DNA of 64,000 bases. Source: an uncultured Gemmatimonadales bacterium (lineage in GTDB: Bacteria; Gemmatimonadota; Gemmatimonadetes; Gemmatimonadales; GWC2-71-9). The translations under genes were made by a program, and so were the position numbers. The notes below the pieces were generated by a model. That model ran no database searches, was not told where the DNA came from, and worked only from the letters and a program-made list of their open reading frames with translations. The stretch covers positions 1,856,001-1,920,000 of the forward strand of contig CAVZZO010000001.1 in the NCBI GenBank assembly GCA_963779755.1, given 5' to 3'. Every line of letters starts with the position of its first letter. The stretch's first letter is position 1. This document shows, piece by piece, positions 1-64,000 of this stretch.

Positions 1-131
1 GCGGGGCGCCCGTCGGCTGGCTCTCGGTCAACACCGAGCAGGCCAGCGGCCGCTATACCGAACGGCCCGCCCGCGAGGCCATCCCGATCAACGCCCAGGA
101 GCAGCTCATCGTCGAGCTGTACTCGAAGTGA
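1..131 (+). CDS. rpsD: 30S ribosomal protein S4, C-terminal fragment (runs off window start)
   Basis: Frame from nt 3 reads GAPVGWLSVNTEQASGRYTERPAREAIPINAQEQLIVELYSK*, the typical S4 C-terminus, directly before rpoA. Confidence 0.93.
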   Translation, partial: GAPVGWLSVNTEQASGRYTERPAREAIPINAQEQLIVELYSK

Positions 132-133
132 CC

Positions 134-1198
134 ATGAGCATTGACCTGACAGGACTGGTACGCCCCCACCTGGTCGAAATGACCAAGCGGGACGACAACC
201 CCAACTTTGCCGAGTTCCGGCTGCAACCGCTGGAGCGCGGCTTCGGTTACACCCTGGGGAACTCTCTGCGCCGCCTGCTGCTGTCGAGCCTGCGGGGCAG
301 CGCGGTCTGGGCCTTCCGCCTCGACGGCGTGGTGCACGAGCACCAGACGGTGCCCGGCGTGCTGGAAGACGTGCACCAGATCATCCAGCGGCTGAAGGCG
401 CTGACCCTGGTGCTGGACGAAGACGCCGATGAAGCGGTGCTGCGCATCAAGCGCGACTCCGCCGGCCCGGTCTACGCCCGGGACATCCAGCCCCATGCCT
501 CGGTCACGATCGTCAACCCCGATCACCTCCTGTTTACGGTGCAGGACGACCGGGAAATCAACGGCGAACTGTACATCAACAAGGGCCGCGGGTATGTCGA
601 GGGCGAGCTGCACCAGATCGACCGGTCGCTGCCGGTCGACCTCGTGCGCATCGATGCCATCTACAATCCGGTGCACCGCGCCAACTTCACCGTGGCCGAA
701 ACCCGCGTCGGCCAGCGGACCGACTACGACCGGCTGACGCTCGCGGTCGAGACCAACGGCACCCTTTCGCCCGAGGACGCGCTGGCCTACGCCGCGGCGC
801 TGGCCCAGGAGCACTTCCGCTACTTCGTGGAGTTCGGGCGCGTGCCCATGGCGCGGCCCGAGGCCCAGGGCGACGGCGCCTCCGCCGATGCCGGCGCGCT
901 GCGCGAGCGGCTGGCCCGGCCCATCGACGACTTCGGTCTATCGGTCCGCTCGCTCAATTCGCTCAAGAACAGCAACATCCGGACGCTGGGCGACCTGGTC
1001 CAGTTCACCGAAGACGATCTGCTCAAGGTCAAGAACGTGGGCGAGAAGGCGCTGAGCGAGATCGCCGACCTGCTGCGGGGTGAGGGCCTGAAGTTCGGCA
1101 TGAGCTTCGAGGAACGCGACGGCGAGCTGCGCATCACCAACCCCGGCACCGAGCCGGCCGCTCCAGCGGCCCCGGCCGACGGCGGCGAGGAGGGCTGA
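134..1198 (+). CDS. rpoA: RNA polymerase alpha subunit
   Basis: [32 protein letters not shown] and alpha-[13 protein letters not shown] motifs; ATG 134 chosen over GTG 128. Confidence 0.98.
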
Positions 1199-1554
1199 TG
1201 CGGCACAACGCCAAGGGACGGCAGCTCTCCCGCACCGCCAGCCACCGGCGGGCCATGCTGAACAACATGGTCACCAGCCTCTTCGCGCACGAACGGGTGG
1301 TCACCACCCAGGCCAAGGCCAAGGAGCTGCGGCCCTTTGCCGAGAAGCTCATCACCCTGGCCCGGCGCGGCGATCTGCACAGCCGCCGCCTGGTCGAGCG
1401 GCGCATCAAGGATCGCGCGGTGCTGAGCCGCCTCTTCGCCGAAATCGGGCCCCGGTTCGCTGCCCGGCCCGGCGGCTACACCCGCATCCTCAAACTCGGC
1501 CACCGGCCCGGCGACGGCGCCGATGTCGCGCGGATTGAGCTGCTTCCGGAGTGA
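1198..1554 (+). CDS. rplQ: 50S ribosomal protein L17
   Basis: MRH...[24 protein letters not shown]; follows rpoA with TGATG overlap. Confidence 0.98.
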
Positions 1555-1612
1555 ATCGGCCGGCCCCGGCGCCGCCGCCGGTGCGCCGGGCATTCCGGTG
1601 GCCGGCAACAGC

Positions 1613-1642
1613 AAAGGGGGACCCGAGGGTCCCCCTTTTTTC
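1613..1642. terminator. Bidirectional intrinsic terminator between convergent rplQ and rpmB
   Basis: AAAGGGGGACCC-GA-GGGTCCCCCTTTTTTT: GC stem with A tract 5' and T tract 3'. Confidence 0.85.
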
Positions 1643-1669
1643 ATGCCCGCCGGCCGGGAGGGCCGGACC

Positions 1670-1861
1670 TCAGACCGCCTTCGAAACCTTGTTACCCTTG
1701 ATGCAGCGGGTGCAGACCCGGGCGCGCCGGGGCTCGCCGTTCACCAGGATCCGCATGACCTGGAGATTGGGGTACCAGCGCCGCTTGGTCCGGTTGTTGG
1801 CGTGGCTGACATTATTGCCGGTGACCGGCCCCTTGCCGCACACGGCACAGGTGCGTGCCAT
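1670..1861 (-). CDS. rpmB: 50S ribosomal protein L28 (Zn-binding CxxC...CxxC form)
   Basis: [34 protein letters not shown]...VCTRCIK. Confidence 0.97.
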
Positions 1862-1913
1862 AGCTTCCGTCCTTGGGTAAAGCATCGTCCAGAGGTTCGT
1901 CTACAGACCCGCA

Positions 1914-7191
<5,278 letters not shown>

Positions 7192-7199
<8 letters not shown>

Positions 7200-7761
7200 T
7201 TACTTCGCTCACGAATCGAGCTATATCGACGAGGGCGCCGTCATCGGTGCCGGCACGAAGATCTGGCACTTCTGCCACGTCATGGCCGGGGCGATGATCG
7301 GGGAGCGCTGCAACCTGGGCCAGAATGTGGTGGTGATGCCCGGCACCCGGATCGGGAACAACGTCAAGATCCAGAACAACGTCTCGATCTATCAGGGCGT
7401 CGAACTGGCCGACGACGTCTTCTGCGGCCCCAGCTGCGTCTTCACCAACGTGGTCAATCCCCGCAGCCAGGTTTCCCGGAAAGACGAATACCGGTCCACC
7501 CGGGTGGGGCAGGGGGCCAGCATCGGGGCCAACGCGACCATCGTCTGCGGCGTCACCCTGGGCGAGTACGCGTTCATCGGTGCCGGCGCCGTGGTCACCC
7601 GCGATGTGCCGCCCTACGCCCTCATGACCGGTGTGCCTGCGCGCCGGACCGGCTGGATGTGTCGCTGCGGTGTGCGGCTCGGGGTGGAGCAGGGGCGCGC
7701 GGTCTGCGGCGCCTGCGGCAGGGCCTTCCAGGAGACGGACCGGGGCCTCCAACCTCGTTGA
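7192..7761 (+). CDS. Hexapeptide-repeat N-acetyltransferase, WbpD/WlbB-like
   Basis: [40 protein letters not shown]-terminal CRCG...CGACG. Confidence 0.88.
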
Positions 7762-7786
7762 TTCCTCCTCCGGGGCAGGGTACCTT
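7758..7786 (+). promoter_or_regulatory. Candidate sigma70 promoter for the aminotransferase gene
   Basis: TTGATT-N17-TACCTT. Confidence 0.5.
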
Positions 7787-7852
7787 TCGCGGCTGTATCC
7801 GGGGCGCGCCACCTGGTCCTAAGTCGTTTCCATTTCGCCGGTTCGAGGTCGT

Positions 7853-8968
7853 GTGAACGTTCCGTTGCTGGACCTGGTTGCCCAGTACCGGCAGATCCAG
7901 GACGAAGTTCTGCCGGCCCTCATGGCGGTGATCGAACGGCAGGGGTTCATCATGGGCCCGGAGGTCGGCCGGTTGGAGGAGGAAATCGCCCGCCTCTCCG
8001 AGGCGCGCCATGGCATCGCCTGTGCCAGCGGGACCGACGCGCTGCTGCTCTCCCTCCGGGCCCTGGACCTCCAGCCGGGCGACGAGGTCATCACGCCGTC
8101 CTTTACCTTTTTCGCCACCGCGGGCGCCATCCACAACGCCGGCGGCACGCCGGTCTTCGTGGATATCGACGCGGATACCTTCAACGTGTCGCCGGAGGCG
8201 GTCGAAGCCGCCATCACGCCGCGCACCCGCGCCATCGTGGTGGTGCATCTCTTCGGGCAGATGGCCGCCATGGAACGAATCCTCCCGCTGGCCGGGCGGC
8301 ACGGGTTGCCGGTCATCGAGGACGCCGCGCAGGCGATCGGGGCCCGGCGCAAGATGGACGGTGCCTGGCGGATCGCCTGCAGCCTGGGCTGGACGGGGAC
8401 CCTGTCGTTCTTCCCCAGCAAGAATCTGGGCGCCTGGGGTGATGCCGGGATGATTCTCACCCAGGAGGGCGAACTGGCCGAACGGCTCCGCCGCCTGCGG
8501 CTGCATGGCGGCGCCCGCGAGTACTATCACGACGAGGTGGGCTTCAACAGCCGGCTGGATACGCTGCAGGCGGCGGTGCTGCTGGCCAAGCTGCCGCACC
8601 TCGCCGCCTGGAGCTCGGCCCGGCGGGAGCGTGCGGCACGCTATACCGAGGCCTTCCGCGACCACCCGCGCGTGCGGCCCCCGGTCACCGACCCGGCCAA
8701 CGAGCACATCTTCCACCAGTACACCCTGCGGGTGCCGGAGCGCGACCGCCTGGTGGAGCACCTGCGAGCCCGGGGGATCGGGTGCAAGGTGTACTACCCG
8801 CTGCCCTTGCATCTGCAGCCCTGTTTTGACGGTCTGGGTGCCGGCGCGGGCAGCCTGCCGGCCACCGAGACGGTCATGCACGAGGTGGTTTCCCTGCCCA
8901 TCTATCCCGAGCTGCAGGACGCACAGCAGGACGCCGTGATCGGGGCGGTGAGGGACTTCTACGCCTGA
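7853..8968 (+). CDS. DegT/DnrJ/EryC1/StrS PLP aminotransferase, WbpE-like
   Basis: ASGTDAL, TFFATA, VIEDAAQAIGA, SFFPSKNLG (PLP lysine), NSRLDTLQAA. Confidence 0.92.
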   Translation: MNVPLLDLVAQYRQIQDEVLPALMAVIERQGFIMGPEVGRLEEEIARLSEARHGIACASGTDALLLSLRALDLQPGDEVITPSFTFFATAGAIHNAGGTPVFVDIDADTFNVSPEAVEAAITPRTRAIVVVHLFGQMAAMERILPLAGRHGLPVIEDAAQAIGARRKMDGAWRIACSLGWTGTLSFFPSKNLGAWGDAGMILTQEGELAERLRRLRLHGGAREYYHDEVGFNSRLDTLQAAVLLAKLPHLAAWSSARRERAARYTEAFRDHPRVRPPVTDPANEHIFHQYTLRVPERDRLVEHLRARGIGCKVYYPLPLHLQPCFDGLGAGAGSLPATETVMHEVVSLPIYPELQDAQQDAVIGAVRDFYA

Positions 8969-9074
8969 GTCGGCCCTGTGGCACGGGAACGACGGATGGC
9001 GCGCACCAGGCGCGGGCCGATTCACTAAGCCCCTGCCGGACAACGCCTTGAGCCGGTCGAAGCCGACTCGCTCG

Positions 9075-9090
9075 TGGCGCTCTTCTTGCT
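9075..9090 (+). promoter_or_regulatory. Candidate sigma54 (-24/-12) promoter
   Basis: TGGCGCTCTTCTTGCT = GG-N10-GC with TTGC, about 60 nt upstream of ATG 9149. Confidence 0.55.
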
Positions 9091-9148
9091 CCGCCTCCCC
9101 ACACCCGCCGCGCGGCGGGCCGGGGGATCATGAACAGCCTGAGGACGT

Positions 9149-10432
9149 ATGACCACTGCGCAGGAACTCATCGCGAAAGCCGAGCGGCGTGAAGCCCTGT
9201 TCGGCGTGATCGGCCTGGGGTACGTCGGGCTTCCCCTGGCCGTGGAGATGGCCAAGGCCGGCTACCATGTGCTGGGCTATGATATCAGCCAGCGGGTGGT
9301 GGACGGACTGAACCAGGGCCGTTCCCACGTGAAGGACATTTCCAACGCGGAGCTTGCCGCAGTGGTCAAGTCCGGCCGCTTCACGGCCACCACCGACGCG
9401 AGTCGCCTGGCGGAGCCGGACGCGATTTCCATCTGCGTGCCGACACCGCTGTCCAAGTTCAAGGACCCGGACGTCAGCTACATCAAGGCGGCCACCGATG
9501 CGGTGCAGCGCACGCTGCGCCCCGGACAGGCCATCATTCTGGAGAGTACCACCTATCCGGGAACGACCCGGGAGATCATGCTGCCGGCGCTGGAAAGCAC
9601 CGGCCTCAAGGTGGGGACCGATTTCTTTCTGGCGTTCAGCCCCGAGCGGGTGGACCCGGGTAATCCGACGTTCCAGACGCGGAACACCCCCAAGGTGGTG
9701 GGCGGCATTACCGAGGAATGCCGCACGGTGGCCGTGGCGCTGTATCAGCCGGCCATCGATACGCTGGTCCCGGTGAGCACCACCGAGGCGGCCGAACTGG
9801 TGAAGCTGCTGGAGAACACGTTCCGCAGCGTGAATATCGGCCTGGTCAACGAGATGGCCATCGTCTGCGACAAGCTGGGCGTGGACGTGTGGGAGGTGAT
9901 CGAAGCGGCGGCCACCAAGCCGTTCGGCTTCATGAAATTCCTGCCCGGGCCCGGTCTGGGCGGCCACTGCATTCCGATCGATCCGCACTACCTCGCCTGG
10001 AAGATGCGCGGGCTCAACTACAAGACCCGGTTCATCGATCTGGCTGGCGAGCTGAACACCGAGATGCCGGTCTTCTGGGTTCGCAAGGTAGCGGACGCGC
10101 TGAACGAGCAGTCGCGGGCGGTACGCGGCAGCGTCGTGCTGGTCCTGGGGGTCGCCTACAAGCGCGACATCGACGACCTGCGCGAGAGCCCGGCGCTGGA
10201 CATCATCCGGCTGCTGGAGCAGCAGGGGGCGAAGGTGAGCTACCACGATCCCCACGTGGCCACCTTCACCGAGGACGGCCACGAGATGCGCTCGGTGCCG
10301 CTCACGCCCGAGACGGTCGCCGCCGCCGACGCCATCATCATCGTGACCGACCACTCCAGCGTGGATTACGGCATGGTCAAGCGGCACGCGCGCCGGGTGG
10401 TCGATACCCGTCACGTGCTTCCCCGGGACTGA
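9149..10432 (+). CDS. Nucleotide-sugar dehydrogenase, WbpA-like UDP-GlcNAc 6-dehydrogenase
   Basis: GLGYVGLPLA, ESTTYPGTT, FSPERVDPG, KLLENTFR, PGPGLGGHCIPIDP. Confidence 0.9.
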   Translation: MTTAQELIAKAERREALFGVIGLGYVGLPLAVEMAKAGYHVLGYDISQRVVDGLNQGRSHVKDISNAELAAVVKSGRFTATTDASRLAEPDAISICVPTPLSKFKDPDVSYIKAATDAVQRTLRPGQAIILESTTYPGTTREIMLPALESTGLKVGTDFFLAFSPERVDPGNPTFQTRNTPKVVGGITEECRTVAVALYQPAIDTLVPVSTTEAAELVKLLENTFRSVNIGLVNEMAIVCDKLGVDVWEVIEAAATKPFGFMKFLPGPGLGGHCIPIDPHYLAWKMRGLNYKTRFIDLAGELNTEMPVFWVRKVADALNEQSRAVRGSVVLVLGVAYKRDIDDLRESPALDIIRLLEQQGAKVSYHDPHVATFTEDGHEMRSVPLTPETVAAADAIIIVTDHSSVDYGMVKRHARRVVDTRHVLPRD

Positions 10433-10435
10433 GCC

Positions 10436-11743
10436 ATGCATGTCGCGGTGATCGGAAGCGGGTACGTCGGCCTGGTGGCGGGCGCCTGCCTGGCGGAAAC
10501 CGGCAACAACGTGGTCTGTGCCGATACCAACGCGGAGAAGGTCCGGCGCCTGCAGCAGAACGAGGTCCCCATCTACGAACCGGGCCTGGAGCCGATGATC
10601 CGGCGCAACCAGGCGGAGGGGCGCCTGGCGTTCACCACCGACGTGGGCGGCGCGGTCGAGGCCTCGCGGGTGGTGTTCATTGCGGTAGGCACGCCGGAGG
10701 GCGAGGACGGCTCGGCCGACCTGCAGCACGTGCTGGCGGTGGCCCGGACCATCGGGCGCCACATGAACGCCTCCAAGGTGGTGATCACCAAGTCGACCGT
10801 CCCGGTAGGCACGGCGGAGAAGGTGCGCGCCGCCATCCGGGCCGAAACCGATGTGCCCTTCTCCGTCTGCTCCAATCCGGAGTTCCTGAAGGAGGGCGCC
10901 GCCATCGACGACTTCATGAAGCCCGACCGGGTGGTGGTGGGGGTGGATAACGAAGACGCCCGGCAGGTGCTGGATGAGCTGTACTCGCCCTTCGTCCGGA
11001 CGGGAAACCCGATTCTCTTCATGGACATCCCGTCGGCCGAGGTCACCAAGTACGCCGCCAACGCCATGCTCGCCACGCGGATCTCGTTCATGAACCAGAT
11101 CGCTGCCTTCTGCGAGCTGGTGGGCGCCGATGTCTCCAAGGTGCGGCAGGGCGTGGGCAGCGACCGGCGGATCGGGCCCGCCTTTCTCTTCCCGGGGCCG
11201 GGGTACGGCGGCTCCTGTTTTCCCAAGGACGTGAAGGCGCTGATCCGCTCCGCCGAGGAGCACGGGCTTCAGTTCGACCTGCTCGAGGCGGTCGAAGAGG
11301 TCAACCGGCGGCAGAAGCTGCTGCTGCTGGACAAGACCCGCCGGGCGCTGGGCGGCTCCCTGGCGGGCCGGACCGTCGCCGTCTGGGGGCTGGCCTTCAA
11401 GTCGGAAACCGACGACATGCGCGAGAGCCCGGCCATTCCTCTGATCCAGGGCCTGGTGGAGGAAGGCGCCCGGGTCCGGGCGCACGATCCCAAGGCGCTG
11501 GAGACCGCCCGTATCGTCTTCGGCGACGCCATCGAATATGTCGCCGACCCCTACGACGCGGTGGACGGGGCCGAGGCGCTGGTGATTGTCACCGAGTGGC
11601 TGCTCTACCGCAACCCGGATTTCCCGAAGCTGAGGCAGCGGCTGGCCAATCCGCTGGTGCTCGACGGCCGCAACCTCTACGAGCCGGCCCGCATGCAGTC
11701 CATGGGCTTTACCTATCACGGTATCGGGCGGAGGCAGCCGTGA
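10436..11743 (+). CDS. ugd: UDP-glucose 6-dehydrogenase
   Basis: [34 protein letters not shown]. Confidence 0.93.
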
Positions 11744-12675
11744 GGATTCTCATCACCGGGGCGGCGGGCTTTCTGGGCTCGCACCTGTCCGACCGGCTGC
11801 TGGCCGATGGGCACGAAGTGATCGGGATGGACAACCTGGTCACCGGGTCGCCCGACAACATTGCCCACCTGATCGGCAACTCCAGGTTCCGTTTCATCCA
11901 GCACGACGTCACCAACTTCATCTACGTAGACGGGCCGCTGGACGGCATCCTTCACTTCGCCTCCCCCGCCAGCCCCCAGGATTACCTCGAGCTGCCTATC
12001 CAGACTCTCAAGGTAGGCTCGCTGGGCACCCACAAGGCGCTGGGGCTGGCCAAGGCCAAGGGTGCCCGCCTGCTGCTGGCGTCCACCTCGGAGGTCTACG
12101 GCGACCCCCAGGTGCATCCCCAGCCCGAGACCTACTGGGGCCACGTGAACCCGGTGGGCCCGCGCGGTGTCTACGACGAAGCCAAGCGATTCGCCGAGGC
12201 CATCACCATGGCCTACCACCGTTTTCACAAGGTGGACACCCGCATCGTGCGGATCTTCAACACCTATGGCCCCCGGATGCGGGCCCGCGATGGCCGGGTG
12301 GTGTCGAATTTCGTGGTGCAGGCGCTGGGCGGCGAGCCGCTCACCATCTACGGCGACGGCTCCCAGACCCGCTCGTTCTGCTTCGTCTCCGATCTGGTGG
12401 ACGGGATCGTCCGTCTCTTCCACAGCAACGAGACCGATCCGGTCAATATCGGGAACCCCAACGAGTTCACCGTGCGGCAGCTGGCCGAGATGACCATCAA
12501 GCTGACGGGCTCCAGCTCCCGCATCGTGCAGCAGCCGCTGCCCACCGACGATCCCAAGGTGCGCAAGCCCGACATCACGCGCGCCCGGACGCTGCTGGGG
12601 TGGGATCCGGCCGTGTCCCTGGAGCAGGGGCTGCAGCGCACCATCGAGTACTTCCAGAAGATGCTGGGGTCGTGA
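11740..12675 (+). CDS. uxs: UDP-glucuronate decarboxylase (UDP-xylose synthase)
   Basis: [52 protein letters not shown] start. Confidence 0.9.
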
Positions 12676-13637
12676 CGCGGGTCCTGCTCACCGGGGTCGC
12701 CGGGTTCATCGGGTCTCACCTGGCGGAAGCGCTGGTCCAGCGGGGAGATGAGGTCGTCGGGGTGGACAACTTCGACCCGTTCTATCCGCGGGACATCAAG
12801 GAGCGGAACCTGGCCGGTCTGGCCGGCCGCGCCGCCTTCCGGCTGCAGCAGCAGGATATCCTGGCGCCGGGGTTGGCCGGGCTGATGACGCCCGAAACGG
12901 TCGTGGTGCACCTCGCCGCCAAAGCCGGCGTCCGGCCCTCGCTGGAAGACCCGGCGGGCTATGCCCGGGTCAACCTGAGCGGCACCGCGGCGGTGCTGGC
13001 TGCGGCGCGGGAGGCCGGCGCCAGCCGCATCGTCTTCGGCAGCTCCTCGTCCGTCTACGGGGATGACACGCCGCCCCCCTTCCGGGAAGATGCGGCCGCC
13101 ATTCAGCCGGTCTCGCCCTACGCCGCCACCAAGCGGGGCGGGGAGTTGTTGCTGCGCGCCCTGGCCCCGATCGCCGGTTTTCGTTCCGCCGCCCTGCGGT
13201 TCTTTACCGTGTACGGTCCGCGGCAGCGTCCCGATCTGGCCATCCATGCCTTTTCCCGGCGGATGCTGGACGGCCGGACGATCACCCTGTTTGGCGACGG
13301 CAGCCAGTCGCGCGACTATACCTATTGCGACGACATCATTCGGGGAGTAATCTCGGCCATCGACTGGACCGGGAGCGCGCCGGCCGGCATGGAGATCTTC
13401 AACCTGGGCGGCAGCCACCCGGTGCCGCTGCGCGAGATGGTCGCTCAGCTGGCGGCCGCGCTGGGGGCGGAGCCGAAGATCGCCTGGGCGCCGATGCAGC
13501 CGGGCGACGTGCAGCACACCTTCGCCGATCTCACCCGCTCGGAAGCCGTGCTGGGTTACCGGCCCCGGGTCTCGTTCCCCGAAGGGGTGCGGCGCTTCGC
13601 CGCGTGGATCAAGGAGGAGCGTGGACGTCAGCGTTGA
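12672..13637 (+). CDS. NAD-dependent epimerase, UDP-glucuronate 4-epimerase-like
   Basis: [47 protein letters not shown]. Confidence 0.85.
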
Positions 13638-14328
13638 CCATCTGATTGCCCGGGCCCGGGAGCGTTTCGTGCTCCAGGACTACTACGGGGCCATACACCT
13701 GCTGGAGGATGTGGTCACCTCCGGCCGCGCCTTTGCCGACGTGCTGCACCTGCTGGGTCTCTCCTATGCGCTGGTGGAGCGGTCGGAGGAGGCCCTGTCC
13801 TGGTTCGACCAGGCGCTGGACCTGAACCCGCGCTACTTCGAGGCCCACGTGCACCGCGGCATCGTCCTGAACGAGCTGGGACGCCGCGCCGAGGCGGAGG
13901 CCGCCTTCCGCCAGGCCGCCACCGCGTCCCCCGCGCCGGTGGGCAAGCTGCCGGGGCATGTGGCGGCCCAGCTGGCCAACCAGCACGCCGCCCTGGGCAA
14001 CCAGTATGCGCAGGCCGGCGCCCTGGCAGAGGCCATCCGCGAATATGAGAAGGCCATCGGCCTGGGGCCCACCTTCGCCGACCTGCAGTACCGCCTGGCG
14101 CGGCTGCTGCTCGAGGCCGGGCGCACCCTGGAGGCGCGCGAGATCCTGGAACAGGTCGTCCGTGAGCGGCCGTCGTTCCACGACGCCCACGCGGCGCTGG
14201 GGCTGGCGCGCTATCTCTCGGGAGACGCCGCCGGTGCGACCGAGATCTGGACCGCCTGCCTGGCGCGGCGCCCCGGCCAGCCGCGGGTAGAAGCCTATCT
14301 CGCCATGATGGAGCGGGGCGAGGCGTGA
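13621..14328 (+). CDS. Tetratricopeptide-repeat protein
   Basis: TPR-like helices: ADVLHLLGLSY, ALDLNPRYFEAH, AIREYEKAIGLGPTFADL. Confidence 0.8.
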   Translation: MDVSVDHLIARARERFVLQDYYGAIHLLEDVVTSGRAFADVLHLLGLSYALVERSEEALSWFDQALDLNPRYFEAHVHRGIVLNELGRRAEAEAAFRQAATASPAPVGKLPGHVAAQLANQHAALGNQYAQAGALAEAIREYEKAIGLGPTFADLQYRLARLLLEAGRTLEAREILEQVVRERPSFHDAHAALGLARYLSGDAAGATEIWTACLARRPGQPRVEAYLAMMERGEA

Positions 14329-15209
14329 AGCCGCTGCTCCTCCTGCTGGTCCTGGCCGCCGCGTGCGTGTCCGCCGCCGCGGACCACGAGAAGCTGGGCG
14401 ATGCCGCGGCCGCGCAGGGTAACTTCGATGATGCCCTGCTGGAGTATCGCGCCGGGGTGCAGGCCAGCCCGCGTCCCCGGCTCTTCGCCAAGCTGGCCCA
14501 GGCGGCGCTTCGCACCCATGACTACCGGACGGCGGCCGACGGCTACCGTCGCCTGGCGGAGGAAGACCCTACCCGGGCGGGAGAGGCCGCGACCGGGCTG
14601 GACATGGTCGCCGAGGGGGCGGCACGCACCGGTGATGCGACCGCCCTGGAGTCGGCCGTGGTGGCGCTGCAGTCGCTGGCGCCCGACCGGCCGGTCGGGC
14701 GCCTGGCCCTGCCGCTGGTGCTGAAAGGGACCCTGGCGCCGGAACGGGAGCTGGCCCTGCTTCCCGATGCGCTGGCCGCGGCCGGCGACGGCGGCACGGT
14801 GGATTCGCTGCTCATCCTCTACGCCGGCGCCTACCGCCGCACCACGGCCTGCGAGGACGCGGTGCGGGTCTACGGAATTCTGGAGCGGCGGGCCGGATCG
14901 CTGCCCGATGCGGCAGTGCCGGGCTACGTGGCCTGCACCTTCCAGCTGGGGGCCGATGCCCAGGCGCTGGAGCAGCCGGAAAATGCCGAACGCTGGTATG
15001 CGCTGGCGCTGCGACTAGATTCGACCTCCACCCTGGGACGTCGCGCGCTGGTGGGGTACGCCGACGCCCGCGCCGCCCAGGGCGACACCGCCGCCGCCGT
15101 GCCCGCGCTCGAAGCCGCCGCCGGGGGTCAGGATTCTGTTGCCCAGCGCGCCCGCCGGCGGTTGCAGGCCCTGGGCGCACCCGTTTCCGGCGATTCGATC
15201 GCTCCCTGA
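14325..15209 (+). CDS. Putative TPR lipoprotein
   Basis: Signal MKPLLLLLVLAAAC (lipobox-like), Ala-rich TPR-like helices; coupled to neighbours by overlaps. Confidence 0.7.
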   Translation: MKPLLLLLVLAAACVSAAADHEKLGDAAAAQGNFDDALLEYRAGVQASPRPRLFAKLAQAALRTHDYRTAADGYRRLAEEDPTRAGEAATGLDMVAEGAARTGDATALESAVVALQSLAPDRPVGRLALPLVLKGTLAPERELALLPDALAAAGDGGTVDSLLILYAGAYRRTTACEDAVRVYGILERRAGSLPDAAVPGYVACTFQLGADAQALEQPENAERWYALALRLDSTSTLGRRALVGYADARAAQGDTAAAVPALEAAAGGQDSVAQRARRRLQALGAPVSGDSIAP

Positions 15210-15997
15210 TGACCAAGCATCTGACTCTTCTGGCCATTCCCGCCTGTCTCGTGCTGCTCGCCGCCTGCGGGCGGACGATCAATGCCCCGGCGGCCGGCCC
15301 GGCGCCTATCAGCCTGGGCGGTGACAGCCTCCAGGTGGACACGCTCTGGACCCAGGCCCGGCAGGCATACCGCGCCGGCAACTGGGACCGGGCTGCCACC
15401 CAGCTGGAGCGCCTGTTGCTGGAATACCCCGCCGGGGACCCGCGCATCGACGAGACGCATTTCCTGCTGGCGGAGTGTTACTTCGCGCAGAAGGATCATA
15501 TCCGCGCCGCCCGCGAGTTCCGCCGCGTCTCCGATGAGACGCCGAATTCGCCGCTGGCCCCGCTGGCGCTGGAACGGGCGGGCGATGTCTACGCCGATCT
15601 GTGGCGCCGGCCGGAGCTGGATCCGACCTATGCCCAGACGGCGCTGGCGACCTATCGTGAAGTACTGAACCGCTACCCCGGCACCGAGGCCGCCCGCCGT
15701 GCCACCGACCGCATTGGCGATCTGGACAACGAGTTCGCCCAGAAGGAACTGAAGAACGCCGAGTTCTACCTGCGGCTCAAGGCGTACGATTCCGCCATCA
15801 TCTACCTGAAAGACCTGGTGGCGACCTACCCCCGGGCGCGTGTCGCCCCCGACGCTCTCATCAAGCTGGTCCAGGCCTACCAGGCGCTGGGCTACGCGGA
15901 GGATGTGCAGGAAACCTGCGGCTACATCCGCCGCTTCCATCCCACCGCTCAGGGCGTGGGAGAGGTCTGCCCCGCGCCCGCCGACAGTACCTCCTAG
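15209..15997 (+). CDS. bamD: Outer membrane protein assembly factor BamD
   Basis: Lipobox LLAAC, TPRs, ELDPTYAQTA...LNRYP, KELKNAEFY. Confidence 0.8.
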   Translation: MTKHLTLLAIPACLVLLAACGRTINAPAAGPAPISLGGDSLQVDTLWTQARQAYRAGNWDRAATQLERLLLEYPAGDPRIDETHFLLAECYFAQKDHIRAAREFRRVSDETPNSPLAPLALERAGDVYADLWRRPELDPTYAQTALATYREVLNRYPGTEAARRATDRIGDLDNEFAQKELKNAEFYLRLKAYDSAIIYLKDLVATYPRARVAPDALIKLVQAYQALGYAEDVQETCGYIRRFHPTAQGVGEVCPAPADSTS

Positions 15998-15999
15998 GC

Positions 16000-16564
16000 A
16001 TGGTCGGGCTGTTCGGCGGAAGCTTCGACCCCATTCATCATGGCCATCTGATCGCCGCGCTCCGGCTGGTGGAAGAGCTGGAGCTGGAATCGCTACGGTT
16101 CCTCCCGGCACGGGAACAGCCCTTCAAGGCTGGCCGCCACGGCGCCCCGGCGCATCAGCGGGCGCGGATGGTCGAGCTGGCCATTGCCGGCGAGCCCCGG
16201 TTTGCCCTGGAGCGCTGCGAGCTGGAGCGTCCCGCCCCGTCCTACACCGTCGACACGCTGCGGCTGCTGCGGGAGCGGGAGCCGCAGCGGGAATTCACGC
16301 TGCTGGTGGGGGCGGATGCCGCCGCCGAGCTGGGCGCCTGGCGGGAAGCGGCGCAGCTGCCCTCCCTGGCCCGGATCGTGGTGTTTTCCCGGCCGGGCGT
16401 GCCGCCGCCGCCCTCCGGCCTGGTGAGCCGGGTGGCAACCGTCCCGGCCATCGAAATTTCCGCCACGGCCATCCGCCGCCGGGTGGCGGACGGGCGCTCG
16501 ATTCGCTATCTGGTGCCGGAGGTGGTGGCCGCCCACATCCGGCAGGAGGGGCTATATTTAAAGG

Positions 16565-16572
<8 letters not shown>
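16000..16572 (+). CDS. nadD: Nicotinate-nucleotide adenylyltransferase
   Basis: [26 protein letters not shown]. Confidence 0.95.
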
Positions 16573-19726
<3,154 letters not shown>

Positions 19727-20104
19727 GACGTTGCCGCTCCAGCCACCAGTAAAACTGCGCCGTGCATCGAAAGAGTCCGAGGCACGGCGCGCGCGTTATC
19801 GGGCAATGAAGAAAGATTCACGGCCGGTTTAGGGAACAGCCAGACTCGGATCACGGCGCATGATCGGCCGGTCCGGCGCGCTTCCGTCACGCGGAACGCT
19901 CCCCCCGCCGCACGGAACCTCCCGCCGGCCATGGTCTTAGCCCGCACACCGCCGTCGCGCGCGGCCGCCATGCCGTGGCTCCAGCGGGAGAATCTCCCCT
20001 CGCACATCCGCAGGATTACGGGGTTCCATGCCCGGAGCGGGCCGGATGGTTCCGCTTCCCCGTACATCCTACGTTCATCGCGTATTCACAAGCGATTACG
20101 CGAC

Positions 20105-21424
20105 ATGCCGCTCGCCCTGGTAGGGATCAATCATCGGACCGCGCCACTCGCCTTGCGCGAGCGGCTCGCGCTGTCGGTTGGTGAGCAGCGCGCACTGCTG
20201 GAAAACCCCTCCGCCCGGGCGGTGGCGCGGCACGCAGGCCTGGCCGAGCTGGTGCTCCTCTCCACCTGCAATCGCACCGAACTGTACGCTGCCGCAGATC
20301 ACGCCGACCACCGCGTGGCCGAGGTGCCCCGGGGCATGCTCGAGTTGCTGGCGGGCGCCGGCGGGCTGGAGCCCGAAGCCCTGCTCCCCCACACCTATAT
20401 GCACGCCGGGATGGATGCGCTCCGGCACCTGTGCACCGTGGCCGCGGGGCTGGATTCGATGGTGCTGGGGGAGTCGGAGGTCCTGGGGCAGGTAAGCCAG
20501 GCGCACGAAGCCGCCGCGCGGGTGGGCAGTATCGGCCCGCTGCTGGAGGAAGCCTTCCGCAGCGCGGTGCGGGCCGGCCGCCGGGCCCGGACCGAGACCG
20601 GTATCTGCCGCCGCCCGGCCAGCGTGAGCAGCGAGGCGGTGCGGCTACTGGCCGATGTCGCCGGGGAGCTGCAGCACCTCCGGGTGCTCATCGTGGGGAC
20701 CGGCAAGATGGGGCGGCTGGCGGGCGAGGCGCTCCGCGCGCATGGCGCGCGCCGGCTGCGGGTGGTGAGCCGGACGTCGGAACACGCGGCGGCGCTGGCC
20801 GGACAATGGGGGGTGGACGCGCTGCCCTGGCACGACCTGGCCGGCGCCATCGCCACCGCCGACGCGGTGATCTGCTCCACCGGCGCGCCCCATGCGGTGA
20901 TTACCCGGGAGCTGGTGGAGCGGGCCCGGCGCACGCTACCCGCGGCCCGGCGTCAGATCTTCGTGGATATCGCGGTCCCGCGGGATGTGGAACCGATGGT
21001 AGCCGGCCTCGACGGGGTGGAAGTCTATGATCTGGATGCCCTGCAGGAGCGGCTGAACGGCAATCTCGAGCTGCGGCGGCGCGAAGTCCCTGCGGTGCAG
21101 GCCATTGTCGAGGAAGAACTGCGGCGTTTCGAGGAGTGGCGTCACGCCGCCGCCCTGCGTCCCCTGCTGACCGAGATGCATGCCCGGGGCGAGGCCATCC
21201 GGCGGCGCGAGGTCGAACGCATGCTCCGGCGCATGGGCCAGGTTCCACCCGAGCTGCAGGAGCAGCTCGAGGCCTTCTCCCGTTCGCTGGTCACCAAGCT
21301 GCTGCACGAACCTACCCGACGGCTTCGCCAGACGGTCAATCCCGAGGAAGTGCAGACCTACACCAGCATTACCCGCGAGCTGTTCGGTCTGGCCGGCCGG
21401 CCGGTCGACGACACCGCGGCATGA
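20105..21424 (+). CDS. hemA: Glutamyl-tRNA reductase
   Basis: GINHRTAP, LSTCNRTE (catalytic Cys), LDSMVLGESEVLGQV, DIAVPRD. Confidence 0.95.
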   Translation: MPLALVGINHRTAPLALRERLALSVGEQRALLENPSARAVARHAGLAELVLLSTCNRTELYAAADHADHRVAEVPRGMLELLAGAGGLEPEALLPHTYMHAGMDALRHLCTVAAGLDSMVLGESEVLGQVSQAHEAAARVGSIGPLLEEAFRSAVRAGRRARTETGICRRPASVSSEAVRLLADVAGELQHLRVLIVGTGKMGRLAGEALRAHGARRLRVVSRTSEHAAALAGQWGVDALPWHDLAGAIATADAVICSTGAPHAVITRELVERARRTLPAARRQIFVDIAVPRDVEPMVAGLDGVEVYDLDALQERLNGNLELRRREVPAVQAIVEEELRRFEEWRHAAALRPLLTEMHARGEAIRRREVERMLRRMGQVPPELQEQLEAFSRSLVTKLLHEPTRRLRQTVNPEEVQTYTSITRELFGLAGRPVDDTAA

Positions 21425-22338
21425 CCACCACCGCGCTGCTGCGCTGCGGCACCCGGGCCTCCGCCCTGGCGCGATGGCAGACCGGCCGGGTCGCCCACGC
21501 GCTGCGCGACCGGACCGGCGCCGCCTGCGAGACGATGCTGCTCTCGACCGAGGGCGACCGGCGGCTGGATATCCCGCTGCCGGAGATCGGCGGCAAGGGT
21601 GTCTTCACCCAGGAGCTGGAAGCGGCCCTGCGCGAGGGCAGCATCGATTTCGCCGTGCATTCGCTCAAGGACCTGCCCATCGAGCCGGCCGACGGTCTGA
21701 CCCTGGCGGCGGTACTGCTGCGGGACGATGCCCGCGACGTGCTGATCGCCCCGGCCGGCGCCTCGCTGGCCTCGCTGCCGCGGGGGGCGCGCGTCGGTAC
21801 CTCCAGCACCCGGCGCGTGGCGCAGCTGCGGGCCGCCCGGCCCGATCTCACCATCCTGCCGCTGCGCGGAAACGTTGACAGCCGGGTGCGCAAGCAGCGG
21901 GACGGCGAGTACGAGGCGATCGTCATCGCCGCCGCCGGCGTGCGCCGGCTGGGCCTGGCCGGCGCCATTGCCGAGTATCTGCCCTGCGAGTTGATGCTGC
22001 CGGCGCCGGGGCAAGGGGCGCTGGCGGTTCAGTGCCGCGCGGACGATCACCGTACCCGCGAACTCCTGGCCGTTCTGGATGAGGCGCCGGTCCGGGCCGC
22101 CACCGGGGCGGAGCGCGCCTTCCTCGAGGCGCTGGGCGGCGGCTGCGCGGCGCCGGTGGCGGCCCTGGCCGAACCGGCCGTCCGGGAGGGCGAGTACCGG
22201 CTGCGCTGTCTGGTGGCATCCCCGGATGGGGCCCGGGTGCTGCGGGTCGAGGGCCACGCCCCGGTGGACGGGCTCACGCCGCTGGCGCTGCGACTGGCGG
22301 AACAGGTAATCGCCCAGGGCGGACGGGAACTGCTGTGA
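21421..22338 (+). CDS. hemC: Hydroxymethylbilane synthase
   Basis: GTRASALARWQ, GGKGVFTQELE, VHSLKDLP, LRGNVDSR, GGCAAPV. Confidence 0.96.
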   Translation: MTTTALLRCGTRASALARWQTGRVAHALRDRTGAACETMLLSTEGDRRLDIPLPEIGGKGVFTQELEAALREGSIDFAVHSLKDLPIEPADGLTLAAVLLRDDARDVLIAPAGASLASLPRGARVGTSSTRRVAQLRAARPDLTILPLRGNVDSRVRKQRDGEYEAIVIAAAGVRRLGLAGAIAEYLPCELMLPAPGQGALAVQCRADDHRTRELLAVLDEAPVRAATGAERAFLEALGGGCAAPVAALAEPAVREGEYRLRCLVASPDGARVLRVEGHAPVDGLTPLALRLAEQVIAQGGRELL

Positions 22339-23123
22339 TGACTGCCCTCGCCGGCCGCCGGGTGCTGGTCACCCGCCCGCAGATGGCGGACGACCCGCTG
22401 GTGCGGGCGCTGCGCGAGCGCGGCGCCGAGCCGGTGCTGCTGCCCACCATTGACATCCAGCCCATGGAAGATCCGGGGCCGCTGGATGCCGCGCTGGCCG
22501 CATTGGACTCGTACGACTGGATCGTCTTCACCAGCGGCAACGGGGTGGCGGTGTTCTTCGACCGGCTGGAGCAGCGGGGCCAGCGTCTGGCCGAATCGGT
22601 GCGGCTGGCGGTGGTCGGCAGCGCCACGGCCCGGGCGCTGGAGGCGCGGGGCGCGCGGGCCGATTTCATCCCCTCGGCCTATGTGGGCGCCCGGCTGGGC
22701 TGGGAGCTGCCCGACGTCTCCGGCCGCCGGGTGCTGCTGGCCCGCGCCGCGATTGCGCGGGAGGACCTGGCCGCCATTCTGTCCGGCCGCGGTGCCCTGG
22801 TGGATGATGTCCCGGTTTACGACACCCTGCCCACGCTGCCCGATCCCGCGGGGCTCGCCGCCCTGGAGGGCCGCGCGGTGACGGCGGTGACGTTTACCAG
22901 CGCATCGACCGCCCGGAATTTCGCAGCCCTGCTGGGTTGCCGCGCGGCTCCGCTGCTCGCCGGGGTGGTGGTTGCCTGCATCGGGCCGGTGACCTCCGAC
23001 GAGGCCCGCGGGCTGGGATTCCCGGTCCATGTGGAACCACGCGAACACACTATCCCCGCCCTGGTGGACGCGCTGGAAGCGCATCTGGCCGGCGGGGCTG
23101 CCACGGAAGGCCTGACGTCATGA
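22338..23123 (+). CDS. hemD: Uroporphyrinogen-III synthase
   Basis: VLVTRP, WIVFTSGNGV, FTSASTA, CIGPVT. Confidence 0.92.
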   Translation: MTALAGRRVLVTRPQMADDPLVRALRERGAEPVLLPTIDIQPMEDPGPLDAALAALDSYDWIVFTSGNGVAVFFDRLEQRGQRLAESVRLAVVGSATARALEARGARADFIPSAYVGARLGWELPDVSGRRVLLARAAIAREDLAAILSGRGALVDDVPVYDTLPTLPDPAGLAALEGRAVTAVTFTSASTARNFAALLGCRAAPLLAGVVVACIGPVTSDEARGLGFPVHVEPREHTIPALVDALEAHLAGGAATEGLTS

Positions 23124-24124
23124 TTCGCCGTCCCCGCCGACTCCGGCTCAACTCCGCCATGCGCGGTCTCGTGCGCGAGACCAGGCTGTCGGCGTCGGAT
23201 TTCATCTATCCGCTGTTCATTACCGCCGCCTCCGACCAGCCGCGGCCGATCGGCTCCATGCCGGGCATAACGCAGTGGCCGGTGGATCGTGTGGCCGCCG
23301 AAGCACAAGCCGCCGCCGATCTCGGCATACCGGCGGTCCTGCTGTTCGGCATTCCCGCGGCCAAGGACCCGTCCGGGACCGATGCCTACGCGCCGGAGGG
23401 AGTGGTGCAGCAGGCGATTCGCGCCATCAAGCGGGCAGTCCCCGGGCTGCTGGTGATCGGTGACGTCTGCCTCTGCGAGTACACCGACCACGGCCACTGC
23501 GGGCTGCTGAACGGATCCTCGCCGGCGCTGAGCCGGGACGACCTGCCGCAGGGCTACGTCCTCAATGACGAGAGCGTGGAGCTGCTGGGGCGGATCGCCG
23601 TGGCCCAGGCCGAGGCGGGCGTGGACATTGTGGCGCCCTCGGCCATGCTCGACGGCATGGTGGCCGGTATCCGCCAGGCGCTGGACGGCCGCGGGTTCAC
23701 CCACATTCCGATCATGTCGTACTCGGCCAAGTTCGCCTCGGGCTTCTACGGCCCGTTCCGCGATGCGGCCGAGGGCGCGCCGAAGGAGGGCGACCGCTCC
23801 AGCCACCAGATGGATCCCGCCAATGTGCGCGAGGCCCTGAAGGAGAGCGCGCTGGACGTGGACGAGGGCGCCGACATGCTCATGGTGAAGCCCGCGCTGG
23901 CCTATCTCGACATCATCAGTGCGACCCGTGCCCGGTTCCCCGACCTGCCGCTCGCGGCCTACAACGTGAGCGGGGAGTACTCGCTGGTGAAAGCCGGAGC
24001 CCAGGCCGGATTCCTGGACGAGCGCCGGGCGGTGCTGGAGATCCTGACCGGCATCCGCCGGGCCGGCGCCGACCTGATCATCACCTATCACGCGAAGGAC
24101 GCCGCCCGCTGGCTCCAGGGCTGA
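23120..24124 (+). CDS. hemB: Porphobilinogen synthase (Zn-type)
   Basis: RRPRRLR, DVCLCEYTDHGHCG, MVKPAL, AYNVSGEY. Confidence 0.97.
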   Translation: MIRRPRRLRLNSAMRGLVRETRLSASDFIYPLFITAASDQPRPIGSMPGITQWPVDRVAAEAQAAADLGIPAVLLFGIPAAKDPSGTDAYAPEGVVQQAIRAIKRAVPGLLVIGDVCLCEYTDHGHCGLLNGSSPALSRDDLPQGYVLNDESVELLGRIAVAQAEAGVDIVAPSAMLDGMVAGIRQALDGRGFTHIPIMSYSAKFASGFYGPFRDAAEGAPKEGDRSSHQMDPANVREALKESALDVDEGADMLMVKPALAYLDIISATRARFPDLPLAAYNVSGEYSLVKAGAQAGFLDERRAVLEILTGIRRAGADLIITYHAKDAARWLQG

Positions 24125-24147
24125 GCGCGGCGGCGGAGGGACGACAC

Positions 24148-24837
24148 GTGCCGGAACAGACTCCTCAGACGTTCAACCATTTTTCCCTGGTGCGCTTCAG
24201 CGCCGAGTACTGGCGCGAGGCGCCGGAGGCGCGGCGGCGCCTGCTCTGCGGCTGGCTGGGGCGGCTCCGCGACCGCATGGATGCGTTGCACCTCTACCAG
24301 CTCTTCGGGGTGGAACAGGGGAGCGATCTACTGGTCTGGTCGGCCCTGGCGGGCGACGATCCGGGCATTCCCGCCCGGTTCTTCGCCGAGTACGGGGGGG
24401 CGGCTCTGCCCTATCGACGCTATCTGGAACTGGGGACTGCGCTCTGGGGTTTCACCCGGCCCTCGCAGTACACCAAGACCCGCTCCACCCAGGAGCTGGA
24501 TCCGTTCGCCGCCGGGCGCCGGCCCTACCTGGTGATGTACCCGTTCACCAAGACCTCCGCCTGGTACCAGCTGCCGCGGGAAGAGCGGCACGGCATGATG
24601 ATGGAGCACATCAAGGTGGGGAAACAGTATCCCGACATCACCCAGCTGCTGCTGTACTCCACCGGACTGCAGGACCAGGAATTCGTGGTGGTCTACGAGA
24701 CCGACGACCTGCTCCGCTTCTCCGGCCTGGTGACCGATCTGCGCAGCACCCTGGCCCGGCCCCATACCGAGCGCGACACGCCGCTGCACACCGCGGTGTA
24801 CCAGCCCGACATGGACGCGCTCTACCAATGGCTCTGA
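24148..24837 (+). CDS. chdC: Coproheme decarboxylase (HemQ/ChdC, chlorite dismutase-like family)
   Basis: YPFTK motif, WYQL..EER..MM.EH (proximal His), STGL.DQEFVV, no signal peptide, heme-operon context. Confidence 0.82.
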   Translation: MPEQTPQTFNHFSLVRFSAEYWREAPEARRRLLCGWLGRLRDRMDALHLYQLFGVEQGSDLLVWSALAGDDPGIPARFFAEYGGAALPYRRYLELGTALWGFTRPSQYTKTRSTQELDPFAAGRRPYLVMYPFTKTSAWYQLPREERHGMMMEHIKVGKQYPDITQLLLYSTGLQDQEFVVVYETDDLLRFSGLVTDLRSTLARPHTERDTPLHTAVYQPDMDALYQWL

Positions 24838-25871
24838 CCGCGTCCGGTACCGCACCCCTGCTCGCGGCCGCCCGCGGCGAGCCGACCTCGCATACCCCGG
24901 TCTGGTTCATGCGCCAGGCGGGCCGCTATCTGCCCGAGTACCGGGCCATCCGGGAGCGCCACACGCTGCTGGAGATCGTCGCCCAGCCCGAGCTGGCGGC
25001 GGAGGTCACGCTCCAGCCGGTGCGCCGGCTGGGGGTGGACGCGGCCATTCTCTTCGCCGACATCCTGTTGCCGCTGGTACCGATGGGGCTCGACCTGGCC
25101 TTCGAGAAGGGTGAAGGGCCGGTGATCCGGAATCCGGTGCGCGCTGCGACCGATGTCGCCCGGCTGGCCCCGGTGGATGTGGCGGATGCCCTGGGATCGG
25201 TGCTCGAGGCGATCCGGCTGGTGCGCCGGGAACTGGACGAGGCGGTGCCGCTCATCGGGTTCGCCGGCGCGCCGTTCACCGTGGCCTGCTACGCCATCGA
25301 GGGCGGCTCCTCACGCAACTTTCTCGAAGCCAAGCAACTCATGTACGGCGCGCCCGATATCTGGCACGCCTTCATGACCCGCCTGGTGACGGTGCTGGGC
25401 GACTACCTCGCGGCGCAGGCGGCGGCGGGCGCCCAGGCCCTGCAGGTCTTCGACAGCTGGGCCGGCGCGCTGAGCCCGGACGACTACCGTCGCTACGTGC
25501 TGCCGTATTCGCGCCGCCTCTTTCAACGGCTGGAGACGCTGGGCGTGCCCACCATTCACTTCGGAGTGGATACCTCCACCCTGCTGGAGCTGCTGGCGGA
25601 AGCCGGCGGCGATGTCATCGGGCTCGACTGGCGCCTCCCGCTCGACCTGGGGTGGCAACGGATCGGCGGGCGGGCGGTGCAGGGGAACCTGGACCCTGCG
25701 GCGCTGTTTGCCCCGCGGGCCGAGCTCGCCGCCCGGGTGGTGGACATTCTCGACCGCGCGGCGGGCCGCCCGGGCCACATCTTCAACCTCGGGCACGGGC
25801 TGCTGCCCGGCACGCCGGTGGATGCGGTGCGGGCGGTGGTGGATCTGGTGCACGAGCGGACCGCGCGATGA
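24828..25871 (+). CDS. hemE: Uroporphyrinogen decarboxylase
   Basis: PVWFMRQAGRYLPEY, AILFADIL, IGFAGAPFT, HIFNLGHG. Confidence 0.97.
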   Translation: MALTASGTAPLLAAARGEPTSHTPVWFMRQAGRYLPEYRAIRERHTLLEIVAQPELAAEVTLQPVRRLGVDAAILFADILLPLVPMGLDLAFEKGEGPVIRNPVRAATDVARLAPVDVADALGSVLEAIRLVRRELDEAVPLIGFAGAPFTVACYAIEGGSSRNFLEAKQLMYGAPDIWHAFMTRLVTVLGDYLAAQAAAGAQALQVFDSWAGALSPDDYRRYVLPYSRRLFQRLETLGVPTIHFGVDTSTLLELLAEAGGDVIGLDWRLPLDLGWQRIGGRAVQGNLDPAALFAPRAELAARVVDILDRAAGRPGHIFNLGHGLLPGTPVDAVRAVVDLVHERTAR

Positions 25872-26794
25872 GCGGCCGGCCCACCGGCGTCCTGGTGATG
25901 GCCTACGGCGGCCCCTCGCGGCTGGCGGAGGTCGAACCCTATCTCATGGACGTGCGGGGATTCCGGCCCACGCCGCCCACCGTGGTGGAAGAGGTGCGCC
26001 GGCGCTATGAGGCGATCGGCGGGCGGTCGCCCATCCTGGAGCGCACCCGGGCGCAGGCCCGGGCGCTGGAGGCAGCGCTCAACAGCAACGGAAACCGCTT
26101 CTCCGCCGCCGTCGGCATGCGGCACTGGACCCCCTACATCCGCGACGCTCTGGCGGAGCTGCAGGCAGCGGACATCTCCCGGGCGGTGGGCGTGGTGATG
26201 GCGCCGCACTACTCGCGCATGAGCATCGATGCCTACTACCGCAAGGTGCGGGAGGCGGGGATCGCCATCGAGATCGCGCCTATCGAAGAGTGGCACCTCC
26301 TCCCCGGCTACCTCGAGGCGCTGGCGGCGCGGGTGCGCCAGGCACTGGAACGGTTCCCGGCCGCGGGGCGCGACGGCATCCCCGTCATCTTCACGGCCCA
26401 CAGCCTGCCCCGGCGGATCCTCGAATGGGACGATCCCTACCCGGGCCAGCTCGAGGCCACCATGCGCGCGGTGCTGGACCGGCTGGGCGACCGGCCGCAC
26501 CGGTTTGCCTACCAGTCGGCCGCCATGACGGGCGATCCCTGGCTCGGCCCCGACGCCGGCGACGTGCTCGAGGAGCTGGCGGCGGAGGGATATCGTGCCG
26601 CGGTGCTCGCGCCGGTCGGGTTTACCTGCGAGCATGTCGAGGTGCTGTACGACGTGGACATCGAGCTGCAGCGCCGGGCCGGCGAGTTGGGCGTGCGGCT
26701 GGAACGGGTCGACATGGTGAACGACGATCCCGGCATGATGGCCGGCCTCGCCGATCTGGTGCGGCAGACCGCCGCGGCAAGAGGCTGGATATGA
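25868..26794 (+). CDS. hemH: Ferrochelatase, probably coproporphyrin III ferrochelatase (CpfC)
   Basis: MAYGGP, RYEAIGGRSPI, FTAHSLP, YQSA...PWLGPD, HVEVLYDVD. Confidence 0.93.
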   Translation: MSGRPTGVLVMAYGGPSRLAEVEPYLMDVRGFRPTPPTVVEEVRRRYEAIGGRSPILERTRAQARALEAALNSNGNRFSAAVGMRHWTPYIRDALAELQAADISRAVGVVMAPHYSRMSIDAYYRKVREAGIAIEIAPIEEWHLLPGYLEALAARVRQALERFPAAGRDGIPVIFTAHSLPRRILEWDDPYPGQLEATMRAVLDRLGDRPHRFAYQSAAMTGDPWLGPDAGDVLEELAAEGYRAAVLAPVGFTCEHVEVLYDVDIELQRRAGELGVRLERVDMVNDDPGMMAGLADLVRQTAAARGWI

Positions 26795-28194
26795 CCGAGC
26801 GGGTGCGGGCCGCCATCGTGGGCGGGGGGATCACCGGACTGGCGGCCGCCCTGCGGCTCTCCGGCCGGCTCGAGGCGGGCCGCCTGCTCCTGCTGGAGTC
26901 CGACGGCCGCCTGGGCGGGAAGATTACCACCGAACGCCACAACGGCCTGGTCATCGAGGGCGGCCCCGACTGCTTTCTGGCCATGAAACCCGGTGGGATG
27001 GCCCTCTGCCGCGAACTGGGCATGGCGGACCGGCTGCGCGGGACCAATCCGGCCTTTCGCCGGACCTACATCCGGCGCGGCGGCCGGCTGCACCAGCTGC
27101 CCGAGGGCCTCTCCGGCCTGGTACCCTCGCGGCTGGGGCCGCTGCTCCGGACCTCGCTGCTCTCGCCTTGGGGGCGGCTGCGCGCCGGACTGGAGCTGCT
27201 GGTGCCGCGCGCCGGAGCGGGCGAGGAGAGCATCGCGCAGTTCGTGAGCCGGCGCTTCGGCCGCGAGGCCTACGACTGGCTGGTGGAGCCGCTGCTCTCG
27301 GGGATCTACGCCGGCGACGGCCGGCAGCTCAGCCTGTCGGCGACCTTCCCCCAGTTGATCCAGATCGAGCGGGAGCACGGGAGCGTCGTCCGCCACATGA
27401 TGCACAACCGGCTGCGGGCGCGGAACGCCCCGTCCGCCGGCCCCGGGTTCGTCACTCCGGCCGGCGGCCTGGGGGAACTGGTCGAACAGATCACCCGGCG
27501 GCTGCCCGCCGGGACCGTCCGCACCGGCGCGGGGGTGACCGCCATCGAGCGCGGTCCCGATGGGTACCATCTCTTCCTGGCCGACGGCGGCAGGATCGGG
27601 GCCGACCAGGTGATGCTGGCCACGCCGGCCTGGGCCAGCGCCGACATGCTGCGCGACCTGGCGCCCTCCCTGGCGGGTGAGCTGGCCGGCATTCCCTACG
27701 TGGCGAGCGCCACCGTATCGCTGGCCTTCCCCGCCGGGCAGATCACGCGGCCGCTGGACGGCTACGGCTACGTCTCGCCCCGGGCGGAAGGCGGCGACAT
27801 TGTCGCCTGCACCTGGACCAGCAACAAGTTCCCCGACCGGGTGCCGCCCGATCAGGTGCTGGTGCGGTTCTTCGTCGGGCGCGCCGGCCGGGAGGAGATC
27901 GTCGCGGCGGACGACGCCACGATCCTGGCGCTGGTACGCGGCGAGCTGGAACGGGTCTCCGGCATCACCGCCGAGCCGTCGGTCAGCCGCATCTTCCGCT
28001 GGACCCGCGGCATGCCGCAGTATCATGTCGGTCATCGCGCCCGGCTGGAGCGGATCGATCAGCATCTGCGGAAACTCCCCGGCCTGCTGCTGGCCGGCAG
28101 CGCCTATCGCGGCGCCGGGATCCCCGACTGCATCAGCCAGGGCTGGGAGGCGGCCGACCGCATCCTCGCGTCGGCCGGGGCGGTGGCCGCATGA
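26791..28194 (+). CDS. hemY: Coproporphyrinogen/protoporphyrinogen oxidase (HemY/CgoX)
   Basis: [48 protein letters not shown]. Confidence 0.93.
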
Positions 28195-29492
28195 CCACCG
28201 GCACCGAGAGCCGCTCCGCCGCCCTGTTCCGCGACGCGCAGGATCTGCTGCCCGGCGGCGTGGACTCGCCGGTCCGCGCCTTTCGCGCCGTGGGCGGCGA
28301 CCCGCTGTTCATCGCGGGCGGGGAAGGCGCCTGGCTGGAGGATGCCGACGGCCGCCGGTACGTGGACTACGTGCTCTCCTGGGGGCCGCTCATGCTGGGG
28401 CACGCCCCGCCGGCGGTGGTGGCGGCGATCGCGGCGGCGGCGGCCCGGGGCACCAGTTTCGGTGCCCCGACGGAGCGGGAGCTGGAGCTGGCCCGGCTGG
28501 TGCAGCAGTTCTTCCCCTCGCTCGAGCTGCTGCGCTTCGTGAACTCGGGCACCGAGGCCACGATGAGCGCCCTGCGGGTGGCCCGGGCGTTCACGGGCCG
28601 CGCCCGGATTCTCAAGTTCGAGGGCTGCTACCACGGCCACGCCGATTCCCTGCTGGTGAAGGCCGGCTCGGGGGTGGCGACCCTGGGGCTGCCCGATTCC
28701 CCCGGGGTTCCCCCGGGCACCGCGGCCGATACCCTGGTGACGCCCTACAACGACCTGGCCGCGGTGGAGCGGCTCTTCGCCCGGCAGGGATCGGAGATCG
28801 CTGCCGTCATCGTCGAGCCGGTGGCGGGCAACATGGGAGTGGTGCCGCCCGCCGAGGGCTTTCTCGAGGGGCTCCGGCGCATCACCCGCGCCGCGGGTTC
28901 GTTGCTCATCTTCGACGAGGTCATGTGCGGCTTCCGGGTGCATCCCGGCGGTGCCCAGGCGCTGTACGGTATCACGCCGGACCTCACGACGCTGGGCAAG
29001 GTCATCGGGGGCGGTCTGCCGGTCGGAGCCTATGGCGGCCGGCGCGACATCATGCGCCTGGTGGCGCCGGCGGGGCCGGTGTATCAGGCGGGAACCCTCT
29101 CCGGCAACCCTCTGGCCATGGCCGCCGGCATCGCTTCGCTGGCGGAGCTGGCCCGGCCGGGTGTCTGGGAGGGCATCGCCGGCCGGGCCGCCGAGCTGGA
29201 GCGGCGGCTGGCGGGGCGGGCCCGGACGGCCGAAGTGCCGGTACGGATCAATCGCGTGGGCACCATGCTGACGGTGTTCTTCTCCCGGCAGCCCGTGACC
29301 GACTGGGCCAGTGCCAGCGCCTGCGATACCGCGCGGTTCGGCCGCTTCTTCCGCGCGCTGCTGGATGAAGGCGTCTACTGGGTGCCGTCCCAGTTCGAAG
29401 CGGCATTTCTCTCGGCAGCCCACGGGGACGCCGAGCTCGACCTGACCGATGCGGCCGCCGCGAAGGCGTTTGCGGCCCTGGAGGAATCCTGA
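28191..29492 (+). CDS. hemL: Glutamate-1-semialdehyde 2,1-aminomutase
   Basis: [46 protein letters not shown]. Confidence 0.97.
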
Positions 29493-29494
29493 TC

Positions 29495-30586
29495 ATGATG
29501 CCCGAGGCGACTATCGCGGGGGAGCAGTATCCGGGATACATCTTCGACGCCGCGCCCAGGAACGTCTACTGGGAAATGACCATTGCCTGCGACCTGGCGT
29601 GCCAGCACTGCCGGGCCAATGCCATATGTCATCGCGATCCGCGCGAGCTCAGCACCGAGGAGGGCAAGGCGCTGCTGCGCGAGATCAAGGCCATGGGCAG
29701 CCTGTTGATCCTGACCGGCGGCGACCCCATGAAGCGCCCCGATCTCTTCGAACTGATCGCCTACGGCCGGGGCCTGGGGATGCCGGTGTCGATTACGCCG
29801 AGTACCACGCCGACCCTCACCGAAGCGGCCATCGCGCAGTTCCGGGACCTGGGTGTTGCCGCCCTGGGCATCAGTCTGGACGGCCCCAGCGCTGCGATCC
29901 ACGATGCCTTCCGGGGTGTGCCGGGGACGTTCCAGCGCTCCATGGACGCGCTGGGCTGGGCCCGGCAATACAAGCTGCCGGTGCAGGTGAACACCACCGT
30001 CACCCGGGAGACGCTGCCGCATCTGCCCCGGATGCTGGAAGTGCTGAAGGCCCAGCCGGCGGTGCGCCGCTGGAGCCTGTTCCTGCTGGTCCCCGTGGGC
30101 CGGGGCGAAGACCTCGGCATCCCCAGCGCGGAAGACATCGAGCAGCTCTTTGCCTGGGTGTACGAGGCGGGAGAAGCCGCGCCCTTCCACGTGCGCACCG
30201 TCGAGGCGCCGCACTACCGCCGCTACTGGATCGAGCGCAAGCTGGCCGGCGGTATGCCGCGTGAGGCGCTGGTCCAGGCCGGCAAGCGCATGGGCTTCGG
30301 TATCCGCGACGGCAACGGCATCATCTTCGTGTCCCACCAGGGCGAGGTCTTTCCCGCCGGCTTCCTGCCGGCCCCGCTGCTGGGAAACGTGCGCGAACGC
30401 CCGCTCTCGGAGATCTACCGCGATCACCCGGAGCTGCGCGCCCTGCGGAACATGGATGCGCTGACCGGCAAGTGCGGCGGGTGTGAGTACCGCTGGGTCT
30501 GCGGCGGCTCGCGGGCACGGGCCTACTCGATGACGGGCGATCTCCTCGGGTCCGACCCGTTCTGTGCCTACCAGCCGGCGGCGTAA
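29495..30586 (+). CDS. Radical SAM/SPASM protein of the NirJ/AhbD-like group
   Basis: WE.T.ACDLACQHCRA (CxxxCxxC), TGGDP, APHYRR, C-terminal CGGCEY...CGGSRARA...DPFC. Confidence 0.85.
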   Translation: MMPEATIAGEQYPGYIFDAAPRNVYWEMTIACDLACQHCRANAICHRDPRELSTEEGKALLREIKAMGSLLILTGGDPMKRPDLFELIAYGRGLGMPVSITPSTTPTLTEAAIAQFRDLGVAALGISLDGPSAAIHDAFRGVPGTFQRSMDALGWARQYKLPVQVNTTVTRETLPHLPRMLEVLKAQPAVRRWSLFLLVPVGRGEDLGIPSAEDIEQLFAWVYEAGEAAPFHVRTVEAPHYRRYWIERKLAGGMPREALVQAGKRMGFGIRDGNGIIFVSHQGEVFPAGFLPAPLLGNVRERPLSEIYRDHPELRALRNMDALTGKCGGCEYRWVCGGSRARAYSMTGDLLGSDPFCAYQPAA

Positions 30587-30597
30587 CCGCGCCCCGG

Positions 30598-30633
30598 GTG
30601 GCGTGGAGCCCTGTGCTCCACGCCACAGTTTTT
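30598..30633 (+). terminator. Intrinsic terminator closing the heme operon
   Basis: GTGGCGTGGAGC-CCTGT-GCTCCACGCCAC (12-bp perfect stem) followed by AGTTTTT. Confidence 0.75.
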
Positions 30634-30714
30634 CGCCGGCCTTTTCCCCACATTGGATCCGTCATCCGGCTCATGAGTTGAGCACGGCGATCGCTGGGTC
30701 CAATGGAGGAGAGC

Positions 30715-31392
30715 ATGGCGGAAACGCCGCACCAGCCCCGGCGCGGAAGCGCCATTCCCCTGCTGGTCATCTTCGCATTCCTGATTCTCGCCGGGATCCT
30801 GGTCTGGGTCGTCCGGCCTCGGTGGGCCGATACCGATCACCGGGAGGCCGCGGCTTTGCCGGCCGATTCTTCCCCGGCTGCGGAGAGGCCGGCGCGACCG
30901 CCGGCCGCGCGGGCCCCGGGCCCAGCGGTCTCGGTTTCGATCGGCCCGGATTTCGACGGCCGTGATATCCGGCGCATCCCGCTGGGCACCATTCTGAACT
31001 ACGCCAGCCGGACCTTGACGTTCGATGAATCCCGCGGAGGCGAGGCCACGCTCCGGGGCAGCGGCGCCAGCGTGCGGATCGCTCCGGAGCACTCCGTGGG
31101 GTATCTGACGCGCGATGAACTGGGCGAAGGGCGCATTGTTGCCCGCATCAGGAGCGATAGCGCGGTTCCCGATCTGGGGCTGGCCAGCGGGCTGAACTAC
31201 CTCTGGATGGAGCAGGGGGACCGGGGCCTGCGGGGCGTGGTCATTCCCGCCACCGCCTTCTCGCCGCTGCACCAGCTGGATCGGATTGTCGTCAGCCGGC
31301 CGGCCGCGCGGGGCCTCTCCCCCACCCGGGGGGCGTCCTGGGTCGAAGTGAAGGGTCGGACCGTGCCCTGGGTGGCGTGCGCGCGGTGCTGA
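30715..31392 (+). CDS. Hypothetical membrane-anchored protein with C-terminal CxxC
   Basis: GGAGGA SD, one N-terminal TM (IPLLVIFAFLILAGILVWVV), Pro/Ala linker, ends WVACARC*. Confidence 0.65.
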   Translation: MAETPHQPRRGSAIPLLVIFAFLILAGILVWVVRPRWADTDHREAAALPADSSPAAERPARPPAARAPGPAVSVSIGPDFDGRDIRRIPLGTILNYASRTLTFDESRGGEATLRGSGASVRIAPEHSVGYLTRDELGEGRIVARIRSDSAVPDLGLASGLNYLWMEQGDRGLRGVVIPATAFSPLHQLDRIVVSRPAARGLSPTRGASWVEVKGRTVPWVACARC

Positions 31393-31478
31393 ACGGCGGC
31401 TGACCGTCTTCAGTTTCCCGCACCGGGCCGCGATGTTTTTTCCTACCGCCAGGCGCCGCCCCCGGGCTAGCCTGGTGC

Positions 31479-32153
31479 ATGGCGGATCCCCCGGCCCTTC
31501 TCGACCTCCCCCGTGAGCGTCTCTGGACGCTGGGCGCCGGCGCGCTGAGCCTGGCCGAACTGATCGCCGTCTTGCTGGGAACCGGCGGCCATGGCCGTTC
31601 GGCGCTGCAGGTGGCCAGACTCCTGCTGGAGCAGGGCGAGGGGTCGCTCCGGCGCCTGGCGGCGCGGCCCCGGGCCGAGTTGCTCCGGGCCCCCGGCGTG
31701 GGCCCCACCAAGGCGGCCCGGCTGGCCGCCGCCTTCGAGCTGGCCGCCCGGATGACGCTGGAGAGCCGGCCCCCCCTGGTGCGGATCCGCGAGCCGGAGG
31801 ATGTGGCCCGGCTGTTCGCCGCCCGGCTTCGGGACCTGCAAGTCGAAGAGTTTCACCTACTTGCGCTCGACAGCCAGAGCCAGGTGCTGCGGGAGATTCT
31901 GGTAACCCGGGGGTTGCTCAACAGTTCGCTGGTGCACCCCCGCGAGGTGTTCCGGCTTGCCATCGCCGAAGCGGCAGCCGGTATTATCGTTATACATAAC
32001 CACCCCAGCGGAGATCCGACTCCCTCCGCGGAGGACCGCGCCGTGACCCGGCAACTGGTGGAGGCCGGGCGCCTGCTGGATCTCCCGGTCTATGACCACG
32101 TGATCATTGCCGGCGACCGGTGGGTGAGCTTCGCGTCGGCAGGGTGGTTGTAA
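31479..32153 (+). CDS. radC: RadC-family (JAB/MPN) protein
   Basis: PRERL...LS.AELIAVLLGTG, HhH PGVGPTKA, VHPREVF, HNHPSGDPTPSAED, DHVII. Confidence 0.94.
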   Translation: MADPPALLDLPRERLWTLGAGALSLAELIAVLLGTGGHGRSALQVARLLLEQGEGSLRRLAARPRAELLRAPGVGPTKAARLAAAFELAARMTLESRPPLVRIREPEDVARLFAARLRDLQVEEFHLLALDSQSQVLREILVTRGLLNSSLVHPREVFRLAIAEAAAGIIVIHNHPSGDPTPSAEDRAVTRQLVEAGRLLDLPVYDHVIIAGDRWVSFASAGWL

Positions 32154-32157
32154 CGGA

Positions 32158-32220
32158 AGTCGCTAGTCACTAGTCGCTAGCGGCCGATTCCCTGGTGACT
32201 AACGACTAACGACTAACGAC
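32158..32220. repeat. Imperfect inverted heptamer tandem-repeat element filling the radC-spoT spacer
   Basis: AGTCGCT AGTCACT AGTCGCT AG ... CTGGT (GACTAAC)x3 GAC. Confidence 0.85.
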
Positions 32221-32226
32221 CTTCTC

Positions 32227-34404
<2,178 letters not shown>

Positions 34405-34407
34405 AGA

Positions 34408-34435
34408 AGTCGTCAGCCGCCAGTCACCAGTCCAC
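34408..34435 (+). repeat. Degenerate heptamer tandem repeat after spoT
   Basis: AGTCGTC AGCCGCC AGTCACC AGTCCAC. Confidence 0.5.
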
Positions 34436-34458
34436 GCCGCCACAGTCGGATACCCCCC

Positions 34459-34866
34459 ATGTACTGGATTCTCAAGACCGAGCCCTCGACCTATTCCTTT
34501 GACGACCTTGTGCGGGAGAAACGCACGACCTGGGACGGGGTGCGGAATCCGGTCGCCCTCAAGCACCTCCGCGCCATGCAGGCAGGCGACGAGGTCCTGA
34601 TCTACCACACCGGAAAAGAAAAGGCCGTGGTGGGCCGGTCGAGGGTGGCCCGGGCCGCGTATCCCGATCCGAAGGCGGGCGACGCCAGGCTCGTGGTGAT
34701 TGATCTGGAGGCCGGCCCCGCCGCTCCACGCCGGGTGACTCTGGCGGAGATCAAAGCCGAACCCGCCTTCAGGGATCTGGCCCTGGTGCGCCAGGGACGG
34801 CTGTCGGTGGTGCCGGTGCCGCCGGAGCTCTGGAACAGGCTCCGGTCCATGGCTGGATTCCCTTGA
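34459..34866 (+). CDS. EVE domain protein
   Basis: YWILKTEP..YSFDDL, WDGVRN, AYPDP, RLSVVPV. Confidence 0.92.
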   Translation: MYWILKTEPSTYSFDDLVREKRTTWDGVRNPVALKHLRAMQAGDEVLIYHTGKEKAVVGRSRVARAAYPDPKAGDARLVVIDLEAGPAAPRRVTLAEIKAEPAFRDLALVRQGRLSVVPVPPELWNRLRSMAGFP

Positions 34867-34895
34867 GCCTCTCGAGCTTCTGGACCAGTAGTTGA

Positions 34896-34980
34896 GTCGA
34901 AGGTCAAAGGTCGAAGGTCAAACTCCGGAAGTTCACCAGGCGCTGCAGTTGCACTGGAATTCGACCTTCGACCTTCGACC
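34896..34980. repeat. Inverted heptamer tandem-repeat element upstream of uvrB
   Basis: GTCGAAG GTCAAAG GTCGAAG GTCAAA (34896-34922) ... (TTCGACC)x3 (34960-34980). Confidence 0.88.
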
Positions 34981-35023
34981 GCCGAGCGCCCGGCCGTTCG
35001 CCGCCCTCGACTATATTCCCGGC

Positions 35024-37081
35024 ATGTCCGTCCAGTCTTTCCAGGTCGTCGCGCCGTTCGAGCCCGCCGGAGACCAGCCGCACGCCATCGAGCAGCTGAC
35101 GGCCGGCCTGGTGGCCGGACGGAAATACCAGACGCTGCTCGGCGTCACCGGCAGCGGCAAGACGATGACCCTGGCGCACGTCATCGCGAAGTACGGCAAG
35201 CCCACCCTGGTGCTGTCGCACAACAAGACCCTCGCGGCCCAGCTCTACGGCGAGCTGCGGCAGTTCCTGCCGCACAACGCCGTCGAGTATTTCGTGTCCT
35301 ATTACGACTACTACCAGCCGGAAGCGTACGTCCCCACCACCGACCTCTATATCGAGAAGGACGCCTCGCGCAACGAAGACATTGAAGCGCTCCGGCTCCG
35401 GGCCACCACCAGCCTGGCCGAGCGGGACGACGTCGTCATCGTGGCCACGGTCAGCGCCATCTACGGCCTGGGCGATCCGGTGGAGTACCGCAACCTGATC
35501 GCCGGCGTTCGGGTGGGCGAGGAGCGGGGACGCGACGATATCCTGGCGGACCTGGTCCGGATCCAGTACCAGCGCAACGACGTCGCCTTCGAGCCCGGCA
35601 CCTTCCGGGTCCGGGGCGACACCATCGAGATCTTCCCCGCCTACGATGAAGTTGCGGTGCGCATCGAGCTCTGGGGCGACCTGGTCGAGCGGATCACCAA
35701 GTTCCATCCGGTGAGCGGCCAGACGGTGGCGCAGCTGGACCGCTGCGCGATCTATCCCGCCACCCACTTCGTCACCCAGCGTTCCACCGTGGAGCGCGCG
35801 GTGGTGCGGATCCGCGAAGAGCTGGACGACCGTCTGCGAGTGCTGCGCGGCAGCGGTCGGCTGCTGGAGGCGCAGCGGCTGGAAAGCCGGACCAATTTCG
35901 ATATCGAGATGATGCTCGAGGTGGGCACCTGCGCCGGCATCGAGAACTACAGCCGGCACATCAGCGGCCGGGCCGAGGGCGAGCGCCCCGCCTGCCTGCT
36001 GGACTACTTCCCGCCCGAGTTCCTCGCGGTCGTGGACGAATCCCATGTCACCCTGCCGCAGGTTGGCGGCATGTACAACGGCGACCGCGCCCGCAAATCC
36101 ACGCTGGTGGAATACGGATTCCGGCTGCCCTCGGCGCTGGACAACCGGCCGTTGCAATTCGACGAATTCATGACCCTGGTGCCGCAGATGGTCTGCGTCT
36201 CCGCCACCCCGGGAGACTTCGAGCTGCGGCTCTCCGAGGGCCATGTGGTGGAGCAGATCATCCGCCCCACCGGGCTGATCGACCCGATAGTCTCGGTCCG
36301 GCCGGTCCGGGGGCAGGTGGACGACCTGCTGGAAGAGATCCGCCAGCGCACCGCCAGGAACGAGCGCGTCCTGGTGACGACGCTGACCAAGCGCATGGCG
36401 GAAGACCTGACCGACTATCTGCAGCAGACCGGCATGCGGGTCCGCTACCTGCATTCGGACATCGACGCCATCGAGCGTATGGAAATTCTGCGGGGACTCC
36501 GGCTGGGCGATTTCGACGTGCTGGTCGGCATCAATTTGCTGCGCGAGGGGCTCGATCTGCCGGAGGTATCGCTGGTCGCCATACTCGATGCGGACCAGGA
36601 AGGCTTCCTCCGCTCCGACCGGTCGCTCATCCAGACGGTAGGGCGCGCCGCGCGCAATGTGCACGGCCAGGCCATTCTCTACGCCGATCGGATGACCGGC
36701 TCCATGGAGCGCGCCCTGGCCGAGATGGACCGGCGGCGCGCCATCCAGCAGCAGTACAACCAGGACCATGGGATCACGCCGGTCTCGATCGTGAAGTCGC
36801 TGGAGCAGGTCCGTCTCTCTACCCGCGTGGCCGACGCCCGCACCCAGCGCCCCCCCGCGCAGACCGCCGCCATCGCCGGCGGCGACCTGCACGATCCCGA
36901 GCAGCGCGCGCGCGCCATCGAAGCCCTGGAGCAGCAGATGCGCGAGGCGGCCGCCAATCTGGAATTCGAGATGGCCGCCCTGCTGCGCGATCAGCTGACC
37001 GAGCTGCGTGCCCTGGGCGCGCCCAACGTGCGCCGGGAGTCCCCCTCGCGTCCCCGTGCCCGGACGCGCCGGCGGGCATGA
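35024..37081 (+). CDS. uvrB: Excinuclease ABC subunit B
   Basis: [46 protein letters not shown]-terminal UVR coil; start ATG 35024. Confidence 0.98.
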
Positions 37082-37485
37082 TCCGGCCCCTTACCCAGGC
37101 GGAGCTGGTTGCGGAGGGGCAGTCCCTGGGGCGCGCCCTGCCGCCCGGCAGCATCGTCTTCCTCGAAGGGGAACTCGGGGCGGGGAAGACCACGCTGGTG
37201 CAGGCGCTGGTGCGTGGCCTGGGTGTGCCCGAAGCCACCAGTCCGACCTATGCGCTGGTCCATCGCTATACCGGCCGCCGCGGCCCCGTCTTTCACCTGG
37301 ACTGCTACCGCCTCCGCTCCCCCGACGATGCCGCCGACTTCGACTGGGAGACGATGCTGCGCGAGGGCGACGCCATCCTGATCGAGTGGCCCGAGCGGGC
37401 CGGTTCCTGGGCGCCCGCGCCCACCATGCAATTGCGGCTGCATCACCTGGACGATCCCGTCCTCCGCGGACTGGAGATCGGCTGA
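37078..37485 (+). CDS. tsaE: t6A biosynthesis ATPase TsaE
   Basis: [26 protein letters not shown]. Confidence 0.95.
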
Positions 37486-38213
37486 TGTGGCTGGCACTGG
37501 AGACTTCCGCCGAGCTCGCCTCGGTTGCCCTGGGCACGCCGGGCAAGCCCGGCGCCGAGGTGGTGGTCGAAGGGCCGCGCCGGCATGCCTCCCAGCTGCT
37601 GCCGGCCCTGGAGCGCGCGCTGGTCCAGGCCGGCCGGGCGCCGGGCGACATCACCGGGATCGTCCTGGCCGACGGACCCGGCAGCTTTACCGGGCTCCGC
37701 GTCGCCGCCACAGTCGCGAAAGCGCTGGCGCACGATCGCGGCCTCCCGTTGCGAGCGGCGTCATCGCTCCTGGTGGTGGCATACGGCGGGTGGTGGGAGG
37801 CGATGCGGCCCCAGCCGGCTCGGGTGCGGTCCTTGTCCGATGCCCTCCGGGGCGAGGTGTATGCGGCGCAGTATCGGATCGAGGCGGAGACCATCGGCAT
37901 CGACCTCCCGGCCGGCGTCTTTCGGCCCGGGGCCCTCCCCTCGGGGCTGCCCCGGCCGGACCTGCTGGTCCATGCCCTGCCACCGGCGCTGTCGGACACG
38001 GTGTCGGTCCCCGGCGCCGCCCTCTGTGACGGCCTCCGGGCGCGGCCCCGTGCCGCCACCCTGATTCGTCTGCTGTCGGTCGAGGGAGGTACCCTGCCCG
38101 TGTCGGACATCGCCGGTTGGGAGCCGGAATATGGACGGCCTGCCGAAGCGCAGGCCCGCTGGGAGGCGGCGCATGGCCGACCCCTTCCGGATCCGGGCCG
38201 CGCGCAAGGCTGA
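37485..38213 (+). CDS. tsaB: t6A biosynthesis protein TsaB
   Basis: LALETS, GPGSFTGLRV, DALRGEVY, PEYGR. Confidence 0.93.
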   Translation: MWLALETSAELASVALGTPGKPGAEVVVEGPRRHASQLLPALERALVQAGRAPGDITGIVLADGPGSFTGLRVAATVAKALAHDRGLPLRAASSLLVVAYGGWWEAMRPQPARVRSLSDALRGEVYAAQYRIEAETIGIDLPAGVFRPGALPSGLPRPDLLVHALPPALSDTVSVPGAALCDGLRARPRAATLIRLLSVEGGTLPVSDIAGWEPEYGRPAEAQARWEAAHGRPLPDPGRAQG

Positions 38214-38646
38214 CGTGGCGGCGCTGGGAGCGCTGGAGCCCCGTTGCTTCAGCGATCCCTGGACGCCCGACGCCTTTCGCGAGGTGCTCGCTTCGCCGGC
38301 GGTGAGCGCGCTGGTGGCGGAGAGCGCGGACGGGGCGGTCACCGGGTATCTCATCGGCTGGGTGGCGGCCGACGAGGCCGAGGTCTTGAATCTGGGCGTG
38401 GCCCCGGAGTGGCGCCGCCGGGGCGTGGGCCGGGCGCTGGTGCGCGAAGCCGTCCGGCGGTACCGCGAACTGGGGGCGCGCCAGGTCTTCCTCGATGTCC
38501 GCGAGTCGAACGCGGCAGCCTTGCGACTCTATCAGGACGAAGGCTTCGTGCGGATCGGACGCCGCCGCCGCTATTACCGGCGCCCCGTCGAGGACGCCCT
38601 GGTGCTTCGGGCCGGCCTCGATTCCGATGCGGCGTTTCGTGCCTGA
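38173..38646 (+). CDS. rimI: Ribosomal-protein-alanine N-acetyltransferase
   Basis: FSDPW, EAEVLNLGVAPEWRRRGVG, LDVRESN, RRRYY..P.EDAL. Confidence 0.9.
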   Translation: MADPFRIRAARKADVAALGALEPRCFSDPWTPDAFREVLASPAVSALVAESADGAVTGYLIGWVAADEAEVLNLGVAPEWRRRGVGRALVREAVRRYRELGARQVFLDVRESNAAALRLYQDEGFVRIGRRRRYYRRPVEDALVLRAGLDSDAAFRA

Positions 38647-38747
38647 GGCCGTATCTTTCGGTTAGCCTGACGGGCGCGGACGCATTATTCTTGGCCCCTC
38701 GCTCCAGTCATCCAGTCCCAGTACAGTCCTGAACGCGGGAGGTTGTC

Positions 38748-39221
38748 GTGAGCCGGAGTCTCAACAAGGTGATGCTGATCGGAAACCTCGGCGCCGACCC
38801 CGAGGTCCGCAGCACCGGGAACGGAACCCGGGTCGCCACCGTCTCGCTGGCGACCAGCCGCCGCTGGAACAGCCAGAGCGGCGAAGCCCAGGAAAAAACC
38901 GAGTGGCACCGGGTGATCTGCTGGAACCGCAAGGGCGGCAGCGGGCTCGCCGACGTGGTCGAGAAGTACGCCAAGAAGGGCGACAAGCTCTACGTCGAGG
39001 GCAGTATCGAGTACCGCTCCTGGCAGGATCGCGAAGGCCAGACCCGCTACACCACCGAGATTCGGGCCTCCGAGATCATCCTGCTCGGCAGCCGCGGCGA
39101 CGGTGAGGGCGGGTCGCCCGCGCGGGTCACGGCCGGCGCCGCAGCGCCGCCCCGTAAGGAGGAGTCGTTCGACGACTTCCCCGAAGCGCTCGATTCCGAG
39201 GACGACGATCTGCCGTTCTAG
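38748..39221 (+). CDS. ssb: Single-stranded DNA-binding protein
   Basis: SLNKVMLIGNLGADPEVR, TEWHRV, acidic tail DDDLPF. Confidence 0.98.
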   Translation: MSRSLNKVMLIGNLGADPEVRSTGNGTRVATVSLATSRRWNSQSGEAQEKTEWHRVICWNRKGGSGLADVVEKYAKKGDKLYVEGSIEYRSWQDREGQTRYTTEIRASEIILLGSRGDGEGGSPARVTAGAAAPPRKEESFDDFPEALDSEDDDLPF

Positions 39222-39222
39222 A

Positions 39223-39313
39223 GGGCAAGGCGGCAGGGGCGGCAGGGGCGGCAGGGGCAAGGCATGCCTTGCCCCTGCCGCCCTGCCACCCTGCCGCCCT
39301 CCCGCCTTCCGCC
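39223..39313. repeat. GC-rich 8/9-mer tandem repeats flanking a perfect 38-bp palindrome (REP-like)
   Basis: (CGGCAGGGG)x3 CAAGGCA|TGCCTTG CCCCTGCCG CCCTGCCA CCCTGCCG CCCTCCCG; perfect palindrome 39246-39283. Confidence 0.88.
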
Positions 39314-39431
39314 AGAGCGGCAGCATCCTGCCCTTTACCCCCGCCTGAACCGGTGTTTCACCCTCCCGGGGACCACGCATAAGTCCGCATCCTGTGGAAA
39401 CTTGCGGCGCCGCATCAGGTGTGCCGGCGTA

Positions 39432-39447
39432 TGGCGTTGATTTTGCT
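39432..39447 (+). promoter_or_regulatory. Candidate sigma54 promoter for the LysM gene
   Basis: TGGCGTTGATTTTGCT = GG-N10-GC with TTGC. Confidence 0.6.
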
Positions 39448-39533
39448 GGACTTATATATTGACTCGCACCTCGGCACCAGCCGCTCACCCCCGGTGCCGG
39501 TCCGTTCCAGTCCGTTCTCTGGGAGACCTTACG

Positions 39534-40787
39534 ATGCTCCGTTGCGTTGCGCGGATCCTCTCTGCCCGCTCCACGGCCGGCCCGGCCGCCGCCTTGCTCC
39601 TGCTGCTGGTGCCGGGCCCGCTCCTGGCCCAGGCGCCGGTGCCGGAGACGCATACCGTCAAGAAAGGCGATACCCTCTGGGATATCGCGGGCCAGTACCT
39701 GGGCGATCCGGTCCTCTGGCCGCAGATCTACCGGCTCAACACGGACGTGGTGGAAGATCCGCACTGGATCTTTCCGGGTGAGGTACTGAAGCTCCGGGCT
39801 ACCGAGGGCCCGGTCTCGGCGGTTCCTGCCGAGGCCGCCCCCGCCCCGGGGCAGGTGGCGGAGCAGCAGCCCGCACCGGCGGCCGCCGAGCCCACCCCGC
39901 AGGCCCAGGTCGCGCCACCCGATACCACGGCGGCGATGGTCGTGGTCCAGGAGCCCCCGGCGCCCATGCCGGCGGTGGCGAACCGGTCAGAGGCGGAATC
40001 GGCCTATGCCCAGCCGCTCTCCGGCCTGTTCGGGCGCACCGGCACCCGGGACCTCGACGCCGAGCTCACCGCCTATGTCGAGCAGAACTACCGGCCGCTG
40101 CGCCGCAGCGAGGTGTATTCCTCGGGATTCCTGAGCGAGAATCAACCGCTTCCCTTCGGCGAACTGCTGGGGCCCGTGGCACCCTCCCAGATCGCGAGCA
40201 TCACCAATACGCCGACCGCCCAGCTCTACACCGAGGTGGCGGTCCGGCCGCCGGCCGGGGCCACCTACCAGGTGGGCGATACCCTGCTGATCGTGAATAC
40301 CGAGCCGGCCCTCAACGGAAAGTACGGCGAGGTGGTCATTCCCGCGGGACTGGTGCGGATCACGGACGTGAGCCGGCCGGAGAACCTGGGCGTGGTGGTG
40401 GCGGTCTACGGCCCGGTCCGGCGCGGCCAGCGGGTGATGCCGCTCGAGCCCTTCAACGATCCCGGCCGGGTGCGCCCGGTGCCCATCTCCGACGGAGTGA
40501 CGGCTCAGATCATCCAGTCGCGCGACGGCCAGGTACTGAAAGGCCTTGGCGACGTGCTCTTCCTCGACAAGGGCCGCACCGACGGCGTCGCCCCCGGCGA
40601 TCTGTTCGACGTGGTGCGGCAGGTGGAAGTCCGCGACGGCGGAGCGGCAACCATTCCGGAGACGATCGGAGTGCTGCAGGTGCTCCACGTGCGCGATCAC
40701 ACCGCCACCGTCCGCATCCTGCGCGAGACGTCTCCCGATGTCGGGGCCGGCGCGCAGACGGTGCAGCGGGCGAAGTTGCCAACCTGA
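39534..40787 (+). CDS. Secreted LysM peptidoglycan-binding protein, TsaP-like
   Basis: Signal peptide ending LLA-Q, LysM HTVKKGDTLWDIA..YLGDP..WPQIY..N...EDPHWIFPG, Pro/Ala linker, beta-rich C-terminus. Confidence 0.8.
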   Translation: MLRCVARILSARSTAGPAAALLLLLVPGPLLAQAPVPETHTVKKGDTLWDIAGQYLGDPVLWPQIYRLNTDVVEDPHWIFPGEVLKLRATEGPVSAVPAEAAPAPGQVAEQQPAPAAAEPTPQAQVAPPDTTAAMVVVQEPPAPMPAVANRSEAESAYAQPLSGLFGRTGTRDLDAELTAYVEQNYRPLRRSEVYSSGFLSENQPLPFGELLGPVAPSQIASITNTPTAQLYTEVAVRPPAGATYQVGDTLLIVNTEPALNGKYGEVVIPAGLVRITDVSRPENLGVVVAVYGPVRRGQRVMPLEPFNDPGRVRPVPISDGVTAQIIQSRDGQVLKGLGDVLFLDKGRTDGVAPGDLFDVVRQVEVRDGGAATIPETIGVLQVLHVRDHTATVRILRETSPDVGAGAQTVQRAKLPT

Positions 40788-40806
40788 TACGGCTCCAACC
40801 AGCCGG

Positions 40807-40842
40807 AACGGGGTGCCGCCCACGCGACACCCCGTTTTCTTT
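40807..40842 (+). terminator. Probable intrinsic terminator after the LysM gene
   Basis: AACGGGGTG...CACCCCGTT followed by TTCTTT. Confidence 0.6.
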
Positions 40843-40950
40843 GGTGCAAGCCGTACCTTTTCGGGGAGTCGGGTTTATCCTTCACGCTCGAACAGCGCCC
40901 GGCAAGCGCGGCGGGTTTCCAGGTTCTCACACCATCCCGAGAGGAGTGGC

Positions 40951-41901
40951 ATGACCGGCAAAGTCCTGCTGACCGGAGGTGCAGGGTTCATCGGCTCCCA
41001 TCTGGCCGCCGAATATCTGAAAGCGGGGTGGGACGTGACCGTCATTGACGATCTCTCCCGCGGGCGGGCAGACCAGGTGCCCAGCGGTGTACCGCTGATC
41101 CGGGCGGCGGTGCAGTCGGCCGAAGCACGGCGGGCCGCGGCCGAAGGCGGGTTCGATGTGCTGAATCTTCAGGCGGCGCAGATCGACGTACGCGTCTCGG
41201 TGCGCGAGCCGGCGGTCGATGCCTCCACCAACCTGATGGGTCTCATCAACATGCTGGAAGGCGCGGCGGCCGGCGGCATTCGCCGCGTGGTGTTCGCCAG
41301 CAGCGGCGGCGTGGTCTATGGCGACCCGGAGCAGCTCCCCACCCCTGAAACGGCGCCCAAACAGCCGATCTCGCCCTATGGCGTCAGCAAGCTGGCCGGC
41401 GAGCACTATCTGCGCGCCCTGGGCGTGCTCCGGGGCTTCGAGACCGTCGCCCTGCGCTATGCCAACGTGTACGGCCCCCGACAGGACCCCAAGTCCGAAG
41501 CCGGGGTGGTGTCGATTTTCGTCTCGCACATGCTGGCGGGCGAGCCGCTTACCATCTTCGGCGACGGCGGGCAGACCCGCGACTACGTGTTCGTGCGCGA
41601 CGTGGCCCGGGCCAATGTGCTTGCCAGCACGGCGGCGGTGCCCGCCGCCGGCGATCATGACGCCCGGGCGTTCAACGTGGCGACCTCGCGCCAGCAGTCG
41701 GTGAACGACCTGGCCGAGGCGGTGGGCCGGGTGATGGGGCAGCCGCCCCGCATCGAACGGGCGCCGGAGCGGCCGGGCGAGCTGCAGCGGAGCGCGCTCG
41801 ACATCCGCAAGGCGGAGGCCGTCCTGGGCTGGAAGCCGGAGGTTTCGTTCGAGGACGGGCTGCGGGAAGTCGTGGCCTGGTTCCGGGAGGAGACGTGCTG
41901 A
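40951..41901 (+). CDS. NAD-dependent epimerase/dehydratase (UDP-glucose 4-epimerase-like)
   Basis: TGGAGFIGSH, AAQIDVRVSV, SPYGVSK, RYANVYGPRQ; GAGGAG SD. Confidence 0.88.
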   Translation: MTGKVLLTGGAGFIGSHLAAEYLKAGWDVTVIDDLSRGRADQVPSGVPLIRAAVQSAEARRAAAEGGFDVLNLQAAQIDVRVSVREPAVDASTNLMGLINMLEGAAAGGIRRVVFASSGGVVYGDPEQLPTPETAPKQPISPYGVSKLAGEHYLRALGVLRGFETVALRYANVYGPRQDPKSEAGVVSIFVSHMLAGEPLTIFGDGGQTRDYVFVRDVARANVLASTAAVPAAGDHDARAFNVATSRQQSVNDLAEAVGRVMGQPPRIERAPERPGELQRSALDIRKAEAVLGWKPEVSFEDGLREVVAWFREETC

Positions 41902-42611
41902 TGCTGCAGCAGATCGGTGGAGCGATGCCCAGCTCAGCCCTGGATCTGGTCTGGCGCTCCACTACCGAGACGAAGGTCGTACTCATCATCACGGCGGTCT
42001 TTTCGCTGGCGTCCTGGTTCATCATCGTCTACAAGTGGTGGCAGTTCCGACGGGCCCGCCGCCAGGCCGACCGCTTCTTCGCGGAGCTGGAGCGGACCAC
42101 CCGTCTGGACGACGCCTACCGCTCCGTCATGCGGCTGCCGCCCTCGCCCTACAACCGGATCTTCCGCGAGGGCATGGCCTTCATCGCCGACCTGCGCCCC
42201 ACCGGCAACCCGGAGCGGCAGGTCACCGCCGGTTCCCTGACGGGCACCCAGCTCGAGGCGTTCAAGATGGTCCTGGCCAAGGACATCACGGCGGAACGCG
42301 ACGCCATGGGGCACTATATCCCCTGGCTGGCGACGGTCGGTTCGGTCGGTCCGCTGCTGGGGCTGCTGGGTACGGTGCTGGGCGTCATGTCGGCCTTCAT
42401 CGGCATCGCCTCCAAGGGCTCGGGCAACATCGCCGCCGTGGCGCCCGGCGTGGCCGAAGCGCTGGTGACCACCGTGGCGGGCCTGAGCGCCGCCATCCCG
42501 GCGGTGATCGGCTACAACATCTTCGTCAACCGGCTCAACGTCTTCGCGGCCGAGCTCGAGGGGTTCGCCAACGAGCTGATCGGCACCATGGCGCGGGAGG
42601 GGGTGCTCTAG
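41895..42611 (+). CDS. tolQ: TolQ (MotA/TolQ/ExbB family)
   Basis: LATVGSVGPLLGLLGTVLGVM, VAPGVAEALVTT..GL..AIPAV. Confidence 0.9.
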   Translation: MLMLQQIGGAMPSSALDLVWRSTTETKVVLIITAVFSLASWFIIVYKWWQFRRARRQADRFFAELERTTRLDDAYRSVMRLPPSPYNRIFREGMAFIADLRPTGNPERQVTAGSLTGTQLEAFKMVLAKDITAERDAMGHYIPWLATVGSVGPLLGLLGTVLGVMSAFIGIASKGSGNIAAVAPGVAEALVTTVAGLSAAIPAVIGYNIFVNRLNVFAAELEGFANELIGTMAREGVL

Positions 42612-42612
42612 C

Positions 42613-43047
42613 ATGGCCATGGGGCTGGGGTCCGGCGGCCGGCTGGGGCGGGGCAATCTGCCTCTCAACGCCGATATCAACGTCACCTCGCTGGTGGATG
42701 TGGCGTTCGTGCTGCTCATCATCTTCATGATCACCGCGCCCATCATGCAGGGTGGGGTGGACGTCCAGCTGCCCCGCGCCGAGGCGCGACCCCTCACCGC
42801 CAAGGAGGGGATGGTCATCTCGGTCGACCAGCAGGGGCGCATTTTCATCGACGAGACGCCGGTGAGCTATCGGGACTTCCGGGTCACCTTCGCGTCCATT
42901 GTGGCGACCCGCAAACCCACCGGGGTCTACCTCCGCGCCGACACCCGCGTGCCCTACGGCGACGTGGTCCGGGTGCTGGCGGTGATCCGGGCCGCCGGGG
43001 TCAACGACGTGGGGCTGGTGGCCGAAGAGGAGCAGCGCAGCCCATGA
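42613..43047 (+). CDS. tolR: TolR (ExbD/TolR family)
   Basis: DINVTSLVDVAFVLLIIFMITAP, VYLRAD..VPYG. Confidence 0.9.
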   Translation: MAMGLGSGGRLGRGNLPLNADINVTSLVDVAFVLLIIFMITAPIMQGGVDVQLPRAEARPLTAKEGMVISVDQQGRIFIDETPVSYRDFRVTFASIVATRKPTGVYLRADTRVPYGDVVRVLAVIRAAGVNDVGLVAEEEQRSP

Positions 43048-43739
43048 GCAGGCGGCGGGCCCGGCGGAGCACCCATCGAAGCGGGACCATGATCGGGCTC
43101 GCCGGCACCCTGCTGGTCCACGGGGCGTTCATCGGGCTGTTGCTGCTGGGGGTCAGGCCGCCGAAGGCCCTGCCGCCGGTCTACGCCGTCCAGCTGGTGG
43201 CCGCGCCGGCCACCCCGCAGGTCCGGAAGGCGCCGGAGGCGGTGGAGCGGCCCGCCGAGCCGCCCCCGGCGCCGGTCAAGACCAGGCCCGCCAAACAGCC
43301 GGCGGTGCCCACGCCGAAGCCGGCGCCGGTCACGCCGCCCAAGAAGAAAGAACCGGCGCCGCGCGCCAAACCCACCACGCAGACGCCGGCGCCCGGGGAG
43401 ACGCCGGGCACCGGCACGGACGTCGCCAACATCAAGACGCCGGGCCTGACGTTTCCCTACCCCGATTATCTTGCCAATATCGTCGCGCAGATCTACAAGC
43501 GGTGGGAGCGGCCGGTCAGCGCGGCCCCGCTGCGTGCCGAAGTCAGTTTCCTGATTCTGAAGGATGGTACCGTGCGGGATATCCGGTTCGTGCAGCGCTC
43601 CGGCAACTTCTCGTTTGATCTGGGTGCCCAGGGGGCGATCGAGGCCGCGGGCAACGCCCAGGTCTTCGGCCCGCTGCCGGACGGGTACGAGGCCGATGTG
43701 CTGCCGGTGAGTTTTTTCTTTACCCCGCGCCAGCGGTGA
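43044..43739 (+). CDS. tolA: TolA/TonB-like energy transducer
   Basis: N-terminal TM with His (TLLVHGAF), Pro/Lys linker, C-terminal domain with SGN..FD..A; lies between tolR and tolB. Confidence 0.78.
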   Translation: MSRRRARRSTHRSGTMIGLAGTLLVHGAFIGLLLLGVRPPKALPPVYAVQLVAAPATPQVRKAPEAVERPAEPPPAPVKTRPAKQPAVPTPKPAPVTPPKKKEPAPRAKPTTQTPAPGETPGTGTDVANIKTPGLTFPYPDYLANIVAQIYKRWERPVSAAPLRAEVSFLILKDGTVRDIRFVQRSGNFSFDLGAQGAIEAAGNAQVFGPLPDGYEADVLPVSFFFTPRQR

Positions 43740-45043
43740 GGCGCCTCCTCGCCACCGCCCTCCTGTGCGTGGGCGCCGCGCTGCCGGTCCATGCCCAGGA
43801 CACCAGCGGCGTACGCGGTGTCCGGCTGGGCATCACCTACAGCCCGGGCGTGCGTCCCAGCCTGGTGGTGCTCCCCGCGTCCGGGCTCGACTCGGTCCGG
43901 GCCATTCTCTCGCGCGATCTCGACTACAGCGACCGCTTCGAGGTCGTGGTGCTGCCCCCGGGCGAGGTCTCCCGGGTGGGCAAAGGCAACGCCATCAATT
44001 ACAAGCTCTACCGCACCCTGGGCGCGCAGTACGGAGTCGAGGTCGTGCCGGCACCGGTGGGAGTGACCGTGCGGCTGCACGATCTGGACGCCGGCGCCGT
44101 CCGGGTGGAGCAGGCGGTGGCGCTCTCGGCCGTGGGCTCACCCGATTTCCGTATGCAGGTGCACCAACTCGCCGACCAGGTGGTGCGCTGGATTACCGGC
44201 GTTCCCGGCATCGCCGCCAGCCGGCTGCTCTATGTGGTCGAGGGGCGGGTCTGGCGGGTGGACAGCGACGGCTATGATCCCGGGATCGTCACCGGCGGCG
44301 CCGGCCAGGCGCTCTCGCCGGCCTGGGAGCCCGGGGGCCGCCGGTTCGCCTATACCCGCTTCGAGGACGGCCGCGGGAGCATCGTGCTGCAGGATATCCT
44401 GGGCGGCGGGAGCAGCGTGCTGCCGGGCACCACGCGCGAACTCAACATCACGCCGGCCTTCAGCCCGGACGGCCACTGGCTCGCCTGGGCCCGGGTGGGC
44501 GAGGACGGAACCGACATTTACAAGGAGAACGTCGCCCCGGGCGGGGGGCCGCAGCGCTTGACCGCCGGGCGCTTCGCGGATAACCTAAGCCCGACGTACT
44601 CGCCCGACGGGCGGCGCATTGCCTTCGTTTCCACCCGCGCCGGCCTGCCGCAGATCTACGTCATGGGCGCCGATGGAACCGACCAGGAGCTGCTCGCCCC
44701 GTTCGATTACGGCGTGACCGGCAGCTCCAATGCCCCCGAATGGTCGCCCGATGGAGCCAGCGTCGTGTTTCATCGCGAGGTCGACGGCACACCCCAGATT
44801 TTCGTGCTTGACGTGGGCAGTCACCGCGTCCGGCAGTTGACGTCCTCGGGGCGGAATACCGACCCGACCTGGGCGCCGGACGGCCGGCATGTCGCTTATG
44901 TTTCGGACCGCAGCGGCCGCCGGCAGTTGTGGGTGATCGACATCGAAACCGGGCGGATCCGGCAGATTCAGACGGCTGGCAGTGTTCGCCTTCCGGCGTG
45001 GTCTCCCCGTCTGGGCGGGACCGCGGCTCTCACAAACCCCTGA
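43736..45043 (+). CDS. tolB: TolB beta-propeller protein
   Basis: Signal peptide, DLDYSDRF, repeated PD40 motifs (SPAW, PAFSPDG, PTYSPDG, PEWSPDG). Confidence 0.92.
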   Translation: MRRLLATALLCVGAALPVHAQDTSGVRGVRLGITYSPGVRPSLVVLPASGLDSVRAILSRDLDYSDRFEVVVLPPGEVSRVGKGNAINYKLYRTLGAQYGVEVVPAPVGVTVRLHDLDAGAVRVEQAVALSAVGSPDFRMQVHQLADQVVRWITGVPGIAASRLLYVVEGRVWRVDSDGYDPGIVTGGAGQALSPAWEPGGRRFAYTRFEDGRGSIVLQDILGGGSSVLPGTTRELNITPAFSPDGHWLAWARVGEDGTDIYKENVAPGGGPQRLTAGRFADNLSPTYSPDGRRIAFVSTRAGLPQIYVMGADGTDQELLAPFDYGVTGSSNAPEWSPDGASVVFHREVDGTPQIFVLDVGSHRVRQLTSSGRNTDPTWAPDGRHVAYVSDRSGRRQLWVIDIETGRIRQIQTAGSVRLPAWSPRLGGTAALTNP

Positions 45044-45059
45044 TGCCGAAGGAGTGACG

Positions 45060-45659
45060 ATGCGCGTCTTCACGCTGTTCGCCCTGGGAGCCGCCGTGCT
45101 GGTCGGCGCCTGCGGCGGCAAGCCTCAGCCCGAGCCTCCCCAGCCGACGCCGACGCCGGTCGACAGTACGGCCATCAAGGCGCGGCAGGACTCCATCGCC
45201 CGGGCCGATTCCATCGCCCGTGCCCGCCAGGACTCCATCGACGCGGCCCGGCGCGCCGCGGCCGAGGCCGAGCGTAGCCGCCAGGCGCTGATGGCGGACA
45301 TGCAGGCCATGATCCACTTCGACTACGACAAGTCGGATATCAAGCCCGACGATCAGGCCACCCTGGACCGCAAGGCGGCCATCCTGAGCGCCAATCCGGA
45401 CCTGAAGATCCGGATCAGCGGCCACGCCGACGAGCGCGGCAGCGACGAATACAACCTGGCGCTGGGCAACCGCCGCGCCCTGGCCGCCAAGCGCTATCTG
45501 GTGAACCAGGGGATCAGCGCCGACCGGATCGACGTGGTCTCGTTCGGCGAGGAGCGTCCCATCGCCCAGGGCCACGACGAATCGGCCTGGTCGCAGAACC
45601 GGCGTGACGAATTCGAGATCACCGCCGGCGGGTCAACCCTGAAGGCGCCGGGCAGCTGA
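45060..45659 (+). CDS. pal: Peptidoglycan-associated lipoprotein Pal
   Basis: Lipobox VGAC, IHFDYDKS, GHADERGSDEYNLALG.RRA, SFGEERP, NRR.E. Confidence 0.95.
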   Translation: MRVFTLFALGAAVLVGACGGKPQPEPPQPTPTPVDSTAIKARQDSIARADSIARARQDSIDAARRAAAEAERSRQALMADMQAMIHFDYDKSDIKPDDQATLDRKAAILSANPDLKIRISGHADERGSDEYNLALGNRRALAAKRYLVNQGISADRIDVVSFGEERPIAQGHDESAWSQNRRDEFEITAGGSTLKAPGS

Positions 45660-45663
45660 GTCC

Positions 45664-46482
45664 TTGCCCCGGCTTACTCCCGTTCTTGCGATCCTGGCGG
45701 GCGGCGTCCTTGCGGGCTGCGCCCTGAAGAGCGACGTCCGCCGGGTCGAAGAACAACTGGCCGCCTTTCGTGCCGAGTCCGCCCGGGCGAACTCGGCACA
45801 GGCGGCGCAGCTGGCCGAGCTCATCCGGTTTCAGCAGCGCATCATGGATTCCCTCGGCACCGAGATCGCTGCCACTCGCCAGACGGTGCGGGCCATGCAG
45901 GGCAGCGTGGCCGGCGATCTCTACAACATCCAGCAGCAGCTGGTGCAGGTCCAGGAACTCACCGGGCAGAGCCAGCGCCGGCTGAACGAGATGCGCGCCC
46001 AGCTGGAAACCAGGGGCGAGCAGCTCAATCAGACCATGAGCGATACCGCGCAGCCCGCCGGCGCGGGAGCGGGGCCGGAGCCGGCCGCCGCGGGCGGTCC
46101 CCCTCCGGCGCCGGAAGAGCAGATGTACCAGGCGTCTCTGCAGCAGCTTCGGCAGGGCAGCGTGAGCACCGCGCGGCTTGGCTTCCGGCAGCTGCTGCGG
46201 AGCTACCCCACCGGCAGCCACGCGGCCGATGCGCTGTATTTCATCGGCGAGAGCTATGCGGGCGACACCCCCGATTCGGCCGCGGCGTACTATCAGCAGG
46301 TCGTGAACAGCTATCCCTCCACCCCCCGGGCGCCGAGCGCGCTCTACAAGCTCGGGTTGCTGGCCGAGCAGCAGCACGACCTCCCGACCGCACGGTCCGT
46401 CTACCAGCGGGTGGTGCAGAAATACCCGCGGTCCGACGAGGCCGCCCTGGCCCGGGACAAGCTGAAGACGCTGGGTCCGTAG
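45664..46482 (+). CDS. cpoB: Cell division coordinator CpoB (YbgF), lipoprotein-type N-terminus
   Basis: Lipobox LAGC, coiled coil, TPRs ADALYFIGESY and APSALYKLG; follows pal. Confidence 0.85.
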   Translation: MPRLTPVLAILAGGVLAGCALKSDVRRVEEQLAAFRAESARANSAQAAQLAELIRFQQRIMDSLGTEIAATRQTVRAMQGSVAGDLYNIQQQLVQVQELTGQSQRRLNEMRAQLETRGEQLNQTMSDTAQPAGAGAGPEPAAAGGPPPAPEEQMYQASLQQLRQGSVSTARLGFRQLLRSYPTGSHAADALYFIGESYAGDTPDSAAAYYQQVVNSYPSTPRAPSALYKLGLLAEQQHDLPTARSVYQRVVQKYPRSDEAALARDKLKTLGP

Positions 46483-46500
46483 GTCCGGCGCGGTTCGCCC

Positions 46501-49500
46501 ATGGCAATACGCACGGGGGAAATGCCGTTCCTCGACCACCTCGAGGAGCTCCGGCATCGCCTGCTCAAGGCCCTCTCGGCGGTGATCATCGGGTTTGCGG
46601 TCGGCCTCTGGATCGTCCAGCGCTTTCAGCTGGTCTCCCTGCTCAAGAAGCCGATCGAGAGTTATCTCCCCGGCGGCAAGCTCACCGTGCTCAGCCCGAC
46701 CGAGCCGGTGATGATCGTGCTCAAGCTGAGCTTCATCGTGGGCCTGGTATTCGCCTCCCCGGTGATCATCTACCAGACCTGGGCGTTTCTTTCGCCCGCC
46801 CTGTACGACAAGGAACGCAAGGCGGTGGTCCCGGCCCTGTTCGTGGGGCTGGTGCTCTTCCTGACCGGGGGCATCCTGGGCTACGTCTTCATCGTGCCCC
46901 AGGCGTTGCGGGTGCTGTTCAGCTTCCAGAGCGAAGCCCTGGCACCCTTCATCACCTACGACAATTACTTCGGCTTCGTCCTCCAGATTGTCCTGGCGCT
47001 GGGGATCTCCTTCGAGTTGCCCCTCGTCATCATCGTGCTGGCGGCGATCGGGCTGATCACGCCGCCGGCCCTGAGCCGCTTCCGGCGGTTCTTCGTGGTG
47101 CTGGCCTGCATCGCCGGCGCCATACTCTCTCCCGGCACCGACATCATCTCGATGATCATGATGACGGTGCCGCTGCTTTTCCTGTATGAGATCGGCTACG
47201 CGGGCACGGTGCTGATCTACCGCCGCCGGCGGCGCGCCGAGGCGCGCGCCGCGGCGGGCGAGCCGGGCAGCGGCGCCGGCCGGACCATGCTCATCCTGTT
47301 CTGCCTGCTGGCCCTGGGGGCGGGGGCGGCCCGGGCCCAGGTCCCCAAGCGGCCGCCCAAGCCCCTGAAGGGCGATACCACCCAGGTCCAGCCGGGGGCC
47401 AACGCTCCCCTGGGGGTCACCCGGGCCGGGGCCGATACGGGACAACCCCTCCCCCAGGCCATGGACACCGCGACCGCCCGCCGGCTCGGCCTCCCCACCG
47501 CCCCCACCCGCTCCTTCCCCGACCCCGATTCCCTGCTGCAGAGCCTGGTGGCGCTGCCGGGCTATACCAGCATCCGGTTCGCCTCCGACTCCGCCACGCT
47601 CTTGGCCGGCGAACGGCGCATCCTGCTCACGGGGCACGGCATCACCAGGCGGGGAACCAGCGTGCTGCAGGCCGATGCCATCGCGTTCGACGACAGTACC
47701 TGCACGCTGCGGGCGCGCGGCAGCCCGCAGCTGTTCGACCAGAGCTCGGTCCTGGTGGCCGACACCATCCGCTACAACACCTGCGAACGGCGCGCCCTGG
47801 TGGCCGGCGCGCTGACCAATTTCGACCAGAACGGCGCCACCTGGTTTCTCCGGGGCAACCTGGCGCAGGACTCCAGTTCCAGCCGGCTCTTCGCCTCCAG
47901 CGGCAACATCACCAGCTGCGATCTCCCCGTTCCGCACTACCACTTCTCGGCCAGGGAGGTGAAGTGGATTTCGCAGACCGTGCTGGTCGCCCGGCCGGCC
48001 GTGCTGTACGTGCGCGATGTCCCGGTGCTGTGGCTGCCGTTCATCTTCCAGGATGCGCGGCCGGGCCGGCGCTCCGGCATTCTCATTCCCCAGTTCGGCA
48101 TCAACGATATCGTCCGGCCCAATCCGGGGTATAACCGGCAGGTCACCAACCTGGGGTATTACTGGGCGCCGAACGACTATCTGGACCTGACGGCCCGGGT
48201 GGACTGGTACGCCAACCGGTACGTCCAGTTCGGGGTGACGGGGAACTACCGCTGGCTGGACCGGTTCATCTCCGGCGGGGTGAGCTACAGCCGGCAGCAC
48301 GAGAGCGGGGGAGGCGGGGCGACCGCCCTGCGCTGGACCCACCGGCAGAATTTCAACGTCAGCACCACGCTCAACCTGAACCTGAACTACATCAGCAATT
48401 CGTCGATCGTCAGCCGGAACGCGATCGACCCGCTGCTGACCACCCAGCAGATTACCAGCGCCGTCAACTTCACCAAGCGGTTCGCCTGGGGCAACGTGAC
48501 TCTGGGCGGCAACCGGCGGCAGAGCCTCACCGACAAGAGCGCCAGCACCCAGTTTCCCGCGTTTACCATCAGCCCCAAGCCGCTCGACCTGGGGCGTGAC
48601 ATCACCTGGTCGCCGGCGCTCACCGTGACCAACGATCTGACCAGCAACAGCCCCCAGCCCGACCTGCTGGTGGCGAACGCGGTAGGCGGCGTGGATACTC
48701 TGAAGGTCACCTCGGACAGCCGGGTGACCGCGGTGAGCTTCGATACCCCGCTCCGGCTGGGCGGGTTCAACTGGCGCAACAGCTTCAGCATGAGCGACCG
48801 GAAGGTTACCGGGCTCCAGTCCGTCGCGGCGGTGAAGGTGGACAATCCCGCCACGGCCGATCCGAACGACTCGCTGCTGGTGAGCCGGGTCTACGACGGC
48901 GACTTTTCGACCAGCCTCAACTGGGACACCGGCATCAACCTGCCGCCGATGTTCCGCGGCAGCTGGAAGCTGCAGCCCAGCGTCGGCATCGAGAACTCCA
49001 CCTCCCAGGGGCCCTTCGGCCTGCGCAACCGGAATACCGGCGGGAGCTACGTGTTCCAGGGGAAGCGGCTGTCGTTCGGGGTGAGCAGCTCGCCCACCAT
49101 CTTCGGGTTCTTCCCCGGCATCGGGCCGCTGCAGCGCATCCGGCACAGCGTCTCCCCGGTCATTACCTGGAATTACCGCCCGGCCGCCAACATCCCCGAG
49201 GCCTTTGCCCGGGCCCTGGCCGGGCCGGGCATCGCGCCCCAGCTGCGCAGCGATGCGGTCCAGACCGCCAGCATCAGCCTGTCGCAGAATTTCGAGGGCA
49301 AGCTGAAGGCGGCCCCGGGCGACACGACCGCCGTCGACCAGCCGGCGAGAAAGATCCGGCTGCTCAGCATCTCGACCAGCGCTCTCACCTATGACTTCGA
49401 GCAGGCCAAGAAGCCCGGCCGGACCGGTTGGACCACCAGCACCCTCTCCAACACGTTCCAGAGCGATCTGCTGCCGGGGTTCAACCTGAGCCTCACCCAC

Positions 49501-50082
49501 AGCCTGTGGGAGGGGACCGTGGGCACCGACTCCGCGAAGTTCAAGCCGTTTCTGCAGAGTGTCAGCGCCAGCTTCGCCCTGAGCGGAGGCACCGTCCAGT
49601 CGCTGCTCTCGATCTTCGGATTGGGCAGCAAGTCATCGGCGGCCCAGACGGGGAAGAACCGCGAGCCGCCGGCGTCCTATATCGCCGACGCGGGTCAGCG
49701 GCGCACCGGTTCGTTCTACAGCTCCGACCAGGTGAACAGCATCCGCAGCGGCGCAGGCTTCAGCGCGAACTTCAACTTTTCCCTGTCCCGGACCCGCCCC
49801 GTTCCGGGCCTGCCGCCCCAGAAGAGCCGCCAGAGCCTGGGGTTCAGCACCAGCTTCCAGCCGACCCCCCTCTGGCAGGTCTCCTGGACCTCCCAGTACA
49901 ACATCACCGACGGCCGCTTCGAGTCCCAGGTGGTGCGGCTGATCCGGGACATGCACGACTGGCGCGCCGGGTTCAACTTCGTCAAGAACGCCAACGGCAA
50001 TTTCGCCTTCTTCTTCAGTATCTACCTGGTAGACCTGCCGGACGTGAAGTTCGACTACGACCAGACGACGATTAAACAGTAG
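46501..50082 (+). CDS. tatC: TatC - internal signal peptide - LptD-like outer-membrane protein fusion
   Basis: aa 1-~240 TatC (EMPFLDHLEELR.RL, YQTWAFLSPALY..E, GISFELP, ILSPG.D, LYEIG); aa 263-279 hydrophobic segment ending ARA-Q; aa 280-1193 LptD-like (TSCDLPVPHYHF.A..VK, VLYVRDVPVLWLPF, RRSGILIP, LGYYWA, RDMHDW); no in-frame stop. Confidence 0.85.
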   Translation: MAIRTGEMPFLDHLEELRHRLLKALSAVIIGFAVGLWIVQRFQLVSLLKKPIESYLPGGKLTVLSPTEPVMIVLKLSFIVGLVFASPVIIYQTWAFLSPALYDKERKAVVPALFVGLVLFLTGGILGYVFIVPQALRVLFSFQSEALAPFITYDNYFGFVLQIVLALGISFELPLVIIVLAAIGLITPPALSRFRRFFVVLACIAGAILSPGTDIISMIMMTVPLLFLYEIGYAGTVLIYRRRRRAEARAAAGEPGSGAGRTMLILFCLLALGAGAARAQVPKRPPKPLKGDTTQVQPGANAPLGVTRAGADTGQPLPQAMDTATARRLGLPTAPTRSFPDPDSLLQSLVALPGYTSIRFASDSATLLAGERRILLTGHGITRRGTSVLQADAIAFDDSTCTLRARGSPQLFDQSSVLVADTIRYNTCERRALVAGALTNFDQNGATWFLRGNLAQDSSSSRLFASSGNITSCDLPVPHYHFSAREVKWISQTVLVARPAVLYVRDVPVLWLPFIFQDARPGRRSGILIPQFGINDIVRPNPGYNRQVTNLGYYWAPNDYLDLTARVDWYANRYVQFGVTGNYRWLDRFISGGVSYSRQHESGGGGATALRWTHRQNFNVSTTLNLNLNYISNSSIVSRNAIDPLLTTQQITSAVNFTKRFAWGNVTLGGNRRQSLTDKSASTQFPAFTISPKPLDLGRDITWSPALTVTNDLTSNSPQPDLLVANAVGGVDTLKVTSDSRVTAVSFDTPLRLGGFNWRNSFSMSDRKVTGLQSVAAVKVDNPATADPNDSLLVSRVYDGDFSTSLNWDTGINLPPMFRGSWKLQPSVGIENSTSQGPFGLRNRNTGGSYVFQGKRLSFGVSSSPTIFGFFPGIGPLQRIRHSVSPVITWNYRPAANIPEAFARALAGPGIAPQLRSDAVQTASISLSQNFEGKLKAAPGDTTAVDQPARKIRLLSISTSALTYDFEQAKKPGRTGWTTSTLSNTFQSDLLPGFNLSLTHSLWEGTVGTDSAKFKPFLQSVSASFALSGGTVQSLLSIFGLGSKSSAAQTGKNREPPASYIADAGQRRTGSFYSSDQVNSIRSGAGFSANFNFSLSRTRPVPGLPPQKSRQSLGFSTSFQPTPLWQVSWTSQYNITDGRFESQVVRLIRDMHDWRAGFNFVKNANGNFAFFFSIYLVDLPDVKFDYDQTTIKQ

Positions 50083-50139
50083 GAAGCAGGGACCGGGAAC
50101 CAGGAACCAGGGATTCCTGATTCCTGGTTCCTTGTCCCT
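50081..50139. repeat. Inverted heptamer tandem-repeat element (AGGAACC / GGTTCCT) starting in the stop codon of the TatC-LptD gene
   Basis: AGGAAGC AGGGACC GGGAACC AGGAACC AGG GATTCCT GATTCCT GGTTCCT TGTCCCT. Confidence 0.85.
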
Positions 50140-50213
50140 TGCCAGTGACAGGCGGAATGGCCGACGCCGGATCTCAAACGGTTGACGGGTAATAACTTCC
50201 GCCTAGGCCTCCG

Positions 50214-50229
50214 TGGCACATCTCGTGCT
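50214..50229 (+). promoter_or_regulatory. Candidate sigma54 promoter for the lipoprotein gene
   Basis: TGGCACATCTCGTGCT = TGGCAC, GG-N10-GC. Confidence 0.55.
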
Positions 50230-50262
50230 GATCTCGCGGACACTCACCCACTGGAGCCGACC

Positions 50263-51390
50263 ATGCGTCTGATCTGGCCGCTCGCGATCCTCGGGCTGGT
50301 GACCGCAGGGTGCCGCGAGACCCTCGGGAGCAACGGCGCCGCCGTGGCGCCTCCCTCCAATCTGATCTACACTGTGGAACCGAGCGGTACGCCGGGCAGC
50401 CCGTCCGGTATTCTGCTCCACTGGGACTACGATAACAGCTCGGCGCTCGCGGTCTGGCACGTGTATTCCCGGGCCAACACCGCCGACGCCTACGGCCTGC
50501 GCGGCTCCACCACCAGCAATACGTTCCACGATAATGGGGTGCCGCACCTGCAGTATTACGTCACCGCCGAGGACGATCAGGGCATCGAGACCGGCCCCAG
50601 TAATGTGGTGACCGTGGATGAGCGGCTGGCGCTGGACGCGCCCGCGTGGCTCAACAGCACCTCGCTCAACGGAGCCATCGCCCTCGACTGGGCCGACAAT
50701 GCCTTCCAGGCCGAGCCCCAGGGCTTCAAGATCTATCGGGTCTACAGTACCCCCTACGATCTGGATCAGGGCACCTGCGGCGCGACCTGGGTACTGGAAG
50801 GCACCACGGTATCCCCCGAGTTCGTCGCGGGCGCGCTGCCCAACGGAGTGCCGCGCTGCTTCGGCGTTTCCGCCGAGAGCATCGAGGGCTTCGAGAGCCT
50901 GTGGTCGCCGATTCGCGATGACACCCCGCGGCCCGACGCGCGGAACGTGCTCATCTATGCACGACAGACGCAGGATGCCGGCAGCGGGTTCCGCTTCTGG
51001 CGCGATCTCAACAACGACCAGCAGAGCCAGCCCGGGGAGCTGGGCCTGATCAGCTCGGGCTCGGCGAGTGATATCGATTTCTCGGTGGAACGCGATGTCT
51101 CCGGCGCTTTATTCCTGACGCCGGTGCGGACCGGCACGGCCGTCCAGGCGTACGGCAGCATCCCGGTCGAGGACCTTACCGGGGTGGATTTCGCACCGCT
51201 CACCGGTTACTCCACGCTGCCGATCCAGGCGGTGCCGGGCTGGGGCTACGTCTTCGAGATGGACGAAGGGGACGGCTTCTACCGGTACGGGGCGGTTCGC
51301 GTCACCCACGTGGGCCAGGATTATCTGATCCTCGACTGGGCGTACCAGACCGACCCGGGCAATCCGGAGCTGGTGCGGGGCGGCAGGTAG
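50263..51390 (+). CDS. Hypothetical lipoprotein with two FN3-like repeats and a distinct C-terminal beta domain
   Basis: MRLIWPLAILGLVTAGC lipobox; APPSNL...LHWD...YSR...YYVTAED..G.E...SN and APAWL...LDW...YRVYS...FGVSA...G.ES. Confidence 0.7.
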   Translation: MRLIWPLAILGLVTAGCRETLGSNGAAVAPPSNLIYTVEPSGTPGSPSGILLHWDYDNSSALAVWHVYSRANTADAYGLRGSTTSNTFHDNGVPHLQYYVTAEDDQGIETGPSNVVTVDERLALDAPAWLNSTSLNGAIALDWADNAFQAEPQGFKIYRVYSTPYDLDQGTCGATWVLEGTTVSPEFVAGALPNGVPRCFGVSAESIEGFESLWSPIRDDTPRPDARNVLIYARQTQDAGSGFRFWRDLNNDQQSQPGELGLISSGSASDIDFSVERDVSGALFLTPVRTGTAVQAYGSIPVEDLTGVDFAPLTGYSTLPIQAVPGWGYVFEMDEGDGFYRYGAVRVTHVGQDYLILDWAYQTDPGNPELVRGGR

Positions 51391-51419
51391 CCCCGGGGAG
51401 CAGGGCCCGGACCTGACAG

Positions 51420-51483
51420 GACCGCGGGGGCGACGCATGCGTCGCCCCCGCGGTCTTTCCCTTTTCCTCTTTCCCTCTTCCCC
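51420..51483. repeat. Perfect 36-bp REP-like palindrome followed by degenerate TTTCCCT heptamers; may also act as terminator
   Basis: GACCGCGGGGGCGACGCA|TGCGTCGCCCCCGCGGTC (51420-51455), then TTTCCCT TTTCCTC TTTCCCT CTTCCCC. Confidence 0.85.
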
Positions 51484-51497
51484 GTAGTTTCCCGCGC

Positions 51498-53027
51498 ATG
51501 CCCGACACCCTTACGCTGGACGGCCGCAGTCTCACCGTCGAGGCCACGGCGCGGTTTGCCCGGACGGCCGATCTTCAGCTCCGGCTCGATCCGGCGGCCC
51601 TGGAGACGCTGGCGGCGAGCCGCCGGCGGGTGGAAGCGGCCATCGCCGGCGGGCAGGCGATCTACGGCATCAACACCGGATTCGGCAAGCTGGCGAATGT
51701 CCGGATCGACCCCGAACGGCTGGACGACCTCCAGGCCAACCTGATTCGCAGCCATGCCGCGGGCGTGGGCGATCCCCTCCCGCCCGACGTGGTGCGGGCC
51801 GTCATGCTGCTTCGGGCCAACGTGCTCCTGCGGCCCACCAGCGGCGTCAGGCCGGCCTTGGTGGAAGCGCTGGCCGCTCTGCTGCAGAGTGGGATTGTTC
51901 CCCGGGTGCCGGAGCAGGGAAGTGTGGGGGCGAGCGGCGACCTGGCTCCGCTGGCCCACATAGCCCAGGTGCTGATGGGCGAGGGCCAGGTGCTGGGGCC
52001 CGCGGGAGCGGAACCCGCCGCCGCCGCACTGGCGGGGGCCGGGCTCGCCCCCTACCGCCTCGCTCCCAAGGAAGGCCTGGCGTTCATCAATGGCACCCAG
52101 GCGCAAACCGCCCTGCTGGCGCTCCTGGTGTACGACAGCGAGGTCCTCTGGCGCACGGCAGTGGCCGCCGCCGCCCTCAGCCTGGAGGCGCTCCGGGGCA
52201 CGCCGGTGCCGCTCGACCCGCGCATTCACCAGGCCCGTCCCCATCCCGGCCAGATCCAGACGGCGGCCCTGATGCGGCGCCTGCTGGAAGGCAGTGAGAT
52301 TCGCGAATCCCACCGCGAGAACGACCCCAGAGTGCAGGACGCCTACAGCCTGCGATGTACCCCGCAGGTGCTGGGTGCGGTGGCCGACGCCATCCGCTTT
52401 GCCCGGGAGACGGTGGCCGTCGAGTTGAATGCCTCCACCGACAACCCTCTGGTCTTCGAGGGCGGCGACGTGCTCTCGGGCGGCAACTTCCACGGCCAGC
52501 CGGTGGCCCAGGCGCTCGATTTTCTGGGGGTAGCACTCACCACGCTCCAGGCGATCGCCGAGCGGCGGGTGGAGCGGCTGGTCAATCCCGATCTCTCTCA
52601 GGGGCTGCCCGCCTTCCTCACGGCCGATCCCGGTCTGCGCTCCGGGTTCATGATGGTCCAGATCACCGCCGCCTCGCTGGTGGCGGAGTCGCGGACGCTG
52701 GGGCATCCGGCCAGCACCGGCTCCATTCCGACCGACGCCAACCAGGAGGACTTCGTTCCCATGGGAATGGCGGCGGCGTGGAAGGTGCGGCGGATCCTGC
52801 AGAATGCGCGGCGCGTCGTGGCGGCCGAACTGCTCTGCGGCGCCCAGGGGCTGGAATACCTGCGCCCGCTCCAGCCGGGCCGGGGGGTGGGCCGGCTGTA
52901 CGCCCGGATCCGCGGCGAGGCGGGCATCCCGCCGCTGACCGACGATCGTCCGCCGGCGCCGGATCTGGAACGGCTGGCCGCAGCGCTGGCGGGCGGTCTC
53001 CTCGATCCCGGCCCCGGGGAGGGGTGA
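51498..53027 (+). CDS. hutH: Histidine ammonia-lyase
   Basis: YGINTGFG, NLIRSHAAGVG, MIO motif GSVGASGDLAPL, KEGLAFINGT, VQDAYSLRC, ANQEDFV.MG. Confidence 0.95.
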   Translation: MPDTLTLDGRSLTVEATARFARTADLQLRLDPAALETLAASRRRVEAAIAGGQAIYGINTGFGKLANVRIDPERLDDLQANLIRSHAAGVGDPLPPDVVRAVMLLRANVLLRPTSGVRPALVEALAALLQSGIVPRVPEQGSVGASGDLAPLAHIAQVLMGEGQVLGPAGAEPAAAALAGAGLAPYRLAPKEGLAFINGTQAQTALLALLVYDSEVLWRTAVAAAALSLEALRGTPVPLDPRIHQARPHPGQIQTAALMRRLLEGSEIRESHRENDPRVQDAYSLRCTPQVLGAVADAIRFARETVAVELNASTDNPLVFEGGDVLSGGNFHGQPVAQALDFLGVALTTLQAIAERRVERLVNPDLSQGLPAFLTADPGLRSGFMMVQITAASLVAESRTLGHPASTGSIPTDANQEDFVPMGMAAAWKVRRILQNARRVVAAELLCGAQGLEYLRPLQPGRGVGRLYARIRGEAGIPPLTDDRPPAPDLERLAAALAGGLLDPGPGEG

Positions 53028-53151
53028 CCGGCTCCGGGCGCGGCCCCGTTTCGGTCTCCCTGCCTGTCTCGTATCTTGGTACGTCCGGGGCAGTTCGGTT
53101 ATCTTGCCCAGATTACCCGCATCCTCTTTTCCCTCTCGTCGCCCGGGCCGG

Positions 53152-55629
53152 ATGAATCTCGAGAAACTCAAGGACGCGGCACGTAAATACGAGCAAAAGG
53201 AGGACTGGCGCCGGGCCATCGACGTCTATCTGAAGGCCATCCAGGAGTTCGAGTCGGGTCACGATCCCAATCCCGACCTCTCGATCTACAACCGGCTGGG
53301 CGACCTGTACATGAAGGCGAACGACCCGGCCGACGCCGTCCAGGCTTACGAGCGGGCCGCCGATCTGTACGCCGAGCAGGGGTTTCTGAACAATGCGGTG
53401 GCGCTCTGCGGCAAGATCCTGCGGGTGAACCCGGGCCGGATCCAGGCGTACCTCAAGCTGGCCTATCTGCACGCGCGCAAGAACGTGGTCATCGAGGCCA
53501 AGAAGAACCTGCTCGAGTACCTCGAGCGGATGAACGCCGCCAGGCAGCTGGATGAAGCCTTCAAGGCGATGAAATCCTTCGCCGACCAGTTCCCCGGCAA
53601 CCAGGAAATCCGTCTGATGCTGAGCGAGCTGCTCCGCGCCTCCTCCCGCGACGACGAAGCGCGCGAGGAGTTGGAGAAGCTCAACGTGGATATGGATTTC
53701 GAATCCCGGGGCGACACCCAGGGGGCCCGCAAGCCCCGGGAACGGCTCTCCCGGCTGGATTCCGACCTTCCCGGCCGCAAGAACGACCTGGTGTTCCTGG
53801 ATATCGGGATCGAAGTCTCCGAACCGGCGGCCCGCCCCGCGGCGCCGCCGCACCGGCGCGCGACCGTCCGCACCCCGCGGCCCACGGTACGCATGTCGCC
53901 GGCCTCGGAGGAACCCCTGGTGGCCGATGAGCCGGACACGGCCGCCCCCGCCGGGGAGCCGCTCGACCTGGAGCCCACCAGTCTGGCCGCCGAAGCAGCG
54001 GCCGTCGAACCGGCGCCGGAATCGCAGATGCCTGACGACCTGCTCCGCGCCGATTCCGGCCTGGGCGAGGAGACGGAGGCCGTGGGCGGGAATCTCGATC
54101 TCGAGACGACGGCCATGGAGGAGGACCTCGAGGCCGGCCCGGTTGAGCGCCTCGAGGGGCTGGACATCGAAAGGCCGCCCGACAATGTCCCCGGCGTCGA
54201 AGGGCTGGAGTCCACGGCGGAGGAGGGGCTGGAGGGCATCAGTCTCGACGAGGCCTTCGAGTCGCTGGAGGTGGAGCACACCTCGCTGATTGAAGAGCCT
54301 GCCCCGGGCGAGGCCGAGGCTTCGGCCGCCGACGATCTCGAAATCCTGATTGAAGCCGAGCTGAGCGACGGCGGCGACGCCGCCGACGACCCCGGGCTGG
54401 CCCCCTTCGGGACCGGTCTGGAGGAGATGGTGGTGGAAGTCTCGCCCGAGGCCGAGATCGGGCCCGCCGACGAGGGCCTGGACGACTGGGTCCTCATGGA
54501 CCAGTCGGACGCGGACCTGCCGACCGAGTCGGACGACGACTCCGAGGTGAGCGAGGCGGTAGCCTTCGTCGACCCCAACACCCCGCCGCAGATCGAAGCG
54601 CTGGAAGAGCAGGTGCTGGACGACCCGGAGAATCCGGAGCCGCATCGCCGGCTGGGCGAGGCGCTGCTCAGCGTGGGGCAGGTCGAGCGGGGCGCCGACG
54701 AGCTCGATCTGGCCCTCATGGCGTACGAGAATCTGGAAGACTGGGAACATGCGCTGGATGTGGTACACGAGCTCATCCGGCTCGATCCCGGCAGCGTGCG
54801 CTATTTCCAGAAGCGGGTGGAGATCGCCTATCGGATGGGTGAGAAGGGCCGGCTGATCGACGCCTACCTGGAGCTGGGTGATGCGTTGATGCGCTCCGGT
54901 TCCATGGAGAAAGCCCTGGCGGTGTACCACCGGGTAGCGGAGCACGATCCCCACAACACACGGGCCAATGCGGCCATCCAGGCCCTGGAATCGCCCGAGG
55001 AGCGGGGGTTGGTGCCGCCGGCCATCCCGGGCCAGGAGCCGAGCCAGGAGGAAGGCCCCCGTGCCCCGCAGCCGCCGCCGGAGGCGGTGGAGGAGAGCGG
55101 ATACGTGGATCTCGCCGGGCTCATCGCCGAGGTCGAGCCCGTCCGCGATACCCGCATGCGGATCGAAGACGAAGAGCCCACCGGCGATGAGGAAAAAGAC
55201 TTCGCCGAGATGCTGCGCCAGTTCAAGCGGGGGATCGAGGAGAACATCGAAGCCGAAGATTTCCAGTCGCACTACGATCTGGGCGTTGCCTTCAAGGAAA
55301 TGGGGTTGCTGGACGAAGCCATCGCCGAGTTCCAGAAGGCGCTGCGGGCCCCCGAAGGCCGGCTGCGGACCTCCGAAGCCCTGGGGATATGTTTCTTCGA
55401 GAAGGAGCAGTTCACCATCGCCGAAGCCATCCTCCGCCGGGCCACCGAGGGGCAGCCCGGGTCGGACGACGAAAAAGTCGCGCTGCTCTACTGGCTGGGC
55501 CGCTCGCTCGAAGCGCAGAACCGTGCCGACGAGGCGGTGGCGGTGTACCGGCGGGTGATGGCCGTGGACATCCGCTTCGCCGATACCGGAACCCGGGTGC
55601 GCCAGATCGGCGCGGGACGGCCCGCATGA
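53152..55629 (+). CDS. Large TPR protein with long acidic linker (SgmX/FimV-like architecture)
   Basis: N-terminal TPRs (IYNRLGDLY, AVALCGKIL), long D/E-rich region, C-terminal SHYDLGVAFKEMGLLDEAIAEFQKA TPR block. Confidence 0.8.
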   Translation: MNLEKLKDAARKYEQKEDWRRAIDVYLKAIQEFESGHDPNPDLSIYNRLGDLYMKANDPADAVQAYERAADLYAEQGFLNNAVALCGKILRVNPGRIQAYLKLAYLHARKNVVIEAKKNLLEYLERMNAARQLDEAFKAMKSFADQFPGNQEIRLMLSELLRASSRDDEAREELEKLNVDMDFESRGDTQGARKPRERLSRLDSDLPGRKNDLVFLDIGIEVSEPAARPAAPPHRRATVRTPRPTVRMSPASEEPLVADEPDTAAPAGEPLDLEPTSLAAEAAAVEPAPESQMPDDLLRADSGLGEETEAVGGNLDLETTAMEEDLEAGPVERLEGLDIERPPDNVPGVEGLESTAEEGLEGISLDEAFESLEVEHTSLIEEPAPGEAEASAADDLEILIEAELSDGGDAADDPGLAPFGTGLEEMVVEVSPEAEIGPADEGLDDWVLMDQSDADLPTESDDDSEVSEAVAFVDPNTPPQIEALEEQVLDDPENPEPHRRLGEALLSVGQVERGADELDLALMAYENLEDWEHALDVVHELIRLDPGSVRYFQKRVEIAYRMGEKGRLIDAYLELGDALMRSGSMEKALAVYHRVAEHDPHNTRANAAIQALESPEERGLVPPAIPGQEPSQEEGPRAPQPPPEAVEESGYVDLAGLIAEVEPVRDTRMRIEDEEPTGDEEKDFAEMLRQFKRGIEENIEAEDFQSHYDLGVAFKEMGLLDEAIAEFQKALRAPEGRLRTSEALGICFFEKEQFTIAEAILRRATEGQPGSDDEKVALLYWLGRSLEAQNRADEAVAVYRRVMAVDIRFADTGTRVRQIGAGRPA

Positions 55630-56615
55630 GCTCCCCGACGCTTCCCGTCGAGCTCCAGGATCTGCAGGCTCCCGTGGCGCAGCAGCTCGAAGGGGTCATC
55701 GAGGAGCTGCAGCGGATCGTCTGGTCCGACTTCCCGCTGATCACCGAAGTCAACCACCATCTGCTCCAGATGCGGGGGAAGATGTTCCGGCCCACCCTGC
55801 TGCTGCTGGCCAACCAGGCCACCGGCGGCCAGGACGGCCGGGGCGCCACCATGGCGGCGGTGGTGGAGCTGATCCACCTCGCCACGCTGGTGCACGACGA
55901 CTCGGTCGATCACTCGGTCACCCGGCGCGGGATGCCGACCGTCAACGCACTCTTCAGCCACCAGATCTCCGTCATCATGGGCGACTATCTGTACTCGCGC
56001 GCGGTGATCGAGCTGGTGCGGCTGGACGACCTGGAGCCCCTGCGGGTACTGGCCCGGGTCACCAACGAGATGACCGTTGGCGAAATGCGCCAGCTGCTTT
56101 CGCACGAGCCGCTGACTTTCACCGAAGCCGATTACGACCTGCTGATCCGCTCCAAGACGGCGTCGCTCCTGTCGGGCGCGTGCGAGGTCGGCGCGCTGCG
56201 GGCCGATCCCGACGCGCGGGCGGCCCTCCGGCGCTTCGGCGCCAATCTGGGAATGGCGTTCCAGATTGTGGACGATCTGCTGGACTACACCGAACCCGAG
56301 GCGGTGACCGGCAAGCCCAGCGGCTCCGACCTGCGGGAACACAAGGTCACGCTCCCGCTGATCCGGGCTCTGCCCCGGCTCACCGCCGCCGAACGGGCCG
56401 AAGTGGACCTGCTGATGCAGACCGGCGAGCCCAGCGACAGCCAGATTGCCCGGGTGGTGGAGGCGGTTGGCCGGGCCGGTGGCCTGGAATATGCCCGCAC
56501 CCGTGCCCAGCGGTTCGCCGAACTGGCCGAGGCCGAGCTGGAGACCATTCCGGGCGGGCAGGCTACCGAGGCGCTCCGGGCCAGTATCACCTACGTGCTG
56601 GAACGGCGGCGCTGA
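55626..56615 (+). CDS. Trans-polyprenyl diphosphate synthase (IspB/HepT-like)
   Basis: GKMFRP, ATLVHDDSVD..RRG, KTASL, AFQIVDDLLD, GKP.GSDLRE.K. Confidence 0.93.
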   Translation: MSSPTLPVELQDLQAPVAQQLEGVIEELQRIVWSDFPLITEVNHHLLQMRGKMFRPTLLLLANQATGGQDGRGATMAAVVELIHLATLVHDDSVDHSVTRRGMPTVNALFSHQISVIMGDYLYSRAVIELVRLDDLEPLRVLARVTNEMTVGEMRQLLSHEPLTFTEADYDLLIRSKTASLLSGACEVGALRADPDARAALRRFGANLGMAFQIVDDLLDYTEPEAVTGKPSGSDLREHKVTLPLIRALPRLTAAERAEVDLLMQTGEPSDSQIARVVEAVGRAGGLEYARTRAQRFAELAEAELETIPGGQATEALRASITYVLERRR

Positions 56616-56887
56616 TGGCGACCGGTCCCCGGCGGCCCGGCTTCTACCTGGGCGTACTGACGGCGGGCTTCCTCGCCGGGGGGTTCCTGACCGCCCTCCT
56701 GCAGGAGTTCCTGCCGGACAGCGTGGCGAAACAGGTGTTCACCTATACGGTGACCCCGTCCATCGGGCCCTTTTCGGCGGACCTGCTGGTGGTCAATTTG
56801 ACTCTGGGGCCCCTGGGGCTGCATGTTTCAATACTGAGTCTGCTTGGCGTCGTGCTGGCCTATCTGGTCGCGCGTTCGCTCTTCTGA
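56615..56887 (+). CDS. Small two-TM membrane protein (DUF4321-like)
   Basis: 90 aa; two hydrophobic segments with IGPFSADLLVVNLTLG between; TGATG overlap with the upstream gene. Confidence 0.6.
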   Translation: MATGPRRPGFYLGVLTAGFLAGGFLTALLQEFLPDSVAKQVFTYTVTPSIGPFSADLLVVNLTLGPLGLHVSILSLLGVVLAYLVARSLF

Positions 56888-56899
56888 GGAGTCATAATC

Positions 56900-57154
56900 A
56901 TGTTCGGGAATCTGGGGTTCGGCGAAATCATGATGATCCTGGTGGTGCTGCTGCTCGTATTCGGGGCGCGGCGACTGCCGGAAATCGGGTCGTCGTTCGG
57001 GAAAGGCATCCGGGAGTTCAAGCGCAGCCTGACCGATACGCAGGATGCCATCGCCGGCCGTCCGAAGCAGGAGGATGGGGCCAGTCAGAACCGGCAGCTG
57101 GACGGGCCGCCGGCCCCGCCTTCCGGGGGAGAGCCCAAGCGGCTGTCCCAGTGA
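56900..57154 (+). CDS. tatA: Twin-arginine translocase TatA/E subunit
   Basis: LG..EI..ILVVLLLVFGARRLPEIGSSFGKGIREFK; GAGGAG SD. Confidence 0.95.
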   Translation: MFGNLGFGEIMMILVVLLLVFGARRLPEIGSSFGKGIREFKRSLTDTQDAIAGRPKQEDGASQNRQLDGPPAPPSGGEPKRLSQ

Positions 57155-57225
57155 TCCGTCGATGATCCGGAGGCCGCTGGAACACGCCGGAGATGCCGGG
57201 TAATCGGTGTCTGCCGTGACAGGAC

Positions 57226-57263
57226 AAAAAAGGGGGGCGGCCCATCGGGCCGCCCCCCCTTTT
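57226..57263. terminator. Bidirectional intrinsic terminator between tatA and the convergent foldase gene
   Basis: AAAAAA-GGGGGGCGGCCC-ATC-GGGCCGCCCCCC-CTTTT. Confidence 0.88.
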
Positions 57264-57282
57264 GGTCCGGGCCGCCGTGCGG

Positions 57283-59121
57283 TCAGCGGCTCTGGGTCTG
57301 CGCGTTCTGGGCTTCGATCTGAGCGTTGGTCTTGGCCAGCTGTGCCCGGTTGTCGATCACCTCGGCTTCATCCTTCAGGTTGGCCACGTAGCTCTGGATC
57401 CGGTTCTGCTGTGCCTGCCGGATGGCCTGCACCCGCAGATCGTCCATCTGCTTGACGAAGGCGGCGGAATCGGCCGACGTATGCTGGAGTACCTGGAGGA
57501 AGTAGATCCCGTCCTTGGTGTCCAGCATGGGGCTGACCTGGCCCTCTTTCACCCCGAAGGCCGCCCCCACCAACTGGGGGCTGGGCAGCGGCGGACTCAC
57601 CCGGGGGAAGGGCCCCAGTTCCTGGTGCGGCAGCTTGAGGGCTTCCGCCACCTGCCGGAGCGAACTGCCCTCCTTGAGCCGCTTCTCCACCTGCTGCCCC
57701 AACTCGCGGGCCTTGGCCCACTTCTTTTCGTCCTGGACAGCCAGGGCGACGGCGGAGCGGATCTCGTTCAGAGGAGGGACGCCCGCCGCCTGAGTGCTGT
57801 CCAGCCGGAAGAGGAAGAAGGCGTCGGGAGACTCGATGACCGGGCTGACCTCACCCTGCTGCGCCTGGAAGGCCCAGACGCCCGCATCGGACACCGCGTA
57901 GCGGCCCACCTGGACGCGGCTGCCCTGTTGTACCGGGGCGGTCTTGCCGATGCGCAGGTTGAGCACGCGGGCGACCGTATCCAGGGCGGCGGGATCCAGC
58001 CGCTCGGCGGCCAGGGCATCCAGCGTATCGGCTTCGCTGTCGAGCTTGTCGCGGTGGTCGCCGGTGACCTCGATGGGGATGAGAATATGGCGGCCGGTGG
58101 CCTTGTCGCCCTTCCGGCTGGTGACCTCGATCAGGTGGTAGCCGAACTGGGTCAGGACCGGCTGGCTGACGGTATTGAGCGGCATCGAGAAGGCGGCGGA
58201 ATCGAAGGCCGGCGCGAACTGGCCCCGGGTCCACTCGCCCAGATCGCCGCCCTTCTTGGCGGAGACCGAATCGGCGCTTTCCTGCTTGGCCACCTCGGCG
58301 AACGGCGTCCCGTCCTCGATTTCCTTGCGGAGATCGCGGGCCCGCTGCAGGGCCGCGGCGGTATCCGAGGCGTTGGGCTGCCGCGCCAGCGCGAGGTAGC
58401 TCAGGAAGGCGGTCCGGGGGCGCTCGAATTCCTTCTGGTGCTGGTTGTAGTACCGGGAAATCTCGGCATCGGTGACCGTCACCGCCGAATCGGGGATGAC
58501 GGTCCGCGGCACGATGGCCGTGAGCAGGATCTTCACCTGCTCGTGCTGGTCCCGGTACTTCTGCCACAGCGCGGGATCGGACAGGAAGACGTCGGCCGTG
58601 ACCAGGCGCCACAGTTTGGCCTTCTTGATTTCGTCCCGGTACTGGGCCTCGAGGTAGGGGATCACCTGCTGGCCGCTGCTGGACTGGAGCCAGAGCTGGT
58701 ACTTGTTCGGGTCGAACTTGCCGTTCGTCTGGAAGTTGGGATCCTGCAGGATCTGCGGCAGCGGATTGTTCCGGATGGCGTCTGCGACCTCCTCCGGCGT
58801 CACCGTGATGTCATGCTGCTTGACCGCCTGGGTCAGCACCCGGTCCTGGATCAGCTGGTTCCAGATCTGATCCCGGATCTGCTGAATGTCCTCCAGGCTG
58901 AGCGGCGTGCTGCGCTGCTGCTGGCTCTGCTGAATGGCCTCCTGTACCGCCTGTTCGTAGCGCCGGGAGTCGATCGACTGGCCGTTGATCTTTCCCACGC
59001 TGGAACTGGAAAAGAGCCCCCCACTGGAGAGGCCGCTGAGTTCGCCCAGCAGCCAGAACACCAGCAGGGCGCCGAAGACGATGACGATGATTTTGCTGCT
59101 GCTGCGAAACGCTTGCATCAT
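57283..59121 (-). CDS. ppiD: PpiD/SurA-like membrane-anchored parvulin chaperone
   Basis: N-terminal TM, SurA_N-like region (VGKINGQSI, F..NGKFD), rotamase F.EVAKQES.D.SAKKGGDLG, TQFGYHLI. Confidence 0.85.
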   Translation of the reverse strand: MMQAFRSSSKIIVIVFGALLVFWLLGELSGLSSGGLFSSSSVGKINGQSIDSRRYEQAVQEAIQQSQQQRSTPLSLEDIQQIRDQIWNQLIQDRVLTQAVKQHDITVTPEEVADAIRNNPLPQILQDPNFQTNGKFDPNKYQLWLQSSSGQQVIPYLEAQYRDEIKKAKLWRLVTADVFLSDPALWQKYRDQHEQVKILLTAIVPRTVIPDSAVTVTDAEISRYYNQHQKEFERPRTAFLSYLALARQPNASDTAAALQRARDLRKEIEDGTPFAEVAKQESADSVSAKKGGDLGEWTRGQFAPAFDSAAFSMPLNTVSQPVLTQFGYHLIEVTSRKGDKATGRHILIPIEVTGDHRDKLDSEADTLDALAAERLDPAALDTVARVLNLRIGKTAPVQQGSRVQVGRYAVSDAGVWAFQAQQGEVSPVIESPDAFFLFRLDSTQAAGVPPLNEIRSAVALAVQDEKKWAKARELGQQVEKRLKEGSSLRQVAEALKLPHQELGPFPRVSPPLPSPQLVGAAFGVKEGQVSPMLDTKDGIYFLQVLQHTSADSAAFVKQMDDLRVQAIRQAQQNRIQSYVANLKDEAEVIDNRAQLAKTNAQIEAQNAQTQSR

Positions 59122-59166
59122 AGGGAAAAATCCCCGCGGAGATTGCTGATCTGGGAAAGAAGGGGA

Positions 59167-59195
59167 ATCTTAAGCCGCCGGGGGGGGATTCTCAA
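59167..59195 (-). promoter_or_regulatory. Candidate sigma70 promoter for the ppiD-like gene (homopolymer in spacer)
   Basis: Minus strand TTGAGA-N17-TAAGAT; G8 at 59180-59187 on + lies in the spacer. Confidence 0.6.
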
Positions 59196-59227
59196 GCGGA
59201 ATCGGGCTATCATCCGCCGCGGGCCGG

Positions 59228-59256
59228 TTGACAGTCGCCCCCGCGATCGCTACTGT
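59228..59256 (+). promoter_or_regulatory. Candidate sigma70 promoter for the TPR-aroQ-pepP-accB-pilT run
   Basis: TTGACA-N17-TACTGT, 40 nt upstream of ATG 59297. Confidence 0.7.
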
Positions 59257-59296
59257 TTGTCTAACTCTGACAACAACTTAGCCCACAGGGCCTGGG

Positions 59297-61279
59297 ATGG
59301 CGCATACCAGCGAAATCGAGAAGCTCGAACAGCGTTGGCGCGACAATCCCCAGAGCCGCCACTTCGCTCCCCTGGCCGATGCCTACCGCAAAACGGGGCA
59401 GTTCGATCGTGCCATCGAGGTGCTGAGCGTCGGCCTGGAGCAGCACCCCGCCTACGCCTCCGCCCACATCGTACTGGGCCGGACCCGCATGGATATGGGG
59501 CAGCCGGCGGAGGCGGAAGCCGCCTTCCGCCGGGTGCTGGAGCTCGACGGCGAGAACGTCATCGCCATCCGCGCCCTCGCCGAGATCAGCGAGGCCGACA
59601 ATCGCCTGGAAGAGGCGGAGCACTGGCTTAACTACCTCCTGTCCATCGACGCCGGCAACGAGGATGCCCGGGAGCAGCTGGGCAACGTGACGGTGCGGCG
59701 TTCCCGGCAGGCCGCCGTTCCCGAGGTGCCGCCCGAGGACGAGCCCGCGGCCGAAGCCGAAGCACCGGTGGCGGAGGACGAGGCGCCGGTAGAGGGCGGG
59801 GAACCGTCCGTGGAGGACGAGGGCGTGGCGGAGCCGGTCGCCCTGGAGGAGGTGCAGGAAGCCGAGACCATGCAGTTCGTCGCCTCCTCCGGCGAGGAAG
59901 CCGGAGAGATCGAGCCCGAGGAAGCACTCCCCATCGAGAGCGCCGCCGACCAGCTGGTGCCCGAACCCATCGATCTGCAGGAGGAGCCGGAGGAGCCGGC
60001 CATCGACCACTGGGCCGATAGCCCCGAATCGCCCGAAGCGCCGGCCCCGCCGTTCGAGCTCGGCGTGGAGCGCCAGGAGGATATCGTCCTGCGCCCCTTG
60101 GGCTCGTCGGAATTCCAGGCGCCCGATGCGTCGCAGGACCTCGCGCCCACCGCCGGGCCGGACGCCACCGGCGAAACCCCGGAGGCGGGGGAAGCGCCGG
60201 CGCCGCCGGCGCCGCCGGCGCTGCCGGCCTGGGCCTCGGAGGAACGGTGGGGCGAAGATCAGTGGGCCAGCCTGAGAGAACCTCCCGGCCCGGCGGCCTC
60301 GGAGCCTCCCGGCAGCATGGAGCCGGCCGATGCCTTTGCCGGCGAGCCCTGGGAGGATGGCAGCCCTGAGGCCGGCATGTGGACCAGCCTCTCGGAGCCG
60401 GGGGCGGTAGTGGGTACGGACGCCGAAGCGGTGGAAGAGATGGCCGCGCCCGAATCCGGGCCTGACCTCGCCGCGGCGGCCGGGCCGAGGGCGTCCAGGG
60501 CCGAACCCACGTCGCCGGAGACCCCGCCCGAGCGCACCATGCTCTCGGAATCCGCGGCGCTCCAGAAGATCGAGGAGGCCCCCCTCGCGCCGCCACCGCC
60601 GCGGCCCGAGCCGGAGAGCGGCGGGCGGCGCCACCTGGAAGACGAACGGGCCGCCGCCGGCGCCCCCCTGACCGAGCCGGAACTGGTCGTGACCCAGAGC
60701 ATGGGCGATGTCTACGCGGCGCAGGGCCACCGGCGGGAAGCGCTCCAGGTCTACCGCCGGCTGCTGGAACGCACCCCGGGCGATGCGGCGCTCAGGCGGA
60801 AGATCGACGCCCTCTCCGAACCGGCGGTTCCCCCGCCGGCTCCGGTGGCCCATGCCGCCCGCGAAACCGGCGGCCAGTCGGTACGCGACTATTTCCACGC
60901 TCTGCTCACCCAGGCATCCAGCGGGGGCGCGGAGCCCGCGGAATCGGCGGCGCCCGAAGGGCCGGGCTCCAGCACTCCCGACGAAGCGTTTGCCGGCGAA
61001 CAGGGGATGAGCGGCGCGCCCACCCGGCCGGCGGCGGAACCGATCTCGCTGAGCGATATCTTCGGCGAGGACTCCTCACCCGTGCCGCCGGTCATGCCGT
61101 CGGGCGAGGAGGAAGAAGAAGAAGGAACCCGCTCCGGCCTGTCGTTCGACGAATTCTTCGGCGACACGCCGCCGCCCCGTCCCGAGGGCCGGCCCCGGCC
61201 GCGCGCGGCGCGCCTCTCCCAGGCGGAACAGGACGACCTCGAGCAGTTCCATAACTGGCTCAAGGGACTGAAGCGCTGA
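59297..61279 (+). CDS. TPR protein with long acidic/Pro-rich disordered region
   Basis: N-terminal TPRs (NPQSRHFAPLADAYRK, YASAHIVLGR), internal TPR (TQSMGDVYAAQG), C-terminal helix DDLEQFHNWLKGLKR. Confidence 0.8.
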   Translation: MAHTSEIEKLEQRWRDNPQSRHFAPLADAYRKTGQFDRAIEVLSVGLEQHPAYASAHIVLGRTRMDMGQPAEAEAAFRRVLELDGENVIAIRALAEISEADNRLEEAEHWLNYLLSIDAGNEDAREQLGNVTVRRSRQAAVPEVPPEDEPAAEAEAPVAEDEAPVEGGEPSVEDEGVAEPVALEEVQEAETMQFVASSGEEAGEIEPEEALPIESAADQLVPEPIDLQEEPEEPAIDHWADSPESPEAPAPPFELGVERQEDIVLRPLGSSEFQAPDASQDLAPTAGPDATGETPEAGEAPAPPAPPALPAWASEERWGEDQWASLREPPGPAASEPPGSMEPADAFAGEPWEDGSPEAGMWTSLSEPGAVVGTDAEAVEEMAAPESGPDLAAAAGPRASRAEPTSPETPPERTMLSESAALQKIEEAPLAPPPPRPEPESGGRRHLEDERAAAGAPLTEPELVVTQSMGDVYAAQGHRREALQVYRRLLERTPGDAALRRKIDALSEPAVPPPAPVAHAARETGGQSVRDYFHALLTQASSGGAEPAESAAPEGPGSSTPDEAFAGEQGMSGAPTRPAAEPISLSDIFGEDSSPVPPVMPSGEEEEEEGTRSGLSFDEFFGDTPPPRPEGRPRPRAARLSQAEQDDLEQFHNWLKGLKR

Positions 61280-61717
61280 ATGCGCATAGCGGTGCTGAAC
61301 GGTCCCAATCTGAATCTGCTGGGCAGCCGCGAGCCGGAGGTGTACGGCACCGCCACCCTGGACGACATCGAACGGCTGCTGCGGGCGGAGGCTGGGCGGC
61401 TCGATGTGGCGCTCGACTGGGAGCAAAGCAATCATGAGGGCGCGCTGGTGGAGCGGGTCCAGGCGCTGGCCGGCCAGGCCGACGGCCTGCTGCTCAATGC
61501 GGCGGCGCTGACCCATACCAGTCTGGCCCTGCGGGACGCCCTGCTGGCGGTCCGGATTCCCTTCGTCGAAGTGCACCTCTCCAACATCTTTGCCCGTGAG
61601 CCGGAACGCCGCCGGAGTCTGCTCGCCGATCTGGCGGTGGGGATCGTGGCCGGGTTCGGGCCCCGGAGCTATCTCCTGGGGCTGCAGGGGCTGGTGATGC
61701 ATCTCCGTGCCGGCTGA
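61280..61717 (+). CDS. aroQ: Type II 3-dehydroquinate dehydratase
   Basis: [38 protein letters not shown]. Confidence 0.97.
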
Positions 61718-62801
61718 CCGGCGCGCGGAACGGCAGCAGGCCCTGCGGACGCTCCTCGAAGCGGAGGGGCTGGACGCGCTCCTGGTGCAGTCGCTGCCCA
61801 ACATCCGGGCGCTGACCGGCTTCACCGGATCGGCCGGGCTGCTGCTGGTGCGGTCCAGCGGGCTGGTGCTGGTCACCGATTTCCGCTATGCCGCCCAGGC
61901 GCCGCGAGAGGTGGGGCCGGCCGCGCAGATCGAGACCGATCGGGTAAGCCCGTGGCACCTGCTGCTGCGGCTGCTGGCCGATGCGCCGCCCGAGTGCCTC
62001 GGCTATGAAGCGCCGGTGCTCTCGGCGGCCGACCTGGGCCGCCTGGAAGGGGCGCGGCTCCCGCTGCGGCCGACCACCGACCTGGTGGAGCGGCTGCGCG
62101 CGGCCAAATTTCCGGAGGAGGTCGCCGCCATCCGGGCCGCGGCGGCGCTGGCGCAGGAGGCGCTGGCGGAGTTTGTGGCCACGGTGCGCGTGGGCCAGAC
62201 GGAGTTCGCGCTCGCGGCCAGCCTGGAGGCTGCCCTGCGGCGCCGGGGCAGCGAATGGCATCCGTTTCCCACCATCGTTGCCGGCGGGCCGCGCTCGGCG
62301 CTGCCGCATGCCGGGACCAGCGCCCGGCCGGTGGGCCGGGGCGAGTTGCTGCTGGTGGACTTCGGTGCCCGGGTGGACGGTTACTGTTCCGATCTCACCC
62401 GGACGTTCGTGGTGGGGGCACGGGCCGATGAGCGGCAGCGGGCGGTGTATGCTATTGTCGAGGCGGCCCAGCGTCGGGCCCGCGCGGGCGTGCGGGCGGG
62501 CCAGACCGGCCGGGAGGCCGATGCCCTGGCCCGCGACGTCATTGCGGAGCACGGATTCGGCGATGCTTTCGGCCACTCCCTGGGCCACGGTATCGGGCTG
62601 GAAGTGCATGAGGCGCCACGGCTTTCGCCGCTGGCCGAGGAGCCCCTGCCGGCCCACGCGGTGGTCACGGTGGAGCCGGGTCTGTATTTTCCGGGCTGGG
62701 GCGGGGTGCGGCTCGAAGACGACCTCTACCTGCACCCGGACGGAACCCAACTCCTTTCGGACGGGCGGACCGGTCTGGTAGAATTGGATGTTCCCGACTG
62801 A
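61707..62801 (+). CDS. Xaa-Pro aminopeptidase (M24)
   Basis: LTGFTGS, TDFRY, ALPH, DFGA...[25 protein letters not shown]...GGVRLED. Confidence 0.93.
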
Positions 62802-62843
62802 CACCCGAGCCGGACTCGACCATTCCCACTGATCCCGGTGGCC

Positions 62844-63326
62844 ATGAATATCTCTGAGATCGAACGCCTGGCGCGGCTGCTCCAGTCCATGCCCGAGATC
62901 GGGTCCATCGAGGTGCGGGGCTGGTTCGGCCGTGGCGTCGTGGTCACCCGTAACGGGGCCGGCGGCGGCATGGTGCATTACGCCCCGGCGCCGGCGCACG
63001 GCGGCTTTCCCGCCGCGCCGCCCCCGGCGCCGGCCCCGGAGGCACGCGAGGCGCCGGCCGCCCCGGAGCCCCCGCCCAGCACCCTGCGGGAAATCAAGTC
63101 GCCCATGGTAGGCACGTTCTACAAGGCGCCGGAGCCGGGCGCCGAGCCGTATGTCAAATCGGGTAGCCGGGTGGCGGTGGGGCAGACCGTCTGCATCATC
63201 GAGGCGATGAAAATCATGAACGAGATCGAAGCGGAAGTGGGCGGGCTGGTCCGCGAGATCTGCGTGGAAGACGGCCAGCCGGTGGAGTTCGGCACCGTTC
63301 TCTACCGGGTGGATCCCAATGGCTGA
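62844..63326 (+). CDS. accB: Acetyl-CoA carboxylase biotin carboxyl carrier protein
   Basis: IKSPMVGTFY, IIEAMKIMNEI (biotin Lys), Pro/Ala linker. Confidence 0.95.
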   Translation: MNISEIERLARLLQSMPEIGSIEVRGWFGRGVVVTRNGAGGGMVHYAPAPAHGGFPAAPPPAPAPEAREAPAAPEPPPSTLREIKSPMVGTFYKAPEPGAEPYVKSGSRVAVGQTVCIIEAMKIMNEIEAEVGGLVREICVEDGQPVEFGTVLYRVDPNG

Positions 63327-64000
63327 TACCGCCGCCGGGCCGGCGGCGGCCCCGTTCAATTTCAAGCAGGCCATTTCGCAGATGGTCCAGCGCAACGGCT
63401 CGGACCTGCTGCTCAAGGTGGGCCGCTCGCCCAGCATCCGGGTGAACGGCGAGCTGACCAGCCTGGACATGCAGCCGCTCAAGCCGGAGGAGCTGAAGCT
63501 CCTGGCCGAGCAGATCATGACGCCGCGCCAGGTAAAGGAATTCTCGGAAAAGAAGGAAGCCGATTTCGCCATCGGCGTCCCCGGCGTGGGCCGCTTCCGC
63601 ACCAACATCTACCAGCAGCGGGGCACCCTGGCTTTTGCCTTCCGGGCCATTCCCTACGAGGTGAAGACCGTTCGGGAGCTGCACCTGCCCGAGGTGCTGG
63701 AGGAGATCTCCCTGCGCCCGCGCGGGCTGGTCCTGGTGACGGGGGTGACCGGCTCGGGCAAGAGCACCTCGCTGGCGGCGATGATCAACCACGTGAACCA
63801 GCATCGCCGGGTCAACATCATCACCATCGAGGATCCGATCGAGTTCCTGCATCGCGACGTGCACGCGAACATCTCGCAGCGCGAGGTAGGGAGCGACACG
63901 CTGTCGTTCGCGTCCGCGCTGCGGCACGTGTTGCGGCAGGACCCCGATGTCATCCTCATCGGCGAAGTGCGCGACATGGAAACGCTGGACACCGCGCTCA
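63319..64000 (+). CDS. pilT: Type IV pilus retraction ATPase PilT/PilU, N-terminal part (runs off window end)
   Basis: From ATG 63319: SDLLLKVG..P.IRVNG, GRFRTN.YQQRG, Walker A GVTGSGKST, TIEDPIEF, QREVG.DT, LRQDPDVILIGEVRD. Confidence 0.92.
   Translation, partial: MADTAAGPAAAPFNFKQAISQMVQRNGSDLLLKVGRSPSIRVNGELTSLDMQPLKPEELKLLAEQIMTPRQVKEFSEKKEADFAIGVPGVGRFRTNIYQQRGTLAFAFRAIPYEVKTVRELHLPEVLEEISLRPRGLVLVTGVTGSGKSTSLAAMINHVNQHRRVNIITIEDPIEFLHRDVHANISQREVGSDTLSFASALRHVLRQDPDVILIGEVRDMETLDTAL

Follow-up and report, generated by a model that had tools for sequence, protein, structure and literature searches.

A TatC–LptD gene fusion in Gemmatimonadales with an internal signal peptide of the cleavable type: a candidate bacterial membrane polyprotein

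Introduction

To our knowledge, bacteria have very few polyproteins in which an internal signal peptide divides the chain. The closest precedent is reportedly FbcH of Bradyrhizobium japonicum, the cytochrome b / cytochrome c1 precursor said to have been described by Thony-Meyer, James and Hennecke in PNAS in 1991. Its single gene is reported to specify a polytopic protein of the inner membrane that continues, by way of an internal signal peptide, into a second protein destined for export; experiments reportedly showed that cleavage of this precursor yields two functional proteins.

The locus described here would follow the same plan with two other proteins. Stand-alone TatC is a protein of ~250 residues that ends in the cytoplasm, and the LptD of solved LptDE complexes (9kn3, 4q35, 5iv9 and 7omm) comprises a jellyroll and a very large beta-barrel. 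In a stretch of 64,000 nucleotides from an uncultured Gemmatimonadales bacterium (‘the window’; its genome is called the host genome below), the two are encoded in one open reading frame which, like FbcH, joins a polytopic protein of the inner membrane, with its end in the cytoplasm, to an internal signal peptide and an exported protein, the topology being predicted. Whereas both halves of FbcH belong to the same complex, within one membrane, the TatC–LptD frame joins the unrelated Tat and Lpt machines, which act in two membranes; its exported part is a 914-residue outer-membrane barrel protein, and its processing is a prediction. A literature search found no paper describing a TatC–LptD fusion and, as far as it extended, no other polyprotein uniting parts of two envelope machines in two membranes; the databases label the fused proteins simply ‘TatC’.

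Results

A preliminary description of the window, made from its letters alone, had proposed that one uninterrupted frame of 1193 codons holds a full TatC followed by about 914 residues resembling LptD. Both parts of this proposal are upheld by the ORF listing, the translation and the profile and structure searches, which give the following features.

46501..50082, + strand: whole fused tatC::lptD ORF, 1193 codons plus stop, the sole TatC and sole LptD_2 match of the genome
46501..47220, + strand: TatC moiety, aa 1-240, with six hydrophobic helices (HMMs, hydropathy, AF2, Foldseek)
47338..47565, + strand: Pro-rich spacer, predicted to be disordered, with which mature LptD begins, aa 280-355 (AF2 pLDDT <50 to aa 316, few secondary-structure elements)
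47566..48000, + strand: predicted periplasmic beta-jellyroll of LptD, aa ~356-500 (AF2 strands 358-497; ~950 Foldseek columns shared with LptD chains of full length)
48082..50079, + strand: predicted outer-membrane beta-barrel of LptD, aa ~528-1193 (PF19838; AF2 strands 528-1175, mostly at pLDDT 80-97)

The TatC moiety matches the entire PF00902 profile (positions 1-208 of 208; aa 12-224, E 4.6e-60, 203.4 bits against a cut-off of 25.1) as well as TIGR00945 (199.8 bits, cut-off 132.7). It displays six hydropathy peaks between aa 21 and 239, its helices are modelled by AF2 at a pLDDT of about 80-94, and Foldseek superimposes it on 4b4a and 4hts with TM scores of 0.79-0.81 at 39-40% identity; across all of the solved TatC structures compared (4b4a, 4hts, 9dzz and 9e01) the corresponding ranges are 0.71-0.81 and 32-40%. 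From this family membership we infer an N-in/C-in orientation. In contrast to stand-alone TatC, the fused form meets no stop codon until 50082, and thus continues for 953 residues beyond aa 240.

Those residues include an LptD part of the LptD_2 type, 914 residues long, which scores well over the cut-off of PF19838 (E 1.3e-37, 130 bits, cut-off 22.5), a family of the Bacteroidota type. The models for classical LptD (PF04453) and LptD_N (PF03968) do not match the fused protein, and the NCBIfam LptD model matches weakly at aa 375-536. The 15 best Foldseek matches to this part are all LptD chains (E 9e-19 to 3e-14), 14 of them from solved LptDE-type complexes and one a deposited model of Escherichia coli LptD; they include 9kn3_A (E 9e-19) and 7omm_A (TM 0.57). 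The four LptDE complexes named above likewise pair a jellyroll with a very large barrel and align over ~900-970 Foldseek columns (E 9e-19 to 1e-14), although solved proteobacterial LptD chains share just 8-12% sequence identity with the fused part.

Between the two domains, the preliminary description had read a run of five arginines, two intervening segments and the sequence ARA/QVP (the stroke marking the predicted cut), and the translation reads exactly so.

47221..47235, + strand: basic cluster RRRRR, aa 241-245, in the cytoplasmic tail of TatC, serving also as n-region for the internal signal peptide
47236..47286, + strand: short Ala/Gly-rich linker, aa 246-262, running to T262
47287..47337, + strand: internal signal-peptide core, aa 263-279, with an ATG (M263), the h-region MLILFCLLALGAGA and the c-region A-R-A (hydropathy peak at aa 259-281)
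47338..47340, + strand: Q280, predicted first residue of mature LptD (conservation of the small/Q site)

The core MLILFCLLALGAGA is followed by A277-R278-A279/Q280-V-P, which places the predicted cut between nt 47337 and 47338. In the AF2 model, aa 250-316 are without structure, and the signal-peptide core has no helix and a pLDDT <50.

The pattern recurs in the fused proteins of relatives, for which cut sites were placed by our own regular expression and hydropathy heuristics rather than by SignalP. All of the 119 parsed proteins carry four to eight K/R residues at the position of the basic cluster; residue -1 is A, S or G in every one of them (A in 108), and residue -3, which is small or aliphatic, is A in 82. 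In this parse the Gln at +1 was demanded by the search pattern, but it is confirmed independently by a MAFFT alignment of 110 fused proteins, in which Q280 never varies and A279 and P282 reach a conservation of at least 90%. Among 20 fused loci, the distance from the basic cluster to the cut site varies from 24 to 47 residues, with the frame always kept. The h-core has a median length of 14 residues in the fused and 13 in the separate loci, and P or G occurs at -4 to -8 in 108 of the 119 proteins, so that the segment resembles a signal peptide rather than an anchor. A basic residue in the c-region (R278 at -2 in the host), which could affect Sec export or cleavage, is found in 53/119 fused proteins as against 1/21 parsed separate forms.

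That all close relatives carry separate genes, which the preliminary description had named as fatal to its proposal, is clearly not the case. At 18 of the 25 loci holding both parts, those of the host and of 17 relatives, the two are fused; at the 17 relatives’ loci the frame is open across the junction, with 47-63% identity and linkers of differing length, which is far more than chance would give. A second sample, from the host’s family, yielded one match across the junction with no internal stop in 31 of 38 genomes. The fused genomes belong mostly to one clade, and these counts are not counts of independent events. At the protein level, 925 clusters drawn from several sources match the fusion (E<=1e-10), and 120 of the 120 listed among them have both Pfam domains; at 50% clustering, six full-length representatives cover TatC and LptD alike, the most distant at 36% identity, and three of the six were checked against Pfam. 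The fusion goes back to the base of one family, and it came about independently in two genomes of other families.

Elsewhere in the class the genes are adjacent: at 20 of 20 loci from six other Gemmatimonadota families, tatC lies immediately upstream of lptD on the same strand. The separate loci (L021, L027-L032, L034-L036, L039-L053) differ from the fused ones in that tatC ends in a stop codon, lptD often lies in another frame, and LptD has a basic n-region behind a start codon of the ordinary kind and thus bears a usual M-(K/R)-h-region signal peptide. What they share with the fused forms is the small-x-small/Q pattern and a Pro-rich N-terminal spacer. In L021 the stop codon of tatC (TAG) abuts the GTG start of lptD in the same frame, a one-step precursor state that lies a single point mutation short of fusion. 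Two lineages, G012 and G007, have lost the fused TatC moiety and possess an unlinked tatC of different ancestry; this replacement fits a fused TatC that is functional and had to be substituted. LptD looks functional where lineages have separated or deleted tatC.

The surroundings of the fused gene contain the following features.

43736..46482, + strand: upstream tol-pal genes (Pfam PD40, OmpA, TPR_6/YfiO)
43736-45043, + strand: TolB-like gene
about 45060-45659, + strand: Pal/OmpA-like gene
45664-46482, + strand: YbgF/CpoB-like TPR protein, ending 18 nt before tatC
51418..51457, + strand: strong terminator-like hairpin of 18 pairs, following the ORF that comes after the fused gene
56912..57046, + strand: tatA-type gene (PF02416, 58 bits; G000:C1:1912912-1913046), one of two in the genome

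The order ybgF-tatC-lptD is also found in relatives. The hairpin is likely to be the end of the transcription unit, and a consensus scan found no sigma-70-like promoter in 43000-51500, a range that includes the junction. The suggestion that the genome be checked for a stand-alone tatC or lptD was followed with profile searches, which found one TatC match and no further match to LptD_2 or classical LptD; because the sole TatC and the sole LptD lie in one frame, the genome needs both products from the fused gene. Partners and substrates for TatC appear to be present, judging from the two tatA-type genes (PF02416) and from about ten convincing twin-arginine signal peptides (SRRxFL-type) among 19 motif hits. 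The host genome also has one gene for signal peptidase I and, elsewhere, matches to the plug protein LptE (PF04390, 41.7 bits) and the inner-membrane transporter LptF/G (PF03739, 225.8 and 211.8 bits); the LptA/OstA-type model found no match in it.

Discussion

The central proposal of the preliminary description, a real fusion through an internal, correctly oriented signal peptide of the cleavable type, is supported on every point open to computation: by the two domains, recognised by profile and by fold, by the conserved and abundant frame, by the lack of any further tatC or lptD match in the genome, by the loss of LptD’s own start codon and n-region in many relatives (in contrast to the LptD proteins compared above, the signal peptide lies internally) and by retention of the small-x-small/Q site. 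On this evidence the fused gene probably encodes an obligate membrane polyprotein, exported by way of the topology of TatC and cut by signal peptidase I; for the host, we infer single-chain translation, Sec-dependent export and cleavage. Translation would start at the tatC start codon, 46501, and the six helices of TatC would enter the inner membrane, leaving the basic tail (RRRRR) in the cytoplasm. The former signal peptide of LptD, deprived of its own n-region, would borrow that tail and be taken up by the Sec translocon in the N-in/C-out orientation, starting the export of LptD’s 914 residues. A cut by signal peptidase I after A-R-A279 would then free a mature LptD beginning with Gln280, which would be assembled in the outer membrane with the help of chaperones and BAM. 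The old signal peptide would stay on TatC, adding a short seventh membrane segment, so that TatC, after the predicted processing, would differ from its stand-alone form in ending in the periplasm; from then on the two products would act separately, one in the Tat and the other in the Lpt machine. The fusion probably originated when the stop codon of tatC was lost from a tightly packed tatC–lptD pair, and was tolerated, in our view, because the topology fits and because both proteins are needed at low, similar levels.

Other accounts of the same frame have to be weighed against this one. False joining of the two genes through an error of sequencing or assembly, in which a stop codon was lost or an indel introduced, has a negligible probability and nothing found in its favour, and was rejected, since it is already refuted by the identical frame in 17 other genomes of the family at the identities given above, by the 925 protein clusters of several origins and by the two independent fusions in other families. 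More serious, if still unlikely, is the idea that LptD is made mainly from an internal start, the ATG at 47287, with the read-through chain minor or wasted, or serving only as the source of TatC. In the host and in L018 that ATG coincides exactly with the start of the h-region; an ATG, GTG or TTG that would leave a presequence of at least 15 residues is available in 11 of 20 fused loci; one subgroup of fused proteins has a Met immediately after the basic cluster (RRA-M-N...); and signal peptides without a basic n-region can still function. Some independent initiation may therefore occur in the host. It had also been observed that no Shine-Dalgarno (SD) sequence precedes 47287. As an observation this stands (no SD-like 4-mer occurs at -17 to -5), but it carries little weight against internal initiation, because the start of tatC itself likewise lacks such a motif and SD-like motifs are scarcely enriched in the host genome, at 14.6% of candidate starts versus 10.3% of internal controls in a crude ORF-based survey. 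What tells against the internal start is rather that no stop codon follows tatC, so that ribosomes from the tatC start read through all of lptD and the polyprotein is made in any case; that four of the 20 fused loci have no ATG, GTG or TTG at all between the basic cluster and the cut site, and nine cannot supply a presequence of that length; that in none of the 18 family loci would such a start leave a K/R n-region; that 82/119 fused proteins have no Met in the presequence; and that the consensus scan revealed no promoter-like site in the region. In several relatives, LptD thus appears unable to start on its own.

Two further alternatives accept the single chain and differ from the polyprotein reading in how it is handled. 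The chain might stay uncut, the hydrophobic segment forming a permanent seventh helix and the Pro-rich spacer tethering LptD in the outer membrane to TatC in the inner membrane; we consider this quite improbable, and give the same low weight to a covalent trans-envelope link of the LPS insertase to the Tat receptor in which the whole chain, or a regulated share of it, escapes cleavage. The disordered spacer (aa 280-355) does follow the hydrophobic segment, and its ~75 residues could by our own estimate span the periplasm, an extended chain covering ~0.35 nm per residue. The c-region basic residue, enriched in fused forms, might hinder processing; were the chain uncut, it would be a device of the fused lineages for slowing or blocking signal peptidase. 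Yet spacer and small-x-small/Q pattern occur equally in separate-gene relatives, so that neither is an adaptation to tethering; the short h-core and the P or G before the cut are those of a signal peptide; the invariant Q280 is most easily explained as a conserved mature N-terminus, and fits the moderate preference of the genome for Gln at +1 of predicted signal peptides (42/366 versus a background of 2.9% in a crude survey); and lineages that have separated or deleted tatC keep an LptD that looks able to work. Far less probable again is the suggestion, for which no support was gained, that TatC treats its own extension in cis as a Tat-type signal, so that Tat rather than Sec inserts the segment or LptD. 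The several arginines, the mildly hydrophobic core, the c-region charge enriched in fused forms and the A-x-A site do superficially recall Tat signal peptides, but an S/T-R-R-x-F-L-K-type motif is absent (Ala, Glu or Gly follows the Arg run), whereas the candidate Tat substrates of the genome do have SRRxFL-type motifs. The basic cluster, moreover, is ancestral, as it also follows TM6 where relatives have TatC as a separate protein (KRRAR in L021, for example), and a 914-residue outer-membrane barrel precursor must remain unfolded, which is a normal task of Sec.

If the polyprotein reading is true, a single chain is the only source of both TatC and LptD throughout a family of soil Gemmatimonadales. 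The synthesis of LptD would be fixed at 1:1 to that of TatC; LptD, targeted co-translationally and driven by SecA, would travel as the cargo of a polytopic membrane protein; and mature TatC would carry a foreign seventh segment. Because such proteins are annotated as ‘TatC’ alone, these genomes can easily be recorded as lacking LptD. The locus would offer a natural test case of how Sec, signal peptidase I and BAM deal with a very large barrel precursor that begins inside another membrane protein. It would also show how a gene fusion can become irreversible through loss of a start codon and n-region, with escape only where another tatC was available.

The fused reading frame and its two halves

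Nucleotides 46501..50082 on the + strand of the window form a single open reading frame of 1193 codons, which is uninterrupted both in the ORF listing and in the translation of the window, as the preliminary description had claimed. Translation also returned, residue for residue, the junction that had been read there (RRRRR, a hydrophobic core, ARA and QVP), with a length of 914 residues for the LptD part from Q280 on. The features of the junction, in order and all taken from the translation, are:

nt 47221-47235, + strand: basic run R241-R245
after R245 and before the core, + strand: Ala/Gly-rich linker
nt 47287, + strand: in-frame ATG (M263)
after M263, + strand: hydrophobic core MLILFCLLALGAGA
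nt 47329-47337, + strand: A277-R278-A279, followed by Q280-V-P

Profile searches bore out the identification of a full TatC in the N-terminal part, with a complete Pfam PF00902 match at aa 12-224 (profile positions 1-208 of 208, E 4.6e-60) and an NCBIfam TIGR00945 score of 199.8 bits, above the model's cut-off (132.7). The remainder, described earlier as LptD-like, matches PF19838 (LptD_2; E 1.3e-37), while models of classical proteobacterial LptD match the fused protein only weakly and in part. An alignment of 110 fused proteins served to calculate an AlphaFold2 model, which has a mean pLDDT of 74.7 and a pTM of 0.49. In it the TatC helices have pLDDT of about 80-94, strands 358-497 make up a beta-jellyroll and strands 528-1175 form a large barrel; aa 250-316 have pLDDT below 50 and no secondary structure. 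In a Foldseek search LptD chains took the first 15 places; 14 of them belong to solved LptDE-type complexes, 9kn3_A (E 9e-19) included, and the remaining one is a deposited model of E. coli LptD. About 900-970 columns were aligned among the LptD chains, and the next matches were the TatC crystal structures 4b4a and 4hts (TM 0.79-0.81, 39-40% identity). The C-terminal part is thus similar to LptD by both profile and fold. Hydropathy analysis of the fused protein identified the six TatC helices; aa 259-281 form one more hydrophobic segment, and no helix-like stretch occurs beyond aa 300.

Conservation and origin of the fusion

The same arrangement is widespread among relatives, which do not all carry separate genes. 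From a first sample of 40 relatives, 30 loci were retrieved and 25 contained both parts; 18 of these (the window's own and 17 others) consist of one stop-free frame, with full-length identities of 47-63%. Across 201 genomes of the class, taken as a second sample, a single match without an internal stop spans the junction in 31 of the 38 genomes of the window's family, f1 (26 at full length, among them the unpublished genome G158, and five truncated, mostly at contig ends), a count that takes in G016, whose one TAG is the terminal stop, and G209, whose match also contains a TAG. A search of a large protein collection yielded 925 clusters matching at E<=1e-10 among 8000 scored candidates, and all 120 fused proteins among the matches listed possess both PF00902 and PF19838; where named they bear just 'TatC', with Gemmatimonadales or Gemmatimonadota MAGs as the source. 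Clustering at 50% left six full-length representatives that cover both halves, with identity down to 36%; Pfam domains were looked at in three of them, and the junction design is alike in all six. A relatives search of genome contigs returned one locus, from a Gemmatimonadales MAG, and identified no cultured carrier. Since the fused genomes for the most part make up a single clade, these counts overstate independence; even so, the recurrence of one stop-free frame in diverged loci, genomes and protein clusters leaves an artefactual joining of tatC and lptD barely credible.

Six other families of the class supplied 20 loci, and in every one tatC lies immediately upstream of lptD on the same strand; 18 of these loci are separate, tatC having its own stop codon and lptD its own start, and two are fused (L037 in family f4 and L038 in family f2). 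When mapped on an LptD tree of 46 rows (which leaves out four rows shorter than 700 aa, L020, L024, L034 and L035, and includes one row, L025, from an unpublished genome without an assigned state), the fusion has one origin at the base of f1, where 16 of 21 rows are fused. At least four changes between the fused and adjacent-separate states are required, corresponding to the f1 gain, a reversion in L029 and independent gains in L037 and L038.

A likely precursor state of the fusion is found in a genome of the sister family f3 (G040, locus L021), where tatC ends in TAG and lptD starts in frame at the very next codon, GTG (about nt 2305-2310 in the locus as oriented), with an ordinary signal peptide after it; judged from its sequence, one base change would recreate the fusion. 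Separately, the f2 genome G035 (loci L038 and L064) carries its independent fusion alongside a stand-alone tatC, and the two TatC proteins are 75% identical and sisters (support 100), which looks like a recent tatC duplication with one copy joined to lptD.

Anatomy of the junction and putative cut site

Cut sites and topology described here derive from regular-expression and hydropathy heuristics, AlphaFold and family knowledge. The junction could be parsed in 119 of the 120 fused proteins, where 4-8 K/R residues after TM6 are followed, after 23-39 residues (median 31), by a small-x-small site. Ala predominates at -1 (108 proteins, with S in eight and G in three) and at -3 (82 proteins, the others having V, T, G, L, S, I or F); beyond the predicted cut, 83 proteins have V at +2 and 99 have P at +3. 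The parser demanded Q at +1; the site is confirmed by an independent MAFFT alignment of 110 sequences, in which Q280 never varies and both A279 and P282 reach at least 90% conservation. At the DNA level the linker measures 24-47 aa among 20 fused loci and is in frame in every case. P or G occurs within -4 to -8 in 108 of the 119 proteins, and the uncharged core has a median of 14 in fused loci vs 13 in separate loci. By these features the presequence still resembles a signal peptide that can be cleaved, and it has not turned into a stable anchor.

Of the 119 fused proteins, 53 carry a basic residue in the c-region, mostly R at -4 (in the window it is R278, at -2). Among parsed loci such a residue is present in 8 of 15 fused ones vs 1 of 21 that are separate or unlinked, the sole exception being the secondarily un-fused G007; these counts lack phylogenetic independence. 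Such a charge resembles the Sec-avoidance charge of Tat signals.

In the window's own genome, Gln is the second commonest +1 residue of signal peptidase I sites predicted by a crude heuristic (42 of 366, background 2.9%), which suggests a moderate 'Q-rule' akin to that of Bacteroidetes. The TolB signal peptide (window 43736-45043) ends in ...VHA, followed by QD. The Gln rule of Bacteroidetes, with its pyroglutamate formation, has been described together with a continuum of values in related phyla, in an account whose consulted portions leave Gemmatimonadetes unmentioned (PMC5837995).

Proposed translation and processing of the two halves

The probable course of events is that one chain is made, exported via the old signal peptide and cleaved by signal peptidase I after A279. 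Translation as a single chain would begin at the tatC start and TatC would insert into the membrane; the former LptD signal peptide would then re-engage Sec in an N-in/C-out orientation, the LptD part would be exported, and signal peptidase I would cut after A279, leaving TatC with a short seventh segment.

Production of LptD mainly by internal initiation is unlikely by comparison with this single-chain route. The window's genome does retain an ATG where the h-region begins (47287), so that some share of internal initiation is possible there, but four of 20 fused loci (L017, L019, L020 and L024) have no ATG, GTG or TTG anywhere from the basic cluster to the cut site, nine of the 20 have no start codon yielding a presequence of at least 15 aa, and Met is absent from the presequence in 82 of the 119 fused proteins. 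Separate-gene relatives have an ordinary start, then R/K, then an h-region. A basic n-region behind a candidate start is found in none of 18 f1 fused loci, and only the independently fused L037 keeps one (TTG, giving MK...). Stand-alone TatC proteins of relatives also close TM6 with a KRRAR-type cluster, and the basic tail is therefore ancestral; given the apparent losses of start and n-region, the LptD signal peptide of the fused clade would borrow this tail of TatC. An uncut chain forming a trans-envelope tether is improbable as well, since the segment looks like a signal peptide with a core no longer than that of separate loci, and action of Tat on TatC's own tail is more improbable by far.

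The lack of an SD-like sequence before 47287, previously noted, is uninformative as an argument against an internal start, because tatC's own start at 46501 also has none and SD-like 4-mers before candidate starts are barely enriched in this genome (14.6% vs 10.3%, in a crude ORF-based survey without a gene caller). Initiation there seems, from such sequence counts, to be largely SD-independent. The 3' end of its 16S rRNA (contig C3, about 58.2 kb) has a canonical anti-SD tail, CACCTCCTT.

The closest precedent appears to be Bradyrhizobium japonicum FbcH, which is reported to be a cytochrome b/c1 polyprotein. A literature search for inner-membrane polyproteins with an internal signal peptide found no bacterial precedent, and one for a TatC-LptD fusion found no paper describing it, as judged by title or abstract start; a survey of TatC diversity (PMC3827258) makes no mention of fusion, fused, OstA or LptD.

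Genomic context

Profile searches of the window's genome (4.23 Mb, four contigs, 97% complete) found TatC once and LptD_2 at one locus, both inside the fused frame, with no match to a stand-alone tatC or lptD and none to classical LptD. It also has two tatA genes, of which one lies at 56912-57046 of the window, together with about 10 convincing twin-arginine N-termini among 19 motif matches, one signal peptidase I, LptF/G and LptE. The LptD_N/OstA model PF03968 has no match in this genome, neither in the predicted jellyroll of the fused protein nor as LptA; the Lpt proteins that bridge the periplasm may have diverged too far for it to recognise.

The fused gene is preceded by tolB, pal and ybgF, and directly followed by:

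50182-51390, + strand: ORF with a lipoprotein-like N-terminus, ...LVTAGC

This ORF has no Pfam match. A consensus-type scan of 43.0-51.5 kb found no sigma-70-like promoter, and because the only strong terminator-like hairpin of the scanned region (51418-51457) lies after the ORF, the ORF and tatC::lptD may share a transcript.

Escape from the fusion

Two f1 genomes nested among fused lineages, G012 (L016) and G007 (L023), have lost the TatC moiety by deletion, with ybgF now directly followed by lptD; G128 (L065), a congener of G012, retains the fusion. (The loci compared were L016, L023, L062, L063 and L065.) The un-fused lptD of G012 (L016, about 1396-1550) has no ATG, GTG or TTG near the h-region; in frame, translation could start only at a GTG that lies 23 nt beyond the ybgF stop, giving a presequence of 52 aa. 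The stretch before lptD weakly matches the tatC 5' end at 15 of 17 nt (E 0.047), a faint sign that the TatC body might have been deleted in frame, leaving a tatC 5' remnant. The only tatC of both genomes is unlinked, and its product, 42-43% identical to the window's TatC, joins f2-type TatC (support 98) and not f1 TatC in a 48-row tree. This pattern fits a fused TatC that would be functional, and that could be lost only when a second tatC copy is present.
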